In this document: piece by piece, positions 1 through 32,775 of the stretch
Layout: each line of letters begins with the position of its first letter
How positions within the stretch are numbered: position 1 is the stretch's first letter
Virus record (IMG/VR): IMGVR_UViG_3300045988_041693
Coordinates: 1-32,775 of that record
Direction: 5' to 3' (one strand)
DNA: 32,775 nucleotides
DNA from: a virus
Translations under genes and position numbers: made by a program
The notes under the pieces: generated by a model
What the model saw: only the letters and a program-made list of their open reading frames with translations
What the model was told of the DNA's origin: nothing
Database searches by the model: none

Positions 1-60
1 CTTCTGCCTTTGCAGGTTCTTCTGCCTTTGCAGGTTCTTCTGCCTTTGCAGGTTCGGGCT
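1..60. repeat. 18-bp in-frame tandem repeat (CCTTTGCAGGTTCTTCTG; encodes AEEPAK on the minus strand); one partial, two full and one degenerate unit
   Basis: Direct reading: units at 7-24 and 25-42, degenerate unit at 43-60. The same unit occurs three times at 32721-32774. Confidence 0.95.
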
Positions 61-325
61 TCGCTTTCTTCGGGGTTGCGGTCTTTGTCGGTTCGCTGAA
101 CGTAGGTGCTACGGGTTGCGATGGTTCGCTAAACGCTGGCACGGCTGTAGAGGTCGTTTTGCTCGCCACTACGGGCTTTTCTTCTTTTTTAGGTGCAACT
201 ATGTGCGTTTCTACTGAAACGTCGTCAGAAGCGCCCGAAAGTAGTTCTTTCAACATCTTAGTAACGTTAATAACTTCTTGTTCGTTTCTCCCGTCAAATT
301 CAAATGATAATGTAGTAACTTTCAT
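1..325 (-). CDS. Hypothetical protein, N-terminal part; the gene runs off the window start and continues at the window end if the molecule is circular
   Basis: ATG at 325 is preceded by the A-rich leader AAAAACAAAGATT seen before many genes here. Hand translation MKVTTLSFEFDGRNEQEVINVTKMLKELL...KPEPAKAEEPAKAEEPAKAE is open to position 1. It is absent from the ORF track because it has no stop in the window. Confidence 0.6.
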   Translation of the reverse strand, partial: MKVTTLSFEFDGRNEQEVINVTKMLKELLSGASDDVSVETHIVAPKKEEKPVVASKTTSTAVPAFSEPSQPVAPTFSEPTKTATPKKAKPEPAKAEEPAKAEEPAKAE

Positions 326-356
326 AATCTTTGTTTTTATATGGTTTCTAATTAAT

Positions 357-632
357 TTATGCGTCTTTATACTTTTTGCCCTTTAGGATGCGCTCGGCAA
401 CCTGCGCGACCACCAGGTTATAAAACTCGTTGTACCCGTCGCAGTAGATGTACATGTGTTCGACATCTACCGGGTATTTCGCGCCTTCCATTGTGGAAAC
501 GTAGTAGGGCAATATAAACCCCTCGAACGTAGGCATGTTCTTTGCCGCTTCGATAACCTCGTACTTACTGCTTTTAACCGAGGCAGATAGATGCTTTTTA
601 ACTTCTGCGATGATAAACTCTTTCTCTTTCAT
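357..632 (-). CDS. Hypothetical protein (91 aa), first gene downstream of the putative early promoter
   Basis: The ORF track gives 357-692. I prefer the ATG at 632 because it is preceded by ACGATTAAAAAGTAAAGTT, which matches the leader consensus. The 692 start would lie inside the 100-bp repeat. Confidence 0.55.
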   Translation of the reverse strand: MKEKEFIIAEVKKHLSASVKSSKYEVIEAAKNMPTFEGFILPYYVSTMEGAKYPVDVEHMYIYCDGYNEFYNLVVAQVAERILKGKKYKDA

Positions 633-662
633 AACTTTACTTTTTAATCGTTTATACTTTTT

Positions 663-862
663 AAAAAACTTCGGTGGTTGAATCCCTTTCACTTTTCAAT
701 CTTTCCCTTTCGGGTATCGTGTCCCTGGTTTCGGTGAGGAACAACCTCTGTTTTTTTGTCTTAAGAAAACCCGGTGATTAAAGCCCTTTCACTTTTCAAT
801 CTTTCCTTTTTCGGGTTTCGTGCTTTTAGTTTCGGTAAAAAGCAACCTTGTTCCCTTTTGAC
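663..862. repeat. Tandem duplication of a ~100-bp noncoding unit (~75% identity) with an identical 23-bp core
   Basis: CCCTTTCACTTTTCAATCTTTCC occurs at 684-706 and 784-806, exactly 100 bp apart. Flanking similarity: CGGTGRTTRAA upstream, CGGGTWTCGTG...TTTCGGT...CAACCT downstream. Confidence 0.85.
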
Positions 863-866
863 ATTA

Positions 867-908
867 CAAATATACGGCTTTTATCAATAGGTTGTACATT
901 CCGTTAAC
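867..908 (-). promoter_or_regulatory. Promoter-like element copy R1: GTTAAC-N28-TATATTTG on the minus strand (TAnnTTTG is the Bacteroidota -7 box)
   Basis: Plus strand has CAAATATA at 867-874 and GTTAAC at 903-908. The same bipartite spacing is seen at 18830-18871 and 23717-23758. A 21-nt stretch, CCTTTTGACATTACAAATATA, is identical to 23704-23724. Confidence 0.55.
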
Positions 909-930
909 ATTATTTAGGAATAAAAGTGCT

Positions 931-1287
931 CTGTCTCACTTAAAACGTTGAAAACCAGGCATTTAAAAAATGAGATTTCAGACTGTGCCACCTCTCGAAA
1001 ATGCGCTGTCTCACTTAACGCGCTACAAACCAAGCCGTTACAACGGAAAAAGCCAACTGTGCCAGGTGAGGCTGACGTTTTCCTATAACTTTATTTGGGA
1101 TATATATAAAATACTACTATACTACGAATATTTAGTAGAGGGGGTAAATTTCAATAATCACCAAAATAAAGTGTTATACCATTTTCACTGTCTCACCTGG
1201 CACACCGCTATAAATAACTATAATACAGCAAGTTAAGTGAGACAAAGACTGTGCCACCTAAAAACGTTGCCTGGCACAGTGGCACAG
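931..1287. promoter_or_regulatory. Noncoding motif array A: CTGTGCCAC-family and CTGTCTCAC-family 9-mers around an AT-rich core
   Basis: CTGTGCCAC/G at 983, 1057 and 1249. Inverted copies at 1197, 1271 and 1279. CTGTCTCAC at 931, 1006 and 1188, with an inverted copy at 1237-1244. AT-rich core at about 1081-1180. Confidence 0.8.
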
Positions 1288-1338
1288 TTCGAGACGCAAA
1301 AAGGGCACATTCCGAAGAACGCACCCTTAAATCGTGTT

Positions 1339-1929
1339 TTACTTAAACTTCACCGCTATGTCTATTTTCATTTTAGCTTTGGGGTTTTTGTTAGAAACGT
1401 CGTAATCTACCGACTTGACGCCCCACCTAAAAAAGAGGAATCGTTTCTTTCTAATCGAGATTACCCCCGTTACCGTGTCCGTACCTTGGTACGAAAGCTC
1501 CGTGCTGTCTCCTCTTTGCTCCGAACGTATCGTGTTCCACCCGTCGCGGTATTCGGCTATCGCCACTCCATTAATCGTGTCGGTTCTCACAACCCCCTTA
1601 ATAACGGTCTTTGTCACTACCTTACTAACAGATAACGCGTCTTTCAAACGAACGTCAAGCGCTTTCACCTCATTATATAGGTCTGTGTTCTGCTTCTTTA
1701 GCTCCTTCACGGATAACTCCAGGGCTTTACGCTTCACAGCGGCGTCACCCAACTTCGATATGTACTGTACTTCGGCTTCTGTCATCGCGTCTATATTCCT
1801 ATCCAGGCGTTCGATTTCAGCCCTTTGCTTTTTCACGGTATCTACCAACTTGGATATGACACCTACCACAACCATGATAGCAAAAGCGTATATCACGATT
1901 TTCTTTAGTCTACTCATACTTGATAGCAT
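1339..1929 (-). CDS. Membrane-anchored coiled-coil protein; possible i-spanin-like lysis accessory protein
   Basis: N-terminal TM segment (IVIYAFAIMVVVGVISKLV) followed by a heptad-rich region. It is the last gene of the holin-endolysin cassette and overlaps the endolysin 3' end by 20 nt. Confidence 0.5.
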   Translation of the reverse strand: MLSSMSRLKKIVIYAFAIMVVVGVISKLVDTVKKQRAEIERLDRNIDAMTEAEVQYISKLGDAAVKRKALELSVKELKKQNTDLYNEVKALDVRLKDALSVSKVVTKTVIKGVVRTDTINGVAIAEYRDGWNTIRSEQRGDSTELSYQGTDTVTGVISIRKKRFLFFRWGVKSVDYDVSNKNPKAKMKIDIAVKFK

Positions 1930-2425
1930 TAATACGGTTCATCCAACCCTTTCTATACTTCTCGTTCTTCGGGCGCGCCCTGCAGATCTCGTCGATAAAC
2001 TTTGCCCTATCGTCTTTAATCATTTTAAAGAGCGTAGCCGCGTCCATAGCGTTAACGGCTGCCATGGTCTGTTTACCTACAATACCGTCCGCCTTGACAC
2101 CTAAAAGACGTTGTGGACGCTTTATACCGTGTACCCCGGAAGCCCAGACCCAGTCTACTACGATATTGGCTACTGATTGGTTTTTAATCCCATCAGCCCT
2201 CCATCTATCCCAGTACAACGATTTAAACACGTCGTGCCATTCGGCGTCCGATATGTTTTTCAAGTCGTTTACGGTAGGTGCTTTAAGACCCTTTTTCCGT
2301 CTGTACTCGGTAAGCGTACCTATAGTTATTCCCTTGTTGGTTGCTCCCCCTAAATCGTCCGGGTCGTTAACGAAACCGCCTTCCCACTGTAGGATGAACG
2401 GTACTAACTTACTGCTGTTCGCCAT
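1910..2425 (-). CDS. Endolysin, GH108 N-acetylmuramidase domain plus PG_binding_3-type peptidoglycan-binding domain
   Basis: N-terminal signature ILQWEGGFVNDPDDLGGATNKGIT, and a C-terminal LGVKADGIVGKQTMAAVNA-type PG-binding motif. Confidence 0.9.
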   Translation of the reverse strand: MANSSKLVPFILQWEGGFVNDPDDLGGATNKGITIGTLTEYRRKKGLKAPTVNDLKNISDAEWHDVFKSLYWDRWRADGIKNQSVANIVVDWVWASGVHGIKRPQRLLGVKADGIVGKQTMAAVNAMDAATLFKMIKDDRAKFIDEICRARPKNEKYRKGWMNRINAIKYE

Positions 2426-2921
2426 CTTCTTTCCTTTCTTCTATGGGTAAATCATACCCGCCATCTTTAATCTTCTTTTTAAGGCTAAAGTATTTGCTAT
2501 TGGCAATACTATTCAATACCTTTATAAATTCATTAGACGGCTGGATAATGCGTAGGTTCTTGGTTATGTTCCTCGCGTATATAATAAGGAATATACCCGT
2601 GAGACCCTTAATCAATATCCGATAATCAATACCGGGTTCCAACATATTACAAGTAAGGGCAACAAAAAACAATATGGCGCTCGTCAAGAATAGCTCCTTA
2701 ACGGCTTGCATTGTCTTTTTGTGCTGATACGGTTTGCCCTTTCGGTGGTCTGCGAGATACCCGGCTAACCAGTTTAGGGCGGTCACTATCACGACAATAA
2801 ATATAAAGTCCCTCACATCCGAAACAACTGTCAGAACGGTAACAGCGAAAAACATTCGGAAGTAAGATTCTAAACTTTCTATCACTTGATAAGACCTATT
2901 CGCGAGTTCTGAACTATACAT
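2409..2921 (-). CDS. Putative holin (3-4 TM segments, highly charged C-terminus)
   Basis: Hydrophobic segments MFFAVTVLTVV, FIFIVVIVTALNWLAGYL, LFLTSAILFFVALTC and LTGIFLIIYA. Charged tail KKKIKDGGYDLPIEERKEDGEQQ. Lies immediately upstream of the endolysin. The track start at 2954 is a TTG; the first ATG is at 2921. Confidence 0.65.
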   Translation of the reverse strand: MYSSELANRSYQVIESLESYFRMFFAVTVLTVVSDVRDFIFIVVIVTALNWLAGYLADHRKGKPYQHKKTMQAVKELFLTSAILFFVALTCNMLEPGIDYRILIKGLTGIFLIIYARNITKNLRIIQPSNEFIKVLNSIANSKYFSLKKKIKDGGYDLPIEERKEDGEQQ

Positions 2922-3313
2922 ACCTTTATAAACCCGTCTTTTTTCATACGGCAAACCAAAGGTTCTAAAAACAAATCGGCTTTGCCCCGTTCGGCTTCAA
3001 ACCGTTTAACTTTACTTGTATCGGGAACGACTATCGAGCCTCCATACGTCTGAATCTTCATCCCGGTGGTCGTACTGTTTTGGTCTGCGATCTGCAAGTA
3101 ACGGGCAAAGGCATAATAGCATATAACCTTTTCCGCGCCTGCGAAGTCCGCACCGTCTGCTATGTACTCGTCCGGGATGGCGTCGTACATCGCCCCCACC
3201 TGGGGCAACATATCCAATAGGTCTGCCTCAAAGAAGGCTTTCTCTATCTTATTATCTTTTACGTCCGTCGCTATTTCAAATAACGTTCGGAATTTCTGTA
3301 TCGGGTATGCCAT
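2882..3313 (-). CDS. Hypothetical virion-module protein
   Basis: ORF track 2882-3337. The ATG at 3313 (MAYPIQKF) has an A-rich leader, AAATTTGAAACAGAAA. No recognisable motif. Confidence 0.55.
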   Translation of the reverse strand: MAYPIQKFRTLFEIATDVKDNKIEKAFFEADLLDMLPQVGAMYDAIPDEYIADGADFAGAEKVICYYAFARYLQIADQNSTTTGMKIQTYGGSIVVPDTSKVKRFEAERGKADLFLEPLVCRMKKDGFIKVCIVQNSRIGLIK

Positions 3314-4436
3314 TTTCTGTTTCAAATTTATTTTCAATTTCAGTTACTGACGGGTCAACCCCGAATACCTGGTACAATTCGCGTGAAATTCGTTGCCGTA
3401 CCTTTGCAAGGCTGTTTCTGTACACCTTTTGCAGTTCTTTAATAACCTCACCGGAAGCGTTCGAGAACGTTAACAGCGAGCTATCAATAAGAGGCAACGG
3501 GATATTATACGCAGCTATCGCGATATCCTTTCGTAACGGTTCCACATAAGCCTTGTACAGCTCCCTGTCTATCGGGCTGCCTAACTGGTCTACCTTGATA
3601 AACGGTTTGTCCGTGGCTACGTTCTCATCGCGAACGGTAAGCACTGAACCTGCGTTCTCACTCCCCATCATCTCGGAAAGCGTATCGCGGAATTCTTGCT
3701 GCGCCTGCTCGGTCTCGAAATCACCGTGCGACACAATACTGCACATATGGAAACCACGCCCCAAAGTACGGTTAACATACTTGCCGTTCTTGTCCTCCGC
3801 GCCCATCTCGTTACGTACCGCGTGGAACGTACTAATAGGATACGGTCGGGTAGTGCTGAGGTTCACGTATAAAAGTTGCCCCTTGTGGTTCTCGATACCT
3901 CCGCATTCCTCAACCTCGGCTGCGAAATTTTCGGGGTTGAACGTAGGGTAAACAATGGAGTTACCTTTAACACTTGTTGACTTTACGCTCTGTTTCTCCC
4001 AGTTGTTGAACACGCGCCAGCTCCTTACCGTAGGGTCATTCTTGTAATTGTCGTTCATCTCGGCACGAACGTATTCAAACGGAACGTTGTACACGTTTTT
4101 GGGCTGGTAGCCTGCTGGCGTCAAACCATACTGCACTATCCAAGCCCAGCCCTTAAAACGTGCAACGTCGTTTGCCGTAGCTTCTAACACGTCGTTCATG
4201 TTACAGCCGTTGCCGTTCGTCATTTCCGCGAAGTCCTTGTTTTTGAACCCTTCACAGATTATATTCTCCGTCATTTTTTCGACGGCAGCACTCGCTGTCT
4301 TTGACGCGTATATGAGTTCGGCAATTTCCTGCGGATAAAGGTTTCCCTCTCCGTAGTTAATCACTCTATCGCCCGTATTCGCTGAGAGCTTAAGCGCTTT
4401 TTCTACTAATAATGCTATTCGGCTGTAACCAATCAT
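3276..4436 (-). CDS. Putative portal protein
   Basis: 386 aa. The C-terminal part, MMGSENAGSVLTVRDE...IKVDQLGSPIDRELYKAYVEPLRKDIAIAAYNIPLPLI, resembles the conserved portal core pattern (G..NAGk..vl...i.v..l.....f......r..I..af.iP..l). No other portal-sized candidate was recognised. Confidence 0.5.
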   Translation of the reverse strand: MIGYSRIALLVEKALKLSANTGDRVINYGEGNLYPQEIAELIYASKTASAAVEKMTENIICEGFKNKDFAEMTNGNGCNMNDVLEATANDVARFKGWAWIVQYGLTPAGYQPKNVYNVPFEYVRAEMNDNYKNDPTVRSWRVFNNWEKQSVKSTSVKGNSIVYPTFNPENFAAEVEECGGIENHKGQLLYVNLSTTRPYPISTFHAVRNEMGAEDKNGKYVNRTLGRGFHMCSIVSHGDFETEQAQQEFRDTLSEMMGSENAGSVLTVRDENVATDKPFIKVDQLGSPIDRELYKAYVEPLRKDIAIAAYNIPLPLIDSSLLTFSNASGEVIKELQKVYRNSLAKVRQRISRELYQVFGVDPSVTEIENKFETENGIPDTEIPNVI

Positions 4437-4440
4437 GATG

Positions 4441-4791
4441 TTATTCTTTATTAATTTCTACAAAACAATCTGCGTAGGCGGGGTTCTCCTTCATAAGTCG
4501 TTCGGCTATTTCGTCCGTCATATTTGCGGACTTGTAAACCACGCCATCCACGTAATGCACGATACGCGCACCCGGTTTCATCGCCCACTTATAGACAATT
4601 TTAGCCAAATACTTCGTTTCGTACCACAAAGATAAATATTCCATATCCATGTGACAATTGGTATCAAGTTTTAGACCCGTCATTGCGTAATACGCATCTA
4701 ATTTCTCTTGCAATGTTGCTTCCTTTGGTTGGGAAACATCCGGGTCAGTGCTTTCGCCCTGCCCGGTAATGATAGTTAATTCTTCGCTCAT
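4441..4791 (-). CDS. Hypothetical protein (116 aa)
   Basis: Intact ORF tightly packed between the structural genes, with an A-rich leader. No motif recognised. Confidence 0.55.
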   Translation of the reverse strand: MSEELTIITGQGESTDPDVSQPKEATLQEKLDAYYAMTGLKLDTNCHMDMEYLSLWYETKYLAKIVYKWAMKPGARIVHYVDGVVYKSANMTDEIAERLMKENPAYADCFVEINKE

Positions 4792-4802
4792 TTTCTTTTT
4801 AA

Positions 4803-5357
4803 TTAAGTTGCTGGTGTACTCAATGCGTCATAATCTGCCTTCGTCAATGTGTGGATAGTAGTACCCACTTGCCAATCTTCAACGCCATAGGTAAACAAGG
4901 CGTACCCATCGGCCGTAGAGTCAAGGCTATATTCCAAGCAAACAAGAGGCGCGCCAAGACCGTAAACCCGATAAACACCGTTTCCGTGGTCTATGGCGAA
5001 TACCAATTCGGCACGCGCCAGCCGATTTACAATTCCCAAAACCTCACCGGTAGAGGATACGCCCGAAAGACTCGAGAGGCCAAACTGTTTAAAAGTTATT
5101 GTGACATCAAACGCCCCGGGCATAATGTCCTGCGATTTAATCCCCACTGTCAAAGTAAGGGCGTTATTAACGGTGGTTATCCCGTACCCTACTTTGGTTG
5201 ACACCCTTGTAATAGTAGCAGCGCCCCCCGGGAGTACCGTAAAACTCGCTATGTCTGCTGCGTTGATTAGCTTTGCACCTTGTATGCGGTTAAACGACGG
5301 TTTAGGCGCTCCGCACGCCATTTCAGGACTACCCTCTATGTATCCAATATATGCCAT
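4803..5357 (-). CDS. Structural protein, paralog 3 of 3 (tail-tube, neck or decoration candidate)
   Basis: Shares C15, F22 and LINAADIASF with paralog 2 (IINKADIEGF), and has a similar C-terminal G-rich block. Confidence 0.65.
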   Translation of the reverse strand: MAYIGYIEGSPEMACGAPKPSFNRIQGAKLINAADIASFTVLPGGAATITRVSTKVGYGITTVNNALTLTVGIKSQDIMPGAFDVTITFKQFGLSSLSGVSSTGEVLGIVNRLARAELVFAIDHGNGVYRVYGLGAPLVCLEYSLDSTADGYALFTYGVEDWQVGTTIHTLTKADYDALSTPAT

Positions 5358-5382
5358 ATTATTTTTCCTTTCTTTTAATTAG

Positions 5383-5919
5383 TTAAACTGCTGCCGCGTA
5401 TAGTCTATTATACTCTTCCTGTACTAATGTAAGCATATCCTCACCGATTACGTTTTCCGGAGTAGCCATCGTGATGGTAGTCCACCCTCCGTTATCATGG
5501 GAGGATGAATCAACCCCCGTGACGGATAGACCGTAGTAAAGGCCGTATGCGTTACCACTCAAGTTGCCAAACATCCTTGCAAAAATTACAAAAGAGCCAT
5601 TAGCTAAGGATGCCATTGTATCCCGGTACACTGAGTCAGATAACCCGGTGTACACTATGTTAGCAGAATGTGTGTAGGCGTTAGGTGCGCCATCGTTAAC
5701 CTTTAGAGCGCTTGACATAACAAGGGAACGCTTTACAGTATCAATCTTAAACGGTGTAGCCCCTTCTGCGAGCGAAAGTCTTGAAACTGCGTATCCAGAT
5801 GGGCTGATATCGAAGCCCTCTATATCGGCCTTGTTGATGATCATAGCGCTCACAAAGCCAGTAGAGCCCGTGTCGCAATTATAAGTAATTGCGTTTGCTA
5901 ATTTTGATATACATGCCAT
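5383..5919 (-). CDS. Structural protein, paralog 2 of 3
   Basis: N-terminus MACISKLANAITYNC aligns with paralog 1 (MAKTCLDKLSGNILQEC; C-x11-C with conserved KL and I). IINKADIEGF aligns with paralog 3. Confidence 0.65.
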   Translation of the reverse strand: MACISKLANAITYNCDTGSTGFVSAMIINKADIEGFDISPSGYAVSRLSLAEGATPFKIDTVKRSLVMSSALKVNDGAPNAYTHSANIVYTGLSDSVYRDTMASLANGSFVIFARMFGNLSGNAYGLYYGLSVTGVDSSSHDNGGWTTITMATPENVIGEDMLTLVQEEYNRLYAAAV

Positions 5920-5921
5920 AA

Positions 5922-6443
5922 TTAAACTGATTTAGAGATTATTGTATTTTTCGCTTCCGTAGACACCTCGATTTGATGATTGCCCGGTGAACCTTCCGGC
6001 GCGGTCAGCGTAATAGTAAACATACCGCCTGCCGCGTTTGAATCGCCTTCTATAGCCGAGCACTCCAAAGGGCATGCCACACCGAGCAAGATAGAAGAAC
6101 CCGAAAGATAATCAACCATAACGTAGAATCTGCCCGTAGAGAAAGCGCGTAACGCCCTCGAGGCCAAGCGCGGTATCTTGAACGTTAATGAATAGTCGAG
6201 CCGCAAAGAGGCGTCCGTGGTCCTCGCTGATGTTGTTAACTGTATGTTCTGTTTGTACCCCTCAACTAAGTACGATTTAGTAGACCCCTTGAACGTTGCG
6301 GAAGTTATATACCCGAGATCTTTCCCAAATACAAACGTCACATCTTCCGGGTACATCAAATATATATTCCTGATGCCATTCTGCGTAATCGTACATTCCT
6401 GCAAGATGTTACCCGAAAGTTTATCTAAACATGTTTTTGCCAT
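5922..6443 (-). CDS. Structural protein, paralog 1 of 3
   Basis: First gene after the capsid-gene terminator. Similar in length and N-terminal pattern to the next two genes. Confidence 0.65.
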   Translation of the reverse strand: MAKTCLDKLSGNILQECTITQNGIRNIYLMYPEDVTFVFGKDLGYITSATFKGSTKSYLVEGYKQNIQLTTSARTTDASLRLDYSLTFKIPRLASRALRAFSTGRFYVMVDYLSGSSILLGVACPLECSAIEGDSNAAGGMFTITLTAPEGSPGNHQIEVSTEAKNTIISKSV

Positions 6444-6456
6444 ATTATATAAAATG

Positions 6457-6490
6457 AAAAAGGGGCTGGGTTAATATCCCAACCCCTTTT
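6457..6490 (-). terminator. Rho-independent terminator downstream of the major capsid gene
   Basis: In the minus-strand RNA, GGGGUUGGG-AUAUUAA-CCCAGCCCC forms a 9-bp stem (one G-U pair) followed by UUUUUCAUUUU. Confidence 0.8.
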
Positions 6491-6507
6491 ATTGTTAATA
6501 CTAATTT

Positions 6508-7455
6508 TCATTTCTCAGACGCGTGTAACCACATCTGCATCTTCTCGGGCGCTACCAGCATGGCATCAGCCGCGAACAAAGTCTGTGAGTAGTAGTTACG
6601 GCTCTTTGCGTCTTGGATGAACGGTGCGATGTTAGTAGAGCTACCTTCCAAAGCAATCTGAATGTTGTCCTTTGGTGTGAATACTACGAAAGCATCCGTA
6701 TCACCATCAACCAAAGCAGCGTTAGACACGTGGCGAAGTTCGTTAATCTTGTACCCCTCGAAGAAGTAAACGGGTCTACCATCTACAATGTCACTTTGTG
6801 CAGCACTGTTATCTCTATCCTGCAAAAGGTTCTTGTAAAGACGCATAACGTTAGACGTTACGAAGAATTCCGAGGTATCAAGTGTATCGGGGCGTTGTGC
6901 GTCGATAGCCCCACGGAGTGCAGCAAGAACGCCTGCTGTGTCGAGCGTCAGAACGTTTTCGGTCTCCCCGCTATCCTTAAACTGCTTGATGATACCTCCC
7001 CGTGTAAAGATACCGTAGCCCGTAGCTTCCGCTTTAACGTCTCCATCCAACCAAGCGAGGCGCAACAAGTCAGCTTCCAGCACCTTCAATACTTCGGACT
7101 GGATGAAACCAGCCAAATCGGTTGCGGAAAAATCGTCCTCCAGGTTAATACCGCGTGCCACCATTTTGCCCCACAAAGACTGCAAACAGATCTCGATGGG
7201 CAGTTCGATAGGTGCGTGTGTGTAATACTTAACCTTGTCGGTTACTTTATCGTAGAAGTATTCTCTACCACATCCCGCTGATTTACGCAAAGCCTTGTCG
7301 GCTGCCGTAAGGGAAACAACGGGCGTGTTGTTAGCGATACCGTTAAGAACGGTGATACCGTTAGAAATCTCACCAGCCAAACCGACGGTCAAAGAGATAA
7401 CTTCGTTCAAACTGTTAATATTCAGTTTGTTAAGGTCTGTAAATGTAAATGCCAT
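6508..7455 (-). CDS. Putative major capsid protein
   Basis: 315 aa. Lies immediately downstream of the protease-scaffold gene and is followed by a strong terminator, which is classic capsid-gene placement. The fold is not verifiable by eye. Confidence 0.6.
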   Translation of the reverse strand: MAFTFTDLNKLNINSLNEVISLTVGLAGEISNGITVLNGIANNTPVVSLTAADKALRKSAGCGREYFYDKVTDKVKYYTHAPIELPIEICLQSLWGKMVARGINLEDDFSATDLAGFIQSEVLKVLEADLLRLAWLDGDVKAEATGYGIFTRGGIIKQFKDSGETENVLTLDTAGVLAALRGAIDAQRPDTLDTSEFFVTSNVMRLYKNLLQDRDNSAAQSDIVDGRPVYFFEGYKINELRHVSNAALVDGDTDAFVVFTPKDNIQIALEGSSTNIAPFIQDAKSRNYYSQTLFAADAMLVAPEKMQMWLHASEK

Positions 7456-7475
7456 AATTTCTTAATTTTTGTTTG

Positions 7476-8438
7476 TTATTTTTTGTAAAATCTCTTTGCC
7501 GCTTCGGCTACCGCGTCTCGGCTAAGGGCTGTTTCTTTCTTCTTGTCCTTTGGAATGCTTACCGGGGGAACACCGGGTTTCGCTGTTGCACGGCTGAACT
7601 GTGCGGTCATCGCTGCCACCGAGGCGGTCAACGTTGCGATAGATGTCTCAATTGCCGCAATACGGTTAGAAAAATCTTCGGGCACGGCTGCTGTTTCGGG
7701 TTCTGCTACCACTTCTTCTGCCTCGTAGGGCTTAACCTCGGTAATCACACCGCCTTCGATAGTGATAATCAGAATACCTTCCTCGACTTGGATCTGTACT
7801 TCACCATCCGGGTGAACGTTGCCTTCGCTATCAAAGACCTTATCACCGATAGCCATCACCTCACCAGCCGCCTCGATAGTAATGGTACTACCGTCCACGG
7901 TTTCTACTGTTTCCGTCGCAAACTGCGTCTTTTGGAACAAGCTTGCAAACGAGCTGAAAAATTTGTTCATTTTTTTCTCTGTTTTATTGTTATTAAAAAG
8001 GCTTTCCGTGGCGGCTGGAAGCCCCACTAAATCACATGAATACAACTCCACAAACTCGGTAACGTCAAGAATACCGTCATTCAATTCTACTGAATTGTAA
8101 CCAACCACCGAAACGCCTAGCATATCGGGTTCTTTTTCTATCATGGTTGCAATAAACTTCGCCTCGCTGGGGTAGGCTGTCTCAAGTGCTTCGGACATCT
8201 CGAAGTCGGCAAAAGCCGCGCCATTCTCGTAAACGAAGTTCGTAAACTTGCCTAAATACCCGTCCAGCATATCGCTGCCGTTGTGGGTGCGCCTGCAATG
8301 GACAGGCTTAAGGTTTCCGAGCGCTACAACGCTTTTAACAGCCGCGTCCGTAATCGAAAGGGGGTATTCCCCACCCTCGTACATCTCGAAGTTTTTCGTT
8401 AACCCGGCTTGAATAATTCTAAGCTTTTTAAATTTCAT
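7476..8438 (-). CDS. Prohead serine protease (HK97/S78-like N-terminal domain) fused to a scaffold-like C-terminal region
   Basis: THNGSDMLDGYLG, LGVSVVG and SCDLVGLPAATES resemble the S78 blocks (H...G, lSvGf, EvSlV..PA). The C-terminus is acidic and Ala-rich with a basic tail. The ATG at 8438 has the leader ACAACAAAAACAATTTTT; the track start at 8495 is less likely. Confidence 0.6.
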   Translation of the reverse strand: MKFKKLRIIQAGLTKNFEMYEGGEYPLSITDAAVKSVVALGNLKPVHCRRTHNGSDMLDGYLGKFTNFVYENGAAFADFEMSEALETAYPSEAKFIATMIEKEPDMLGVSVVGYNSVELNDGILDVTEFVELYSCDLVGLPAATESLFNNNKTEKKMNKFFSSFASLFQKTQFATETVETVDGSTITIEAAGEVMAIGDKVFDSEGNVHPDGEVQIQVEEGILIITIEGGVITEVKPYEAEEVVAEPETAAVPEDFSNRIAAIETSIATLTASVAAMTAQFSRATAKPGVPPVSIPKDKKKETALSRDAVAEAAKRFYKK

Positions 8439-8516
8439 AAAAATTGTTTTTGTTGTAACACGTGCAAAGATAGCGCCTTTTGCCGTATGCACCACCTCTG
8501 CACGAGTTGATTAGTA

Positions 8517-11018
8517 TTAGAAAGTTGCGAAGCCCTTGACTACCGCCACGTCGTTTTGTCCCGCGTTGATGTCCTGCACCGATACAACCGGGTTGGGCAT
8601 GCTCATAACCGCGTCGATAACAACCCCCGCCAGTTGGTTAATGCTTTCGCTCGATAGGCGCACGTTATCGGATCGCCTAACCATTCGGTTTGCTTCGGAG
8701 ATGCTTGCGACCATACCGCCATCAGCAAACTTGTAAAGCCCGGATGTACCGAAAGAGTTACCTCCGTGTGCCTCGTTAACAGCAGACAAGGCGTTAATCT
8801 CTGCACTGGCTGATTTCTTCATGATATAGACGTTCTCGCCTCCCTCGGCTTCGAACACTTGCCCGTTATCACCCCGGAATGTTACACCTCCTTGTGCGTG
8901 AGACTTTCCTACTATCATACCGCCCTTCGCGTACTTCTTAACGCTGCTTACCTTCGCTTCGGGTTCTTTCTGCTTTGCAATATTCGCAACTTGTTTCATA
9001 CCGAAAGCAATAACTATCGCGGCTTGTGCGATACCGAGTATACCACCTTGTGCCAGTGCTTTAGTAGCACCGATATAAGTGTTAATGGTTGCTTGAACCA
9101 CACCGAACGCCTTACCTATTGCACTCTCCTCACCCAGCAAAGTAGACATCTGACCTGCCAGCCCGGCTGTCATAGTCAATTCAGCGTTAACGCGTGCCTT
9201 CGTGTTGTCCTCTTTGGCTTTCTCGTACTTCGATTGGATGAGGGCTGTGTCCGCCCCTATCTTCTCGGCTGCTGCTATTTCCTGGGCGTATTGGGCGTCT
9301 AATGCGGCTTGCCTTAACTCGTATTCGTTCGCTATGTTAGCCATCTGCAATTCGCGTAGGTTAGCCTCGTCGAGTGCTTTCCTTTCTTTTTCGGCGCGGT
9401 CTTGTTCTTCTCGCATCTGCTGTTCCAGTTGTAACACACCTATCTGGAACGCTTGTTCCCGGTTGGCAAACTCCTGCTGCGAGATTAGGCCCTGTTCTAA
9501 ACGGTAACGTTCAAGCTTTAGACTTTCTTCGACGTACGCCTTTTCGTTTTCAAGTTTTAACGCTATACTGTCATTAGCTATTTCCTTTTCCTGCAAAGAT
9601 AGTTCTAACTTGGTACGCGCTTCCTCAAACTGTTTAATTGTCTGCTCCTGCAATTCCCGCTTCGCTTTTTCCACATCCTGGGCTGCCTTTATAGCCGCGG
9701 CCGCCTTTTTCTCCTCGTTAGCCTTAAAGGCGGCTGCGTTCTTTGCGTTCTGCTGGGCTACCAATCCGCTTGCCTGGTTTTCCAGCTCCTTACGCTGAGC
9801 GATGTATTCGGCTTGCTTGCTTTGAAGGTCTGCGAGCGCTTGCATTTCCGCCCTTCTATCCTCTTTCGTGGTGTATCCGAGTTCGTTTTGCGCCTTTATC
9901 TGCTCGTACTTTTGCTTCAACACACCGACTTCCGCGGCTTCCATCTGCTTAAGGATGGCAATACCCCGTTGCGCGGCTGCGTTCCGTTCGTTCATGCTCT
10001 TTAGCTGGTCTCCTACAAGCGTCTTTTGTGTTTGCAGCTCTCTACGCATCGCACTAACGGTAACAAGGTTCTTCGTTTCCGCCTCGTATATCGCTAATTC
10101 ATTCTGGGATAGTGATTTAGCTGCGTTTGCTGCCTTCGTAGTTTCCTCGGTTATCAGCCCGATAGACGAAAGAAGTGCTACGACCTTGTCGCTTACCCAG
10201 GTGAACGCCTCTGCTATGCCCGTCAGCATATCGGTTACCCCGTCAAGTATTCGAGAGAATATAACCTCAAAGGGTGCGAACGCTGCCTTAAGAGCCGAGG
10301 CCGCCTCACTGTTACGTTTTACCAGCTTTTCGATAGTAGAGGCGAGAAGGAGAACAAGCGATATGATAGCTAACAACGGGTTAGCCTTGATTACCGCATT
10401 AAACGCCTTGAAACCTTGTGTCCCGATATTCAGAGAGGACACCAGAGAACCAGTAGCGCCCGAAAGTCCCTTTGTATTGCTTAGCGCTTCTTGTACGCTC
10501 TCCGCGTAGTTACCTACGTTCCGACGGTTATCGCCTACCGCCTTTTCCATTTCCTTAAGCCTGTCGGAAATCTCTTTGGTCTCGGTAACAAGCGCTTTTC
10601 CCTCGTCGGTATTGTTACGGGTTGCCGCGCTCATCGCGTTTAGCTCCTTGGTGTTCTTCGCCAACCGTGCGCGTAAAGCGTCTACGCTGTCTTCCTGGCT
10701 CTTTAACAGCGTAGTGTTTACCTTGATAGCCGAGTTATTGTCAGCAATGGACTTATTGGTATCTGCCAACCGTTTCGTTAGGTCTACCTGGACTTTCGTC
10801 GCTTCGGAAACGGCTTTCTTATATTCGTCCTGCGACAAGCTGCCGGACTTGAAAGCCTTTCCTGCCTCGTCCAGTTGCTTCTTTTCGTCCTTCAACGCGC
10901 TTTGCAAAGACTTCTTTGTCTCTGCCAGTTCAAGCGACTTTGCAATTAACGCGTCCAGCCCGTCAAGTGCTTCGGAAGTATCGAAAGAGAGGTCTAATAA
11001 TGTAACTTGTTCAGCCAT
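8517..11018 (-). CDS. Tape-measure-like long coiled-coil virion protein (833 aa)
   Basis: Extensive heptad-rich, Ala/Lys/Glu/Gln-rich sequence. Internal hydrophobic segments ANPLLAIISLVLLLAS and GGILGIAQAAIVIAFG. Gly-rich C-terminal region. Confidence 0.6.
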   Translation of the reverse strand: MAEQVTLLDLSFDTSEALDGLDALIAKSLELAETKKSLQSALKDEKKQLDEAGKAFKSGSLSQDEYKKAVSEATKVQVDLTKRLADTNKSIADNNSAIKVNTTLLKSQEDSVDALRARLAKNTKELNAMSAATRNNTDEGKALVTETKEISDRLKEMEKAVGDNRRNVGNYAESVQEALSNTKGLSGATGSLVSSLNIGTQGFKAFNAVIKANPLLAIISLVLLLASTIEKLVKRNSEAASALKAAFAPFEVIFSRILDGVTDMLTGIAEAFTWVSDKVVALLSSIGLITEETTKAANAAKSLSQNELAIYEAETKNLVTVSAMRRELQTQKTLVGDQLKSMNERNAAAQRGIAILKQMEAAEVGVLKQKYEQIKAQNELGYTTKEDRRAEMQALADLQSKQAEYIAQRKELENQASGLVAQQNAKNAAAFKANEEKKAAAAIKAAQDVEKAKRELQEQTIKQFEEARTKLELSLQEKEIANDSIALKLENEKAYVEESLKLERYRLEQGLISQQEFANREQAFQIGVLQLEQQMREEQDRAEKERKALDEANLRELQMANIANEYELRQAALDAQYAQEIAAAEKIGADTALIQSKYEKAKEDNTKARVNAELTMTAGLAGQMSTLLGEESAIGKAFGVVQATINTYIGATKALAQGGILGIAQAAIVIAFGMKQVANIAKQKEPEAKVSSVKKYAKGGMIVGKSHAQGGVTFRGDNGQVFEAEGGENVYIMKKSASAEINALSAVNEAHGGNSFGTSGLYKFADGGMVASISEANRMVRRSDNVRLSSESINQLAGVVIDAVMSMPNPVVSVQDINAGQNDVAVVKGFATF

Positions 11019-11030
11019 AATGTTTTGTTT

Positions 11031-12641
11031 TTAATTGTTAACGGCTATTAATGTAACGTTAGCCGTGCCCGTTGATGCATCCCAGTTGCTGATAGTTCTA
11101 AGGTAGAACCAAGCGCCCAACTCGTCTATGTAATACAGCCCGTCCGACTTCATATTTTTTATGTCAAAATATGTTAACCGCATCTTTGCAGTCACTTGCC
11201 ACCCCAGGGAAAACCTTTCATAATGCCCTGCTATCGTAGCGCGGTAACCGCTTGCGCGGTTGAAATAGTTATCGAGAACCCACCACGTACCGGTGTTTTG
11301 CCTTATCATGGTGGCACAGGGGCGAGTCACACCCGGGTTTACCGGGAAATTGCTTTCTCCAGCGGTCTCCTGCGGGGATATTGCACCCCCGTAGCCGCCA
11401 ACGGTTTGCGTTAATTCGCCTACCTTTACAGCGTATGTTCGCGCGGCTCCCTCTGCTTCGGACACCTTAACACTGGAGGGGTCTATTTTCCCCGTCCAGT
11501 TAATTCTATACGTAGACGAGGTAGACGGGTTCACGAACGGTTTGAGTGTCAACGAAAACGGATCGGACTGAAACTCATAAGTCCAGCAAAACGCTTTGCA
11601 GAACGCCTGCACGATATCGAACGGGGTGTTCAGCCCCATCGTTGACACTAAGTCCCGGGCATATGCTGGAGATCCAACCGCCTTGATACGGAACGAAATA
11701 TAATACGCTTCGGTAGTAGGTACGGAAGTAATAGGCGCACCCAAGTAAACCATAGAACTCGAAGATGTTGTAAACCCGAAGTTCAAGTCTCGTGCAGGCC
11801 TCGGAGTTATTATACACGACATGGTGCCGGGGCTAACCGGGTAGTAGGGATAATTACCATCAGGTCTTACGGTTCCGCGCGCGAAAGGCAAAGCGAATGT
11901 ACCCCCGTTACTTCGTAGGTAGACGGTTGCCGGGGCGGACGGTGGTAGGATAATGAAGGAATCTGGAGTGAATTCAAGGTCGAACGTAGAACCCACCATG
12001 TATGTGAAGCATGTTGCTACGTCGTTATTCTCCGCTATCATGTAATTGGCAGCGTACACCGAACCCCTAAGCCCGTCATGTGCACCCTTAAATACCAACT
12101 GACTTTCCGCGTCCTGGTAATCGCCTGCTGTTTTCGTTTCCCGGTCTGCCACGTACGCCAGTTTTATGACGGTTGTGCCGTCCGACGCATATAGATTAGG
12201 CATACTTACCGGGGCGGGGTACGCGTAGTTAAGACTATCCACGTACGTCGAAAACTGGTACTCCGGCGTTTCAAAGGTAGGTATATTAACTACCGGGGCG
12301 CGGAGGGTCGAAAGCTTCGATACGGTTTCAATGAGTTCAATCGTATAGCTATCCAGTTCAGCGGACACACGGGCACGGAACAACCCGCCACCGACCGGGA
12401 CGTCAAGCCCCGAAAAACTAATCTCGGCTACATACGGGGAAGTCCGCGTATAGTAACCGGGAAAACGTTCGGACTTTAGCACCCGGTCATTAACTTGTGA
12501 CCGGGGCACGGTAATAGACCCCGAATAACTAACCGTTCGTTCGGAGAATTTAATTGGGTCGGGGTTGTTGATGGTGAGTTTTACCGCACCGGGCGTTACA
12601 CCGTCCAACAACACACCGTTTATTCTTATTTGTACTTCCAT
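11031..12641 (-). CDS. Putative tail, baseplate or receptor-binding structural protein (536 aa)
   Basis: Large beta-rich protein in the late operon. The N-terminus MEVQIRINGVLLDG is reminiscent of distal-tail-type proteins. No firm motif. Confidence 0.45.
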   Translation of the reverse strand: MEVQIRINGVLLDGVTPGAVKLTINNPDPIKFSERTVSYSGSITVPRSQVNDRVLKSERFPGYYTRTSPYVAEISFSGLDVPVGGGLFRARVSAELDSYTIELIETVSKLSTLRAPVVNIPTFETPEYQFSTYVDSLNYAYPAPVSMPNLYASDGTTVIKLAYVADRETKTAGDYQDAESQLVFKGAHDGLRGSVYAANYMIAENNDVATCFTYMVGSTFDLEFTPDSFIILPPSAPATVYLRSNGGTFALPFARGTVRPDGNYPYYPVSPGTMSCIITPRPARDLNFGFTTSSSSMVYLGAPITSVPTTEAYYISFRIKAVGSPAYARDLVSTMGLNTPFDIVQAFCKAFCWTYEFQSDPFSLTLKPFVNPSTSSTYRINWTGKIDPSSVKVSEAEGAARTYAVKVGELTQTVGGYGGAISPQETAGESNFPVNPGVTRPCATMIRQNTGTWWVLDNYFNRASGYRATIAGHYERFSLGWQVTAKMRLTYFDIKNMKSDGLYYIDELGAWFYLRTISNWDASTGTANVTLIAVNN

Positions 12642-12644
12642 TTT

Positions 12645-13652
12645 CTAAGGTTCTACTATTTCAAATTTGCATTTAAAGTTAACCGCCCTTCCGAGCGCGC
12701 CACCTTGTGCGTTAAACGCGGTAGGGTTCATAATTGTAACACGTGCCCACTGGGCTGTGTCTATGGGGAACACCCCTGCAACATCCGTTGTACGTGACAA
12801 CTGCAAAAGCGCCTTTTCGTTATCGGCTGTTACCGTCGTGCCTACTGTGACCTCATACGATAATATCCGATTACCGCCCGAATAGTTAACCAAGTAGGTA
12901 GGCACAATACGGTATCGGTCGAAGTACATCGAATCATAAGCCCCGTGTGAGTTAAGCCAACGAAGTGTAACGCGTTTGTTTGGGTCGGGGCAATACGGGT
13001 ATTTACGTTCGAACTGCATAATACCCCAGCTACTCGCAGATGACGGTAAAAAAAACTGTAGGCCTGCTGCACCGGGTGCTCGTATCTTTCCGTTCTCCCA
13101 GACGGCAGCCGGGCTGCCCCCTACCGTGCCGTATCTTATATACTCGTTTACACTTGTCTGACCGTATATAACTTTGTTCGAGAAGGGCACACCCGTCAAA
13201 GGAGATGTTTTAGTTAATGTAAAGTCCAGCGCGTTGAACTTCCCGTTTGCATAATCCGATAGGCCGCCCGAGTATGCCTCCGAGGCAAACCGCGCATTCT
13301 TAGAAGCCACGTTAATAACGCGTAGGTTTATAGATTTACTCGTGCCGCCCTCCACGTAGTTAACGGCTACCACATCGGCAAAACGCCCGCCCGTCGCCGT
13401 GTTCATGGTTGCCTCTGTTACTGACGGGTAAAGAGCCGCCAACGTGCTAACATCAACTACGGAGTTTTCGTAGGGTACGACCTTCGCGCCTGCGATACCC
13501 GCCCCGTTACGGGAATACCGTAAAAAGATGGATGTCACCGCGCTCGTCTGTTCAAACCGTATGGGGCGGTAAATGCCTGGGGCGATGCTTCCTACCGACA
13601 GTGTACCAGCGGCTGTTACTGTTGCGTTCGTTATTAAATCACGTACTATCAT
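12645..13652 (-). CDS. Putative virion structural protein (335 aa)
   Basis: Intact ORF 3 nt upstream of the 536-aa gene. Gly/Thr/Ala/Val-rich composition typical of fibre or tail proteins. Confidence 0.45.
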   Translation of the reverse strand: MIVRDLITNATVTAAGTLSVGSIAPGIYRPIRFEQTSAVTSIFLRYSRNGAGIAGAKVVPYENSVVDVSTLAALYPSVTEATMNTATGGRFADVVAVNYVEGGTSKSINLRVINVASKNARFASEAYSGGLSDYANGKFNALDFTLTKTSPLTGVPFSNKVIYGQTSVNEYIRYGTVGGSPAAVWENGKIRAPGAAGLQFFLPSSASSWGIMQFERKYPYCPDPNKRVTLRWLNSHGAYDSMYFDRYRIVPTYLVNYSGGNRILSYEVTVGTTVTADNEKALLQLSRTTDVAGVFPIDTAQWARVTIMNPTAFNAQGGALGRAVNFKCKFEIVEP

Positions 13653-13657
13653 ATTTG

Positions 13658-14092
13658 CTATTTCTTTAAAATTGTTAATATCTCCGCGCTGATAATACGG
13701 TTAACTTCCACCGTTACGCGCTTGATAAGTTCGGGGGTCAATATCTTACTTGCTACACCACCAGCGTTGTATTCGTTAGGTACGCTGATACCGTCCCGTT
13801 TAATCACATAGGCAATCGCGTAGGCGGCTTCTTCGGGTATGTCCGTACCGGCGTTCGCGTTCTTGTCCTTAATCCACTGCTTGATAGCGGATATGGGCGG
13901 CATCGTGCCGGGTCTACGTCCGTCCTCCATCTGATAGATGTATGCCGGGGCTACGATACGAACGCCTCCGGGGTATTCCTCTACTTGTGTTTGCTTATCG
14001 AAGTTACCCGAGGCGTTCAGCTTCATAGCGTAGTAGTTGGCTACAATATCGTCTCGGATCTTTTTAACCGCCTGTACTACTTCGCTGTTCAT
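13658..14092 (-). CDS. Hypothetical virion protein, possibly a head-tail connector (HK97 gp10-like)
   Basis: 144 aa in a late-operon position. The GRRPGTMPPISAIKQWI block weakly resembles gp10-family proteins. Confidence 0.4.
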   Translation of the reverse strand: MNSEVVQAVKKIRDDIVANYYAMKLNASGNFDKQTQVEEYPGGVRIVAPAYIYQMEDGRRPGTMPPISAIKQWIKDKNANAGTDIPEEAAYAIAYVIKRDGISVPNEYNAGGVASKILTPELIKRVTVEVNRIISAEILTILKK

Positions 14093-14094
14093 GC

Positions 14095-14439
14095 TTACAA
14101 GTATTTAAACCATGCGTATGGCTTACGGTTTTTAAGGTATTCGGTATCGTGGTCGTTGATGTACGCCTCTTTCTCGAAGCCCATTCTATCATAGGGCTTG
14201 TCGTTCGGGTCACACGGCTTCTTCTCGAAACTCCATGCAAAGTAACGTATTACCCATTCGATACCGTACCAAAGGTAGAAAGGCACGTAAAGCATTTCGC
14301 GCATCTGTTTGGTGTGGATGCTTTCGTGTCTTATGGTCTTTTCACCTATGTAGGCGTTGCCGCGAACGAACAACACGCCAAATAGGTTAATGGCTTTGAA
14401 GCCCTTAAAGGGGATAAACTTGTTTCTGATAATCTTCAT
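14095..14439 (-). CDS. Small HExxH-motif protein (putative Zn-metallopeptidase-like)
   Basis: IRHESIHTKQMRE contains HExxH, preceded by FGVLFVRGN. This resembles the DUF4157/SprT-like pattern (hydrophobic strand, short gap, HExxHxxQ). Confidence 0.55.
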   Translation of the reverse strand: MKIIRNKFIPFKGFKAINLFGVLFVRGNAYIGEKTIRHESIHTKQMREMLYVPFYLWYGIEWVIRYFAWSFEKKPCDPNDKPYDRMGFEKEAYINDHDTEYLKNRKPYAWFKYL

Positions 14440-14518
14440 GGTTTCATGTGCCGTTCATTAGTTAACGACGCACAAAAGTACGTAGTAAATCACTACGAAA
14501 CAAGCCGCGCCAAGTCTG

Positions 14519-14920
14519 CTATCCGAATTTGTATACATCCAAAACGGCCTCCCATCCCGACTTTATACTATCGTACTGGTTCTGCACTTTCGACAAGCGA
14601 ATTGCCCCTATCTCGTAGCCGCACACAAAAGCAGCCAACATATCCTGCAAAAGCCGGTCGGTGCGTATCAGCGTCGCAATCTCTACGGCATCATCGCGCA
14701 TGTACTCGGACGTACCCATACAGCGTATTACGATAGTGTAGCCATTGCTACGCGGTACGTTCACGTCGTTATAAAAGCCCGTGGTTATATCCAGGGTGAA
14801 GAAGTCTACTGATAAACTGTTTGCCGCCACGTTCTGTACTGCGGTGTCTCCGAACACCAGCGGAAGCCCCAAAGCTGCCGCACGTGTATTCGCTGTGTTG
14901 TAAATTGTCTCAAAGGTCAT
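14519..14920 (-). CDS. Hypothetical late-operon protein (133 aa)
   Basis: Intact ORF closely following the preceding gene (3-nt gap, 14921-14923). No motif recognised. Confidence 0.5.
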   Translation of the reverse strand: MTFETIYNTANTRAAALGLPLVFGDTAVQNVAANSLSVDFFTLDITTGFYNDVNVPRSNGYTIVIRCMGTSEYMRDDAVEIATLIRTDRLLQDMLAAFVCGYEIGAIRLSKVQNQYDSIKSGWEAVLDVYKFG

Positions 14921-14923
14921 ATG

Positions 14924-15538
14924 TTAACGGTTTTTAGATTGTTGTTTCTTTAATTCACGTTTCTCTTTCTCTATCTCGTCGTTACGTTTGGCGATTGCCA
15001 GCATAGCGTCCGAGTAGTTGATTTGCTTTGCCTCGTCAAAGCTACAGTGGAAAAGCTCGGCGGTTACCTGCACAAGCCCGAGAAGGTTCTTTGCCTGCTT
15101 GATATTCTCGTCCCCGGTCAACGCGCTTTCACCGCCTTTGCCGTGCATGTTTTGGAAAATCACCTGCTCCAGCCCGTCGGCAATCTCCAATTGCTTAACT
15201 ATGAACTTGTCAAGCTTTACGGCATCGACGACGGTAACGGGTTCATAGTTATCATCAGTCCATGCCTTGATACGTTCTAACGCGTCCTCGGATCTTCGAG
15301 TTTCAAGGATAGCCCATAAACCGATTTCCTCAATGCCCTTAAGGCGGTACACTGCTTTGCCGTTGCGGGTTGCTACCTGGGAAGGCTTAAGGTACTTAAT
15401 CGTGTCTTTGAGCAAGCGTTCCTCGTCCCGTGTCATGCGTACCGTGCCATCTGCCGGCATGTTCGCGATACGGAGCATAGCCGAACGGTTACGGATATTG
15501 GCAATTTTGAAAGATAGTCTAAAAAGTAAATTCTTCAT
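14924..15538 (-). CDS. Hypothetical late-operon protein (204 aa)
   Basis: Intact ORF downstream of terL with an A-rich leader and a basic C-terminal coiled tail. No motif recognised. Confidence 0.5.
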   Translation of the reverse strand: MKNLLFRLSFKIANIRNRSAMLRIANMPADGTVRMTRDEERLLKDTIKYLKPSQVATRNGKAVYRLKGIEEIGLWAILETRRSEDALERIKAWTDDNYEPVTVVDAVKLDKFIVKQLEIADGLEQVIFQNMHGKGGESALTGDENIKQAKNLLGLVQVTAELFHCSFDEAKQINYSDAMLAIAKRNDEIEKEKRELKKQQSKNR

Positions 15539-15624
15539 TTTAAAGCGTTTTAAGCGACTTTCTTTGTCGCGGTTAGTAGTTACCCACTATCGGGGGAGAA
15601 AAGCCCGTAGAGGGAAAGCAAATG

Positions 15625-16770
15625 CTATTTGGGGCGGTATTTACGTATTAGGTAATCCACGCCATAACGCAAAGCGTCGAGTGAGTGGTTCCAAGCGTCT
15701 ATGGGTTCGTTGGTGTACGTATCGGTTGCCTCGTCCTTTATCCACTTGTAATTATCCAGCTCGTCCAGCATCTTAACGCTTCTTTTCGTTACGTGCAGTT
15801 TGAACTGCGACACCTGGGCGATACCTGCCGATATTGAGCCGCGCCCCTTGACACACGGTATCGCTTTGATACGTCTTTGCTGTAGCTCCACAATACTCTT
15901 TTGCTCCGCACTGTCGCACACGGTAACGACGCGGTTAAGCCCCTGGCTCGTCAAGTAGTCCGCGATGGCGCTGTTAAGTAGACCCGTCTCATAGCAAAGA
16001 AGGTCTACGTACAAGTCCCATCCCTCAAAGCGTATATCAACAATGGCGGTGGGGTCGTTAACGAAACCGAAGTCAAGCCCGAGGCACCGCCCGGTGAACG
16101 TTTCCGGTAGCTCGTCTATTACCTCATAGCTGGGGTAAACGTTACCCTCTACACCGCCCGTCTCGCCCTCTCCGTAGACGCGCCACCAGTTGGCGTCGCC
16201 CTTGTTCTTCTCGATTGCGCCCACCTGCTCCTTGGTTAGGTACGGGTTATCCTTGTACGTTGAATGGATGGTTACGTACCTTTCGCCTACGAACTCGGTC
16301 TCACCCCAGAACTTTCTAACGGGGTTGTAGTCAATGATGACTTTTTTACGTGTACGGATATCAAGCTGCCTAAAGATTTCACGCGGTATGCCCTGCGCCT
16401 CATTGACATACAGAATATCACGTGCAGGACCATGTACCTTCGAGGCATTATCGACGCCAAAGAACTCTATCACGCACCCGTTGGGGTACGTGTAGCACCC
16501 CTCGGTCTTGTTGAACGCGTTCTCGTCCCAGACGCCCTCGGTTACCAGCATCTGCTTGAAGTCCCGTTGCATGCCTCGCTTCACCATAGGCAGCGTAGCG
16601 GCAACGCACGAAACGATGAGGGGCTTTACGGAGTTGGCGCAAAGGAGGTGCAACAGCTGCAACACCGCCCAGGTCTTGCCGGAACGCGTGCCGCCCTTTG
16701 ACGCGACACCACGTATCCGGGGGTCGACGAAAGCCGCCAACAGCTTTTCAAATGTATATGTTACATTCAT
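15625..16770 (-). CDS. terL: Terminase large subunit (PBSX/Terminase_3-like)
   Basis: Walker A KGGTRSGKT near the N-terminus, a DYNP block and a C-terminal nuclease-type region. The start overlaps the terS stop (TGATG). Confidence 0.88.
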   Translation of the reverse strand: MNVTYTFEKLLAAFVDPRIRGVASKGGTRSGKTWAVLQLLHLLCANSVKPLIVSCVAATLPMVKRGMQRDFKQMLVTEGVWDENAFNKTEGCYTYPNGCVIEFFGVDNASKVHGPARDILYVNEAQGIPREIFRQLDIRTRKKVIIDYNPVRKFWGETEFVGERYVTIHSTYKDNPYLTKEQVGAIEKNKGDANWWRVYGEGETGGVEGNVYPSYEVIDELPETFTGRCLGLDFGFVNDPTAIVDIRFEGWDLYVDLLCYETGLLNSAIADYLTSQGLNRVVTVCDSAEQKSIVELQQRRIKAIPCVKGRGSISAGIAQVSQFKLHVTKRSVKMLDELDNYKWIKDEATDTYTNEPIDAWNHSLDALRYGVDYLIRKYRPK

Positions 16771-17393
16771 CAGATACCCCCTAACTTTTGTAGGTTCTTG
16801 ACGGCGTCCTCGGAAAGCACATTGACCTGCATAGCCTTTGTGCCCGCCTCCTTACCGTTGCTCGTCACATCTTTAAGGTCTCGCAACCCTCGTAGCTTCG
16901 CCATGTAGTTGGCATCCACCATCCCGGCGAGGGCTGCTTCGTCCATCTCGGTGGTGATAAGCTCCTTTATCAGAGTGTAACCGAGTAGAAGGTTCTCTGC
17001 GTCGGGGTTCGTCTCGGAAGCCTTTTCCAGCTTCGCTATGTTCTTATTGAAGTCTTTTATAGACCAGCCTATGAAAAGGCAGAAGCCGCCAACAGAGGGC
17101 GCGCGTTTCTTCTCCACGGGTACTTTCTGCCCTGCTGCCGCACCGCCTTTCAATATCTCGTATTGGATATAGGGGTTCTTCTCGCAGAAGTTCATGTACT
17201 CCGCTACGTAATTAATACACTCGTCGATGCTGTTAAGCGTAGCGCCTTTAACGCCTCGTGTCTGCATGACCTCATAAAGTTGTGTGCATGCCTTTAGCTC
17301 GTCCTTTGGTTTCGGGGGTGTCCCGGTTGCCTGCCCTTTCTTGATTTCCTTTTTCGTATCGGGGACGGCTTCTTTCTTTGTTCTTCCTGCCAT
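16770..17393 (-). CDS. terS: Terminase small subunit (Terminase_2-like)
   Basis: KKRAPSVGGFCLFIGWSIKDF matches the conserved kkrP.t..Gl..fLGis block. Lies directly upstream of terL and is translationally coupled to it. Confidence 0.72.
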   Translation of the reverse strand: MAGRTKKEAVPDTKKEIKKGQATGTPPKPKDELKACTQLYEVMQTRGVKGATLNSIDECINYVAEYMNFCEKNPYIQYEILKGGAAAGQKVPVEKKRAPSVGGFCLFIGWSIKDFNKNIAKLEKASETNPDAENLLLGYTLIKELITTEMDEAALAGMVDANYMAKLRGLRDLKDVTSNGKEAGTKAMQVNVLSEDAVKNLQKLGGI

Positions 17394-17409
17394 AATCGTT
17401 AATTGGTTT

Positions 17410-17450
17410 TGTGCGCGCGTGGGTCAATAGTTAATGTCCATGTGCGCGCG
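17410..17450. promoter_or_regulatory. Direct repeat TGTGCGCGCG-N21-TGTGCGCGCG in the terS leader
   Basis: Exact 10-mers at 17410-17419 and 17441-17450, 17-57 nt upstream of the terS ATG. The GC-rich palindromic GCGCGC cores sit in an otherwise AT-rich region. Confidence 0.6.
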
Positions 17451-17555
17451 GTCTATTACTCCCTTAAGGGTGCGGGGACAAAAGTACATAACTTCTCACC
17501 ACAAACCAACCTGCAATCAGTCGTGAAAATCAAAAACATTTTACAAAGTAGGGGA

Positions 17556-17952
17556 TGGCACGGATAACGAACTGTCCCACAACGAGTTACAAGCGTTTTT
17601 GCCTACTGTGCCAGGCACGTTTCTGGTGGCACACCCCAGGTGGCACAGATAACTCGCTACGTATCAGAACGTTAGAGCGACTGTGCCACTGTGCCAGGCA
17701 AAAAGCACTTTTCTTACACTTGTTTTATAAAAAGTATTTATTACTGCTATCTCTACATTGCAATTACCATATATTTTTCCAAATAAAGTGTTATACCTAT
17801 TTTATACTATTTGGTGGCACAGCGTAGATAACTATATATAGGCCAGTGAGTTATCTGTGCCACTTGCTGTGCCACCCTACATTTTTCCCGGCACAGTAAC
17901 TGTTAATAGCATTGTGTACCAGTCAGTTAGGTGTGACAAGGACTGTGACAAG
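17556..17952. promoter_or_regulatory. Noncoding motif array B: about 10 copies of CTGTGCCAC/GTGGCACAG around an AT-rich core
   Basis: Forward copies at 17606, 17681, 17689, 17855 and 17867, with variant CTGTCCCAC at 17572. Inverted copies at 17626, 17640 and 17814, with a variant at 17888. AT-rich core at about 17700-17812. Confidence 0.8.
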
Positions 17953-18078
17953 CCTATATTTTTTACTCGCCGTAATTGATTATCAGCACGTTAGCACGAG
18001 GCGTCTTTTGATAAGGAATTTTCAATTAACAATCTAAACACTTTTTAAGAATTGAGATTTCATAAAATATAATTACAA

Positions 18079-18116
18079 AGGGCGATTTCTGACTATTTGT
18101 AAGCCGAAACCGCCCT
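18079..18116 (-). terminator. Probable rho-independent terminator ending the early operon
   Basis: In the minus-strand RNA, AGGGCGGUUUC-(16 nt)-GAAAUCGCCCU forms an 11-bp stem including one G-U pair, followed by UUUGUAAUUAUAUUUUAU. It lies 47 nt after the stop of the 137-aa gene. Confidence 0.6.
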
Positions 18117-18162
18117 TTTGCTATCATTTTTTAAAGGCATATGCTATTCGTAAGGGGTACTA

Positions 18163-18576
18163 TCATTTAGCAACTTTATCGCCCTCCCACCTGTCAAATA
18201 GCCAACCGTCAGCGCTCCAATACCAAATCATTATAGTCCCATCGGGAAAAAGGGTTGCACGGCTTATCCTTCCTTTCTTGTCTATGGTGTATCGCCTGGG
18301 TACGTCTTGTTCGTTCCTCCTCTCCTCATCGCGCCTTGCCACATCCCGGAAAAGGTATTGGCGCTTATTAACGTCCTGTTTATAGGTGAAGTCCTGCTCA
18401 CTGATGTAGGTTGCAAGATTATTTATCCATTTGCGACATTCACGGACCGATACGCTACCGCGCCCCCATCTATCTTTTTTAACGCCCCTCTCGAATCCGT
18501 ACCGCCTTATGAACTCCCAAATGATGAACGTGTGTACGTTTAGGCACACCGCCAGGTCCATGAATTTAACTCTCAT
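18163..18576 (-). CDS. Hypothetical basic protein (137 aa), last gene of the early operon
   Basis: Intact ORF whose start overlaps the preceding small ORF (ATGA). Arg/Lys/Trp-rich. No motif recognised. Confidence 0.55.
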   Translation of the reverse strand: MRVKFMDLAVCLNVHTFIIWEFIRRYGFERGVKKDRWGRGSVSVRECRKWINNLATYISEQDFTYKQDVNKRQYLFRDVARRDEERRNEQDVPRRYTIDKKGRISRATLFPDGTIMIWYWSADGWLFDRWEGDKVAK

Positions 18577-18703
18577 ATTTTTCGCCCTCCTCCATTCCGC
18601 GAGTTGCCATATACTTTGCCACCTGCCAAAGCACGGCTACAATACCAACTATGAAAAACACCACCGCGAATCCTGCGGCTACCCTAATTAACGTTTCAAC
18701 CAT
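18566..18703 (-). CDS. Small single-pass membrane protein (45 aa)
   Basis: Hand translation MVETLIRVAAGFAVVFFIVGIVAVLWQVAKYMATRGMEEGEKYES. The ATG at 18703 overlaps the end of the preceding small ORF. The track extends this frame to a TTG at 18832, which I reject. Confidence 0.45.
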   Translation of the reverse strand: MVETLIRVAAGFAVVFFIVGIVAVLWQVAKYMATRGMEEGEKYES

Positions 18704-18804
18704 CTTGCTATATTTTTTGTTATAAACAACACTACTGCCACACACCCTAAAATGTAAATGCCTACTAACATTACGAGCATTAAAACCATTTCTGCCTTTT
18801 CCAT
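18688..18804 (-). CDS. Small single-pass membrane protein (38 aa), absent from the ORF track
   Basis: ATG at 18804 is preceded by a perfect leader consensus, AATTTAAAAACAAAGATT. Translation MEKAEMVLMLVMLVGIYILGCVAVVLFITKNIARWLKR. Confidence 0.5.
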   Translation of the reverse strand: MEKAEMVLMLVMLVGIYILGCVAVVLFITKNIARWLKR

Positions 18805-18829
18805 AATCTTTGTTTTTAAATTGTTGATA

Positions 18830-18871
18830 CAAATATAACGCTTTTCCAGTTACGTCGGTTATTTCGTTAAC
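18830..18871 (-). promoter_or_regulatory. Promoter-like element copy R3 (GTTAAC-N28-TATATTTG on the minus strand)
   Basis: Plus strand has CAAATATA at 18830-18837 and GTTAAC at 18866-18871. It lies 26 nt upstream of the 38-aa ORF start. Confidence 0.5.
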
Positions 18872-18872
18872 A

Positions 18873-19022
18873 TCATTTAAGTATTAAACTATCTTTCAGC
18901 GATAGCCCGTACTCTAATTGCTGTAACTTGAAATTACGTTGTATGCTGTCCGCCACGTTCTGTACTACGGTGCAGCCTACCAATACGAGCAGGGCTGCAA
19001 TAACTGTTATTAACTTTTTCAT
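18873..19022 (-). CDS. Small lipoprotein (49 aa), absent from the ORF track
   Basis: Hand translation MKKLITVIAALLVLVGCTVVQNVADSIQRNFKLQQLEYGLSLKDSLILK. It has a signal peptide with lipobox L-V-G-C. The ATG overlaps the SNF2 helicase stop (ATGA). Confidence 0.55.
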   Translation of the reverse strand: MKKLITVIAALLVLVGCTVVQNVADSIQRNFKLQQLEYGLSLKDSLILK

Positions 19023-20407
19023 TTCTTACTGTAAAATTCCATAAGTTCTTTAATACTCTCCATTAACCCGTCTTGCGTCTCACGCTTACCTTCGAGTGAT
19101 TTTATTATCTTCTCGTCGATTGTGCCGCGTGTTACTATATGGTGTATCGTTACGGGCTTTCCTTGTCCCTGGCGGTACAGCCGGGCGTTGAACTGCTGAT
19201 ACAGTTCAAGCGACCACGTGTTACCGAACCATACGATATTGTGCCCTCCCTTCTGTAAATTCAGACCGTGCCCCGCTGATGCCGGGTGCGTAACCAGTAC
19301 GGGGATCTTCCCGGCATTCCAGCCGGCTATGTGCTCGGGTTTCTCTAACTTCACGGGCTTATAATCTTTTAACTTCTGCATGATGCGTTCAAGGTCATGC
19401 TTATACGAGTAGGCAACAAGAACGGGTTCACCGTTGGCGGCTTCTACAAGTTCTTCGAGTTTATCCAGCTTCTCGTCGTGAAGGTCTTTAACGTTTCGTT
19501 CAGCATCGTATATCGCACCGTTTGCGAACTGCTGTAGCTTATTGGATAGAGCCGCGGCACTTGCCGCGCTTATAGGTTCGTCCGAGTTTATGAGCTCCAA
19601 TATCTGTTCTTTCTCGAAGTCTCTGTACATCGCCAATACTTTAGGCGCGAGGTCTACGTAATCATACAGCATAATCTTATCCGGCATTTTCAAATAGTCC
19701 TCGGCAGTCATTGATATCGTTATGTCACTGATGAGGTCACTTATTTGCTGCTCAGTTTCGTTCTGGGGGGCTTTCAGTTCATAGGTATAAACTATATCAC
19801 CGTTGCGTTTCCCGGGTCTGAAAAACCTATCCCGGTACGCTGTCACCGTTTTGCCCAGCCTTTGACCCTCGTCAATCAAATACATCTGGGCAAAAAGGTC
19901 TATCAAACCGTTGGGGGCTGGCGTCCCGGTGAGACCGACAACGCGGGGGATGAATTTGCGTACTTTACGCATAGCCCGGAAACGCTTGGAGGCGTGGTTC
20001 TTAAAACTGCTCAATTCGTCGATAACTACCATATCATAGGGGAGTTTAACGCCCCCGCATTCCAGCACGAGCCAAACAATGTTATCACGGCTCACCGCGT
20101 ATATATCGGCTTTGGCTGCCATCGCTTCGCGCCTCTGCTTGGCAGTCCCGTCAATCACGGAGATGGTAAGACCCTGCAAGTGCTTCCAGTTCTTTATCTC
20201 GTCGCTCCACGTAACCTGCGTTACTTTCTTCGGAGCGATAACCAGGGCGTTACTTATGATGCAATTATCCAAAAGCTCTTTTATCGCGGTCAACGTGGTA
20301 ACGGTCTTTCCTAAACCCATATCCAGGAACAAAGCGCAATACTCGTTGTCTATTATATGGCTCACCCCCCGCTCTTGGTATTCGTGTAAATTGCTCCTAT
20401 CTAACAT
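19019..20407 (-). CDS. SNF2-family helicase/ATPase
   Basis: Motif I LDMGLGKT, motif II VVIDELSSF, motif VI QFNARLYRQGQ. Confidence 0.9.
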   Translation of the reverse strand: MLDRSNLHEYQERGVSHIIDNEYCALFLDMGLGKTVTTLTAIKELLDNCIISNALVIAPKKVTQVTWSDEIKNWKHLQGLTISVIDGTAKQRREAMAAKADIYAVSRDNIVWLVLECGGVKLPYDMVVIDELSSFKNHASKRFRAMRKVRKFIPRVVGLTGTPAPNGLIDLFAQMYLIDEGQRLGKTVTAYRDRFFRPGKRNGDIVYTYELKAPQNETEQQISDLISDITISMTAEDYLKMPDKIMLYDYVDLAPKVLAMYRDFEKEQILELINSDEPISAASAAALSNKLQQFANGAIYDAERNVKDLHDEKLDKLEELVEAANGEPVLVAYSYKHDLERIMQKLKDYKPVKLEKPEHIAGWNAGKIPVLVTHPASAGHGLNLQKGGHNIVWFGNTWSLELYQQFNARLYRQGQGKPVTIHHIVTRGTIDEKIIKSLEGKRETQDGLMESIKELMEFYSKK

Positions 20408-20600
20408 TTCCCGCCTCCTTTATTACTTTTTCGCATAGGCTTGTAAGCCTCATGAGTTCTAACTTTAAGCGCATAACGTCCAATACAGGGGCGCTTCCCA
20501 TTGCGCTTAAATCTTTGCCGGTAATACCGTTTACTTTAGTTTGTAGGTGGCAGCCCTGGGAGGCTACCTCTACCTTTATATAATTACATTTAGCCACCAT
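20397..20600 (-). CDS. Hypothetical protein (67 aa)
   Basis: Intact ORF filling the gap and overlapping the helicase start by 11 nt. No motif recognised. Confidence 0.4.
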   Translation of the reverse strand: MVAKCNYIKVEVASQGCHLQTKVNGITGKDLSAMGSAPVLDVMRLKLELMRLTSLCEKVIKEAGNVR

Positions 20601-20601
20601 C

Positions 20602-20865
20602 TTACATTAGTTTAGTTCGATACCATACGCAGATGCTTTTGAAATCTCTTTCCTCGGGAATCTCCCCGAGTTGTTTACGGGAAAGGAAAATAACGTCTTT
20701 GGTTATATCGTCTTCAAGTTGTTTCATTACTTGTTTCTCATCTCCGTACTTCTTATCACGTACATACAGCGCTCCGCTCTTTAAGCCGATGTACAGCCCC
20801 AAGCGGTATTCAATCTCATTCTTAATTCCTTTTTTCATGATTTCTATTTTAAAATTGTCCTTCAT
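20602..20865 (-). CDS. Hypothetical protein (87 aa)
   Basis: Intact ORF in tight operon packing. No motif recognised. Confidence 0.45.
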   Translation of the reverse strand: MKDNFKIEIMKKGIKNEIEYRLGLYIGLKSGALYVRDKKYGDEKQVMKQLEDDITKDVIFLSRKQLGEIPEERDFKSICVWYRTKLM

Positions 20866-21567
20866 AAATAAATAATCTCTCGGTAGCTTTTTTATCTGGG
20901 TTAACGCAATTCTGTATTGACTTCTCCCAAATCTTTATAAAGTCGTCTGGGGCTTGGTATTCGGAAATATAAACTTTATGCCCGTCGTAAACACGCTCCC
21001 GACACCACTGCCAAAACTCATCGTGGTTCAGACCGGTTGCATATCCTGTGGTACCCATATACGGGGGGGGTCGCAGTATATTATGGACTCCTCGGGAATT
21101 CGTAGTCCCCTGTAGTCCCCGGTACGAAATTCTACGCCCTGCAAATTGGGTATCTGCTTTGCTAGGCCCCTCACAGCCTCGGATATGCGGTCTTCATACC
21201 TGCCGTTACTTCTCATGTATGCGCCTGAGTAGCCACCAAAGAATCTACCCCTGTAAGAAGCCACAAACCCCACCCAGCCCATAAAACCAAGGTCGTATTT
21301 GCCAGACCCCGAACGAAAGCATGTCCTAACATCATTATACAGTTCGCGGCTTATTTGCTCGGGGTATTTCTCCCCGGATACCAGCCCCCTAAACATGGAT
21401 ATCAAATATTCGTTGTAATCGTTTGCTATTCTATTGCCCAATACTTTGTCAGTCACATTGCACCCACCGCAAAACGGTTCTACGAAATACTGTCCTTCTT
21501 TTCTGTCTGCCAAGATTAAAGGCAAAATTTCTTTTGCTATTCTTGTTTTACCGCCCATATACTGCAT
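20849..21567 (-). pseudogene. Dam-like (D12 class) N6-adenine DNA methyltransferase, interrupted by a frameshift in a G8 (plus strand) / C8 (coding strand) run inside the DPPY motif
   Basis: The N-terminal ORF (21028-21567) carries YMGGK and EPFCGGCNV and ends ...IIYCDPP+RIWVPQ. The C-terminal ORF (20849-21058) starts MGTTGYATGLNHDEFWQW... The intact paralog at 28283-28996 reads VIYCDPPYDG...FDHDRFWHW and has G6 at the same place (28500-28505, against G8 at 21063-21070). Confidence 0.85.
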
Positions 21568-21591
21568 ACTTGTTTACTTTTAAATTTGATA

Positions 21592-21930
21592 TTACAAAGA
21601 TAATGGTTTTTGCGATACCTTGGTTACTTCCTTAACCTTGTTTAAGAAGAAAGTTATCGCGTTGTCCCTGCTCTCCAAATCGTCTATGACGAATACCGTA
21701 AAGCCGAGCGCCCTTAACTTCTCGTGGACGTAGGATTGTATCTTTGTCGGCTTCTTCCCGGTGGTCTTTATCTCGGCAAAGCCTACGTAACCGCCCCGGC
21801 AAATTACCATTCTATCGGGCAACCCCTTTACAAAGGTGGATAATAATTTTATTACCCACACTTTCTTTGTTCTGTTTAGGAGCTCGGAGAATGTACGCTC
21901 TAAATCTTTTTCACTTATTATATCCTTCAT
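21592..21930 (-). CDS. VRR-NUC domain nuclease
   Basis: GLPDRMVICRGGYVGFAEIKTTGKKPTKIQSYVHEKLRALGFTVFVI matches the VRR-NUC pattern G.PD...-G..-fvEvK..g.kls..Q...-..l...G..v.v. Confidence 0.8.
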   Translation of the reverse strand: MKDIISEKDLERTFSELLNRTKKVWVIKLLSTFVKGLPDRMVICRGGYVGFAEIKTTGKKPTKIQSYVHEKLRALGFTVFVIDDLESRDNAITFFLNKVKEVTKVSQKPLSL

Positions 21931-22096
21931 TTCTCAATTTGTTTTCAAATACCACTGTTTCGGAGAATTCCCCGGCTTCGTGGTCTACTGTAGTCGTATA
22001 GATGTGCCCGTTATAATAGCCCCTATACTTTAAAACCTCTCCATTATGCACTATCTCGTCTCCGATACCGTACGCATATTCTTGCCTGCTTATCAT
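21911..22096 (-). CDS. Hypothetical protein (61 aa)
   Basis: Intact ORF overlapping both neighbours by a few nt. No motif recognised. Confidence 0.4.
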   Translation of the reverse strand: MISRQEYAYGIGDEIVHNGEVLKYRGYYNGHIYTTTVDHEAGEFSETVVFENKLRNEGYNK

Positions 22097-22860
22097 AAAG
22101 TGAATTGAATTGCTTTGTTTTCTAATTTATATTCGCACAAGACCTCCCGGTACGTTCCATCTGCACGCATTGCCGACATATTGCGATAGGAAAACTTTCC
22201 TTTCTTCGTCATACCGAAGTAGCGGAATAACCGCCCGTCGCACGTTATTATATAGTCGTGCTTCTCGTAGTTCGTACCTACGTGCCCTATCTTTAGGGAA
22301 CTCCTATGGTTGCCAAAAAGGTCGGTATACATTATCTTGAACGTTTTTGGAGGCAAGTGCGTTTCCGAGGTGTAAAGCCATTGTTTTAACTCCGAAAGGT
22401 CTGCGTATAGGTGGCTTCCCTCTACGTCGACACCCAAGTACATATAGGGGGTGTTACCAGTCATGAACACCGAGTAACCGACATACTTACCGTTCCACTT
22501 CGTTCCCTCGACATAAAACATTGCTGGCTTCATTGTCTCGTCCATGCAGAATACCGTCGTGTCGTCTCTTTCCTCGTCTTCTACGGGCTTTTCTGCCTCG
22601 GTCGGTATATCTGCCTCGGTCGGTATATCTGCCTTGGTTTCCTTTGAAAGCTCCGCAATTCGATACTTGCAGATGTGAATAATCTTTTCGTAGTCAAGCG
22701 TCCGCGCCTCTCCTTCCTTGCTGCGTAGCACGCGTTTCACTATATCCGCGTCCCAGGGGTTAAGGTTATACTCTTTCCAAATGTCCCATGGTTGTATAGC
22801 GTGCTTTGCATAATCGGACTTACCTACGTTGTAACTCTGTACGTTTTCACTTGTTGACAT
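22093..22860 (-). CDS. DUF3310-like N-terminal domain protein with an acidic repeat linker and an unknown C-terminal domain
   Basis: N-terminal SDYAKHAIQPWDIWKEYNLNPWDADIVKRVLRSK...LDYEKIIHICKYRIAEL fits the DUF3310 pattern (Y...iqP.dvi......f..gn.iKY..R...K....D..K...y...l). Confidence 0.65.
   Translation of the reverse strand: MSTSENVQSYNVGKSDYAKHAIQPWDIWKEYNLNPWDADIVKRVLRSKEGEARTLDYEKIIHICKYRIAELSKETKADIPTEADIPTEAEKPVEDEERDDTTVFCMDETMKPAMFYVEGTKWNGKYVGYSVFMTGNTPYMYLGVDVEGSHLYADLSELKQWLYTSETHLPPKTFKIMYTDLFGNHRSSLKIGHVGTNYEKHDYIITCDGRLFRYFGMTKKGKFSYRNMSAMRADGTYREVLCEYKLENKAIQFTL
22592..22627. repeat. 18-bp in-frame tandem repeat (two exact units plus a degenerate third), encoding (K)ADIPTEADIPTEAEKP
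   Basis: TCTGCCTCGGTCGGTATA at 22592-22609 and 22610-22627. Confidence 0.9.
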
Positions 22861-23008
22861 AACACAATATTATTTTATTTGTTTTGAACTCATTTTTATA
22901 GAACTCCCGTGCATCTTCCACGGTTGGAAACACCCCATCACCCGGGGTAGGATAATAAGAGGTACGCTCCCCTTCGTTTACCGCGATAACTTTTAATATG
23001 GTAACCAT
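22847..23008 (-). CDS. Small hypothetical protein (53 aa), absent from the ORF track
   Basis: ATG at 23008 follows TAAAAAAGCA. Translation MVTILKVIAVNEGERTSYYPTPGDGVFPTVEDAREFYKNEFKTNKIILCYVNK. It fills an otherwise empty 155-nt gap and overlaps the next start by 14 nt. Confidence 0.4.
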   Translation of the reverse strand: MVTILKVIAVNEGERTSYYPTPGDGVFPTVEDAREFYKNEFKTNKIILCYVNK

Positions 23009-23015
23009 TGCTTTT

Positions 23016-23216
23016 TTAGTCTTCCAGGTTGATAGCGTTCCTTAAGTCCCCGTAGCTTGTTTCTGTTATTTGGCGCGTGTACGTGTGTCCTACCATTCCG
23101 ATGAATGGCTTGTCGTCTACGTACATTATACGGCTGATGTGCTCCACATTAATAAACTCTACTTGCAATTCACCCCTAACTACGAACGTCAGTTCAATAA
23201 AATTTCCACTTTTCAT
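23016..23216 (-). CDS. Hypothetical protein (66 aa)
   Basis: The ATG is preceded by the consensus-like leader ATTTTAAAAAGAAAAGATT. No motif recognised. Confidence 0.5.
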   Translation of the reverse strand: MKSGNFIELTFVVRGELQVEFINVEHISRIMYVDDKPFIGMVGHTYTRQITETSYGDLRNAINLED

Positions 23217-23264
23217 AATCTTTTCTTTTTAAAATTGTATATACTTAATAACAAAAACACTTCT

Positions 23265-23675
23265 TTAATTGTTCAACGCTTCGACCATTTTTTTAAGCTC
23301 TCCGCGGCTTACGGCTATACTGAAAACCTCCGTTAACTTCTCTGTAATTACCCATGTGCCATTAAACTTTTGGAAATACGCCTCGTTGTTGCTCGGGTTG
23401 TTTAGGTTCACAGTCTCGCCCTTTCGGGGTTTGTATTCCGCAAGGCTTGCAAGCGTTACCGCTGCTTCCTCGGGTGTGCCTAAATGGACTTTCATAATAT
23501 ACCTTTCGGTCTCACGCGTTACCGCCTCAATGGTTATAGACCCATCTGTATCTACCAATTTGCAAACGCCCATGCGGAAGGACTTTAATACGTCCGGCTT
23601 ACCTTGTGACGTTATTTGGCTGAATGCTGATACACTTGTAAGAATTAACACTGCTAAAACTACTAATTTTTTCAT
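23265..23675 (-). CDS. Secreted or periplasmic protein with an N-terminal signal peptide (136 aa)
   Basis: MKKLVVLAVLILTSVSAFSQ is a signal peptide. The ATG at 23675 follows AATTTAAAAATTAAGATT. The track start at 23714 lies inside the promoter-like element, but it is in frame and cannot be excluded. Confidence 0.65.
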   Translation of the reverse strand: MKKLVVLAVLILTSVSAFSQITSQGKPDVLKSFRMGVCKLVDTDGSITIEAVTRETERYIMKVHLGTPEEAAVTLASLAEYKPRKGETVNLNNPSNNEAYFQKFNGTWVITEKLTEVFSIAVSRGELKKMVEALNN

Positions 23676-23716
23676 AATCTTAATTTTTAAATTGTTATTA
23701 TTTCCTTTTGACATTA

Positions 23717-23758
23717 CAAATATAGGGTTTATTCCTATACGTTGTATCTGTCATTAAC
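23717..23758 (-). promoter_or_regulatory. Promoter-like element copy R2 (GTTAAT-N28-TATATTTG on the minus strand), embedded in a 13-bp inverted repeat
   Basis: Plus strand has CAAATATA at 23717-23724 and ATTAAC at 23753-23758. The inverted repeat ATAGGGTTTATTC (23722-23734) / GAATAAACCCTAT (23768-23780) flanks it. Confidence 0.55.
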
Positions 23759-23804
23759 ACTGTTTAAGAATAAACCCTATTTTAGTCAATCTGTTAACAA
23801 GCCG

Positions 23805-26255
23805 TTAACTTTCGGACTTGGTATCGGCGTCTGCGTTAACAATTCTTTTGAATCCCCTTTGTTGCCCGTATGACTTCACGCGCTGTCTGCTACGCTCCCA
23901 TCCCGGTAACTTGTTCAGTATGTCGTTAATCTCGGAAGCGTCTTTAGCCCTAATTTTCCCTACCTCGAAGCCTAAAGCCTCAACCAGCACGCCCGTAGCG
24001 CTAACGAAGTCCATTTGCACGCAGTCTTCCTTCTTTATCTCGTCTTCATTGTAATTCTCGTAATACATGCGTCGTTCCAGGGGGAACATTCTATCCCAGT
24101 TTGCCGGCACGTACATATCACAATATCTTGCAACGGCTTCGGTACGCGGGTCTGTCTCGAAGTGTTCCTCCCTGCCTTGTTCTGCGATTACCTCCGCTTC
24201 CGCTGACAACAACGTAGACACACCGCGGAAATACATGTTAACGGCTTCCGCCCATAACTGGTCTACGTATGCCGGGAAATCAGCCTCGAAGATAAGATGG
24301 GTGTTTTCGTTGGCACGTACACGCACGGGTAGGAATCTACGCCCCCCGGTTGCGTCCTTCAAAAACTCGTCCTTATTGGTTGTACCAAAGAAAACGCACT
24401 GGCGCGGAAAGTTCTTGGTAACGCGCCCGTACGCCGGTCTAAAACTGTCCTCGGTCTTGGTGATGAAATTCTTAACCATCTCCACTTCTGAACGTCTCAT
24501 TGCTGATAACTCGGCAATTTCCAAGATCCAGCTACCTTGCAATTGCTCAAACGCTGACTTGCCATCCATCGTTGACAAGCTATCCGAGAACCATTGCTTG
24601 CCGAGCATCTTAAGGAATGTACTTTTCCCTGCTCCCTGGTCTGACTGCAAGACCAGCATACTATCGAATTTGCAACCTTTTTGGAAGATACGTTTAACCG
24701 CACCTACCATCATGATACGGAACGCCTCGCGGGTGTATATGTTATCCTCTGCACCGAGTATGTCAATCAACGCTGTATCTACGCGCTGCGTGCCGTCCCA
24801 TTCTAATTTTGTCAGATAGTTCTGCACCGGGTGGAAAGAGTTAATCTCGGCAACCAGTGATATAGCATCATCTACCTTAAACGAGCTACTAATGCCGTAA
24901 ACATCTTCTATATGTTTTCTAACGCCTGCAAAATCTACGTCTTGAAAGTCCGTGCTGCTATCCTTTGGTCTCCATATTGGGGTACGGGTAACAACCCTGC
25001 GTTCTTTAAATAGGTCACGGGCTATCAAGCCTTTTAAATTCGGGTCATACTTAAGTATTAAACCCAGGTTCTTTGCGCTCGGCAAGTAATTGCCTTTTTT
25101 ATCTACTTCGAGTTCCGCCATCACTTTTTCAAATGATACCTCGGGCACGTTATCGTGAACATCTTCGGGATCTATCGTCTCCTCGAAGTCGTTCATAACC
25201 TCGGCAGCCTTTACCAGCAAACGAGACGCGCGCATTTCCGCTACCTTTGCGTCCTTGTTTACAAGTTCGTTCATTGCGTCCGTTGACTTCTTACGGTCTT
25301 GTCCCTTATCCATCTTACCGAACTTGTGCACACGTACAAGGTCGTAGGCGTTAAACACGTGGTTGCCTTGGATGGGGTCGTTGTTGTGGAACGAATAGGC
25401 GAACTTATCATCAAAAGTAAGCATACCGCCCGATGTAGAACCCCCGGTATATGTCCATCTGTCGGGCTGGTCTGTCGGCTCGTAGACGTCCGGCAAATAT
25501 TCCGCGATGACTTCTGAAATGGTGTACGCCCGGCAAAAGTCACCTACCGTGCCTTCCTTTAAAGTGGGGTCTTGCTGCTCCTTAACAAAGGTACGTACTT
25601 CGCCTTTCTCATCCTTGTGGTATGCCCATTCCGTTGTGTCGTGCCAATCTTCGTACATGTTAAGGTATTCGTTGACGTCTAAAGGAAACTCGCACAACTG
25701 TGAATAGTCGGTGTAATCATAGTCTACGTCTCGGGACACGGATGGGAAGAACATACAGCGTTCGGGCTGGAAGGTCGTTCGGTCATACAAATCTATCCCG
25801 GTAATCTCGGCAACCTTCCTGGCAATAGCTTCGTACTGCTCACCGTCCACGGGTTCGGACAACGGAATGATAACACGATAGCGAAACACCCCTGCTTTCG
25901 GATTATGCTTATGTGTCCCGTGTATGATGCAGGCACAATTTATTGCCGCGAAAAAACGCTCCGGGAAGTCAGTCTCCCCGAAGTCGATGTCAAGCGTCAA
26001 TAGTGAGCGTTCGCCTACGTTGTTTTTGTTACGTCTGCTACCGAATAACTCGCCACCCATGAATGCGCCTACGTCTTTAATTGCACCTTGTTCAGCTTTG
26101 CTCGCTGCCGTGAACTCACGGTATGTTTCTTCCGTTACTTTCGCACTGGTGAACCTCTTTACAAGATCTTCCCATGTGTAGGTACGGTTTTTCCAACTTA
26201 CCGACTTCGCATTAGTAGCGGTCGCAACCTTAAAAGTCATTTTCTTTAAATCCAT
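23805..26255 (-). CDS. Bifunctional primase-polymerase (AEP-like N-terminus) fused to a VirE/D5-type P-loop NTPase
   Basis: The N-terminus has LLTLDIDFG (DxD), HGTHKH and RYRVIIPL, all AEP-like blocks. The central region has Walker A SDQGAGKST and a downstream VirE-like region. Confidence 0.85.
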   Translation of the reverse strand: MDLKKMTFKVATATNAKSVSWKNRTYTWEDLVKRFTSAKVTEETYREFTAASKAEQGAIKDVGAFMGGELFGSRRNKNNVGERSLLTLDIDFGETDFPERFFAAINCACIIHGTHKHNPKAGVFRYRVIIPLSEPVDGEQYEAIARKVAEITGIDLYDRTTFQPERCMFFPSVSRDVDYDYTDYSQLCEFPLDVNEYLNMYEDWHDTTEWAYHKDEKGEVRTFVKEQQDPTLKEGTVGDFCRAYTISEVIAEYLPDVYEPTDQPDRWTYTGGSTSGGMLTFDDKFAYSFHNNDPIQGNHVFNAYDLVRVHKFGKMDKGQDRKKSTDAMNELVNKDAKVAEMRASRLLVKAAEVMNDFEETIDPEDVHDNVPEVSFEKVMAELEVDKKGNYLPSAKNLGLILKYDPNLKGLIARDLFKERRVVTRTPIWRPKDSSTDFQDVDFAGVRKHIEDVYGISSSFKVDDAISLVAEINSFHPVQNYLTKLEWDGTQRVDTALIDILGAEDNIYTREAFRIMMVGAVKRIFQKGCKFDSMLVLQSDQGAGKSTFLKMLGKQWFSDSLSTMDGKSAFEQLQGSWILEIAELSAMRRSEVEMVKNFITKTEDSFRPAYGRVTKNFPRQCVFFGTTNKDEFLKDATGGRRFLPVRVRANENTHLIFEADFPAYVDQLWAEAVNMYFRGVSTLLSAEAEVIAEQGREEHFETDPRTEAVARYCDMYVPANWDRMFPLERRMYYENYNEDEIKKEDCVQMDFVSATGVLVEALGFEVGKIRAKDASEINDILNKLPGWERSRQRVKSYGQQRGFKRIVNADADTKSES

Positions 26256-26258
26256 TCC

Positions 26259-28277
26259 CTAATCTTTTTTATAATAGTCTGTTATGTAACCAGCTGCTCG
26301 CAACGGGATGTTAGCCGCCCACCCTGGGGCGCTGCACATCGCGTCTATCATCGCGTTAAGCGTTAATTCTTCGTTCCCGTCTTTAGGTATTTCCGCGGCT
26401 ATTTCGTCGTGCACATGCAGCACGATGTTATAACCCATATCGAATACCTTGAAAATCGCATTAGCCAATAAATCGCGGCTTATCGCCTGCACAATGTTCT
26501 CCGTTAGCTTGCCTCCGTAAGTGTGTAACTTCGCCCATTTGCCCGTGGTTTGCTCTTGCCCCATGTAGGATATATCCTGCACGTCGAACTCACCGTTCGT
26601 TCCCGATATTGTTCTACTGCTTAAACGCGCGGAGGGGTAAAAAAGTTTTCGCCCAGACGGTAATTCTATAGTCATCGCACCGCCCTCGTATCTGAACGTT
26701 ATCGTAGAAAGATCATCAATAACGAACGTTTGTGGTCTACGTGTTCCTATACACGCTTTTGCAGCATTTTCTAAAGACTTCCATAAAGATACTACTTTTT
26801 TGTTAGCTTCTCTCCATTTTGACAATATTTGAGGTTTTTCTTCTTCTGTTAACGCTTTCTTGGTATCCATCGTAGTAAGGGCGTTAACCCCGCCCCCATA
26901 ACCTAATGCAAGCTCGGCAACCTTTCCGCGCTGTCTTAACTCATCGCCTTTATGGACGGGAACACCGAACATCTTGGAGGCAGAAGCGCAATATATATCA
27001 GCCTTTGGGTCTTTGAACAAATCAAGCCTCCATTTTTCGTTAGCCACCCAGGCAATCACACGTGCCTCAATTGCCGAGAAGTCAGCCACTGAAAAGGTGT
27101 ACCCTTCCGGGGCGATAAACACGGTACGGATAAGCTGCGATAGTATATGAGTAGGCTTGTCATATATAACTTCCATCATATCAAGGTCGTGCATCTTTGC
27201 AAGGTCTCGTGCCCCGTCAAGGTCTTCGATGTGGTTCTGTGGTAAGTTCTGTAATTGAACAAGGCGCCCAGCCCATCGCCCGGTACGGCTCGCGCCATAG
27301 TAACGAAATAGTCCTCTAATACGGTCTCCGCGTCCTGCACTTGCAAGGATGGCGGTATATTTAGCGTTCGACGTTTTACCTATCTCCCTACGTAGGTCGA
27401 TAACGTCTAATACTGCTTGCTTATCCACGTCGGTAACGTTTTTAAGGCTCGCTACGGTCTTTATAACATCTTCGATACTATTCTTATTGAGGGAATCAAT
27501 AACCACGCCCGTACGCTCTTTAATGAAGCCTTTTAACTGTGGCATGGACTTCAGAGAACTTAATCCAAAATCCTTTTCGGCTTTTTCGGTTAGACGCGCT
27601 TTATATTCTTCGTCCATATCCTGTGCGGCGCGTGCCAGCTCGAGGTCTGCCCGTATACCGTAATCGTTTATACGCTGGTCTGCCGCATATATCTTTTGCT
27701 CTATCTCGGGAAATTCAAACCGTGATAACTTGCCGAATATTTCCTTTTCAGAAAGCACGTCATAGCGGAGGTATTCTTTGAAATCTTCCCAGGCTTCCGG
27801 GTCATGCTCGGGAAGGTTACGGGTACGCCCACCGTTCGTTTTGGTAGGTTTGCACGGTACGGAGAAATAACGGATAAGGTTTTTTCCCGTGCCTAATTTC
27901 TTATCCTGCAAATCGAGAATCCGCGAAACCGCGTCAAGCGATGGCGGCATACCGCAATAGAGCGCCATATTAGCCGTACAGAAAAATCGCATAGGGCTTA
28001 TATCAAAACCGTATTCCTTCAAACAGACGCGCTCAAACGTAGCGTTGTGGGCTACTATAACTACTTCCGGGTCATTAGCTACAGAGGTGAACAACTCGTT
28101 AAACTCTGTACACCCGTTGGGGGTTGTAAGGTCTATTATTGATACCTCCGTGTCGGTGTCCCACATGTAACCGCACAACAGTATTTCAAATGCAGGGTCT
28201 TCACAATACTTGTAGTTGCCAGCGCTTTTAATATCTGTTTCGGAATAGGTTTCAAAATCAATGAATAAATGTTTCAT
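26259..28277 (-). CDS. Family A DNA polymerase with an N-terminal 3'-5' exonuclease domain
   Basis: Exo I FIDFETYS. Pol motif A DFSAIEARV. Motif B RQRGKVAELALGYGGG. Motif C LHVHDEI. Confidence 0.92.
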   Translation of the reverse strand: MKHLFIDFETYSETDIKSAGNYKYCEDPAFEILLCGYMWDTDTEVSIIDLTTPNGCTEFNELFTSVANDPEVVIVAHNATFERVCLKEYGFDISPMRFFCTANMALYCGMPPSLDAVSRILDLQDKKLGTGKNLIRYFSVPCKPTKTNGGRTRNLPEHDPEAWEDFKEYLRYDVLSEKEIFGKLSRFEFPEIEQKIYAADQRINDYGIRADLELARAAQDMDEEYKARLTEKAEKDFGLSSLKSMPQLKGFIKERTGVVIDSLNKNSIEDVIKTVASLKNVTDVDKQAVLDVIDLRREIGKTSNAKYTAILASAGRGDRIRGLFRYYGASRTGRWAGRLVQLQNLPQNHIEDLDGARDLAKMHDLDMMEVIYDKPTHILSQLIRTVFIAPEGYTFSVADFSAIEARVIAWVANEKWRLDLFKDPKADIYCASASKMFGVPVHKGDELRQRGKVAELALGYGGGVNALTTMDTKKALTEEEKPQILSKWREANKKVVSLWKSLENAAKACIGTRRPQTFVIDDLSTITFRYEGGAMTIELPSGRKLFYPSARLSSRTISGTNGEFDVQDISYMGQEQTTGKWAKLHTYGGKLTENIVQAISRDLLANAIFKVFDMGYNIVLHVHDEIAAEIPKDGNEELTLNAMIDAMCSAPGWAANIPLRAAGYITDYYKKD

Positions 28278-28282
28278 ATTTG

Positions 28283-28996
28283 TTAATTAATTAATGATAT
28301 GTATAGTTTTTCTGTTGCCCGTTTACTTGTCCTCCCGAGAGAGGAATTTATATCGAGGCTCCACGTTGGTATGAATAGGTCAGATCTTGTGGAATATTCG
28401 CTTACAAAAACCGTGTTACTTTCGGACATCATATCAGCCCAATGCCAAAATCTATCATGGTCAAACCCTCCGTTTTTGTATAGCTTTGTGCCGTCATACG
28501 GGGGGTCGCAATATATAACACTGTTTTCGGGTATTTCCATTTCATTGTATGGCAGTGAAGATAGAGTTAATGAGGGCATGTCTCGCAGGGACTTCACAGT
28601 TTTATTGAAATTTCTTATAGCCTCTTTTTGGTAATCCCTTTTTCCCTTCGCAGTAGGACATCCATTTCCCACGAACCCTTCGAAATATCGACCATTATAC
28701 GATGCACAAAAACCGATATACGCAGTTAATGCTTTGTCGTATTCTCCGTTTTTCGCTGCCCTATACATTTCAATATCTACGTACTCGGGGAATGTACGCC
28801 CCGAAATATCTTCTTTAAATAAACATATTAGGTCTTCGTTTAGATCGTTCGCAAAAACTCTCCCAGCAAAATGGGGGGTTATGTTACACCCTCCGCAGAA
28901 CGGCTCAAACAACATTCCGTTTGATTTCTTTACAGCATCGTTTATTATTGGGGCCGTGTGTTTGGCAAACATTGCCTTACTTCCCATGTAATTCAT
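28283..28996 (-). CDS. Dam-like (D12 class) N6-adenine DNA methyltransferase, intact
   Basis: YMGSK, EPFCGGCNI (FxGxG AdoMet motif) and IYCDPPY (motif IV). Confidence 0.88.
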   Translation of the reverse strand: MNYMGSKAMFAKHTAPIINDAVKKSNGMLFEPFCGGCNITPHFAGRVFANDLNEDLICLFKEDISGRTFPEYVDIEMYRAAKNGEYDKALTAYIGFCASYNGRYFEGFVGNGCPTAKGKRDYQKEAIRNFNKTVKSLRDMPSLTLSSLPYNEMEIPENSVIYCDPPYDGTKLYKNGGFDHDRFWHWADMMSESNTVFVSEYSTRSDLFIPTWSLDINSSLGRTSKRATEKLYISLIN

Positions 28997-29069
28997 AATT
29001 TCTTTGGTTTTAATTGTTTATAATAATACAGCGGCAAAGGTAGGTAAATGTTTTGGATAAACAAGAAAA

Positions 29070-29108
29070 AGGGCTATCAATTGCAATTATTTAACAATTG
29101 ATAGCCCT
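29070..29108 (-). terminator. Strong rho-independent terminator after the metallophosphoesterase gene
   Basis: Perfect 14-bp stem AGGGCTATCAATTG / CAATTGATAGCCCT with an 11-nt loop. On the minus strand it is followed by TTTTTCTTGTTT. Confidence 0.85.
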
Positions 29109-29113
29109 ATTAT

Positions 29114-30217
29114 TTAATCGGCAAAGATGGGTGAGTAGAAAATAAAACCTCGCTTTTCGTTCAGAATAACGTATGTTTGCTGCGGATCTTCGTATGCCAG
29201 CCCGTGCCCCATTGCGAAAGCGTCGAAGCCTTTCAGAGAACCGTTCACGCAAACCTCTTTAGTGTATATCATTTGGTGGTAATGTCCTATGAACGCCTTA
29301 TCTATCTTGATTGTTTGGTTTAGCTTGGCGTACCATTTAAACATACTCGGGTATATGCCGCCTATGCCGCCCGCGCTTCTAAATTGATGCCCGTGGCAGA
29401 ACAGAATCTTTTTCCCGTATATATCCAGGTAGGCGAATTCACTTTCGGGGATAATGAACTCGAATTTTGTCAAGCCCATAAGTGTTAACGTCTGCTCAAT
29501 GTCCTTGTACATAAAGTATTCGTGGTTCATTGCGAAGCCGTTCGAAAATTGCATTTTCTTCGTTGTTCTCGTATGGTTTCCGCATATGCCTACAACTACT
29601 ATTTTTTGAAGGTCCGGCAGTTCGTCGTGGATAGCCTTAAGCCCCGATATTACCAGCGTCTTTACGAAATGTATCCCCTGCATGGGGGACATGCTGTTTG
29701 TTTGCGCCAGTTCGTCGTGAATGTAGCCGCCTATCATATCACCAATAAGACCTACTACCAGGTTATCTACTGGCTTTTTCTTAACCATATAGATAGCGTT
29801 TGAGAAGAAATTTTTTATTCGCTTCTCGGCTATTTCCCGGTTATATTCGTTCTTTCCTAAAACGGTGGAGGGCTTAACCACTTCGTCCGCGTGCCAGTCA
29901 CTGGCTATCAAAAAGCCCGTGTTACTTTCGTCAAGCGTTGATTTCGCTTTTGCGTGGATTTCTATCAGTTCGATAGGCGCGATATCCTTTTTTAGGTCTA
30001 TGATGCCTTTTAGTTCTTCTTCGGTATACAGCGTTTGAAGCTCTGCTATTACCGGGTCTACCACTACTTCGATAGGTTCGCTACCCGATACGGTATAGCC
30101 GTTCATGCGTGCGTTCCAATACGCTGTATCCCGCTTTGTATATTTCTTCACGGGTTTGCCCGTTGCCTTTGAAATTCTAACCCCTTGTGCGTTTATGTAT
30201 GAATCACTTTTTCCCAT
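29114..30217 (-). CDS. Calcineurin-like metallophosphoesterase (Mre11/SbcD-like nuclease or phosphatase)
   Basis: Ordered motifs DWH (ASDWHAD), GDMIGG, GNH (CGNHTR), HGH (FCHGHQF) and GHYH. Confidence 0.85.
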   Translation of the reverse strand: MGKSDSYINAQGVRISKATGKPVKKYTKRDTAYWNARMNGYTVSGSEPIEVVVDPVIAELQTLYTEEELKGIIDLKKDIAPIELIEIHAKAKSTLDESNTGFLIASDWHADEVVKPSTVLGKNEYNREIAEKRIKNFFSNAIYMVKKKPVDNLVVGLIGDMIGGYIHDELAQTNSMSPMQGIHFVKTLVISGLKAIHDELPDLQKIVVVGICGNHTRTTKKMQFSNGFAMNHEYFMYKDIEQTLTLMGLTKFEFIIPESEFAYLDIYGKKILFCHGHQFRSAGGIGGIYPSMFKWYAKLNQTIKIDKAFIGHYHQMIYTKEVCVNGSLKGFDAFAMGHGLAYEDPQQTYVILNEKRGFIFYSPIFAD

Positions 30218-30234
30218 TTTTTGCTTTTTAAATT

Positions 30235-30256
30235 GTGTGGGCTTTTACGCCCACAC
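30235..30256. other. Intergenic hairpin between the SSB and metallophosphoesterase genes
   Basis: GTGTGGGC-TTTTAC-GCCCACAC forms an 8-bp perfect stem. No U-tract follows on the minus strand, so it is not a classical terminator. Confidence 0.6.
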
Positions 30257-30287
30257 GTTCTTACTAATGCTTTTTACTCCGAAAGGG

Positions 30288-30833
30288 TTACTTAAACAAA
30301 TCGTCGTTCTCGTCAATATCCACCGTATCAAAATCGTCAAGGCTTGTACCACCGTCCAAACGTTCACCTTCCGCTGTCTTTTGTATTCCGTTCAGTCCTA
30401 CACCTACACCGTACTTACCGGTAAACTCATAAGGGTAGAAGGAAACAGCTACATTACCGTAACAACCGCTATACACCTCGTTTTTGTCCGTGATGTACTG
30501 TTTTCTACCGTCGATTACGATAGGCGCGCCTTGTGCCTCTTTACGCTTTGCGTTGATGAAGTAGCACCCCTTGTATTCGGCACCGTCTTTTTCCTCGTCC
30601 CCGTCTCTTAATGGGTTATTCCATGTCTTGGGGTCTTTTCCTGCGAGTTTAGGATATTTAGTCTTAAACGTTGCGCGCTCGGCTTCGATTGCCGCCTTAA
30701 TCTTTGGAACTTCCGGGCTGTCTTTCGGGATAAGTAGACAAACGCTATACGTTGCGTCACCCTGGCCGTTAATTTGTGATGCTTCAAACACACGTACATA
30801 ACTCAATCTCGCATTTTTAATCATTGCTTTCAT
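30288..30833 (-). CDS. Single-stranded DNA-binding protein, T7 gp2.5-like (DUF2815)
   Basis: Starts MKAMIKNARLSYVRVFE, is beta-rich, and has an acidic C-terminal tail DDFDTVDIDENDDLFK with a penultimate aromatic residue. Adjacent to the DUF2800 nuclease, as in the known module. I prefer the ATG at 30833 over the track start at 30911. Confidence 0.78.
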   Translation of the reverse strand: MKAMIKNARLSYVRVFEASQINGQGDATYSVCLLIPKDSPEVPKIKAAIEAERATFKTKYPKLAGKDPKTWNNPLRDGDEEKDGAEYKGCYFINAKRKEAQGAPIVIDGRKQYITDKNEVYSGCYGNVAVSFYPYEFTGKYGVGVGLNGIQKTAEGERLDGGTSLDDFDTVDIDENDDLFK

Positions 30834-30932
30834 ATTACACTTTTTTTCTTTTTGTCCTCTAGGCGGTTCGGACGTTCCGTATTTTAAATCGTATGCAAAT
30901 ATAACAAACAAACCTGTAATTTGTTCAATCTG

Positions 30933-31250
30933 TTAACCTTGTTTAACTTTAAAAGTCTTTGGGGCTATTGAAAGAGCGTATACTAGGTCCTTTTCGCCAG
31001 CCATCCATATCATATACTCTTTCGACTTGACGGAATAATCCATAATCTCGTCACTATTCATTTTTAAAATGGCTACCAGCTCTGCTACGGTTGTTTCCTT
31101 AAGGATTGCCAAAAGGGCTTGCGTGTTCTTTGAGCTTCTTTCGAGTTCCTTTTTACTCCATGTTCGGAATCGCTTCTTATTACAAAACCTTGTTCGCTTG
31201 TCAAGATCTTCGTTACTCATTGTTCCCTGGTTGAATTTAAATGTACTCAT
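30933..31250 (-). CDS. Hypothetical protein (105 aa)
   Basis: The ATG follows the consensus leader AATTTAAAAACGAAAAGATT. No motif recognised. Confidence 0.55.
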   Translation of the reverse strand: MSTFKFNQGTMSNEDLDKRTRFCNKKRFRTWSKKELERSSKNTQALLAILKETTVAELVAILKMNSDEIMDYSVKSKEYMIWMAGEKDLVYALSIAPKTFKVKQG

Positions 31251-31266
31251 AATCTTTTCGTTTTTA

Positions 31267-31313
31267 AATTAGTTGTTATCTCTCTTTCGATGATGCAAAG
31301 GTAACAACTAATT
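31267..31313. other. Intergenic hairpin abutting the leader of the 105-aa gene
   Basis: Perfect 12-bp stem AATTAGTTGTTA / TAACAACTAATT with a 23-nt loop. No U-tract follows on the minus strand. Confidence 0.6.
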
Positions 31314-31342
31314 CGTTACGTTGGTTCTTTCGTTAACTTCTT

Positions 31343-32521
31343 TTATGAATTTAATTCCTCAAACATATCCAAAGTAGGTTGTATTGGTTCTCTTTTATCG
31401 CTTTCCGGTGCGAGCGTTGGCGCGCCCTGGGGCTTAATTATTACACCGTCCAGCAGAACCGTTAACGGCTTCTTTCCTACGGTCCGTTCCAGGTCTCCGA
31501 TACCTTTTATCTTCGTATTGATAAGGGATTCCCGGTCAAAACCTGCCTCCGTTAGCCGTTTTAAGGCTTCTGCTTCGTCTTTAATGACCCGTGCCGACCT
31601 GCCTTCCACCAGCTTCCATCCGTTAATGTGCTTACCGCTTAAGGCTTCGTACATCGCAAACTGTTTAACTGATGCCAACCAATCGGTAAACATGTCTGCC
31701 TTACTCAGTATACCCCCTATTTCTTCCAAAGATAGGGCTTTGGTTTCTCCGTGGGTCTCGAACTCATTAACAAGTGCATCACGTTGCGCCCGGCATTGGG
31801 CTTTGAACTTGCAGAATCTGCAGTGTGTCCCCACTTTCGCTTCTCCCTGCCCGGCAAATGCTTTCTCAGCCGTGGGTCTTAGTACGTGTATCGCCCAGTG
31901 GGTTAAATCTCGTGACGTCATCTCGAATACCGGGAAATGCCCCAGACGTACTTGTGCAATGTGCATACGTACCATTTCGATTTTGGACTGCTTTTCTGGG
32001 GGCAAAGAGCGAAGGACACCGAGCGCATATAGCATTAGCTGCGTGTTGTTCTCGGCTTCCACCCTCACGCCCTTTCCATACTTAAGGTCTATGATGTTTA
32101 GAACCTTTTCGCCTACTATGTCGCAGTCGCAGCTACCGAAACAATCGGGTACGTACATTGTTAGGTCAAACTTTCGTTCTATACTCATTTCCGCGCCCTC
32201 TACGACCTCGTAAACGTCGCACACGTAACATACGTAGTCGGTTACGTACTTATCCATCTCGGGGCTGTAATACTTGTTTTCCGCAATCTCTTTTGGTACG
32301 GGCAATTCATCAAGTAATGGGGTGTATTCCCCAGCCAAATACTTTCTTATTGCGTGCTCGGCTAACTCGTGAGCTACTGTTCCTTCTTCCGATGCCGCGC
32401 TTCCCGTGCCCGGTATGTTTTCTTCCAACCGTGCGGACGGTGTACACTGCATCCAGCGGTGTGAGCTACTGGGAGATAGGAGCGCATGCGCGCGCTCGCT
32501 ATGGTTTATCTGTTCTTTCAT
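31343..32521 (-). CDS. PD-(D/E)XK / Cas4-like exonuclease (DUF2800 family)
   Basis: N-terminal HALLSPSSSHRWMQCTPSARLEE is the DUF2800 signature. There is an internal D...DLKYGKG nuclease core and a C-terminal Cys cluster, CRFCKFKAQC. Confidence 0.8.
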   Translation of the reverse strand: MKEQINHSERAHALLSPSSSHRWMQCTPSARLEENIPGTGSAASEEGTVAHELAEHAIRKYLAGEYTPLLDELPVPKEIAENKYYSPEMDKYVTDYVCYVCDVYEVVEGAEMSIERKFDLTMYVPDCFGSCDCDIVGEKVLNIIDLKYGKGVRVEAENNTQLMLYALGVLRSLPPEKQSKIEMVRMHIAQVRLGHFPVFEMTSRDLTHWAIHVLRPTAEKAFAGQGEAKVGTHCRFCKFKAQCRAQRDALVNEFETHGETKALSLEEIGGILSKADMFTDWLASVKQFAMYEALSGKHINGWKLVEGRSARVIKDEAEALKRLTEAGFDRESLINTKIKGIGDLERTVGKKPLTVLLDGVIIKPQGAPTLAPESDKREPIQPTLDMFEELNS

Positions 32522-32775
32522 CTTGTCAAGGGGTAATTTTCAATGCGTTGTTTAAGCAATGCGAATTTAGAAGGGTTAACCTTTGAAAGTGAGGTACCAC
32601 CGAACTCCAAAAGTATAGATGCCATCTCGTCACGGGTAACGTGTCCAGACTTCACACTGGATATTACGAGGTGTTGCATCTCCTTTAAAGTAGGTGCTTC
32701 ACCCTTTGTCTCGTTGTATACCTTTGCAGGTTCTTCTGCCTTTGCAGGTTCTTCTGCCTTTGCAGGTTCTTCTGC
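32518..32775 (-). CDS. Hypothetical protein, C-terminal part of the junction-spanning gene (see 1-325)
   Basis: Hand translation from the window end: (AEEPAK)x3 VYNETKGEAPTLKEMQHLVISSVKSGHVTRDEMASILLEFGGTSLSKVNPSKFALLKQRIENYPLTR, then a stop. The TGA overlaps the ATG of the DUF2800 gene (ATGA). Confidence 0.6.
   Translation of the reverse strand, partial: AEEPAKAEEPAKAEEPAKVYNETKGEAPTLKEMQHLVISSVKSGHVTRDEMASILLEFGGTSLSKVNPSKFALLKQRIENYPLTR
32721..32775. repeat. 18-bp tandem repeat, three units, identical to the units at the window start
   Basis: CCTTTGCAGGTTCTTCTG occurs three times at 32721-32774. The last 43 nt of the window equal nt 1-43. Confidence 0.95.

What the first reader, a model, noticed from the sequence alone, without database searches (positions are those of the whole stretch)
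931..1287. Second, paralogous copy of the motif-array region 16 kb away, with an extra motif family; the two copies bracket the late operon
Region 931-1287 repeats the architecture of 17556-17952.
- It has CTGTGCCAC/G copies at 983, 1057 and 1249.
- It has inverted copies at 1197, 1271 and 1279.
- It has an AT-rich core.
- An identical 17-mer, AAATAAAGTGTTATACC, occurs at 1164-1180 and at 17781-17797.
- In both regions the 17-mer is followed by TGGCACA(C/G)CG.TA.ATAACTATA.
- In both regions it lies about 100 bp (107 versus 92) after a CTGTGCCAGG.

The two noncoding regions are therefore homologous rather than merely similar in composition. Region A also carries a second motif, CTGTCTCAC(TTAA), at 931, 1006 and 1188, with an inverted copy at 1237-1244. 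Region B essentially lacks this motif.

Region A sits after the last late gene (end 1339) and before the early promoter-like element and the first early gene. Region B sits after the last early gene and before terS. A duplicated cis-element at both early/late boundaries of a single-strand circular gene map is unusual. It could reflect paired origins (as in SPP1 oriL/oriR), DNA looping between operator clusters, or insulator/terminator-promoter cassettes read by one phage factor.
Basis: seen in the sequence. Interest (0 to 1): 0.72.

Follow-up and report, generated by a model that had tools for sequence, protein, structure and literature searches.

The report
Twin replication origins in Bacteroides phage
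The two look-alike noncoding stretches are most likely two copies of the phage's replication origin, each studded with short binding sites for the phage's own primase-helicase, an arrangement shared by a whole family of gut Bacteroides phages but not described before.

Summary
CTGTGCCA occurs 13 times in the window, 12 of them in 931-1287 and 17556-17952 (0.5 expected). The 17-mer is exact in both regions. A versus B gives a local alignment score of 58, against 19±2 for shuffles.

The window is a circular ~32.7 kb Bacteroides siphophage with every gene on the minus strand. Every related genome whose sequence covers both intergenic regions (28 loci) has exactly two copies of the same ~250-350 bp element. 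One copy follows the lysis genes and the other lies upstream of terS, about half a circle apart.

The scaffold of the element is conserved between phages. The short boxes change as a set, and always identically in both copies. In a proteome-wide test, box type covaries only with three or four residues in the C-terminal beta-hairpin of the phage primase-helicase (z 15-17; next best 4.7). That protein is a structural homologue of SaPI1 Rep, a self-loading initiator-helicase whose winged-helix C-terminal domain binds iterons flanking an AT-rich centre.

Best reading: two paralogous iteron-type replication origins. Whether both fire, or one is an auxiliary or fork-barrier site as proposed for SPP1 oriR, is open. 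This is a new variant of a known kind, and origin function is untested.

The parts
931..1288 (+). Element A, origin-like module between the late-operon terminator and the early promoter.
   Evidence: The relatives-only HMM hit covers 1077-1237. The boxes are located. The element is homologous to the 'A' copies of all relatives.
931..1066 (+). Left arm of A, with direct boxes CTGTCTCAC (931, 1006) and CTGTGCCAC/G (983, 1057). It is organised as a 75-bp tandem duplication (923-968 / 998-1043).
   Evidence: (D11).
1075..1187 (.). AT-rich core of A (74% AT). It contains the family-conserved 20-mer CCAAAATAAAGTGTTATACC at 1161-1180.
   Evidence: It is among the 4-5 least stable 80-bp windows in the genome. 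The core pattern recovered 40 loci, of which 38 are family elements.
1188..1288 (.). Inner and right-arm boxes of A. These are CTGTCTCAC at 1188 (+), TGGCACA at 1198 (-), TTAAGTGAGACAA at 1233-1245 (-), CTGTGCCAC at 1249 (+), and CCTGGCACAGTGGCACAG at 1270-1287 (two boxes, -).
   Evidence: The opposite orientation to the left arm gives inverted boxes flanking the AT-rich core.
17556..17952 (+). Element B, the paralogous origin-like module between the early-operon terminator and the late (terS) promoter.
   Evidence: The relatives-only HMM hit covers 17639-17826. The boxes are located. The element is conserved in sister contigs.
17556..17698 (.). Left arm of B. It holds TGGCACGG at 17556 (-, degenerate), CTGTCCCAC at 17572 (+), CTGTGCCAGG at 17606 (+), TGGCACA at 17627 (-), GTGGCACAG at 17640 (-), and CTGTGCCACTGTGCCAGG at 17681-17698 (two boxes, +).
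   Evidence: Positions 17680-17701 are the perfect inverted copy of 1267-1288 (I4).
17699..17812 (.). AT-rich core of B (77% AT). It contains TTGCTATCTCTACATTGCAAT, conserved in more distant relatives, and the 17-mer at 17781-17797.
17814..17952 (.). Right arm of B. It holds GTGGCACAG at 17814 (-), CTGTGCCAC at 17855 and 17867 (+), CGGCACAG at 17887 (-, degenerate), and the decayed boxes GTGTGACA / CTGTGACA at 17928-17952.
23805..26255 (-). Primase-helicase (816 aa), proposed to be the initiator that reads the boxes. It has an N-terminal primase region, a VapE/SF3 helicase domain at residues 481-698 and a C-terminal winged helix.
   Evidence: - Pfam PF05272 matches.
- PHROG 256 (helicase) and 9765 (primase) match.
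- PDB 7PDS (SaPI1 Rep) matches at E 2e-76 by sequence.
- The AlphaFold model has pLDDT 87.
- The Foldseek hit to 7PDS has TM 0.85 and E 9e-38.
23844..23900 (-). Codons for residues 786-804, the beta-hairpin 'wing' of the C-terminal winged-helix domain (WERSRQRVKSYGQQRGFKR). It is the proposed specificity determinant.
   Evidence: In the model the strands are 786-793 and 797-804. These are the only columns in the proteome that track box type, with z 16.6, 15.4, 14.7 and 7.2.
1301..1328 (-). Intrinsic terminator of the late operon, immediately upstream of element A in the direction of transcription.
   Evidence: The hairpin has dG -19.8 kcal/mol and z -3.8, and is followed by a U run.
18075..18121 (-). 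Intrinsic terminator after the last early gene, upstream of element B in the direction of transcription.
   Evidence: The hairpin has dG -24.5 kcal/mol and z -5.7, and is followed by a U-rich tail.
867..874 (-). Bacteroides-type -7 box (TATATTTG) of the early promoter, about 57 bp downstream of element A.
   Evidence: It is part of the five-member promoter repeat family (D2/D4). The consensus TAnnTTTG is taken from established knowledge of Bacteroides promoters.
17479..17505 (-). Candidate late promoter (TTTG-N15-TACTTTTG), about 50 bp downstream of element B and upstream of terS (16770-17393).
   Evidence: A paralogous box lies at 14473 (D17).

Best explanation
Regions 931-1288 and 17556-17952 are two old paralogous copies of the phage's iteron-type replication origin.

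Each copy has an AT-rich, easily melted core (about 110 bp, 74-77% AT). The core is flanked and interrupted by 8-9 bp boxes, CTGT[GC][CT]CA[C/G], in both orientations.

Proposed mechanism:
1. The boxes are bound by the winged-helix C-terminal domain of the phage's 816-aa primase-helicase. This protein is a fused primase plus a SaPI-Rep-like SF3 self-loading helicase.
2. Binding to oppositely oriented boxes on either side of the core assembles helicase rings and melts the core.
3. The N-terminal primase and the adjacent phage DNA polymerase I then start synthesis.

Shown here:
- The two copies are homologous.
- The pair is conserved across the family.
- Both copies of a genome always carry the same box type.
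- Box type covaries exclusively with the wing of the helicase's C-terminal domain.
- The helicase is homologous in sequence and structure to an experimentally characterised iteron-binding initiator.
- In distant homologues an iteron/AT-rich cluster sits directly 3' of the helicase gene.

Inferred only:
- Physical binding of the domain to the boxes.
- Melting of the core.
- Actual origin firing.
- The role of having two copies. Either both fire, which would roughly halve replication time because they are about 180 degrees apart, or one copy acts as an auxiliary or fork-arrest site.
For: (1) The boxes are concentrated in the two regions: 12 of 13 CTGTGCCA and 16 of 18 CTGTSYCA lie there.

(2) Every relative has a ~200-230 bp duplicated segment in the same two intergenic regions.
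- nhmmer never finds more than two copies per locus.
- It finds exactly two in 28 loci that span both regions.
- The pair is also present in Phocaeicola phage BV200P1 and B. thetaiotaomicron phage SJC25, whose helicases are 60% and 42% identical to the window's.

(3) The scaffold is conserved while the boxes switch as a set between phages. The box types seen are CTGTGCA, CTGGTCA, CTGTGTC, CTGTGTAA, CTGTACA, TGGAACA, TGTTACAA, GATAGAT and, here, CTGTGCCA. The A and B copies were of the same type in every genome where both were typed.

(4) The scaffolds of A and B evolve independently. A-A and B-B identity between genomes is 85%, but A-B within a genome is 70%. The shared box type is therefore not explained by wholesale gene conversion.

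- The only outliers are helicase columns 793, 794, 796 and 803, with z 16.6, 15.4, 14.7 and 7.2.
- The next best column anywhere has z 4.7.
- Helicase residues 1-700 are equally similar for same-type pairs (96.4%) and different-type pairs (96.3%).
- The wing-to-box pairs recur on different sequence backgrounds: NGKT with CCTGCACAG in 26 of 27 cases, GR[RK]A with CTGGTCA in 4 of 4, and [DE]A[KR] with CTGTGTAA in 8 of 8.

(6) The covarying residues lie in the beta-hairpin wing of a helix-turn-helix domain (AlphaFold pLDDT 87).
- The whole C-terminal 450 residues superpose on SaPI1 Rep, PDB 7PDS (TM 0.85, E 9e-38).
- A sequence profile of the C-terminal domain matches 7PDS at E 1.3e-8.

(7) SaPI Reps bind iterons through this winged-helix domain. 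SaPI origins have 6-12 iterons, an AT-rich centre and at least two iterons on each side pointing in opposite directions (PMC9371898). The layout here is the same.

(8) In distant homologues L109 and L106 an iteron cluster plus an AT-rich stretch starts at the stop codon of the helicase gene. This is the SaPI position.

(9) The AT-rich cores are the 4th and 5th least stable 80-bp windows in the genome.

(10) SPP1 is a precedent for two similarly organised origins bound by one initiator (PMC6316719).
Against: - No experiment or replication-profile data exist for this phage family.
- GC skew is monotonic. Skews at four-fold degenerate sites give no origin or terminus signal.
- The elements are 6-8 kb from the helicase gene. 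SaPI, L106 and L109 keep the origin next to it.
- Covariation shows co-selection of wing and boxes, not what the binding is used for.
- Other intergenic promoter regions are as AT-rich as the cores.
- The invariant core CCAAAATAA[AT]GT[GT]TTA[CT][AC]CC is unexplained by the model.
- Parabacteroides phage PM21P1 seems to have boxes in only one of the two regions, so two copies are not obligatory.
Confidence: 0.7

Rival explanations
1. One true origin plus one auxiliary copy. Only one element fires. The other is a helicase-bound cis-acting partner. It could be an enhancer that loops to the origin, like P4 crr. It could also be a protein-DNA roadblock that stalls the fork and triggers the theta-to-concatemer switch, as proposed for SPP1 oriR.
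For: - SPP1 gp38 binds both oriL and oriR, and oriR is proposed to be a fork-stalling site (PMC6316719, PMC3485210).
- The phage encodes the recombination set needed for restart: a DUF2800-type exonuclease, a Gp2.5-like annealing protein, and in relatives a VRR-NUC nuclease.
- The A and B scaffolds are distinct and separately conserved: A-A is 85% against A-B 70%. This hints at non-identical roles.
- PM21P1 appears to manage with one cluster.
- P4 ori/crr, both bound by the primase-helicase alpha, is cited from my own knowledge and was not verified in the library.
Against: - Both copies keep the full layout, namely the AT-rich core, the conserved 20-mer and inverted boxes on both sides, across helicases down to 42% identity. 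A mere roadblock or enhancer would need only the boxes.
- Nothing in the sequence says which copy would be the real origin.
Confidence: 0.3
2. Transcription-control modules. The box clusters are operator or enhancer arrays that regulate the adjacent early and late promoters or insulate the two operons. They would be read by a phage DNA-binding protein, possibly the helicase's C-terminal domain acting like SV40 T antigen, with no origin function.
For: - Each element lies between an intrinsic terminator and the next promoter's -7 box, about 50-60 bp upstream of it.
- Both operon boundaries carry one element.
- A shared factor could coordinate the early-to-late switch.
Against: - The only covarying protein is a replicative primase-helicase whose homologue is an origin initiator.
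- No HTH regulator or small early protein tracks box type; the maximum z is 4.7.
- In L106 and L109 the same kind of cluster sits right after the helicase gene, the position SaPI origins occupy.
- The other five early-type promoters of the window have no such boxes.
- An AT-rich core flanked by inverted boxes is origin-like rather than operator-like.
Confidence: 0.1
3. Packaging signals. The elements are pac/cos recognition arrays for the small terminase, whose gene starts about 160 bp from element B.
For: - Element B is directly upstream of terS (16770-17393), a common place for pac sites.
- Small terminases often bind repeated motifs.
Against: - TerS does not covary with box type; its maximum normalised MI is 0.30 across 31 sequences.
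- A second copy half a genome away, after the lysis genes, makes no sense for headful or cos packaging.
- All deposited genomes are circularly permuted assemblies without defined ends at these sites.
Confidence: 0.03
4. Sigma-54-type promoters or small-RNA genes. TGGCAC resembles the -24 element of RpoN promoters, and the duplicated element could encode a noncoding RNA.
For: - TGGCACA occurs 8 or more times.
- The element is noncoding and conserved.
Against: - No TGGCAC copy is followed by TTGC at the -12 spacing (sequence).
- Relatives replace the box by unrelated words at the same positions: CTGGTCA, CTGTGTAA, GATAGAT.
- There is no Rfam match in the window.
- There is no Bacteroides -7 box inside either element on either strand.
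- Boxes occur in both orientations.
Confidence: 0.02

Closest known systems
SaPI replication origins and their Rep / PriRep initiator-helicases (Staphylococcus aureus pathogenicity islands; PMC9371898)
   Same: - The initiator is homologous. The phage protein matches SaPI1 Rep (PDB 7PDS) over the helicase and C-terminal domain, with sequence E 2e-76, profile E 1.3e-8 for the C-terminal domain, and Foldseek TM 0.85.
- It is fused to a primase, as in SaPI5 PriRep.
- The origin layout is the same: short iterons, an AT-rich centre, and at least two iterons on each side in opposite orientation.
- Specificity is matched between the winged-helix domain and the iterons.
   Different: - This is a lytic-type Bacteroides siphophage, not a satellite island.
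- The boxes are 8-9 bp rather than 5-6 bp.
- The origin is not immediately downstream of the initiator gene but 6-8 kb away.
- It is present twice, about half a circle apart, at the two operon boundaries.
- There is an extra invariant 20-bp core with no SaPI counterpart that I know of.
Bacillus phage SPP1 oriL / oriR (PMC6316719, PMC3485210)
   Same: - There are two origins in one phage genome, with similar organisation (repeats plus an AT-rich unwinding element).
- Both are bound by the same phage initiator.
- One lies in an intergenic segment bracketed by transcription signals in the late region.
- All genes are on one strand.
   Different: - The initiator, gp38, is unrelated and needs a separate loader (gp39) and a DnaB-type helicase (gp40).
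- oriL lies inside gene 38.
- The two origins are 13 kb apart in a 44 kb genome, not antipodal.
- Here the initiator is itself the helicase and the primase.
Satellite phage P4 ori and crr, bound by the alpha primase-helicase (from my own knowledge; not found in the searchable library)
   Same: - A single polypeptide combines a primase, an SF3 helicase and a C-terminal winged-helix origin-binding domain.
- Its iterons occur in two separated clusters, both needed in cis.
   Different: - crr is a repeat of iterons without a full second origin and lies 4.5 kb from ori.
- P4 alpha showed no significant sequence match in the PDB searches run here.
- Here the two copies are complete paralogous modules.

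Membership tests
Iteron-type origin served by a SaPI-Rep-like self-loading SF3 initiator-helicase | The genome encodes an initiator with an SF3/VapE helicase core and a C-terminal winged-helix domain homologous to Rep. | tested here: met
   - Pfam PF05272 matches.
- 7PDS matches at E 2e-76.
- The C-terminal domain profile matches 7PDS residues 306-464 at E 1.3e-8.
- The AlphaFold model (pLDDT 87) has an HTH plus a beta-hairpin at residues 753-804.
- Foldseek gives TM 0.85 to 7PDS.
Iteron-type origin served by a SaPI-Rep-like self-loading SF3 initiator-helicase | A cluster of short repeats with an AT-rich centre and at least two repeats on each side pointing in opposite directions. | tested here: met
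   - A has plus-strand boxes at 931-1066, a core at 1075-1187 (74% AT), and minus-strand boxes at 1198, 1237, 1272 and 1280.
- B has plus-strand boxes at 17681 and 17689, a core at 17699-17812 (77% AT), and a minus-strand box at 17815, with further boxes in both orientations.
Iteron-type origin served by a SaPI-Rep-like self-loading SF3 initiator-helicase | Repeat sequence and the initiator's DNA-binding domain are specificity-matched. | tested here: met
   Proteome-wide mutual information singles out the helicase wing columns alone, with z 14.7-16.6 against at most 4.7 elsewhere. The wing-to-box pairs are tabulated. This is statistical, not biochemical, evidence.
Iteron-type origin served by a SaPI-Rep-like self-loading SF3 initiator-helicase | [quoted passage not shown] | tested here: not met
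   - In the window the nearest element (B) ends about 5.9 kb from the helicase stop codon.
- No box cluster follows the gene.
- The feature is met in the distant homologues L106 and L109.
Iteron-type origin served by a SaPI-Rep-like self-loading SF3 initiator-helicase | The element supports initiator-dependent replication, and the initiator binds and melts it. | not testable with these tools
   This needs EMSA or footprinting, plasmid origin assays, or marker-frequency sequencing.
Dual-origin phage genomes (SPP1-type oriL/oriR) | Two separate loci of similar organisation (repeats plus an AT-rich unwinding element) recognised by one initiator. | tested here: met
   - There are two and only two copies.
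- They are homologous.
- They carry the same box type in each genome.
- A single protein covaries with the boxes.
- Recognition itself is inferred.
Dual-origin phage genomes (SPP1-type oriL/oriR) | The initiator is a gp38-type origin-binding protein working with a separate loader and a DnaB-type helicase. | tested here: not met
   The initiator here is a fused primase and SF3 helicase. No DnaB or loader match appeared among the 17 window proteins scanned against Pfam or PHROGs. The resemblance is analogous, not homologous.
Sigma-54 (RpoN) promoters | TGGCAC-N5-TTGC, that is, -24 and -12 elements at fixed spacing. | tested here: not met
   None of the TGGCAC copies is followed by TTGC at the required spacing (sequence). 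The box is replaced by unrelated words in relatives.

The most novel reading that the evidence does not exclude
The twin antipodal modules may be more than redundant origins. They could be a combined replicator and temporal switch.
- The helicase bound at the copy upstream of the late promoter would couple the onset of replication to late transcription.
- The copy upstream of the early promoter would shut down or insulate early transcription, in the manner of SV40 T antigen at its origin.
- Pairing of the two helicase-bound copies (handcuffing or looping across half the genome) would set the timing of the theta-to-concatemer switch.

A by-product is that the wing-to-box pairs form a small, readable recognition code. 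That code defines replication 'incompatibility types' among co-infecting gut Bacteroides phages.
Probability: 0.15. Interest if true: 0.75.

Novelty: new variant of a known kind. Interest (0 to 1): 0.58.

Why it matters
No replication origin is described in the two papers that report these abundant gut Bacteroidales siphophages, the 'Tigiphages' and the proposed 'Bacteroiduroviridae'. Neither paper mentions origins, iterons or repeats.

If the reading is right, it supplies three things.
- The origins and the cognate initiator for a whole family of human-gut phages. These would be useful for building replicons and engineering phages in Bacteroides.
- A second, independent example, besides SPP1, of a phage that keeps two full origins. 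This one is conserved across helicases down to 42% identity and is always about half a circle apart, which makes the purpose of dual origins testable by comparison.
- A natural series of about ten matched wing and box variants of a SaPI-Rep-type winged helix. This is effectively a ready-made specificity table for mutational tests of how these self-loading helicases read DNA.

Tried and rejected
- Rfam scan of the whole window: no family matched.
- GC skew and cumulative skew: monotonic and dominated by the one-strand gene arrangement.
- Skews at four-fold degenerate sites by segment: the late and early halves differ in AT skew (-0.10 against +0.08), but there is no interpretable origin or terminus pattern.
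- Whole-protein identity screen for a protein in which BU183P2 (CTGGTCA type) is an outlier: nothing stood out. Column-level analysis was needed.
- Raw mutual information was inflated for hypervariable small ORFs. Permutation z-scores removed them.
- AlphaFold model of the C-terminal 147 residues with a 3-sequence alignment: pLDDT 60, discarded.
- Word-indexed homologue search with the C-terminal domain alone: only 2 hits.
- Homology between the L106 origin and the Bacteroides element: only a shared 14-mer, TTTCTAAACTTTAA. nhmmer and the local alignment were not significant, so this was not used as evidence.
- The sigma-70 promoter scan is irrelevant for Bacteroides. The terminator scan missed the real hairpins because of its loop limit, so I folded them directly.
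- Canonical Bacteroides -7 box inside the elements: none on either strand.
- Sigma-54 reading of TGGCAC: rejected, because there is no -12 element.
- Literature searches for the isolate names returned nothing.
- The two family papers do not mention origins, iterons or repeats.
- ORFs overlapping the elements (970-1236 and 17555-17827, plus strand) are on the non-coding strand of the genome. They have no consistent counterpart in the relatives' annotations and are treated as spurious.
Full report
**What the window is.** The 32,775-bp window is a complete, circularly permuted phage genome. Its ends overlap: 7-55 equals 32721-32769. All long ORFs lie on the minus strand. Megablast links it at about 77-79% identity to Bacteroides uniformis siphophages of about 34 kb, including C2_18_80S2P, BU2-1, BU241P1 and EMB1. 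These belong to the 'C2 Tigiphages' (PMC9727126) and the proposed 'Bacteroiduroviridae' (PMC12694917).

Read in the direction of transcription (high to low coordinates), region B (17556-17952) follows the last early gene and precedes terS (16770-17393). Region A (931-1288) follows the last lysis-module gene, whose stop codon is at 1339, and precedes the first early genes.

**Check of the observation.**
- CTGTGCCA occurs 13 times in the window, 12 of them in A or B, against 0.53 expected.
- The broader box CTGTSYCA occurs 18 times, 16 of them in A or B, against 2.2 expected.
- The 17-mer is exact in both regions.
- A 22-nt perfect inverted match joins 1267-1288 to 17680-17701.
- The A-versus-B local alignment scores 58, against 19.3±2.4 for shuffles.
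- An HMM built only from other phages' elements picks out exactly 1077-1237 and 17639-17826, both on the plus strand.

The regions are therefore homologous. The CTGTCTCAC 'second family' differs from CTGTGCCAC at two central positions. B carries the intermediate CTGTCCCAC at 17572. Sister contigs have TTAAGTGAGACA at the right end of B, where this window has the decayed GTGTGACA. I therefore treat it as a variant of one box.

**The pair is a family trait.** Self-BLAST of eight related isolate genomes shows, in each, a 125-230 bp segment duplicated between the same two intergenic regions at 76-95% identity. In this window the two copies have simply diverged further.

A scan of IMG/VR with the conserved core CCAAAATAAWGTKTTAYMCC returned 40 loci, of which 38 are family elements. 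A second scan with the helicase returned 63 loci. An element HMM never finds more than two copies per locus, and it finds exactly two in 28 loci that span both regions.

The pair also exists in two more distant phages:
- Phocaeicola phage BV200P1, whose helicase is 60% identical and whose box is TGGAACA.
- B. thetaiotaomicron phage SJC25, whose helicase is 42% identical and whose box is GATAGAT.

In all complete genomes the two copies are in direct orientation and 46-54% of the circle apart. Parabacteroides phage PM21P1 seems to have boxes only upstream of terS.

**Anatomy.** Aligning the copies shows a conserved scaffold made of:
- a left arm with boxes;
- an AT-rich core of about 110 bp, ending in the invariant 20-mer;
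- two boxes directly after the 20-mer;
- a short TATA-rich stretch;
- a pair of boxes in the opposite orientation;
- a T-run;
- further boxes.

In the window the cores are 74% and 77% AT, against 54% for the genome. They rank 4th and 5th among the least stable 80-bp windows.

On the coding strand each element sits just after a strong hairpin terminator. These are at 1301-1328 (dG -19.8, z -3.8) and 18075-18121 (dG -24.5, z -5.7). Each element also lies about 50-60 bp before a Bacteroides-type -7 box, at 867-874 and 17479-17486. No such box lies inside either element on either strand.

**The boxes change as a set.** Between phages the scaffold stays and the boxes are replaced at all positions. 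The types seen are CTGTGCA, CTGGTCA, CTGTGTC, CTGTGTAA, CTGTACA, TGGAACA, TGTTACAA/TGTGACAA, GATAGAT and, in this clade, CTGTGCCA/CTGTCTCA. In every genome where both copies could be typed, A and B have the same type.

Yet the scaffolds of A and B evolve apart. A-A and B-B identity between genomes is 85%, while A-B within a genome is 70%, about the same as A-B between genomes at 68%. So the two copies are old paralogues that are not homogenised wholesale. What keeps the boxes in step must act in trans.

- Three adjacent columns of the primase-helicase stand alone, with z 16.6, 15.4 and 14.7 and adjusted MI 0.83, 0.70 and 0.68. A fourth column nearby has z 7.2.
- The best column in any other protein has z 4.7, and it lies in hypervariable small ORFs.
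- TerS, the DNA polymerase and the genes next to the elements show nothing.
- Residues 1-700 of the helicase are equally similar for same-type and different-type pairs (96.4% against 96.3%). The signal is therefore not clade structure.
- The pairs recur on different backgrounds: NGKT with CCTGCACAG (26 of 27), GR[RK]A with CTGGTCA (4 of 4, two backgrounds), and [DE]A[KR] with CTGTGTAA (8 of 8).
- Two lineages with TGGAACA boxes both have G-N-[VA] where this phage has G-Q-Q.

**What that protein is.** The 816-aa protein (23805-26255, minus strand) has a VapE-like SF3 helicase domain and matches phage primase and helicase families.
- By sequence it matches one solved structure, 7PDS (E 2e-76).
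- A profile of its C-terminal 150 residues alone matches 7PDS residues 306-464 at E 1.3e-8, running through the winged helix.
- An AlphaFold model with a 54-sequence alignment has pLDDT 87. It shows helices 753-760 and 770-782 followed by a beta-hairpin at 786-793 and 797-804.
- The covarying columns map to window residues Q791, R792 and Q799 in that hairpin.
- Foldseek superposes the C-terminal 450 residues on 7PDS with TM 0.85 and E 9e-38. Weaker hits are SaPI5 PriRep, the NrS-1 helicase, the ASFV primase-helicase (AsfvPrimPol) and the mpox virus E5 primase-helicase.

7PDS is the SaPI1 Rep-DNA complex. According to PMC9371898, SaPI Reps are self-loading initiator-helicases whose C-terminal winged helix recognises iterons. 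SaPI origins have 6-12 iterons around an AT-rich centre, with at least two iterons on each side in opposite orientation. SaPI5 fuses the primase to Rep.

**Support from distant homologues.** In two IMG/VR contigs whose helicases are 37-38% identical, a cluster of 7-9 boxes with an AT-rich stretch and inverted copies begins at the helicase stop codon, the SaPI position. The boxes are TGGAAACA in L109 and GTAAACAA in L106. This ties box clusters of this kind to this helicase family independently of the Bacteroides phages. A shared 14-mer between the L106 cluster and the Bacteroides scaffold is not statistically supported and is not used.

**Mechanism proposed.**
1. Early transcription makes the primase-helicase.
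2. Its winged helix binds the boxes in A and B.
3. Oppositely oriented boxes on either side of the AT-rich core position helicase rings that melt the core.
4. The N-terminal primase and the neighbouring DNA polymerase I (26259-28277) start synthesis.

The box-to-wing coupling and the homology to Rep are shown here. Binding, melting and firing are inferred by analogy.

Why two copies exist is open. Both may fire. Being antipodal, that would roughly halve the time to copy the circle. Alternatively one may act like SPP1 oriR, where the bound initiator is thought to stall the fork and trigger the switch to concatemer synthesis (PMC6316719, PMC3485210). It might also act like P4 crr (from my own knowledge). 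The position of each copy just upstream of an operon promoter leaves room for a link to the early/late switch.

**Rivals.**
- A pure transcription-control role is disfavoured. The only covarying protein is the replicative helicase. The other five early-type promoters lack boxes. In distant relatives the cluster follows the helicase gene.
- A packaging role is disfavoured by the lack of TerS covariation and by the second copy.
- Sigma-54 promoters and RNA genes are excluded. There is no -12 element, no Rfam hit and no promoter box, and the boxes are replaceable.

**Novelty and limits.** Iteron origins read by Rep-like SF3 helicases are known, and so is a two-origin phage (SPP1). Three things are new here:
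- the combination, namely two complete SaPI-type origin modules placed far from the initiator gene, at both operon boundaries and about 180 degrees apart, conserved across a large family of gut Bacteroidales phages;
- a legible wing-to-box specificity series;
- the absence of any mention of origins, iterons or repeats in the two papers that describe the family.

Everything rests on sequence comparison. No replication or binding data exist, skew analyses were uninformative, and the invariant 20-mer is unexplained.

Noticed in passing
848-924, 18811-18887, 21576-21652, 23698-23774, 31315-31354 (minus strand): This is a five-member repeat family. Each member carries a Bacteroides-type -7 box (TAnnTTTG at 867, 18830, 21595, 23717 and 31296) and a conserved upstream TTAAATnnTGTTAACG-like segment. 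They are probably the early/middle promoters, with a shared upstream regulator site.
   Followed up: partly
14472-14508 and 17478-17514 (minus strand): The two sites share ACAAAAGTAC, which reads as a TACTTTTG -7 box on the coding strand. One is upstream of terS and one is inside the late region. They are candidate late promoters of a type different from the early family.
   Followed up: partly
1-73 and 32685-32775: The window ends overlap (7-55 equals 32721-32769) inside an 18-bp tandem repeat, CCTTTGCAGGTTCTTCTG. On the coding strand this would encode a short peptide repeat. The circular assembly was broken inside this repeat, so its copy number may be uncertain.
   Followed up: no
650-710 and 750-810: A 61-nt direct repeat (79% identity, 100 bp apart) lies between the early promoter and the first early ORF. 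It contains CCCTTTCACTTTTCAATCTTTCC. Its function is unknown.
   Followed up: no
17405-17455: The GC-rich decamer TGTGCGCGCG occurs twice, about 30 bp apart, in the leader between the candidate late promoter and the terS start. It could be an RNA structure or a terminase-related site.
   Followed up: no
1161-1180 and 17778-17797; relatives: The core CCAAAATAA[AT]GT[GT]TTA[CT][AC]CC does not change when the boxes change, and it is kept in both copies of all close relatives. The origin model does not explain it. It could be a primase start site or a host-factor site.
   Followed up: partly
L109:9550-9830 and L106:12386-12660: In two distant phage contigs, iteron clusters begin at the stop codon of the homologous primase-helicase gene. 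The boxes are TGGAAACA (about nine copies) in L109 and GTAAACAA (seven copies) in L106. Each cluster has an AT-rich stretch and inverted copies. Only a single cluster was seen in the 19-22 kb available.
   Followed up: partly
L113 (Parabacteroides phage PM21P1) 17380-18000 versus 34520-34930: CTGTATA-type boxes occur upstream of terS, but no repeats were found in the region after the lysis genes. This may be a one-origin member of the wider family.
   Followed up: partly
Whole window, four-fold degenerate sites: AT skew on the coding strand is -0.10 in the late half (1.3-17.4 kb) and +0.08 in the early half (18.1-32.8 kb). It changes sign roughly at the two elements. This could reflect replication direction, expression level or different gene origins.
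   Followed up: no
L006:6916-8398 and L008:5165-6630: A ~750-bp tandem duplication at 83-84% identity occurs in two relatives. It corresponds to two adjacent Dam methylase genes. The window has a single D12-class methyltransferase at 28283-28996.
   Followed up: no

Follow-up and report, generated by a model that had tools for sequence, protein, structure and literature searches.

The two large non-coding gaps of the viral DNA analyzed here (32,775 bp, hereafter the window) are probably two homologous iteron origins of a virulent, headful-packaging Bacteroides siphophage, read by the initiator-helicase of the phage itself, as judged from sequence comparison and a structural model. The two units, termed array A (925-1290) and array B (17556-17952), are approximately 350 bp each, and in both of them 7-9-bp repeats in opposite orientations flank a weak core. 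The candidate reader is the VapE-type primase-helicase of the phage, a PriRep-type self-loading SF3 helicase, which would recognize the iterons by its C-terminal winged helix, chiefly by the beta-hairpin wing, and would assemble on both sides of the AT-rich core. Subsequently, it would melt the core and prime DNA synthesis, as has been experimentally shown for the Reps of the SaPIs. We infer that VapE binds to the arrays and that origins fire there. In the literature searched, no characterization of replication origins of gut Bacteroides phages was found.

The window corresponds to the complete genome of a Bacteroides siphophage in a circularly permuted assembly. Its ends overlap inside an 18-nt tandem repeat within coding sequence, and it is thus an assembly of the whole phage genome. 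It exhibits approximately 77% identity to Bacteroides uniformis siphophages, e.g., C2_18_80S2P, BU2-1, BU241P1, and EMB1. All long ORFs of the window are carried by the minus strand, and since the genes are all on one strand the GC skew is monotonic. Following the direction of transcription, the early (replication) operon is succeeded by a hairpin (18066-18125, minus strand), array B, a -7 box, terS (16770-17393, minus strand; phrog_606 at 1.4e-11) and terL (15625-16770). The late operon then runs on to the lysis genes and a DUF6549 gene, after which come a second hairpin (1296-1335, minus strand), array A, a promoter unit and the first early gene. Both arrays are therefore located between a terminator and the next promoter, so that the pair brackets the late gene module. 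The initial annotation of this DNA had placed array B immediately upstream of terS and an early-operon terminator at 18079-18116. Our analysis agrees with both. The coding strand forms a strong terminator-like hairpin with a dG of -24.5 kcal/mol (z -6.2) and a U-rich tract behind it, and an equivalent hairpin is carried by the relatives. The late-operon terminator hairpin upstream of array A (dG -19.8 kcal/mol, z -3.9) has a UUCG loop followed by a U5 run, and it is invariant in the clade of the window.

Bacteroides promoters are characterized by the -7 consensus TAnnTTTG. A putative late promoter box of this type, TACTTTTG, was read from the sequence at 17479-17486 (minus strand), downstream of array B and upstream of terS, and it is kept as TACCTTTG or TATCTTTG in all lineages. 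The early promoter -7 box, TATATTTG (867-874, minus strand), belongs to a 77-nt promoter unit (848-924) downstream of array A, and five units of this family are present in the genome. A sigma-70 promoter scan is uninformative for Bacteroides. Both arrays precede promoters by 60-120 bp and may thus play a part in transcription, either exclusively or in addition to replication. Concerning packaging, EMB2 is reported to be a headful (pac) packager with clear plaques, and relatives have been classified as pac packagers by PhageTerm (PMC9584325). The record of EMB2 starts inside polA, and thus it does not inform on the termini.

The dense array of a 9-mer that had been described at 17556-17952 was borne out with all coordinates right, including exact copies and copies with one or two mismatches. 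A genome scan with shuffled controls also confirmed that the 9-mer exceeds chance: dinucleotide-preserving shuffles predict 0.13 exact CTGTGCCAC/GTGGCACAG copies for the window, which has nine, a number that none of the 100 shuffles reached. When up to one mismatch was allowed, 16 matches to CTGTGCCAC were found in the window against 4.07 expected. Eight of the nine exact copies are located in the two homologous non-coding units, five of them within 17640-17875, and the single copy inside coding sequence is indeed the one noticed earlier at 11311. The left repeat set of array B (17606-17697), invariant across the clade of the window, consists of CTGTGCCAG at 17606-17614 (plus strand, one mismatch), GTGTGCCAC at 17626-17634 (minus strand, one mismatch), two exact copies at 17640-17648 (minus strand) and 17681-17689 (plus strand), and a further CTGTGCCAG at 17689-17697 (plus strand, one mismatch); a weak copy, CTGTCCCAC, is found at 17572-17580 (one mismatch). 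The right set (17814-17896) comprises exact copies at 17814-17822 (minus strand), 17855-17863 (plus strand) and 17867-17875 (plus strand), and a copy with two mismatches at 17888-17896 (minus strand). The last two copies form a palindrome with a 13-nt spacer. There are at least two copies on each side of 17700-17812, with strands opposite between the sides, and the same applies to array A. Array B is conserved in six relatives of the clade.

The AT-rich core of array B (about 17700-17812), a putative DNA-unwinding element, had also been recognized from the letters alone, and in stability it ranks second from the bottom among the 100-bp stretches of the genome (z 3.57). The core of array A (about 1078-1187) contains the third least stable 100-bp window, and the ranking of the two cores as second and third in instability fits unwinding elements. 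Instability due to AT-richness is common to other intergenic sites as well, and the least stable window of the genome is 23639-23738. Within the cores there are strongly conserved boxes outside the repeats, namely TTGCTATCTCTACATTGCAAT (17746-17766) and CCAAATAAAGTGTTATACC (17779-17797) in array B and CCAAAATAAAGTGTTATACC (1161-1180) in array A; these boxes are not accounted for by the origin reading.

Array A fills the only other large non-coding gap of the window and constitutes a predicted second origin unit, co-oriented with array B. This second array, at ~925-1290, had been missed previously. The two arrays show 73% column identity, have the box AAATAAAGTGTTATACC in common, and contain a 22-nt perfect inverted match (1267-1288 and 17680-17701). 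Array A carries exact copies of CTGTGCCAC at 983-991 (plus strand), 1249-1257 (plus strand) and 1279-1287 (minus strand), copies with one mismatch at 1057-1065 (plus strand) and 1271-1279 (minus strand), and one with two mismatches at 1197-1205 (minus strand). In addition, a second word, CTGTCTCAC, is present at 931-939, 1006-1014, and 1188-1196 on the plus strand and, with one mismatch, at 1237-1245 on the minus strand. All array A copies of both words are invariant in seven genomes. The second word is not accounted for by the origin reading.

Comparison with the relatives showed that the positions and layout of the arrays are kept and the exact 9-mer is not. No match to the exact 9-mer CTGTGCCAC exists in C2_18_80S2P and BU2-1. 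The view that the arrays are not conserved was dropped after a de novo k-mer analysis, which revealed that the word changes and the layout stays. Every relative has gaps of approximately 500-650 bp at the same two genome positions, and in each relative one short word is nearly exclusive to these two gaps (e.g., CTGCACAG with 8 of 8 genome copies, ATCTGTGCA with 7 of 7 and ATCTGGTCA with 6 of 6). In the common layout, repeats flank an AT-rich stretch of ~100 bp; tandem copies come next, and then two copies paired as a palindrome around a 13-nt spacer. When IMG/VR was scanned for the primase-helicase, 63 further loci were obtained, in which the arrays were located through a conserved core box, GGGTAAAACATTATTTTGG (coding strand), present in nearly all related genomes. 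Altogether, more than 70 related genomes keep the two arrays, which were found at the same positions in 10 relatives from GenBank and in those IMG/VR loci that cover them, and the two-array layout persists down to a VapE identity of 42-60% in ARB25 (word ATCTATCC) and the Phocaeicola phage BV57P2 (word CTGTTCC), each of which carries both arrays. A reduced version, a three-copy inverted repeat around an AT-rich core, is present in BS162P3, and in the Parabacteroides phage PM116P1 no obvious array was detected by a crude detector. In the clade of the window, variable columns amount to 5.9% in the repeats and 8.5% in the AT core vs. 21.5% in the spacers (Fisher 6e-6 and 6e-5), and the repeats and the AT core are under purifying selection.

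Each genome uses one word type only, the same in its two arrays; copies of CTGTGCA are absent from phages with CTGGTCA, and vice versa. CTGTGCC is used by 10 genomes, which form the clade of the window, CTGTGCA by 29, CTGTGTA by seven, CTGGTCA by four and CTGTGTC by 1-3, and further lineages carry GTGTTCCA, TGTGACAA, GTGTTAC or TGTTCCGACA at both positions. The orientation of the repeats also differs, being '> > core <' in the lineage of the window vs. '< core > >' in the CTGTGCA clade. Since the word varies among phages of one host species and is uniform per genome across both arrays, a specific reader encoded by the phage is indicated. For the same reason, a resemblance of the word to a DnaA box was dropped, as it varies between phages of the same host species. 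A resemblance to the sigma-54 element TGGCAC was also abandoned, given that there is no TTGC partner at the right spacing and that the word varies within host species.

All gene families were examined for association with the word type, on the basis of the excess of within-type over between-type similarity. VapE was the sole family that tracked it, with p 0.002 for the CTGGTCA contrast and p 0.008 for the CTGTGTA contrast, values that treat the genomes as independent, with recombination only partly helping. Among all gene families, columns diagnostic for CTGGTCA occur only in the VapE-type primase-helicase, and this association is partly phylogenetic, as the four VapEs concerned group most closely with one another. 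For CTGTGTA, the signal lies entirely in VapE aa 781-812 (d 14.5, p 0.0002, the lowest value attainable with 5000 permutations), and aa 1-780 show none (p 0.11); thus, it is not simply inherited with the VapE gene. Single VapE columns reach a Fisher value of 4e-6. The columns concerned group together near the C-terminus, mostly in the last ~30 residues, in a patch that is hypervariable although the rest of the protein is conserved. This patch reads GWERSR--Q-RV in the CTGTGCC clade of the window, GWQRAANGK-TV with CTGTGCA, GWQRAAGRR-AV with CTGGTCA, ..AANAK-P.. with CTGTGTC, and GWKRSADAK-SV, ..AAEAR-P.. or ..SAEAK-A.. with CTGTGTA, for which an acidic residue at one wing position is common to the three different wing backgrounds. 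In at least six further lineages a distinct wing is paired with a distinct word. Overall, a statistical covariation between word type and C-terminal wing extends over more than 60 genomes, in a relation that is not one-to-one, as CTGTGCA is paired with several wings.

The relatives are all at roughly the same distance from the window, and the signal of the reader emerged only after the 63 extra loci were included; in a comparison of BU183P2 with seven relatives no outlier protein was found. The genes flanking VapE and those adjoining the arrays gave no word-type signal, none of the small early protein families was associated with the word type, and Pfam and PHROG searches detected no HTH regulator among the flanking genes. 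Two proteins had been put forward earlier as binders, and neither is favored by our results. The 137-aa protein (18163-18576) has no family match and its homologs lack word-type association (the 131/137-aa protein adjoining array B also shows no substitution private to BU183P2), and the protein spanning the junction is an acidic PAKAEE-repeat protein. The likely binder, the VapE-type primase-helicase (23805-26255), had not been considered. Certain other candidates were rejected. A 48-aa ORF (L002|33275) did show type-diagnostic columns, yet it is situated within array B and represents the translated repeats; a 63-aa ORF results from reading polA in an alternative frame. The VapE substitution Q478R (HPVxxYL motif near the helicase domain) is perfectly linked to CTGGTCA and was set aside as phylogenetically confounded.

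The predicted initiator, encoded on the minus strand, has 816 aa and matches the Pfam VapE-like family at 3.8e-80 as well as PHROG primase/helicase families. In a phmmer search against the PDB, its aa 395-741 matched SaPI1 Rep (7PDS_A, aa 35-387) with an E-value of 2.1e-76, and 7PDS, a SaPI1 Rep1-DNA complex, is its only solved relative. For the C-terminal part (aa 690-816) an AlphaFold2 model was obtained with pLDDT 87 and pTM 0.78 (117 homologs); the 127-aa fragment alone had retrieved one protein, and the full-length query was needed for the homolog search. The model predicts a winged-helix domain at about aa 742-816 (nt 23808-24032, minus strand), with helices at fragment residues 64-71 and 81-93 followed by a beta hairpin at 97-115 (strands 97-104 and 108-115). 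According to Foldseek, it matches the C-terminal domain of all six 7PDS chains (TM 0.70-0.72, probability 1.00), and the next matches after the Rep1 chains are weak winged-helix DNA binders. In the model, the hypervariable patch is the wing of the winged helix, and the wing hairpin (aa 786-804; nt 23844-23900, minus strand), which tracks the word type, is thus the candidate specificity patch. SaPI Reps are self-loading SF3 helicases that also act as initiators via a winged helix in their C-terminal domain, which reads short iterons that border an AT-rich region, two or more on either side and pointing in opposite directions (PMC9371898). In SaPI5 the Rep is fused to a primase, and the iteron specificity of SaPIs is specific to the element, with no winged-helix-dsDNA complex resolved (PMC9371898).

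Three architectures had been offered for array B, namely an iteron-plus-AT-rich origin, a set of small-terminase sites and an operator of a dedicated regulator, of which the origin is supported by the analysis and the other two are not. In a broader form of the operator explanation, both arrays would be operators or enhancers at which a phage protein, possibly the primase-helicase, times the early-to-late switch at the early (A) and late (B) promoters. In line with it, both arrays have a terminator on one side and the -7 box of the next promoter on the other, at distances that are similar (60-120 bp), and the palindromic pairs with 13-nt spacers, 21 bp centre to centre, would suit dimeric regulators. 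However, the promoter family has four other units that function with no array, covariation with the word was not seen for any small early protein, the sole co-varying protein is a replication helicase with initiator homologs, and a large AT-rich core would be superfluous for an operator. We therefore regard this explanation as improbable; as the arrays are close to promoters, a secondary regulatory effect of initiator binding is possible. Repeated TerS sites occur in SPP1 and lambda, and array B adjoins terS, which would suit a pac/cosB-like packaging site bound by the small terminase beside its own gene. The classification of the relatives as headful/pac packagers by PhageTerm points in the same direction (PMC9584325). 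It is nevertheless very unlikely that array B serves this purpose, given that phages with different words have TerS proteins of 96-99% identity in which no column is diagnostic of the type (TerS of BU183P2, a CTGGTCA phage, has one private substitution vs. CTGTGCA phages), that terS is 16.6 kb away from an equivalent array, located after the lysis genes, and that the word type follows the helicase wing instead.

Two further explanations do not assume either a promoter switch or packaging. The repeats could act through nucleic-acid structure (hairpin, cruciform or structured RNA), with gene conversion keeping the arrays alike, as many inverted pairs are able to form stems of 7-8 bp and direct and inverted copies change their word together. 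This is slightly less probable still than a packaging site: Rfam gave no match anywhere in the window at the gathering threshold, the stems are short and their loops span 13-130 nt, tandem direct copies need no pairing partner, and the covariation with the protein wing would be left unexplained. The arrays could also be centromere-like partition sites or other loading sites unrelated to replication initiation, and in plasmid parC-type centromeres sets of repeats do flank a core. However, no ParA/ParM/ParB-like gene was found among the scanned proteins or in the annotations of the relatives, and the relatives are lytic with clear plaques, so that this appears to be the least probable of the explanations considered.

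Twin origins read by VapE would provide a concrete and testable pair of origin and initiator for many Bacteroides, Phocaeicola, and related siphophages, including ARB25, a model phage of B. thetaiotaomicron. As the word type tracks a wing of ~20 residues, our data predict the residues that set origin specificity in the SaPI Rep/VapE family. Possible uses may include phage-derived Bacteroides replicons and the prediction of replication incompatibility or cross-activation between co-infecting phages, and the annotation of 'VapE' proteins as initiators could improve. A more speculative proposal, to which we attach rather little weight, is that the two units act as a coupled pair, by looping of the P4 ori/crr type through primase-helicase hexamers, or as promoter switches, and that the wing is the main reader of the bases. 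If they are switches, occupancy by the initiator would gate the early and late promoters and thus tie late transcription to replication. If the wing is the main base reader, the at least 10 natural wing-to-word pairs would constitute a readable recognition code for the initiator family.

Among known systems, the SaPIs share with the window phage a homologous SF3 core (E 2e-76) and the same C-terminal winged-helix fold (TM ~0.71), and PriRep5 of SaPI5 resembles the VapE of the window in the fusion of primase and helicase. The SaPI ori also resembles the arrays in its short iterons, in opposite orientations on both sides of an AT-rich region, and in being element-specific. It is, however, a single copy directly downstream of rep with iterons of 5-6 nt, whereas two units of ~350 bp with words of 7-9 nt are found here. 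The 90 bp after VapE contain no repeats, and thus a single rep-adjacent ori of the SaPI type is not present at that site. The arrays are located away from the initiator gene, at ~5.9 and ~7.5 kb, and there are two of them, unlike in SaPIs. Further differences are the conserved extra boxes of the cores, the location at operon boundaries and the nature of the element, which is a virulent Bacteroidales siphophage and not a satellite.

In P4, a single polypeptide, the alpha protein, unites primase and SF3 helicase with an origin-binding winged-helix domain at its C-terminus (PMC2777425). The same domain order is found in the VapE of the window, even though the P4 primase domain is DnaG-like, unlike that of VapE, and the C-terminal domain of P4 alpha was not among the Foldseek fold matches of the VapE model. 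P4 alpha binds the same octamer iterons at ori and crr, which are kilobases apart and are both needed. In a similar manner, each genome studied here has its word at two separated loci, the two arrays. A distance of 4.5 kb separates the P4 loci, which differ from each other in layout, whereas the two units of the window are homologous copies. SPP1 is a pac-type siphophage with two homologous distant origins, in which initiator-binding repeats adjoin an AT-rich region. Its oriL and oriR thus parallel the window in being two homologous origins far apart on the genome of a pac-type siphophage. The differences are that G38P, the initiator of SPP1, does not belong to the SF3 helicases and recruits its helicase as a separate protein, that oriL lies inside the initiator gene, and that oriL/oriR have no sequence relation to the arrays.

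In the lytic Enterococcus phage Abitsa (Efquatrovirus), which encodes a PriRep5-like self-loading helicase, seven 10-bp iterons around an AT-rich region have been predicted as the ori (PMC13517437). Abitsa has a single origin near a genome terminus and a host of a different phylum, with no covariation analysis reported, and its origin was inferred in the same way as we propose for the arrays of the window. What is unusual in the window phage and its relatives is the arrangement of two homologous units around the late genes, kept down to an initiator identity of ~42%, together with many natural switches of specificity.

Our analysis revealed that the AT-rich cores of the two repeat clusters, which are predicted origins, also contain strongly conserved boxes that are not copies of the repeated words. 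These are located at 17746-17766 and 17779-17797 in array B, the cluster upstream of terS, and at 1081-1097 and 1161-1180 in its homologue, array A. The core box CCAAATAAAGTGTTATACC was found in both arrays and in every lineage. TTGCTATCTCTACATTGCAAT is shared by array B and lineages L019, L051 and L061, and TTCCTATAACTTTATTT by array A and the relative BS162P3. Such boxes could be host-factor or priming sites.

The words themselves are the lineage-specific short repeats flanking the cores. A second word, CTGTCTCAC, is confined to array A, with three exact copies and one near copy (931-939, 1006-1014, 1188-1196 and 1237-1245), and is invariant across the clade of close relatives sharing the word type of the window. 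The outer margin of array B (17931-17950) contains GTGTGACAAG and CTGTGACAAG in the window, and GTGAGACA in its clade relatives. TGTGACAA also serves as the main word in lineages L051 and L061.

A family of conserved units of about 77 nt was identified on the minus strand (848-924, 18811-18887, 21576-21652, 23698-23774 and 31315-31354), each combining a conserved TTAAC element with a Bacteroides-type -7 box (e.g., TATATTTG). The units probably represent the early and middle promoters, and only the first (848-924) is adjoined by a repeat array. A 61-nt direct repeat (650-710 and 750-810; 79% identical, 100 nt apart), which is also kept by relatives (…cccggtgtttgaatcccattcacttttcaaactttcc…), lies in the leader that separates the first early gene from the early promoter. 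Directly 3' of the stop codon of the primase-helicase gene lies a 30-nt inverted repeat (23716-23786; 80% complementary, 11 nt apart). This inverted repeat, in which none of the repeat words was found, overlaps both a promoter unit and the 100 bp of lowest stability in the genome (23639-23738). Furthermore, a 37-nt repeat with a late-type -7 box (TACTTTTG, minus strand) is present upstream of terS (17478-17514) and upstream of a 114-aa gene at 14095-14439 (14472-14508). Given that this gene is missing from several relatives, it may be an insertion that has its own promoter.

DNA adenine methyltransferase-like genes were found at 20849-21567 and 28283-28996, one of them perhaps divided between two ORFs of 69 and 179 aa. 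Only some relatives have them (BU2-1, BU730P1, BX788P2), and they are thus accessory, mosaic content. The assembly of the window is circularly permuted. Its ends (1-73 and 32685-32775) overlap, with 7-55 equal to 32721-32769, and the overlap falls within a tandem repeat of 18 nt. This repeat, CCTTTGCAGGTTCTTCTG when read on the plus strand, encodes the PAKAEE repeats of the acidic junction protein. Its copy number is ambiguous, and simple joining of the ends produces a frame shift.

Finally, the two-array design of the window was also observed in ARB25 (L074), a model phage of B. thetaiotaomicron, with arrays at 20506-20821 and 36967-37241 and its own word, ATCTATCC, as well as in the Phocaeicola phage BV57P2 (L076), with arrays at 20579-20663 and at 37504-37537 plus 7-288, built on its own word CTGTTCC.

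Follow-up and report, generated by a model that had tools for sequence, protein, structure and literature searches.

The stretch of DNA analysed here (the window) is the 32.8-kb record IMGVR_UViG_3300045988_041693, an uncultured phage of siphovirus type and about 33 kb in size, which belongs to the gut Bacteroides phages and is approximately 77% identical to the cultured Bacteroides uniformis phages EMB1/2, BU1-1, BU2-1 and BU183P1. Its minus-strand genes are tightly tiled, and no tRNAs are present in the window. Two of the genes, both on the minus strand, encode D12-class N6-adenine methyltransferases, and one of these two is the sole visibly split gene of the window (table 1).

Table 1. Features of the split methyltransferase gene, its neighbours, its paralog and a second homopolymer of the window (aa, amino acids; nt, nucleotides).
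Feature	Position	Strand	Remarks
Whole frameshifted methyltransferase gene	20849..21567	minus	238 aa when C6 is restored; no other lesion
N-terminal ORF, 179 aa	21028..21567	minus	Motif I PFCGGCN; out-of-frame end DPP + RIWVPQDMQPV, then stop
C8 homopolymer (G8 on the plus strand)	21063..21070	minus	Asp-Pro-Pro-Tyr codons of catalytic motif IV; +2 relative to intact orthologs of C6 length
C-terminal ORF, 69 aa (MGTTGY...EGQF, then stop)	20849..21058	minus	-1 frame; opens at the ATG of the Met that intact orthologs conserve after DPPY
Upstream neighbour, 112 aa	21592..21930	minus	VRR-NUC/endonuclease according to the annotation of relatives
Downstream ORF, 87 aa	20602..20865	minus	Start overlaps the 3' end of the methyltransferase gene by 17 nt
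Intact paralogous D12 methyltransferase, 237 aa	28283..28996	minus	Inserted next to the gene for the family-A DNA polymerase, with a 367-aa gene on its other side
C6 tract coding for DPP in the paralog (G6 on the plus strand)	28500..28505	minus	Internal control
A8 run	13048..13055		Within an intact 335-aa ORF

The break lies in the homopolymer within the DPPY codons. The plus strand around it reads CCCATATAC-GGGGGGGG-TCGCAGTATAT, where GGGGGGGG is the tract itself, whereas the equivalent region of the paralog reads GTCATAC-GGGGGG-TCGCAATATAT. In the C8 allele the tail of the longer ORF is IIYCDPP-RIWVPQDMQPV, that is IIYCDPPRIWVPQDMQPV followed by a stop, so that translation terminates 11 codons past DPP and the Tyr of DPPY is lost; the shorter ORF opens with MGTTGYATGLNHDEFWQW and closes with EGQF, and the two ORFs share 31 nt. 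When the gene was re-translated with tracts of 4 to 11 C, C6 gave a 238-aa protein with DPPY and C9 a 239-aa protein with DPPPY, whereas C5, C8 and C11 led into the observed truncated frame and C4, C7 and C10 into the third frame. As encoded, there is no continuous ORF with an intact (D/N/S)PP(Y/F/W) motif, and DPPY appears only at C6.

The restored (C6) protein matches the Pfam family PF02086 (MethyltransfD12) with 70 bits and the paralog matches it with 49 bits, the cut-off being 22 bits; the two proteins are 38% identical. In the PDB, the restored protein matches T4 Dam (E = 9e-6) in an alignment that runs through motif I and DPPY, and in the AdoMet-binding motif I (FxGxG-like) EPFCGGCNV aligns with DLFCGGLSV of T4 Dam. 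Its identity to intact orthologs is 84-88%. An earlier note, made from the letters of the sequence, had described two paralogous D12-class enzymes, a G8 in the DPPY codons of one against a G6 in the other, a frame that breaks after DPP and leaves a 69-aa remainder in the -1 frame, and a tract that would give DPPY with six Gs and DPPPY with nine. The sequence, the ORF list, the profile matches and the re-translation bear out each of these statements.

The locus is bordered on one side by the gene for the VRR-NUC-type nuclease and on the other side by small ORFs, which lie upstream of a gene for an SNF2 helicase. A profile search with the 112-aa upstream neighbour itself gave no Pfam match. In Vibrio phage 141E35-1 a VRR-NUC gene is likewise located directly upstream of a D12 methyltransferase gene. 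The split methyltransferase of that phage was considered as a parallel to the one described here and was set aside, as it breaks at other positions and not at DPPY. At the opposite end of the gene, a (TTAT)n repeat sits just upstream of the overlap between the methyltransferase gene and the 87-aa ORF.

The G8 run is the only run of G or C longer than six in the 32.8-kb window. From composition alone about 0.5 such 8-mers would be expected (an estimate), so its length as such is unsurprising; its weight comes from its position and from the comparison with orthologs, in which the site has six bases, broken copies excepted. The cultured phages BU2-1, BX788P2 and BU730P1 have the ortholog at the same locus, with approximately 81-83% nucleotide identity across the locus, and all five of their gene copies (BX788P2 and BU730P1 have two tandem copies each) read GA-CCCCCC-RTATATG. 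Eleven orthologs from IMG/VR and about a dozen from metagenomes likewise have C6, or CCCACC, the broken ones described below excepted. Since every intact ortholog has one or the other, the tract of the window is a +2 insertion.

The window is not alone in having lost the frame at this site. Its own cluster at 90% protein identity has four members, two of which are the C8 product from two different start codons, and the remaining two are P0003, which ends in CDP-RIWVPQDMQPV (C5), and P0004, which ends in CDPP-VYGYHRIF (C7); all three distinct members are out of frame. A wider census covered the 120 nearest 90%-identity clusters and used the N-terminal 168 aa as query, by which truncated and full-length relatives are ranked equally. 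Approximately 13 of the 120 clusters end exactly at CDP or CDPP in a frameshift tail, which is of the C5 type in nine (P0003, P0111, P0118, P0243-P0247 and P0250) and of the C7 type in four (P0112, P0113, P0115 and P0248), and about 103 are full length. Counted by sequences the broken fraction is a few percent, the intact clusters holding many more members. Loci that had not been selected for truncation gave 19 unique orthologs, of which about three have a break at the tract and one has a break at another place. The altered tract was confirmed in DNA on seven contigs, whose sources include four sequencing runs other than that of the window: C5 in L107 (SRR18498577), L109 (ERR13986655) and L049 (a metagenome locus), and C7 in L108 (SRR32496984), L110 (SRR21601779), L024 (an IMG/VR locus) and L048 (a metagenome locus). 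The nearest intact relative, at 84-99% identity, differs for each broken protein, and the breaks are therefore independent events.

In the family of the paralog, the matching tract, GACCCCCC, is broken in one of about 43 close clusters (P0164, CDP-LIWIRQ), which does not differ significantly from 13 of 120 (Fisher P = 0.12). Taken together, the tract is a recurrent, family-wide indel hotspot, and the instability is a property of the tract; the comparison does not establish that selection favours the loss of this gene in particular.

Two aspects of the lesion bear on its age. First, beyond the tract no decay was detected in the restored window protein, which has no other frameshift or stop and no excess of rare residues (five, against a median of four in 102 intact orthologs); similarly, six of the seven other broken copies confirmed in DNA have a single lesion. 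With no further damage found, the restored protein has the look of a fully working enzyme; the break is probably young, and it is either recent or could be reversible. Second, the nearest relative, L107, is also broken, its C5 leading into the same frame as C8, and it carries a second lesion near the 3' end of the gene, an 8-nt expansion of the TTAT repeat. The methyltransferase genes of the window and L107 are 97.7% identical at the nucleotide level, but their flanks only 77-87%, which suggests that the gene has been exchanged by recombination.

The substitutions between these two copies are consistent with a gene released from selection. There are 12.5 nonsynonymous and 4.5 synonymous changes, giving an omega of 0.73 (1.03 in the N-terminal part); among intact orthologs omega is 0.14-0.21, and in the other pairwise comparisons it is 0.17-0.39. 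The ratio for the window and L107, which is based on only 17 substitutions, departs from an omega of 0.25 with a binomial P of 0.008-0.03 and fits neutrality. The constraint on this copy of the gene thus looks relaxed. Moreover, C8 is two single-base steps away from C6, and its one-step neighbours are C7, which is out of frame, and C9, which encodes DPPPY; both are expected to be non-functional. Together, this suggests that the copy common to the two phages stopped working some time ago and that its tract is drifting, and C8 would have been reached in more than one step, or in a rare single step of 2 nt, in a copy free of selection.

The gene is also lost by routes that do not involve the tract. 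In 10 of 13 cultured relatives it is missing altogether, with both flanks adjacent. The cultured B. ovatus phages have 55%-identical orthologs in which DPPY is encoded by GACCCTCCG (GAC-CCT-CCG) and which are without the run. In BK687P5 the methyltransferase gene is frameshifted at a different run, which has gone from C6 to C7 and lies 25 nt upstream, and in BK687P1 at a T run (+2), whereas in the sibling phage BK687P6 it is intact. Considering that the gene is often absent, sometimes duplicated and, in the window, accompanied by a second D12 copy, it is dispensable. In relatives L107 and L109, which are broken at the tract, the paralog is missing beside the polymerase gene; therefore, the loss is independent of a back-up copy.

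These observations are best explained by a young loss-of-function allele, which arose through replication slippage in a dispensable anti-restriction methyltransferase gene, and we give this reading a probability of approximately 0.6. The Asp-Pro-Pro of motif IV is coded as GAC-CCC-CCN in this lineage, which leaves an uninterrupted run of six Cs where the replicating polymerase could slip; in the window the run would have grown to C8 in this way. In the C8 allele the frame is left directly after DPP, the catalytic Tyr is lost and an early stop is reached, and the enzymatic activity would be lost with them. The same tract has been struck independently many times, as C5, C7 and C8, in related gut Bacteroides phages, and the loss would be tolerated in a phage for which the gene is dispensable and which carries a second D12 methyltransferase. 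Among the five explanations that the earlier note had offered, the pseudogene is thus the best supported, in the form of a loss-of-function allele. Slipped-strand variation stands as the mechanism, because C5, C6, C7 and C8 alleles occur among relatives, but nothing observed here demonstrates reversibility, a mixture of lengths within one population or selection for keeping the tract. An assembly error is unlikely, and ribosomal or transcriptional slippage and a split enzyme are not supported.

The second reading to be weighed shares this mechanism and differs in its consequence. The C tract could be a hypermutable and reversible ON/OFF switch for self-methylation, with the window caught in the OFF phase. 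On the one hand, several of the observations described above are what such a contingency locus would produce: a tract inside the ORF sets the frame, lengths of 5, 6, 7 and 8 are found among close relatives through many independent gains and losses, the window's own cluster is out of frame at three different lengths, and most of the broken copies, that of the window included, are without other damage. In addition, a four-fold depletion of GATC in the window hints at restriction pressure on a Dam-type site. On the other hand, the tract works at no more than C6, which is below the tracts known to vary in phase, such as the 10-13 bases of Helicobacter pylori methyltransferase genes (as cited in PMC6362088). 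The run is not kept against synonymous interruption, being CCCACC in close orthologs and CCTCC, CCACC or CCGCC in distant ones; where the run is missing, orthologs are broken at other homopolymers, and frequently the gene is deleted outright. C8 is two steps from ON, and the two closest broken copies, one of which has its second lesion, give an omega near 1. Furthermore, no pair of ON and OFF alleles was found in a near-identical background, and the backbone of the window is without an alternative allele: its C6, C7 and C9 products, with both start codons, have no exact match in a collection of 15 billion proteins. We regard a window in the OFF phase of such a switch as unlikely, though it is the most plausible of the alternatives; that the DPP-coding tract is a true contingency locus, from which both methylating and non-methylating virions would be obtained, is a slightly less likely proposition again. 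If it were true, the phage population would hedge between hosts with methylation-sensitive and with methylation-dependent restriction, and a phasevarion-like epigenetic switch would exist in a virus, placed inside the catalytic motif itself.

Both of these readings take the C8 to be real. Homopolymers are the classic place for indel errors, and the true phage could have C6 (or C9) and an intact gene; some of the broken relatives (L048 and L049) come from contigs at about 3x coverage, and P0244, P0246 and P0250 have odd substitutions that suggest noisy data. However, C8 is read in three public assemblies, which match the window with 100% identity along 7.5-12.5 kb: the ENA scaffold CHAT13-1_SAMEA2152063 (32,805 nt), a Logan contig of run ERR321592 and the NCBI metagenome contig GCA_900523245.1. 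These were made by different pipelines, so that C8 should be the length given by the reads; they probably stem from one sample, which we take from its naming to belong to an Illumina-era human gut cohort, and an error of +2 in an 8-mer is atypical for Illumina data. The remaining ORFs of the window are intact, including the one that bears the A8 run. In L107 and L109 the methyltransferase gene is broken and yet the genes for the large polymerase, VapE and SNF2 show no break; L108 likewise has undamaged VapE and SNF2 genes, and its polymerase gene is interrupted solely by the end of the contig. These breaks are therefore not due to homopolymer errors in general. Likewise, when the genomes of BK687P5 and BK687P6 (95-97% identity) were aligned over their whole length, no uncompensated 1-nt indel other than the one in the methyltransferase gene was seen inside an annotated CDS. 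An error of sequencing or assembly behind the C8 is thus improbable.

It is much less probable still that the two ORFs are joined during expression. The zero-frame C_CCC_CCC formally matches the X_XXY_YYZ slippery pattern, and a -1 ribosomal frameshift would join both ORFs (junction peptide DPPPYMGTTGYATGLNHDEFWQWCR) into a full-length enzyme. The product, however, would have DPPPY and not DPPY, and with one more residue in motif IV the catalytic Tyr would be expected to be out of place. No stimulatory structure is predicted: the 88 nt downstream fold with -20.7 kcal/mol as compared with a shuffle mean of -22.7 (z = +0.71). The arrangement is also not conserved, most of the ortholog clusters being in frame, and the broken orthologs would need opposite shifts, one for C5 and C8 and another for C7. 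Slippage of the RNA polymerase could restore the frame in a similar manner; known sites of transcriptional slippage are A/T runs of about nine or more, whereas the run here is an unconserved C8. Least probable of all is an active two-piece methyltransferase assembled from the 179-aa and 69-aa products, for although an ATG directly follows the break and the ORFs overlap, the Tyr of DPPY is present in neither piece (the N-terminal piece has DPPR and the C-terminal piece starts with MGTTG), the ATG codes for the usual Met of DPPYM, conserved in intact orthologs, and is no newly evolved start, and the split is conserved in no lineage.

With a young loss-of-function allele as the preferred reading, the two ORFs should be annotated as one frameshifted methyltransferase pseudogene and not as two genes. 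At the level of the gut Bacteroides siphophages, the accessory Dam-like gene is gained, duplicated and deleted, and in about one in ten lineages it is knocked out at the C6 run. From this turnover, selection on phage self-methylation in the gut appears to be weak or to fluctuate, which fits reports that methyltransferases carried by mobile elements of the Bacteroides fragilis group come and go rapidly and transiently (PMC10333322). The tract also offers a cheap test site, where a single amplicon would reveal any epigenetic heterogeneity of phage populations. A search of the literature for phase-variable phage methyltransferases and for homopolymers in DPPY returned only bacterial examples and general reviews, and the searchable literature yielded no account of a phage Dam gene that is switched by a homopolymer; a search for how the cultured OP172xxx phages had been sequenced gave no result.

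How does this gene compare with systems that are already known? In its family (PF02086) it is closest in kind to the Dam-like D12 methyltransferases of phages, such as T4 Dam (PDB 1yf3/1q0s), which serve in anti-restriction self-methylation. Motif I is alike in the two (PFCGGCN and LFCGGLS), and so is DPPY once the tract is restored; as in the orphan Dam-like enzymes of phages, the protein is about 240 aa long, phage-borne and without a cognate endonuclease. Unlike T4 Dam, the window gene is frameshifted in motif IV and should be inactive, and its phage has a second, intact paralog. With genes that are expressed through -1 frameshifting or slippage (dnaX, the transposases of IS elements and the phage tail chaperone G/GT) it shares overlapping ORFs and a slippery run, but here the shift is unconserved, there is no stimulatory structure and the catalytic motif would be altered.

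In behaviour the gene resembles the phase-variable methyltransferases of bacteria (Type III mod in Haemophilus and Neisseria, and the poly-G/C tracts of Helicobacter pylori), as a simple repeat lies inside a methyltransferase ORF, its length varies among relatives and sets the frame, and slipped-strand mispairing would account for the changes. In contrast to bacterial phasevarions, however, the working tract here is only 6 bases long and arises incidentally from the DPP codons, orthologs do not keep it as a run, no pair of ON and OFF alleles points to reversible switching, the break is in the catalytic motif rather than near the 5' end, and the gene resides in a lytic-type phage genome and not in a bacterial chromosome. 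With the pseudogenes that homopolymer frameshifts produce from dispensable accessory genes, it has the following in common: one indel, placed in the gene's longest G/C run, frequent absence of the gene in relatives, and a closest relative with a second lesion and an omega of about 1. What sets it apart from ordinary pseudogenes of this type is recurrence, since a tract of only 6 bases has been broken in at least 13 independent lineages, which is above the recurrence usually reported for runs of this length.

The window is strongly depleted of three palindromes: GATC occurs 20 times against 80 expected, GGCC 16 times against 98 and CTAG four times against 61, where the expected counts are based on trinucleotide frequencies. 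This depletion suggests that the window has been under restriction-avoidance pressure, which would extend to the canonical Dam site.

The intact paralog of the frameshifted methyltransferase gene lies between a gene for a 367-amino-acid protein on one side and a gene for a family-A DNA polymerase on the other. In the related phage contigs L107 and L109 there is no gene at this position, and therefore the intact paralog looks like a lineage-specific insertion.

Coordinates of the features discussed in this part
Feature	Position	Strand	Remark
VRR-NUC nuclease gene	21592-21930		paired with the D12 methyltransferase gene
D12 methyltransferase gene (frameshifted)	20849-21567
(TTAT)n microsatellite	~20866-20885; L107:8690-8720		3' end of the methyltransferase gene
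Intact paralogous methyltransferase gene	28283-28996		flanks 29114-30217 and 26259-28277
Intergenic stretch	18796-18896		~100 nt
Overlapping ORF pair	2409-2954 and 2882-3337	minus	181 and 151 aa

The 3' end of the frameshifted gene carries a (TTAT)n microsatellite, which is located just upstream of the start of the next ORF, itself overlapping the methyltransferase gene; the copy in L107 has an 8-nt expansion. Just upstream of the microsatellite is an A6 run (GATAAAAAAGC), and this run is another frameshift site in several of the orthologous methyltransferase proteins (P0006, P0109, P0110 and P0123). On contig OMGF01000181.1 (64,546 nt) the ortholog is present twice (loci L042 and L043), about 32 kb apart, which probably means that copies of a ~32-kb phage genome are joined head to tail in this contig as a concatemer.

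Two further regions of the window deserve mention. The two ORFs of the overlapping pair share 73 nt; another gene may be split here, or the pair may be read through a programmed frameshift. The intergenic stretch, in which no tRNA was found, has 90-95% identity to Phocaeicola phages that are unrelated to the window elsewhere, among them BV739P1 and BD26P1-5, and it contains GTTATATTTG, which is similar to the Bacteroides -7 promoter motif TAnnTTTG.

The Bacteroides phages BK687P5, BK687P1 and BK687P6 share a single B. ovatus strain as isolation host, and their orthologous methyltransferase is intact in one of the three, broken at a C run in another and broken at a T run in the remaining one; where it is broken, its fragments carry the annotation 'hypothetical protein'. 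The position of the VRR-NUC nuclease gene directly upstream of the D12 methyltransferase gene is an arrangement common to Bacteroides phages and Vibrio phage 141E35-1, whose methyltransferase is likewise split, but at other positions.
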